Below are positions 1 to 22,486 of a DNA stretch of 22,486 nt, one piece after another (positions within the stretch are counted from its first letter, which is position 1; every line of letters begins with the position of its first letter). This DNA is from a virus. The notes beneath the pieces are model-generated. The model did not search any database. It was not told the DNA's origin and saw nothing but the letters and a program-made list of their open reading frames with translations. The position numbers were made by a program, and so were the translations under genes. The stretch is taken from the UHGV virus genome UHGV-0255042, one strand, 5' to 3'.

Positions 1-8850: not shown

Positions 8851-8984
8851 GAAACGTTGCTGGCGTCTGAACTTGCTTCTGGCGTCAGCAAGGTTGAACA
8901 ACGAGCTGTGCGAGGCGTTAGCTCTGTGGTGCATGTCTATGCCGCATGAGATCGCATGATCGTTTGAGGATCGTTTTTGCTAAG

Positions 8985-9010
8985 GCCTGCCAGAACTGGC
9001 GGGCTTTTGT
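8985..9010 (+). terminator. Rho-independent terminator candidate after the SOS module
   Basis: GCCTGCCA / TGGCGGGC stem (one G-U pair) followed by TTTTGT. Confidence 0.45.
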
Positions 9011-9054
9011 GTAGATCATGCAGGTGCATGAAAACCACTACATAAAGCGGGCAG

Positions 9055-9067
9055 GCGTGGCGGGGAT
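9055..9067. other. Candidate cos (cohesive-end) site, GGCGTGGCGGGGA
   Basis: Matches the first 13 nt of the 186/P2 cohesive-end sequence as I remember it (GGCG[A/T]GGCGGGGAAAGCA...), then diverges. Recalled from memory, not verified. Confidence 0.3.
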
Positions 9068-9151
9068 ACGAGCGCGCGCAACAGGTAAACCCCTAGACTT
9101 GTTAAAATATTTGTCATATAAATCAAACATCAAACCTAAGGGAGGCAGAGG

Positions 9152-10585
9152 ATGATCCAGCCAAAAGTTTTTATATCCTATAGTTGGTCAAGTAAAACTC
9201 ATCAGCAACATATCAAAGATATAGCTGAACGATTGGCGGCAGATGGAGTTGAAACTGTCATAGATATTTATGACTTGAAAGAAGGGGATGATAAAAATTA
9301 TTACATGGAAAGAATGGTTCAAGATGAAACGGTTACGCATGTTTTAGTCATTTGTGATAAAAAATACTCAGAAAAAGCCGATTTAAGAAAAGATGGTGTC
9401 GGTGTTGAGTCGATGATAATTTCCCAGGAAATATATTCATCCGTGTCGCAGTCCAAATTTATACCATTAATATTTGAGTACAAAGATAATGGAGAGCCGT
9501 ATACTCCAATCTTTCTGAAGTCTAGAATCTATATTGATTTTTCAACGCCAGAAAAAGAAAATGATAATTGGGAACGTTTAATCAGGTTGCTTTATGGAAA
9601 ACCAGAATTTACTAAGCCACCATTAGGTAAGCCTCCGGTTTATTTAGAGCAAGACACGTCAAAACCGACGTATGAAATTCATGCAAAATTTCAAACTTTA
9701 AAATCAGCTGTCTTAAATCAAAAGCAGACATTAAAGGATTGCAGAAGGCAATTTTTAGAGGTGTGCCGAAATTATTGTATCTCACTACAAGTCGTAACAA
9801 ACCCAACTACTGAAGATTTTGCAGCGGAAGTTTTGCAAATTCATAAAGAGCTTATTGCCGTTAGGGATGCCATTACAGACTGGGTTTTACTTGAGGGTGA
9901 TACGCAGGGCGAAGACTTTTCCAAAGCACTATTACAGTTTATGGAAGTAATGTTAGCGATTAGAAATCGTCCGAAAAATGTAAATTCATATAATGAAATA
10001 TGGTTTTTACCCCATAAGATTTTTGCGTATGAAACGTTTTTATATATTTTGGCGGCTTTAATAAAAATTGAAGCTTTCCAGCATGTACATACATTACTGC
10101 ATACATCTTATTTGCTACCCGATCATATAACCAGTCCGGGAATGGAGTTTGCTAATTACAGTGAGTTATATTTAAGCTCTGATTACCTTCAAAGTAAATT
10201 GTCCCCTGAAAACTATCGACTGTATTCCCCTGTTGCTGAGTTAGTAAAGCAAAGTGCAACTAGAGATGATGTGTCTTTCGATGATTTGAAACAAGCTGAT
10301 CTTGTTGCTCTTATGATATCCTTCATTAATCCCAGTATTTTTTGGTACCCGCAAATGTTGTTGTATTCCGGGCACTATGAGAAATATCCTCTATTTACAA
10401 GAGCAATACAGCATAGAGGATTCAAGAGTATTGCAGTTATTACCGGAATCGATGATAGTAAACTTTTGGCTCAAAAGCTGACAGAGGGTGAGGCCCAGCG
10501 AAATACTAGCAACTGGTATCATTTCGGTTTTAATAGAGACTTTCTCAATCAAATGAATGTTAGTCGTCTAGATAGTATTGAATGA
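9152..10585 (+). CDS. TIR/SEFIR-like (STIR) N-terminal domain fused to an unrecognised ~320-aa C-terminal domain; candidate anti-phage defence protein
   Basis: 477-aa ORF with SD AAGGGAGG. N-terminus KVFISYSWSS ... VETVIDIYDL ... THVLVICDKKYSEKA ... FIPLIFE follows the STIR pattern. Visibly AT-rich versus the backbone. Sits between the A/SOS module and Q. Confidence 0.6.
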   Translation: MIQPKVFISYSWSSKTHQQHIKDIAERLAADGVETVIDIYDLKEGDDKNYYMERMVQDETVTHVLVICDKKYSEKADLRKDGVGVESMIISQEIYSSVSQSKFIPLIFEYKDNGEPYTPIFLKSRIYIDFSTPEKENDNWERLIRLLYGKPEFTKPPLGKPPVYLEQDTSKPTYEIHAKFQTLKSAVLNQKQTLKDCRRQFLEVCRNYCISLQVVTNPTTEDFAAEVLQIHKELIAVRDAITDWVLLEGDTQGEDFSKALLQFMEVMLAIRNRPKNVNSYNEIWFLPHKIFAYETFLYILAALIKIEAFQHVHTLLHTSYLLPDHITSPGMEFANYSELYLSSDYLQSKLSPENYRLYSPVAELVKQSATRDDVSFDDLKQADLVALMISFINPSIFWYPQMLLYSGHYEKYPLFTRAIQHRGFKSIAVITGIDDSKLLAQKLTEGEAQRNTSNWYHFGFNRDFLNQMNVSRLDSIE

Positions 10586-10592
10586 AAATTAG

Positions 10593-10614
10593 AGGGCGCT
10601 TTGCAAAGCGCTCT
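10593..10614. terminator. Bidirectional terminator between the convergent cargo gene and Q
   Basis: 16-nt perfect palindrome GCGCTTTGCAAAGCGC flanked by GAGG / CTCT, between the stops at 10585 and 10620. Confidence 0.5.
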
Positions 10615-10619
10615 CTGTA

Positions 10620-11660
10620 TTAGTTTTCAATATCTAAGGTGTAGGGCTCAAAGCGGATCACTTCTTCGCCCAGCCAGTCGTTAAGCTCCTGCAGTCGCTT
10701 CTGCAGCGGCATCAGCTCGTTGCGGACAAAGACGCGGCTGGCCTTTTCCACATCACCAAAGCCGCCGGTATTGTTGGGAATGATGCCCATCATCTGCGGC
10801 GGCACGCGGTGAGCAGCCATCATGTCATCACGGCTCACGTTCTTGATGTTCAGAAATTCATCCTTTGCCGCAACTTCCGACAACGGGATTATCTGGATGC
10901 CGTCCTTTTTACCGTTGGGCGAATACATAAACAGGTTGCGGAAGTTGCCCGGCCCTTTGGCGCTTTTCATTGCCTGGCGGATATTGTTCACGTCCTCCTG
11001 ATTCTGTGCTGCGTCGGTCATGTACATGATGAAACCCGCGTGGCTGCCGTTGATGTAATACTTCCGGCGAAACAGCGTTGCTGACTCGTTGAGCAGGGTT
11101 GACGGGATGGCGGAGAGATAGCCGGGCAGCCCGTAAATCTCCTGATTAATATCCGGTTCCAGCAGATGAAAGATGTTGCCCTGCGTAAATTCATAGGGCT
11201 GCGTGGTCATGCCATACTGCACAAACCAGTAGGTGTCGAGATCCACGCCGCGCCGTGTGTACTTCGCCAGTGCTGGCTCCAGCGAGAGAACGCCGCCGAC
11301 CCGGTTGGTGCGCTTTTCCAGATAGGCGTTACCGAACACCAGATAATCCTGGACGAAACGGGCAAAAGCCTGCTGGCTGAGCAGGCGGTGCGGGATATAG
11401 GTACTGCTGAGAATGTCACGCTTAACGGCAATCGGTGAGCTGTGATGCACGGCGGCGCGATAGGTCCGCGCCAGTCCGTCAAAGCTCACCGGCGGTTCAT
11501 ACCAGCGATCCATCTGCACGCATTCCACGTAGTTCAGCAATTCGCGTCGGTCTAACACCGGCACCGGGTCGCCAAAGCTGAACGCCTCTGCCGCAGCACC
11601 GCCTGAATTTGCGTTGTGATCTACTGCTGCGCGGTTATTCTTGTTTTTACGTTTGCTCAT
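10620..11660 (-). CDS. Q: Portal protein (P2 gpQ-like)
   Basis: 346 aa, close to the ~344 aa I recall for P2 Q; position next to the terminase, leftward late operon. Confidence 0.9.
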   Translation of the reverse strand: MSKRKNKNNRAAVDHNANSGGAAAEAFSFGDPVPVLDRRELLNYVECVQMDRWYEPPVSFDGLARTYRAAVHHSSPIAVKRDILSSTYIPHRLLSQQAFARFVQDYLVFGNAYLEKRTNRVGGVLSLEPALAKYTRRGVDLDTYWFVQYGMTTQPYEFTQGNIFHLLEPDINQEIYGLPGYLSAIPSTLLNESATLFRRKYYINGSHAGFIMYMTDAAQNQEDVNNIRQAMKSAKGPGNFRNLFMYSPNGKKDGIQIIPLSEVAAKDEFLNIKNVSRDDMMAAHRVPPQMMGIIPNNTGGFGDVEKASRVFVRNELMPLQKRLQELNDWLGEEVIRFEPYTLDIEN

Positions 11661-12382
11661 GCCGCCTGCTCCTTGTCAGTCTGGGGCCATTCGCACATAA
11701 ACAGCATTTTCCAGTCCTCTGCTGATAACTCTTTTTTCATGTCATTAAGCCATTCATCATCAAAGAGCGCGGCTCCGGTTGCGAGCGTTGCCCCGGATGC
11801 TGCAGCGTCATCAGCGGTAAAAATCATGCTGGTTGTGCTGTTGCGGGCAATCAGCTTCTTGTATTCCCGCCATGCTTCCGAGCTGGGGCTTGGGGTGGTG
11901 TAGTAGGTAGCGTGATAGCGCGCGTGCATGGACAGGCTTTTGGCGAGCGCAATCATATTTTTCGGGGAGTCCGCCCAGGCATACTCTGACACATAGACGT
12001 TTCCATGGAGCGCGGCGGCGAGACTTTTCGGCCCGATAAAATAAATGACCGCACCGTTAGGTAGTTCCAGATGCGCTTTACCTGATTTTATTTTCCCAAG
12101 GTGTGTCCAGGTTGCGGCCTGATCTATAAAGGCTGACATATAGGTTTTGACTGTCAGGGCGGATGCCGGGGTGCAGCCAAGAAAAATCTGGTTGCGTCCG
12201 GTATGCAGTGCATCGTTCAGGGCTTCGTAGGCGAAAAAGAAATCCGCGCCAGCCTGATGCATTTTTGTAAGCACACGGTTTCTGCTGCGTGCGCCGCTGT
12301 TCCATTCATGCTGGTAAGCAAAGAAAGGGCGATCTACAGGCAGGCTGGCGGTGGTCATGAGGTTAGTTGGGGTTGAGTGCAT
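11657..12382 (-). CDS. Terminase ATPase-domain paralog (241 aa): diverged, truncated, lacking the N-terminal and nuclease regions; function unknown
   Basis: Aligns by eye to the central part of the adjacent terminase: ALNDALHTGRNQIFLG vs ALIDALLTGRNQIFLS; LPNGAVIYFIGP vs LPNGAALYFLGT; HGNVYVSEYAW vs HGNLYLDEYFW; YTTPSPSS vs YFSTPSS; LFMCEW vs LLMCEF. ATGA overlaps with P upstream and Q downstream. Confidence 0.7.
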   Translation of the reverse strand: MHSTPTNLMTTASLPVDRPFFAYQHEWNSGARSRNRVLTKMHQAGADFFFAYEALNDALHTGRNQIFLGCTPASALTVKTYMSAFIDQAATWTHLGKIKSGKAHLELPNGAVIYFIGPKSLAAALHGNVYVSEYAWADSPKNMIALAKSLSMHARYHATYYTTPSPSSEAWREYKKLIARNSTTSMIFTADDAAASGATLATGAALFDDEWLNDMKKELSAEDWKMLFMCEWPQTDKEQAA

Positions 12383-14148
12383 CAGAAAATCTCCACAATG
12401 TTGCTGGTATTGGCGGCTTCGCCCTGCAGCGGTTCGTTAAACAGTGCGTGCATCGTTGCCCAGGCCAAATCTGCGTGGCTGGCTTCTTCGCTGCGGCTGG
12501 CTTCGTAGGTAGGTCGGTTGCCGCTGGCGGTGGTGGCCCGGCGGATAGCCATAAAGGACTGCGCAATGTCAATGTGTCCGGCGTCAAACTCCAGACGGCG
12601 GTGGCTGATGATGTCGTAGGCCTTGAGCACCAGGGCGTTTTTGACGTTGGGGTTGTAGACAAACTCCCGCACGGCAGGAAAGAACGCTTTCACGTTCTCG
12701 TAGACACCGTGACCGACGCCGGTCGAGTCGATGCCGATATAGGTCACGTTGTACTGCTGCGTCAGTTTTTTAATGGCGTCAGCCTGGGCGCGGAAGTCCA
12801 TCCCGCGCCACTGGTGTCGCTCCAGAATGCGGAACTTGCCGCCCGGCACGGTTGGCGGTGCCACCACCACGCACCCGGCGCTGTCACCGTTCTGCGTGCC
12901 TTTCGCCGGGTCGTATCCGATCCAGACTTCGCGCCAGCCAAACGGGCGCAGGGCCAGAGCATGAAAGTCGGTCCAGACTTCCCAACTGTCCACCATGCAC
13001 GCCTGCAGCTCGCTGAGCGGAAACACGGACGCGAGATCGTCCACAAACTCGCACATCAGTAGGTTCTGGTATTCGTCCGGGCTGTACTCCATGCGCAACT
13101 GGTCGAGGTCGAACAGGTTACAGCCGCCGCGCACCGCATCTTCCACAGTGACTATCTGGCGGTACTGTCCGTCAGGGCAGAGCAGGCCGCGCGCAAGATT
13201 GCTGTGGGTCAGGTCAATATCCACCTTGTCCGCTTTGGCGCGGCCCCGGTTAAACAGCGCACCGGACCAGAACGGATAGGCACTGTGTGTCAGGCTGGAT
13301 GGCGTGGAAAAATAGGTTTGTCGCCATTTCTTGTGAATGGCCATCCCGGAGGCAACTTTGCGCAGTTCCTGGAATTTCGGTATCCAGAAATATTCATCAA
13401 GGTACAGGTTGCCGTGGTAGCTCTGCGCCGTACGGGCGTTGGTGCCGAGAAAGTACAATGCTGCGCCATTAGGTAGCACCATAGGATCGCCTTTCAGCTC
13501 CACCTCAACTTCTTTGGCAAAGTCGATGATGTACTGCTTAAAGACGTGCGCCTGTGCCTTACTGGCAGAAAGGAAAATCTGGTTACGTCCGGTAAGCAGG
13601 GCGTCAATCAGGGCTTCACGGGCAAAGTAAAAGGTCGCGCCGATCTGGCGTGACTTCAGCAGGTTGCGGATGCGGTTGGTTTTTCCGGCTTCCCACCAGT
13701 GGCGCTGGTAGTTGAACATGGAGGAATAAAAGATTTCTTCCAGCTTCTCAATCTGTTCATCGGTGAAAACGTTCTTTTCCGGCTGACGGCGCGGGCCTTT
13801 GTTGCGGTTGGCGACGTTAGGGTTTAAGTCGGCTTCGTTGCCGCCATTGTTAAACTTGCCGATCCGCGCATGGCGCTCCGACTGGCGCGCCAGCAGGTCA
13901 ATCTCTTTGAAATCTTTCCCTTCTTTGTGCTCCTTCATAATGAGCTGGCAGTAGCGTGCGGCGGTGGTGAGCTGCATCTGATCCAGCGGCCCATAGTCAC
14001 CCCACTTGTCGCGTTTTTTCCAGCTGTGAACGGTTGCAACTTTCTCGCCCAGCATTTCAGCAATGCGGGCTACGCGGTATCCCTGAAAGTACAGCAGCAT
14101 GGCCTGCCGACGGGGATCGAGATCTGCGGGTGTCAGTGTGGTGTTCAT
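12382..14148 (-). CDS. P: Terminase large (ATPase) subunit (P2 gpP-like)
   Basis: 588 aa (P2 P is ~590 as I recall); N-terminal HTH-like region, central ATPase core; first gene of the leftward late operon. Confidence 0.9.
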   Translation of the reverse strand: MNTTLTPADLDPRRQAMLLYFQGYRVARIAEMLGEKVATVHSWKKRDKWGDYGPLDQMQLTTAARYCQLIMKEHKEGKDFKEIDLLARQSERHARIGKFNNGGNEADLNPNVANRNKGPRRQPEKNVFTDEQIEKLEEIFYSSMFNYQRHWWEAGKTNRIRNLLKSRQIGATFYFAREALIDALLTGRNQIFLSASKAQAHVFKQYIIDFAKEVEVELKGDPMVLPNGAALYFLGTNARTAQSYHGNLYLDEYFWIPKFQELRKVASGMAIHKKWRQTYFSTPSSLTHSAYPFWSGALFNRGRAKADKVDIDLTHSNLARGLLCPDGQYRQIVTVEDAVRGGCNLFDLDQLRMEYSPDEYQNLLMCEFVDDLASVFPLSELQACMVDSWEVWTDFHALALRPFGWREVWIGYDPAKGTQNGDSAGCVVVAPPTVPGGKFRILERHQWRGMDFRAQADAIKKLTQQYNVTYIGIDSTGVGHGVYENVKAFFPAVREFVYNPNVKNALVLKAYDIISHRRLEFDAGHIDIAQSFMAIRRATTASGNRPTYEASRSEEASHADLAWATMHALFNEPLQGEAANTSNIVEIF

Positions 14149-14194
14149 GGCACAAACCTACAGCCTTGAATGAAGGCTTTCCCCGCCTGCGGTT

Positions 14195-14212
14195 TGTGTG
14201 GTTGTCGGTACA
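14195..14212. promoter_or_regulatory. Late-promoter activator site TGT-N12-ACA (Ogr/B/Delta-type) in the divergent P/O promoter region
   Basis: TGTGTGGTTGTCGGTACA; centre about 55-60 nt upstream of a CATAAG -10-like hexamer (14251-14256) and 88 nt upstream of the O start. Confidence 0.5.
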
Positions 14213-14290
14213 AATACCGCGCATTGTTTCACTGCCCCCATCACCGCAACCATAAGGCTCCAGTAAGTTTTTTCTAACGGAGCACGGCTC

Positions 14291-15124
14291 ATGACAGTGA
14301 AAGCAAAGCGTTTTCGCATCGGGGTGGAAGGTGCCACCACCGACGGACGCGAAATCCAGCGTGAATGGCTGGAACAGATGGCAGCCAGCTACAACCCGGC
14401 GGTGTATACCGCGCTGATTAACCTTGAGCACATCAAGTCTTATCTGCCGGACAGCACCTTTAACCGCTACGGCAAGGTGACGGCGCTGTTTGCTGAAGAA
14501 ATCACGGAAGGTCCGCTGGCAGGCAAGATGGCGCTGTATGCCGACGTTGAGCCAACGGAGTCCCTGGTGGAACTGGTGAAAAAAGGCCAGAAATTATTCA
14601 CCTCTATGGAAGTCAGCCCGAAGTTCGCTGATACGGGCAAAGCCTATCTGGTCGGCCTGGCTGCCACTGATGACCCTGCCAGTCTGGGTACGGAAATGCT
14701 GACATTCAGCGCCAGTGCAGCCCATAACCCGCTGGCAAACCGCAAGCAGAATCCTGCCAATCTCTTTACCGCTGCAGAGGAAACGGTGATCGAACTGGAA
14801 GAAATCCAGGACGACAAACCGTCCCTGTTTGCCCGCGTCACGGCGCTGTTTACCAAAAAAGAGCAGTCCGATGACGCCCGGTTCTCTGATGTGCATAAGG
14901 CCGTGGAGCTGGTCGCCACTGAGCAGCAGAACCTGAGCGCACGCACCGAAAAATCCCTGTCTGAGCAGGAAGAACGCCTGTCTGAGCTGGAGACTGCCCT
15001 GCAGGCACAGCAAACCGCCTTTAACGAACTGGTGGACAAGCTGAGTCATGAAGACAGTCGCCAGGACTACCGCCAGCGTGCAACAGGCGGTAACGCCCCC
15101 GCTGACACTCTGACCAATTGCTGA
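14291..15124 (+). CDS. O: Capsid scaffolding protein (P2 gpO-like)
   Basis: 277 aa, acidic and coiled-coil-rich C-terminal half; position before the major capsid gene; SD GGAG. Confidence 0.85.
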   Translation: MTVKAKRFRIGVEGATTDGREIQREWLEQMAASYNPAVYTALINLEHIKSYLPDSTFNRYGKVTALFAEEITEGPLAGKMALYADVEPTESLVELVKKGQKLFTSMEVSPKFADTGKAYLVGLAATDDPASLGTEMLTFSASAAHNPLANRKQNPANLFTAAEETVIELEEIQDDKPSLFARVTALFTKKEQSDDARFSDVHKAVELVATEQQNLSARTEKSLSEQEERLSELETALQAQQTAFNELVDKLSHEDSRQDYRQRATGGNAPADTLTNC

Positions 15125-15140
15125 TGGAGCACAAAACCCG

Positions 15141-16199
15141 ATGAAGAAGAATACCCGCTTTGCTTTTAACGCTTACCTGCAGCAGCTGGCGCGTCTGAAC
15201 GGTGTGGCAGTTGAAGAACTGTCCAGCAAGTTCACCGTGGAGCCGTCTGTGCAGCAGACGCTGGAAGACCAGATCCAGCAGTCCGCCGCTTTCCTGACGC
15301 TGATTAACGTCACGCCAGTGACTGAGCAGTCCGGTCAGCTGCTGGGGCTGGGAGTTGGCAGCACCATTGCCGGAACCACTGACACCACCGCGAAAGAGCG
15401 TGAACCTGTCGATCCGACGCTGATGGTCGATGTGGAATATAAATGCGAGCAGACCAACTTTGACACGGTGCTGACCTACGCGAAGCTGGACCTGTGGGCG
15501 AAGTTTCAGGATTTCCAGGTGCGCATCCGTGACGCCATCGTGAAACGTCAGGCTCTGGACCGCATCATGATCGGCTTTAACGGCGTGAAGCGTGCGAAAA
15601 CCTCCAACCGTAGTGAAAACCCGCTGCTGCAGGATGTGAACAAAGGCTGGCTGCAGAAAATCCGTGAAGATGCACCGGATCACGTCATGGGTAGCACCAC
15701 CACGGGCGGTGAAACCACACCGGGTGCGGTGAAAGTCGGGAAAGGTGGCGAATATGCCAACCTGGACGCCGTGGTGATGGATGCCGTCAATGAGCTTATC
15801 GACGTGGTCTACCAGGACGATGACGATCTGGTGGTGATTTGCGGTCGTGAACTGCTGTCTGACAAGTATTTCCCGCTGGTCAACAAAGAGCAGGAAAACA
15901 GTGAAAAACTGGCAGCCGATATGATTATCAGTCAGAAACGCATGGGCGGTCTGCAGGCCGTGCGTGCGCCGTTCTTCCCGCCGAATGCGCTGCTGATCAC
16001 CCGTCTGGATAACTTGTCCATCTACTGGCAGGAAGACACCCGCCGCCGTTCAGTTATCGACAACCCGAAACGTGATCGGATTGAAAACTTTGAATCTGTT
16101 AACGAAGCCTATGTGGTTGAGGACTACCGCTGCGCTGCACTGGTGGAAAACATCCAGATTGGCGATTTCAGCGCCGCCGCAGCAGAAGCCGGAGCGTAA
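15141..16199 (+). CDS. N: Major capsid protein (P2 gpN-like)
   Basis: 352 aa. N-terminus MKKNTRFAFNAYLQQLARLNGV ... FTVEPSVQQTL resembles P2 N as I recall it. Confidence 0.9.
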   Translation: MKKNTRFAFNAYLQQLARLNGVAVEELSSKFTVEPSVQQTLEDQIQQSAAFLTLINVTPVTEQSGQLLGLGVGSTIAGTTDTTAKEREPVDPTLMVDVEYKCEQTNFDTVLTYAKLDLWAKFQDFQVRIRDAIVKRQALDRIMIGFNGVKRAKTSNRSENPLLQDVNKGWLQKIREDAPDHVMGSTTTGGETTPGAVKVGKGGEYANLDAVVMDAVNELIDVVYQDDDDLVVICGRELLSDKYFPLVNKEQENSEKLAADMIISQKRMGGLQAVRAPFFPPNALLITRLDNLSIYWQEDTRRRSVIDNPKRDRIENFESVNEAYVVEDYRCAALVENIQIGDFSAAAAEAGA

Positions 16200-16202
16200 C
16201 CC

Positions 16203-16853
16203 ATGAGCCTGAGTCCCGCACGGCAGCATCGCCTGCGCGTTCAGGCTGAACAGGCCGCCCGTGAGGGCGGCAGCGTTCGCCACGCGTCGGGCTATGACCT
16301 GATGCTGCTGCAACTGGCGGAAGACCGCCGCCGTCTCAAGGGCGTTCAGTCCACGGTCAAAAAAGCGGAAATCAAGGTGGAACTGCTGCCGAAATACGCC
16401 GCCTGGGCAGAGGGTGTCCTGGCTGGCGGAGGCGCGCAACAGGATGACGTGCTGATGTACGTGATGCTGTGGCGCATTGATGCCGGAGATTATGCCGGGG
16501 CGCTGGAGATCGGGCGTCACGCCCTGCGTCATGGCTGGGTGATGCCGTTGGGTAACCGCAACGTGCAGACCGTGCTGGCAGAGGAAATGGCAGACGCGGC
16601 GCAGAGCGCAATGCTTGCCGCCACCGGCTTTGATGCTGATCTGTTGCTGCAGACGCTGGAGCTGACAGACGGTCTGGATATGCCGGACCAGTCACGGGCA
16701 CGTCTGCATAAAGCGATTGGCGCTGTCCTGAGTGAAAGCAATCCGGCTTCCGCCCTTAATCATCTCAACCATGCGTTACGGCTCGATCCCCGCTGTGGCG
16801 TGAAAAAAGACAAACAGCAGCTGGAGCGCAGACTGCGCAATGACAGCCGCTGA
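16203..16853 (+). CDS. M: Terminase small / endonuclease subunit (P2 gpM-like)
   Basis: 216 aa, by position after N. Confidence 0.8.
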   Translation: MSLSPARQHRLRVQAEQAAREGGSVRHASGYDLMLLQLAEDRRRLKGVQSTVKKAEIKVELLPKYAAWAEGVLAGGGAQQDDVLMYVMLWRIDAGDYAGALEIGRHALRHGWVMPLGNRNVQTVLAEEMADAAQSAMLAATGFDADLLLQTLELTDGLDMPDQSRARLHKAIGAVLSESNPASALNHLNHALRLDPRCGVKKDKQQLERRLRNDSR

Positions 16854-16948
16854 CAGAACGTGCCCCCGCGCACGGGCGGCACGGGGTGGCGAAAGGCACT
16901 GCCACATCAAAACCCCGTCCACCGCCCTTTATTTCAGGAGAAAGCAGC

Positions 16949-17413
16949 ATGAAGTTTGTTGCGCCAGAACAGGCACCGGAACAGGCGGAAATCATCAGAA
17001 ATACGCCGTTCTGGCCTGATGTGGACCTGTCGGAGTTTCGCAGCGTGATGCGCACTGATGGCACGGTGACGCAGCCGCGTTTAAAGCAGGTTGCGCTGTC
17101 GGCAATTTCGGAGGTCAACGCAGAGCTGTATGAGTTTCGCAGACGCCAGCAGATGCTGGGGTATGCGTCGCTGGCAGAGGTTCCGGCGGAACAGCTGGAC
17201 GGCAAAAGTGAGCGCATTCAGCACTATTTCAACGCGGTTTACTGCTGGGCACGCGCCATGCTCAACGAACGTTACCAGGACTATGACGCCACGGCGTCCG
17301 GTGTGAAGCGGGGCGAGGAACTGGCGGAAGCAAGCGGTGATTTGTGGCGTGACGCCCGCTGGGCCATCAGCCGGGTGCAGGATGCGCCGCACTGCACAGT
17401 GGAGCTTATCTGA
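16949..17413 (+). CDS. L: Head completion/stabilisation protein (P2 gpL-like)
   Basis: 154 aa from the ATG at 16949 (SD CAGGAG); ORF-track upstream extension rejected. Confidence 0.8.
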   Translation: MKFVAPEQAPEQAEIIRNTPFWPDVDLSEFRSVMRTDGTVTQPRLKQVALSAISEVNAELYEFRRRQQMLGYASLAEVPAEQLDGKSERIQHYFNAVYCWARAMLNERYQDYDATASGVKRGEELAEASGDLWRDARWAISRVQDAPHCTVELI

Positions 17414-17616
17414 TGAAAGTGCGTGCGCATCAGTATGACACGGTGGACGCGCTTTGCTGGCGTCATTACGGGCGCACGCAGGGTGTCACGGAGCAGGTAC
17501 TGAAGGCAAATCCGGGGCTTGCCGAATACGGCCCCTTTTTACCTCACGGGCTGCAGGTGGAGTTGCCGGACATTCCGACCACCACCACCGTGCAGACCGT
17601 CCAGCTATGGGACTGA
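17413..17616 (+). CDS. X: Tail protein X (P2 gpX-like)
   Basis: 67 aa, the same length as P2 X as I recall it. Confidence 0.8.
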   Translation: MKVRAHQYDTVDALCWRHYGRTQGVTEQVLKANPGLAEYGPFLPHGLQVELPDIPTTTTVQTVQLWD

Positions 17617-17619
17617 ATT

Positions 17620-22486: not shown

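Follow-up and report, generated by a model that had tools for sequence, protein, structure and literature searches.

A bSEFIR family gene carried as cargo in the gpA-gpQ hotspot of a P2-like prophage

INTRODUCTION

Bacterial proteins with a SEFIR domain are enriched in defense islands, and one of them, from Bacillus sp. NIO-1130, protects Bacillus subtilis against phage phi29; the substitution D40A abolishes this protection, and D40 is needed for the interaction of SEFIR domains with each other (Millman et al., 10.1101/2022.05.11.491447). The same study reported homologs in 460 genomes from more than 20 phyla, Methanosarcina included, and selected them by the rule that the N-terminal SEFIR match be stronger than the TIR match (10.1101/2022.05.11.491447). 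An adaptor function for bacterial SEFIR domains had been hypothesized by Yang et al. in 2018, as quoted in that paper (10.1101/2022.05.11.491447). SEFIR has also been described as a defense that consists of one protein, acts by NAD+ depletion through the SEFIR domain at its N terminus and is overcome by the NARP1 pathway of phages (10.1101/2024.02.11.579819). A comparable logic applies to proteins of the DSR2/DSR1 type, in which detection of the phage by the C-terminal domain switches on an NAD+-degrading domain at the N terminus (10.1101/2024.02.11.579819). Our literature search found no cryo-EM or mechanistic work specific to bacterial SEFIR proteins and no experiment on the enterobacterial clade that is borne by P2-like prophages, the validated protein being the one from Bacillus.

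The interval between gpA and gpQ of P2-like phages is a hotspot that holds old, tin and many other genes (Rousset et al. 2022, PMC9122126), and a supplementary table of that study lists "hypothetical + TIR_2/SEFIR + DinI" among the gpA-gpQ arrangements. Here, we analyzed a gene in this interval of the virus genome UHGV-0255042, a stretch of 22,486 nucleotides that we call the window. The original prediction, made from the letters of the sequence, was that the gene encodes an abortive-infection protein in which a TIR/SEFIR-like domain is joined to a C-terminal domain in a pairing that might be undescribed. We find that it is an already known defense system in an already known hotspot and that the domain pairing is not new.

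RESULTS

The window carries a P2-like prophage, whose features are collected in Table 1. The bSEFIR gene lies between gene A and portal Q, in a segment that is variable from about position 9085 onward. The idea that the A-to-Q interval is a site for defense cargo agrees with the literature, where this interval is the cos-proximal defense hotspot (PMC9122126). A P2/186-type cos sequence, GGCGAGGCGGGGAAAGCAC, was not found in the window when up to three mismatches were allowed. At the far left, an open reading frame with a SocA/Panacea domain adjoins the integrase gene (202..669, minus strand).

Table 1. Features of the prophage and of the cargo cassette, in window coordinates
Feature	Position	Strand	Basis or remark
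Integrase	835..2010	-	
CI-type repressor	2250..2825	-	
Dam-type methylase	4936..5853		
gpA-type replication gene	5850..8264		
62-aa PHROG-698 gene	between gpA-type gene and DinI		
DinI	8545..8850		
Terminator-like hairpin with U-run, closing the A/DinI early region, 5' of the cargo cassette	8982..9012	+	RNA fold -19.6 kcal/mol, z -2.7
Variable cargo cassette (putative promoter, Shine-Dalgarno, bSEFIR ORF, terminator)	9086..10619	+	megablast left limit, GC drop, Q stop codon
Candidate sigma-70 promoter, TAGACT-17 nt-TATAAA, weak, read by eye	9094..9122	+	sequence; inside cassette
Shine-Dalgarno GGAGG, 6 nt 5' of ATG	9141..9145	+	sequence
bSEFIR gene, 477 aa plus stop, ATG start	9152..10585	+	ORF; PADLOC bSEFIR; PHROG 11745; E. 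coli annotations
N-terminal SEFIR (STIR-superfamily) domain, residues 4-147, presumed NADase effector	9161..9592	+	Pfam, PDB 5Y8E, Foldseek
Codon of D38	9263..9265	+	66/66 in diverse alignment A2
Codon of E86, in GVGxE motif	9407..9409	+	invariance
Flexible interdomain linker, residues 152-171	9605..9664	+	pLDDT <50 in full-length model
C-terminal all-alpha domain, residues 172-477, specific to the bSEFIR family, presumed sensor/regulator	9665..10582	+	
Bidirectional palindromic terminator of bSEFIR gene and Q, 12-bp palindrome	10590..10617	both	folds on either strand
Portal Q, right border of hotspot (context)	10620..11660	-	portal annotation in homologous phage/prophage; Phage_portal Pfam at orthologous loci
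Terminase P	12382..14148	-	followed by head, lysis and tail genes

The reading frame has exactly the coordinates and length first given for it, and its translation contains the three motifs that had been singled out, KVFISYSW, THVLVICDKKYSEKA and FIPLIFE. The ribosome binding site proposed for the gene is there as well, and so is the convergence with Q, the stop codons of the two genes being 34 nt apart. This gap contains a 12-bp hairpin, as expected of the shared palindromic terminator that had been proposed, and the hairpin folds at -18.1 kcal/mol on the plus strand (z -4.2) and at -13.4 kcal/mol on the minus strand (z -3.4).

The gene was also described as visibly AT-rich, and its GC content is 0.358 against 0.527 in the remainder of the window; no other stretch of 1434 bp in the whole window has a GC content as low, and the GC3 of the ORF is 0.31 compared with 0.57 in gene A and 0.70 in gene Q. 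The left limit of the cassette was set by megablast, in which some 540 E. coli genomes matched the window from 8264 to about 9085 and not beyond; on the right, the cassette is delimited by the stop codon of Q. The drop in GC content coincides with the left limit. The early-region hairpin sits within the backbone that is common to E. coli prophages lacking the SEFIR gene, which ends at about 9085, and since the roughly 540 SEFIR-less genomes match up to that point, the edge of the cargo falls just 3' of the hairpin. Foreign composition and cassette borders agree with the horizontal acquisition that had been suggested from AT-richness, and they support the view of the cassette as cargo that this P2-like prophage gained horizontally in its cos-proximal gpA-gpQ hotspot.

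A consensus promoter scan flagged no promoter for the cassette; the candidate given in Table 1 was missed because its -10 hexamer ends in A and not in T. A 45-aa open reading frame at 9018..9155, which overlaps the start codon of the bSEFIR gene, was rejected as a gene: it has no family match, is unannotated in E. coli JS316 and was recorded as spanning the upstream terminator hairpin.

Among 5426 complete E. coli genomes, seven carry the gene, with at least 99.5% DNA identity and the annotation "SEFIR domain-containing protein." The order A, 62-aa gene, DinI, SEFIR is found in six of them, and the seventh has an additional HNH endonuclease. Two accessions in the table of Rousset et al., WP_001154434 and WP_001217575, are the proteins that flank the bSEFIR gene in E. 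coli JS316. Klebsiella phage ST15-OXA48phi14.1 has a copy with 99.2% protein identity. The identity between the window and this phage is about 80% along the backbone and 95.5% across 8926-11587, so the cassette and most of Q look like a recombined block. A survey of homolog neighborhoods, which had been proposed as a check, placed orthologs from Salmonella (81% identity), Pectobacterium (61%) and Hafnia (49%) at the corresponding site of P2-like prophages, in each case 3' of gpA and convergent to the portal gene. The homolog of Pseudomonas cichorii adjoins a transposase and a bpMoxR/VWA pair, and no partner gene is conserved, the prophage backbone genes gpA and Q being the only neighbors that recur from locus to locus.

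The rarity of the gene in E. coli, and the copy in Escherichia phage 500465-1, which aligns in six pieces in a way that suggests frameshifts or sequencing errors, could be taken to mean that the cassette is inert or decaying cargo without a current function. We give this reading a minimal probability, as the 477-aa frame is intact and equipped with a Shine-Dalgarno sequence and a terminator, every residue that is invariant in the family has been kept, and identity is at least 99% across the E. coli and Klebsiella carriers.

Between terminase P and portal Q lies an additional gene of 241 aa (11657..12382, minus strand), whose start overlaps the stop of P and whose stop overlaps the start of Q. 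It encodes a stand-alone terminase ATPase domain (Pfam Terminase_6N; 31% identity to gpP residues 145-368) with degenerate motifs, the Walker A-like sequence being KMHQAGAD compared with KSRQIGAT and the Walker B-like sequence VYVSEY compared with LYLDEY. Of the 5426 E. coli genomes, 17 have this gene, among them the seven that carry the SEFIR gene, and it also occurs in an isolated phage of Yersinia, vB_YpM_MLG42. ST15-OXA48phi14.1 lacks it, as do the relatives in Salmonella, Pectobacterium and Hafnia.

By sequence, the 477-aa protein is clearly a full-length member of the bSEFIR family with both domains. It matched the PADLOC bSEFIR model PDLC03957 with an E value of 1.2e-102 (342.8 bits; residues 3-475 on profile positions 38-384 of 412) and the full-length phage protein family PHROG 11745 with an E value of 1.9e-223. 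When the halves were scanned separately against the bSEFIR model, the N-terminal 159 aa gave an E value of 5.9e-79 (265 bits), and the C-terminal 308 aa gave 3.8e-16 (58 bits, positions 204-384) and no other match. The C-terminal region belongs to the known family because it matches this model by itself. Together with its occurrence at the same position in hundreds of relatives, the near-identical annotated genes and the entry in the published catalog of the P2 hotspot, this speaks against the suggestion that the pairing of domains might be undescribed. The link to full-length proteins of Bacillus runs through the PADLOC model and through a protein of Clostridium phage D-1873, which aligns with residues 5-473 at 29% identity. 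For the 477-aa protein, NCBIfam gave no meaningful match and Pfam no domain beyond SEFIR and TIR_2.

The proposed TIR/SEFIR-like nature of the N terminus was borne out by Pfam, where residues 4-144 matched both SEFIR (E value of 2.2e-14) and TIR_2 (4.9e-14) above the curated cutoffs. Under the selection rule of Millman et al., SEFIR is only marginally ahead (54.4 versus 53.3 bits), and clearer support comes from the ranking of folds. In a Foldseek comparison with the PDB, a check that had been recommended, the bacterial SEFIR structures 5Y8E and 5Y8F of Bacillus cereus came out on top (TMt 0.83-0.86), followed by the IL-17RA/RB/Act1 SEFIR assembly and then by the TIR domains of MyD88 and SPARTA. 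The identity to 5Y8E/5Y8F is about 40% over residues 4-158 (E value of 2.5e-29). Searched against PDB sequences, the family profile reached SEFIR proteins only, with Act1 at an E value of 2e-4 and no TIR chain. Because of this fold ranking, and because the profile reaches Act1 and no TIR chain, the N-terminal domain is thus of the SEFIR type within the STIR superfamily.

The TIR_2 match above cutoff, together with the validation of a TIR-plus-transmembrane system in the same P2 hotspot (PMC9122126), raises the question of whether the protein could be a TIR-like enzyme of the kind found in Thoeris (ThsB) or in AC1 ("TIR + TM"), producing a nucleotide second messenger as a signal for a separate effector. 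We regard this as extremely unlikely: there is no adjacent effector gene, the neighbors here and at orthologous loci being DinI and the portal gene; the PADLOC matches to multigene TIR systems are weak (E values of about 1e-5) and limited to the TIR portion; and the family works as a single gene (10.1101/2022.05.11.491447, 10.1101/2024.02.11.579819).

Two residues of the SEFIR domain stand out by their conservation. E86 is invariant in 69 of 69 sequences of the diverse alignment A2 and in 45 of 45 of alignment A1, compared with 37 of 69 for E74 in A2, and this invariance makes E86 the best candidate for a catalytic glutamate. The loop of residues 82-85 next to it is poorly modeled by AlphaFold2. 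D38, invariant in 66 of 66 sequences of A2, aligns with an aspartate of 5Y8E and may be the equivalent of the interface residue D40 of the Bacillus sp. NIO-1130 protein.

After bacterial SEFIR, the nearest folds are the adaptor-type SEFIR domains in IL-17RA/RB and Act1, and the family profile also reaches Act1 by sequence. This brings up the older hypothesis of Yang et al. (2018, as quoted in 10.1101/2022.05.11.491447), by which the domain would be a nonenzymatic interaction adaptor scaffolding another process and no NAD+ would be destroyed. This appears highly unlikely for the bacterial family, in which E86 is invariant at the position where human Act1 carries a histidine. The family is moreover reported to deplete NAD+ through its SEFIR domain, with NARP1 overcoming the effect (10.1101/2024.02.11.579819), and in the loci that we compared there is no adjacent conserved partner gene.

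The full-length AlphaFold2 model has a pLDDT of 84 and consists of two domains and a disordered linker. The C-terminal half is confidently predicted to be all-alpha (pLDDT of 94) and in fold comparison resembles helical repeats. The PDB search returned no specific solved relative of this domain and no full-length bSEFIR structure. In the BFVD viral fold search, the only significant match to the C-terminal model was a 103-aa target with 62% identity, apparently a fragmentary homolog. A search with the C-terminal domain alone against 1.84 billion cluster representatives gave 571 matches, in which the domain occupies approximately residues 160-480 of representatives of about 450-500 aa. In the family members examined, it occurs solely behind SEFIR/TIR domains: out of 81 diverse members, TIR_2 was matched in 66 and SEFIR in 63, and no alternative N-terminal domain was seen. 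The diverse members with neither match are mostly shorter (290-370 aa) and may be incomplete sequences, and one representative of 659 aa (P0228) has a longer N terminus.

More than 1200 homologs of the full protein were found; the best 120, almost all 475-495 aa long, align over 99-100% of its length. Homologs at 47-50% identity with a named source include those of Pseudomonas, Vibrio, Shewanella, Hafnia, Ekhidna, Chloroflexi and Thermotogota. A search of species-representative genomes with alignment A1 gave at least 516 loci that code for a relative, one of them in a Methanosarcinales archaeon, in agreement with the published spread of bSEFIR (10.1101/2022.05.11.491447).

This distribution bears on the possibility that the gene is a prophage-borne virulence factor that mimics SEFIR or TIR proteins of an animal host and interferes with its IL-17 or TLR pathways. 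The likeness to the IL-17R/Act1 SEFIR fold and the presence of human and animal isolates among the E. coli and Klebsiella carriers would fit such a role. However, full-length homologs with 41-50% identity occur in free-living environmental bacteria of the Chloroflexi, Verrucomicrobia, Nitrospira and Planctomycetes and in the Methanosarcinales archaeon, no secretion-related domain was found in any of the domain and family libraries searched, and the gene is located in a defense hotspot. A function in virulence is therefore a very remote prospect.

DISCUSSION

Our results corroborate the view that the cargo gene encodes a bSEFIR-type, presumably NAD+-depleting, single-protein prophage defense, which we consider very probably the best explanation of the gene. 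The proposal of a single-gene abortive-infection system, with an N-terminal STIR NADase and a C-terminal sensor, fits the published description of bSEFIR and the full-length membership of the protein. Like the bSEFIR proteins of Millman et al., it is encoded by one gene, has its SEFIR domain at the N terminus and continues into a C-terminal region specific to the family; each half is matched by the family HMM, the candidate functional Asp and Glu are invariant, and the genomic context is rich in defense genes. It differs in belonging to a gammaproteobacterial clade on P2-like prophages that is known from sequence, while the validated protein is from Bacillus. The bSEFIR model has 412 positions compared with the 477 aa of our protein, which implies insertions here, and the C-terminal half is the more divergent one.

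The SEFIR protein of Bacillus cereus F65185 (5Y8E/5Y8F) shares the motifs FISYSW, VLVICD and GVGTE with the protein studied here, although in that case only the isolated domain was solved. The eukaryotic SEFIR proteins IL-17RA/RB and Act1/TRAF3IP2 (PDB 9OT1) have the same subtype of the STIR fold, detectable by profile and by fold, but they are signaling adaptors and have no such C-terminal all-alpha domain. The DSR2/DSR1 systems follow the same single-protein logic, with a large helical sensor where we see a helical-repeat-like C-terminal domain. This likeness is an analogy only, since their effector is SIR2 instead of SEFIR, they are much larger and no sequence relationship is detectable. 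The other cargo of the gpA-gpQ interval (old, tin, retrons, DUF4238, DprA-PRTase and the AC1 TIR + TM system) occupies the same slot and presumably has the same role in competition between phages, but through unrelated proteins and mechanisms; AC1 is a three-gene TIR-plus-transmembrane system, in contrast to the single gene here. Thoeris, CBASS with a TIR effector, SPARTA and TIR-NLR/AVAST were considered and rejected, as the protein and its flanks contain no ThsA, no cyclase with SAVED, no short Argonaute/APAZ and no STAND NTPase.

Our analysis establishes the family membership of both domains, their fold and conservation and the genomic setting; defense activity, NAD+ depletion and the parts played by E86, D38 and the C-terminal domain are deduced from work on the family. 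With this literature as a guide, a course of events can be proposed for the defense. In the lysogen, the protein would be made from its own small cassette and kept inactive. Upon infection by another phage, the C-terminal all-alpha domain would detect a cue, and the SEFIR domains would then associate through an interface that may include D38. Once assembled, they would hydrolyze NAD+ to ADP-ribose and nicotinamide, E86 being the likely catalytic residue. The resulting depletion of NAD+ would halt phage replication and confer an immunity of the abortive-infection type, and the cassette would in this way benefit the prophage by excluding competitors.

The cue itself invites some speculation. R238, E294, Y298, W398, P400 and F415 of the C-terminal domain are near-invariant from Proteobacteria to Chloroflexi and archaea, which is unusual for a domain that is expected to track fast-evolving phage proteins. 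This could indicate that the domain forms a pocket for a conserved small molecule or a host-state signal and is not a receptor for phage proteins, a reading that we find unlikely. If it were true, the signal could be sought in E. coli, for which the enterobacterial clade on P2-like prophages would offer a tractable model. Since the C-terminal match to the bSEFIR model (58 bits) is far weaker than the N-terminal one (265 bits), the trigger of the P2-borne clade could also differ from that of the Bacillus protein.

In conclusion, the gene carries little weight as a discovery: standard defense-finding tools would call it, RefSeq already has a name for it and its occurrence in the hotspot of P2 has been tabulated. 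Its residual value is that of a bSEFIR native to E. coli and Klebsiella on a small, self-contained cassette, in which sensing by the C-terminal domain could be studied. Such a system could help in asking whether prophage-borne NAD+ depletion shapes the outcome of phage therapy in Klebsiella and E. coli.

The gpA-gpQ hotspot and the prophage end

Positions 8926-11587 of the window, spanning the SEFIR cassette and most of the portal gene Q, share 95.5% identity with Klebsiella phage ST15-OXA48phi14.1; in the backbone on either side, identity to this phage drops to ~79-82%. This difference indicates that E. coli-type and Klebsiella-type P2-like phages recently exchanged DNA by recombination, with part of Q moving together with the cargo. 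Similarity to the Klebsiella phage is weak and patchy in the left arm of the prophage, where it is limited to short scattered segments of 68-76% identity, so the two phages probably have different integration modules although the late region is common to both. Just past the integrase, at the end of the prophage, lies an ORF with a SocA/Panacea antitoxin domain, for which no match was found in PADLOC.

The interior of the hotspot undergoes fine-scale turnover, as shown by the extra genes that adjoin near-identical SEFIR genes: an HNH endonuclease gene in E. coli JS316 (11001-11720 of that locus) and genes for three hypothetical proteins, one of 280 aa, in the Klebsiella phage (8029-9308 of that locus). 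PAAR-motif proteins are an unusual cargo at this locus, and genes for two of them (123 and 458 aa) are found in the hotspot of the Hafnia-type P2-like prophage (3498-5273 of L087/L088), directly upstream of the SEFIR ortholog.

The P2/186-type cohesive-end sequence GGCGAGGCGGGGAAAGCAC was not found anywhere in the window with up to 3 mismatches allowed. The gap between the SEFIR gene and Q is just 34 nt long, and the cos site expected in this interval was not located.

Features at the prophage end and between genes P and Q (window coordinates)
Feature	Position	Strand	Length (aa)	Domain or family
SocA/Panacea antitoxin-domain ORF	202-669	-	155	Pfam E 2.1e-19; PHROG 1281
Integrase	835-2010	-	391	Int_N domain
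Stand-alone terminase ATPase-domain gene	11657-12382	-	241	Pfam Terminase_6N; PHROG 3746

A terminase-domain gene between P and Q

An extra gene is positioned between the terminase gene P and Q, and since it overlaps both by a few bases, it looks translationally coupled. Its product consists of the terminase ATPase domain alone, corresponding to positions 123-371 of the PHROG profile, and shares only 31% identity with residues 145-368 of gpP. Substitutions of R to H, T to D and D to S make its Walker A-like and Walker B-like motifs degenerate, and judging from these changes, the protein is probably ATPase-dead.

The gene is absent from most of the P2-like relatives examined. It occurs in 17 of 5,426 E. 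coli genomes, including all 7 that carry a near-identical SEFIR gene, and its product is also encoded by Yersinia phage vB_YpM_MLG42 (94.6% amino acid identity). The protein may regulate packaging, or it may interfere with rival phages or satellites.

Follow-up and report, generated by a model that had tools for sequence, protein, structure and literature searches.

The window analysed here (UHGV virus genome UHGV-0255042, 22,486 nucleotides) carries, between its terminase and portal genes, a stand-alone paralogue of the ATPase domain in the large terminase P. This gene is almost certainly a divergent member of the gene W family of phage 186, a family of single, old origin that only a minority of P2/186-like phages retain. 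Genes of this kind are already known; the window protein is a divergent form, whose active site is rewired in a conserved way. The usual view is that a phage DNA-packaging motor requires a single ATPase, TerL, and no role has been assigned in the searchable literature to the second, domain-only copy of the 186 type.

Genomic context of the W-like gene

The window is a 186-like prophage, as indicated by its 186-type cos and by the CI/CII/Fil genes of an E. coli prophage to which it is 99.7% identical. The W-like gene (11657..12382, minus strand; identified from the ORF, BLASTP, Pfam, an AlphaFold2 model and the tree) encodes 241 residues, as stated in the initial annotation. It follows a full-length P-type large terminase of 588 residues with canonical motifs (12382..14148, minus strand; ORF and Pfam), in which Pfam recognizes Terminase_5, Terminase_6N and Terminase_6C, the latter at residues 410-571. 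It precedes the portal gene, a Q homologue (10620..11660, minus strand; ORF and Pfam Phage_portal). The adjacency of P and Q in P2, stated in the initial annotation, was confirmed, so that the gene is indeed an extra one with respect to P2, but not with respect to the 186 group, where it was already known.

ATGA overlaps had been described on both sides of the ORF. This is correct for the portal junction, where the W stop and the portal start share 4 nt, whereas the terminase junction reads TGATG, with a 1-nt overlap of the P stop and the W start. Shine-Dalgarno sequences are good or strong for both the W-like ORF and the portal: GGAG lies 8 nt before the W ATG, within the 3' end of P (12391..12394, minus strand), and AAGGAG lies 8 nt before the portal ATG. 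The arrangement is compatible with translational coupling of the W-like gene with terminase and portal.

Directly 3' of the portal stop, a GC-rich hairpin with T-runs on both strands (10590..10617), recognized by consensus match only, is probably a bidirectional terminator, at the same place as the annotated tW of 186. At the other end, the divergent P/O intergenic region (14149..14290), considered in the light of the 186 annotation, presumably holds the late promoter for P-W-Q, by analogy with p12/pV of 186. The search for internal promoters in the P-W-Q unit gave three promoter-like matches for 2.1 expected, which is no better than chance. Location in a late P-W-Q transcription unit, with no internal promoter match above chance, argues against expression of the W-like gene from the resting prophage.

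Relationship to the large terminase

The W-like protein and the window P share 31% identity (74 of 240 positions, E 1e-32, pairwise BLASTP), residues 21-232 of the former aligning to residues 145-368 of the latter, in agreement with the value of about one third initially estimated by eye for the central ATPase region. The sole Pfam domain detected is Terminase_6N (E 4e-13); the HTH and the RNase H-like nuclease are absent, which corroborates the reported lack of the P N-terminal region and C-terminal nuclease. The ORF is not one part of a split terminase, since the window P is itself complete in length, in its three domains and in its canonical motifs.

Searching the PDB by sequence with a W family profile returned nothing at E <= 0.01, and a fold search was needed; NCBIfam holds no model for the family. 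The AlphaFold2 model (pLDDT 81.8, pTM 0.82) has the T4 gp17 ATPase domain as its best fold match (Foldseek E 3e-8), followed by the D6E and P74-26 TerL, and the Avs3-terminase complex 8dgc_E is also among the matches. Taken together, the predicted model and the sequence point to an ASCE P-loop fold in which the adenine-binding motif, the P-loop Lys and the C-motif are present.

The initial annotation had raised the question of whether other P2/186-like genomes carry a gene between P and Q, and several do. Homologues at the same position are found in 186, PSP3 (orf2), EtG (gp02) and the Yersinia phages 201.16 and 56.17, and both position and overlaps recur in MLG42 and in prophages of Pantoea, Limnobaculum, Buttiauxella and others. 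Among these, 186, PSP3, EtG and MLG42 are isolated, plaque-forming phages. The 186 homologue, a 248-residue protein aligned to the window protein over residues 23-237, has been annotated since the 1990s as W protein, 'similar to Orf12' (AAC34147, U32222 CDS 1215..1961).

The W-like proteins are monophyletic with 100% NJ bootstrap support, although NJ is a distance method applied here to long branches, for which attraction is possible, and the larger tree gives weak support to its deep nodes. They stand at an equal distance from every P, cognate or not, with 27-38% identity. Because they form one clade apart from every P, the duplication appears both old, as initially proposed, and single. The 38% maximum also rules out that the gene was duplicated recently or was left behind by recombination with another P2-like phage; the best match outside the W family among 50,697 phage records has 36.6% identity. 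With its 241 residues, the window protein falls within the size range of the family, a stand-alone ATPase domain of about 225-255 residues, and it has neither the nuclease fusion (no Terminase_6C) nor the pair of Walker-B acidic residues (VYVSE) of a functional TerL. Judging from the aligned sequences, its non-canonical Walker motifs mark a subfamily rather than exclude it from the W family.

The product name 'W protein' in the 186 annotation ties the ORF to a classical genetic locus. However, U32222 also attaches the gene label W to the portal CDS, which leaves some doubt as to whether the classical W mutations fall within the ATPase-paralogue ORF; amber mutations in this ORF would be polar on the portal.

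Distribution and selection

Carriers are rare in E. coli, with about 29 of about 1244 genomes that have a P2-like P/Q region (about 2% of P2-like prophages). Across Enterobacterales, the family amounts to about 40 clusters at 50% identity. Intact reading frames of 225-254 residues are observed from 95% down to 33% identity, in Escherichia, Salmonella, Citrobacter, Klebsiella, Pantoea, Yersinia, Limnobaculum and Buttiauxella, and the family alignment contains 34 invariant columns in 26 sequences. In Escherichia phage 500465-1 the gene is in pieces and the portal is also split, which looks like a sequence error and is uninformative.

The dN/dS of the W-like gene is 0.10-0.41, compared with 0.01-0.10 for P and Q, and stays well under 1 even at dS of about 0.7. 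From these values, the gene is functional and under purifying selection, but less constrained than P and Q, and its product evolves several-fold faster than either. Among E. coli carriers, P is 96-99% identical while W ranges from 74% to 100%, and inheritance of the W-like gene is mosaic. Conservation and dN/dS together rule out a pseudogene. A decaying, functionless relic of the duplication might have been suspected from the rarity of the gene in E. coli, its dispensability in P2 and its weaker constraint relative to its neighbours, but this is next to inconceivable and effectively refuted by conservation, given frames kept intact across genera, dN/dS below 1, the invariant columns and the number of clusters.

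Short TerL-ATPase proteins of Morganellaceae ('group 2', for example P0097, P0119 and P0146) are encoded elsewhere, downstream of the replication gene A and on the other strand, in genomes where P and Q are adjacent. They share with the window protein a domain-only architecture and the GAD / SE pattern of the active site, and they are nested in the W clade. This sister lineage appears to be undescribed in searchable papers. Its location apart from P and Q means that the family can do without coupling to terminase and portal.

A rewired active site

Alignment places the active-site segments as follows, all on the minus strand. FAYQHEW (12302..12322) corresponds to the adenine-binding YQ motif of TerL; its F, Y/F, Q and W do not vary, either within the W family or in P, and its role in adenine binding is assigned after published studies of T4 gp17. 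TTPS (11888..11899) corresponds to the C (coupling) motif, STPS in P, and is conserved. The two Walker motifs are deviant: Walker A reads KMHQAGAD (12242..12265) instead of KSRQIGAT in P, and the Walker-B segment reads NVYVSE (11984..12001) instead of NLYLDE, with Asp replaced by Ser and the catalytic Glu kept. The motifs quoted in the initial annotation are thus exact, and both changes are real, but the 'degenerate' site deduced from them does not reflect random decay: the Walker-A Asp is a fixed feature of a large subfamily, it is strictly exclusive with the Walker-B Asp, and the pocket residues are kept. Since these changes are conserved, the description of the protein as 'ATPase-dead' is plausible from its motifs, and no more than that.

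The Walker-A Asp is found in 61 sequences, in none of them together with the Walker-B Asp. Outside the 186 type, Walker-A Thr is changed to Asp, and Walker-B Asp to Ser, Gly, Ala, Pro or Leu. Invariant or nearly so among the W-like proteins are F-x-Y-Q-x-x-W, R36, K40, Q43, G45, A46 and TGxNQ, as well as G127, Y130, E133, W136, T159 and P164-S165. The GAD subfamily invariably retains the catalytic Glu, the P-loop Lys, the Gln, the C-motif and the P-loop Arg, except that the Arg is His in a small E. coli lineage that includes the window copy, a change exclusive to this lineage. Catalytic residues vary among the short TerL-ATPase forms and not in P: the catalytic Glu is lost in several short forms (Asp in PSP3; N, Q or H in others), whereas D251 and E252 of Walker B are conserved in at least 15 of 16 P sequences examined. 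The W family has not kept several residues that never vary in P, namely K197, T236/N237/T240/Q242, K264, R276 and R330, of which T236, N237, T240 and Q242 belong to a loop just before Walker B. This Walker-A/Walker-B exchange with retention of nucleotide-binding residues and of the catalytic Glu appears to be undescribed in searchable papers.

More detailed schemes did not hold up. A trans-acting arginine finger present in P and missing from W was not established, the Arg of GTNARTAQ in the window P being Asn in P2 and 186. The idea of a simple 'hydroxyl/carboxylate swap', in which Ser132 would play a specific part, is weakened by the occurrence of G, A, P and L at that position.

Possible functions

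No experiments on any W protein were found in the searchable literature, and searches on W function and on truncated or duplicated terminases in P2-like phages returned nothing relevant there. The reading that we favour, tentatively and at somewhat less than even confidence, is that of a mimic of the TerL ATPase domain which binds nucleotide, hydrolyses it weakly or not at all, and acts on the phage's own packaging machinery. The protein would retain the TerL fold and the cis nucleotide-binding pocket, having lost the HTH, the nuclease and many surface and loop residues invariant in P. With the Walker-B Asp gone and a carboxylate at the position of the Walker-A Thr instead, nucleotide would be bound with little or no hydrolysis, and in the window copy the P-loop Arg-to-His change would make catalysis even less likely. 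The protein may contact TerL subunits and/or the portal vertex, tuning motor assembly or activity, and would not itself translocate or cut DNA. Several observations go against a tuning role: P2 and most of its relatives package DNA without W; fast protein evolution, a patchy distribution and mosaic inheritance would rather be expected of conflict genes than of components of a motor; and the Morganellaceae lineage is located away from P and Q. Poor catalysis, for its part, is at odds with the canonical Walker A and B of 186 W, and some family members may be active ATPases.

This last point is the starting argument for a genuine second packaging ATPase, in which W would hydrolyse ATP and supply cos cleavage or translocation with energy or with a checkpoint, and Mg2+ coordination would pass from the lost Walker-B Asp to that of Walker A. 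The strict exclusion between the two Asp positions is what would be expected of a relocated metal ligand, and the GAD subfamily outside the window lineage keeps the Glu, Lys, Gln, C-motif and Arg. We nevertheless hold it to be unlikely, as the Walker-B position accepts S, G, A, P and L and hence has no specific role, the catalytic Glu is dispensed with in PSP3 and other short forms, the window copy has lost the P-loop Arg, and the P-invariant loop just before Walker B is not kept. An interference weapon, in line with the dominant-negative role against co-infecting phages or satellites suggested in the initial annotation, with W entering the rings of competing P2-like phages as a dead subunit that poisons their motors, or limiting the satellite P4, seems very improbable. 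It would suit a truncated, ATPase-only paralogue with altered catalytic residues and fast, mosaic evolution, and terminase-targeting exclusion systems do exist elsewhere, such as TerI of Listeria prophages (bioRxiv 10.1101/2025.02.27.640495). However, a late gene with no above-chance internal promoter would be absent from the resting lysogen; W would be present only while its own terminase is at work, and would have to leave unharmed a P very similar to those of competitors (96-99% identical among E. coli carriers); and no defence family is matched. Indeed, a search of PADLOC-DB gave only a chance-level match for the window protein (E 0.0087, no qualifying stretch) and none for 186 W, which rules out a known anti-phage defence protein.

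An immune decoy is quite unlikely, and a shade less credible still is its specific form, in which the W family would consist of pseudo-terminases showing the TerL ATPase surface and nucleotide pocket to NLR-like sensors (Avs1-3, TIR-NLR), blunting abortive-infection immunity. At the fold level, the W-like protein mimics exactly the TerL domain contacted by Avs proteins, as seen from the 8dgc_E match, and Avs2 has been predicted and shown to bind a TerL ATPase domain (PMC11564622). Pocket residues are retained while catalysis-related and surface residues drift, evolution is fast with patchy distribution and mosaic exchange, and the Morganellaceae lineage lies in the A-to-cos region, a defence/counter-defence hotspot of P2 (PMC9122126). 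Rousset et al. described a P4-borne TIR-NLR to which P2 and four P2-like isolates were sensitive, whereas 186 was not restricted (PMC9122126); that the insensitive 186 carries W is a single anecdote, the W status being known here for 186 and P2. A decoy, if true, would account for the rapid evolution and patchy occurrence of the family, for catalytic residues that are labile although the pocket is kept, for the Morganellaceae relocation to a cos-proximal counter-defence hotspot and for the reported insensitivity of 186 to a TIR-NLR that restricts P2. Against it, no terminase decoy is reported in the searchable literature, binding of a mimic to Avs might trigger the sensor instead of blocking it, production of W is late, alongside that of the terminase, and gives no head start, and PADLOC-DB yielded no match.

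The W copy defines a sizeable Enterobacterales family, found at two genomic positions, most members of which show the coupled rewiring of the P-loop site. As a motor modulator, it would represent a new class of packaging accessory factor; as a decoy, it would rank, by what the searchable literature shows, as the first described counter-measure to terminase-sensing immunity. The coupled Walker-A/Walker-B exchange is also a natural experiment on Mg2+ coordination by P-loop NTPases. In terms of annotation, 'terminase large subunit' is a wrong label for W-like genes.

Comparison with known systems

The W-like protein has its fold in common with the TerL ATPase domain (P2 gpP / 186 Orf12, T4 gp17, P74-26, D6E), together with the YQ motif for adenine binding, K/R/Q/G in the P-loop, the catalytic Glu and the C-motif. 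It differs by the lack of both the Terminase_5 HTH and the RNase H-like nuclease, by Asp and Ser in place of the Walker-A Thr and Walker-B Asp, and by the absence of many loop residues invariant in P. When the same phage pairs are compared, it is far more diverged than P.

A close parallel is provided by 186 W, PSP3 orf2 and EtG gp02, which are also stand-alone copies, about 250 residues long, of the TerL ATPase domain, located between the P and Q homologues, overlapping both, in the late operon. Identity between 186 W and the window protein is 32-33%. The former has canonical KSRQIGAT and VYLDEF motifs where the latter has KMHQAGAD and VYVSEY, as well as about 26 residues after the C-motif that are missing in the window type. 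The gp20 proteins of the Yersinia enterocolitica phages vB_YenM_201.16 and 56.17, 38-40% identical to the window protein and at the same gene position, have the Walker-A Asp (KSRQIGAD) and have lost the Walker-B Asp (VYLGEY), as in the window, but retain the longer post-C-motif region of 186 W. On sequence grounds, they look like intermediates.

SaPI Ppi is a terminase-directed interference protein. Its likeness to W, like that of Listeria TerI, is conceptual only, in that all are small phage or satellite proteins acting on terminase. TerI and Ppi are unrelated to W in sequence and fold, neither is a terminase paralogue, and their expression, from prophages or satellites, serves to block other phages.

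A domain-only terminase paralogue between P and Q

The W-like ORF (11657..12382, minus strand, 241 aa) is flanked by a full-length large terminase of the P type (12382..14148, minus strand; Pfam Terminase_5, Terminase_6N and Terminase_6C) and, downstream, by the portal gene (10620..11660, minus strand). Its stop overlaps the portal start as ATGA, an overlap initially described on both sides, but on the terminase side the overlap of stop and start reads TGATG. GGAG and AAGGAG are found 8 nt upstream of the ORF and portal starts, respectively. The gene sits in the late operon, and no internal promoter match above chance was found for it.

The initial annotation saw here a truncated copy of the terminase ATPase core, which is borne out: BLASTP aligns the ORF with P residues 145-368 (31% identity over 240 columns, E 1e-32), and Pfam detects an ATPase domain only. 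In its AlphaFold2 model (pLDDT 81.8, pTM 0.82), the closest fold is the T4 gp17 ATPase domain (E 3e-8, TM 0.68), followed by D6E and P74-26 TerL. A six-residue indel at 11780-11800 (residues about 195-201), GAT(LATGAA)LF, separates 241-aa from 235-aa forms; it falls in an Ala/Gly/Thr-rich low-complexity segment, modelled with lower confidence. At the nucleotide level, W 12179-12250 and P 13571-13650 are 85% identical over 48 nt and 75% over 63 nt; this stretch encodes EALxDALxTGRNQIFL, against 31% protein identity overall, and might allow the two genes to recombine or undergo gene conversion.

The prophage in the window is a 186-like member of the P2 family from E. coli, as assigned from its 186-type cos and regulatory genes. 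Over 4 kb it matches E. coli 2011C-3911 at 99.7% identity; there the flanks include integrase, CI, CII, a Fil remnant, Dam, A, a DinI-like gene, a SEFIR protein, portal, the ORF, terminase, scaffold and capsid. The window cos (9054-9072) reads GGCGTGGCGGGGATACGAG, versus GGCGTGGCGGGGAAAGCAT in 186, and about 100 bp flanking it are 77% identical to the 186 cos junction. Between cos and the portal lies a gene for a 477-aa SEFIR-domain protein (9152-10585, plus strand; PADLOC bSEFIR defence profile, E 1e-102), placed at the hotspot that P2-like phages have near cos and that holds ctx in phiCTX. The SEFIR and portal genes converge, and the 34 bp between them hold a hairpin with a 12-bp stem and T-runs on both strands (10590-10617), probably a bidirectional terminator.

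A coupled change in the active site

All or nearly all W proteins have in common with P the F-x-Y-Q-x-x-W segment aligning with the adenine-binding motif, R36, and P-loop K40, R42, Q43, G45 and A46, as well as E133, which aligns with the catalytic Glu. Further shared residues are the TGxNQ turn, N109-G110-A111, G127, Y130, W136, T159 and P164-S165 (C-motif), after which the window and Buttiauxella types have lost about 26 residues. In contrast, K197, the loop T236/N237/T240/Q242 before Walker B, K264, R276 and R330 are invariant in P and not kept in W. The P-loop Arg at position 42, conserved in P, is shared by 21 of 23 compared W-like proteins, including the 95%-identical relatives of the window protein (MLG42, TUM2820, protein clusters P0001-P0007); only in the window copy (codon 42, 12257-12259) and in strain LS4 is it His.

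Coliphage 186 W has canonical KSRQIGAT and VYLDEF motifs. PSP3 orf2 (locus L012, 1217-1963) reads VYLDDF, with Asp for the catalytic Glu, although its aligned ATPase-domain columns share 91% identity with 186 W. In all W lineages other than 186/PSP3, the Walker-A Thr is replaced by Asp and the Walker-B Asp by a non-acidic residue. Counting sequences rather than independent events, Walker-A Asp occurs in 61 of 98 short forms and references, and Walker-B Asp in none of these 61, where the position is S (51), P (4), G (3), A (2) or L (1). Where Walker A has Thr or Ser, Walker B is mostly D-E. This pattern, in which two coupled positions have become fixed, is not drift. It may reflect a relocated metal ligand with activity kept, or a pocket binding nucleotide without turnover. 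Since varied Walker-B residues are tolerated and the catalytic Glu is sometimes lost in other short forms, we lean towards weak or absent catalysis.

An old and fast-evolving family with mosaic inheritance

A search of 5.8 billion proteins gave 51 W-like clusters of 152-254 aa (mostly 225-254 aa, the shorter members being partial), from 95% down to 33% identity, in Escherichia, Salmonella, Citrobacter, Klebsiella, Leclercia, Phytobacter, Pantoea, Yersinia, Limnobaculum and Buttiauxella. Searching 1.84 billion representatives with a profile gave roughly 40 clusters (50% identity) of short proteins with this domain alone, which are interspersed among full-length terminases. By neighbour-joining of ATPase domains, every W-like protein falls in one clade (100% bootstrap), and each is 27-38% identical to every P, its own neighbour not being preferred. 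The proposal of an old paralogue of P thus stands, and monophyly with equal distances points to one old duplication, as far as a distance method on long branches can indicate.

The W and P trees are incongruent, the Buttiauxella P being P2/186-like and its W window-like, and nucleotide identity changes between the P and W/Q regions in pairwise comparisons (near 12400 in the window; loci L015 and L010); the module has thus been exchanged. Against strain A38, identity shifts near the P/W junction, around 12400 (P 89-100%, W 72-84%, Q 78-86%); in the comparison with phage MLG42, W and Q keep 90-98% identity and the 5' half of P falls to 78-93%. For the same pairs, dN/dS is 0.10-0.41 in W and 0.01-0.10 in P and Q, and W is 33-74% identical where P is 63-98%. 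W is kept by selection yet evolves several-fold faster, and a relic is hardly credible.

W is rare in E. coli: among 5426 complete genomes, about 1244 have a P2-like P/Q region, 21 a window-type W and 8 a 186-type W. Strain ARL09/232 (NZ_CP049967.1) has a prophage of each type (about 1.30 Mb and 4.27 Mb, respectively).

One group of short forms (TGRNK ... GDVYxSEW) makes its own clade (100% bootstrap) nested within the W clade, joined to 186 W and window-type W with 70% support. Its members are encoded downstream of the replication gene A, in the order A(+), paralogue(+), Q(-), P(-), with P and Q adjacent; this holds for three metagenomic contigs and for at least 11 prophages from Morganella, Proteus, Providencia and Xenorhabdus (loci L023, L025, L027 and L029-L044). 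The active site is GAD / SE (Walker-A Asp, Walker-B Ser), as in the window, or intermediate, GSS / SE or PE. Translational coupling with terminase and portal is thus not obligatory for the W family. The second location falls in the cos-proximal A-to-Q region, a defence-gene hotspot (Rousset et al., PMC9122126).

Possible roles

W is an expressed-looking, domain-only paralogue of TerL that is under selection; its nucleotide pocket is preserved, and residues in catalysis and on the surface have changed. Because it can neither cut DNA nor use an HTH domain for binding, and because P is complete, W is presumably not a terminase. The most economical reading, held tentatively, is that W would bind nucleotide as a mimic of the TerL ATPase domain, contact TerL and/or the portal, and modulate the assembly or activity of the phage's own packaging motor.

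A real second ATPase, as relocation of the metal ligand would allow, seems unlikely. A decoy for terminase-sensing Avs/NLR immunity would fit the evolutionary pattern of W, and 186 escapes a TIR-NLR that restricts P2 (PMC9122126); this is a single anecdote, no precedent was found in the literature searched, and we consider a decoy rather improbable. Interference with other phages or P4, as initially proposed, is more doubtful still, because the late-operon gene has no promoter match beyond the chance level and W would have to spare a near-identical P.

Comparison with 186 and P2

By tblastn of the ORF against 50,697 phage records, about 21 records have two separate matches each. For coliphage 186, a 248-aa CDS (1215..1961) with the product 'W protein; similar to Orf12' matches better than the terminase; it separates Orf12 (P homologue) from Orf2 (Q homologue). 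Its product name links it to a classical genetic locus, and the label W is also on the portal CDS. The 186 genes named by letters trace back to conditional-lethal mutants; an amber mutation in the W ORF would be polar on the portal, so a lethal phenotype need not show that W is essential. Viable phages carry W-family genes, and the copy in the isolated Yersinia phage vB_YpM_MLG42 is 94.6% identical to the window's. In Escherichia phage 500465-1 (L002), the W-like and portal genes are each split into two CDSs, probably by sequencing frameshifts rather than biology. RefSeq calls the gene 'terminase large subunit domain-containing protein'; in the literature searched, family size, the coupled Walker exchange and the alternative genomic position are not described, and no function is assigned.

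The window gene thus belongs to a family already annotated in 186 and PSP3. The same arrangement recurs in PSP3 (orf2, 'similar to 186 W'), EtG (gp02) and Yersinia phages vB_YenM_201.16 and 56.17 (gp20), and the gene again lies between P and Q, overlapping both, in Pantoea, Limnobaculum, Buttiauxella and one further contig. It is an extra gene, as initially described, relative to P2, where P adjoins Q as it does in phiCTX and HP1, but not within the 186 group, where W occupies the same position.
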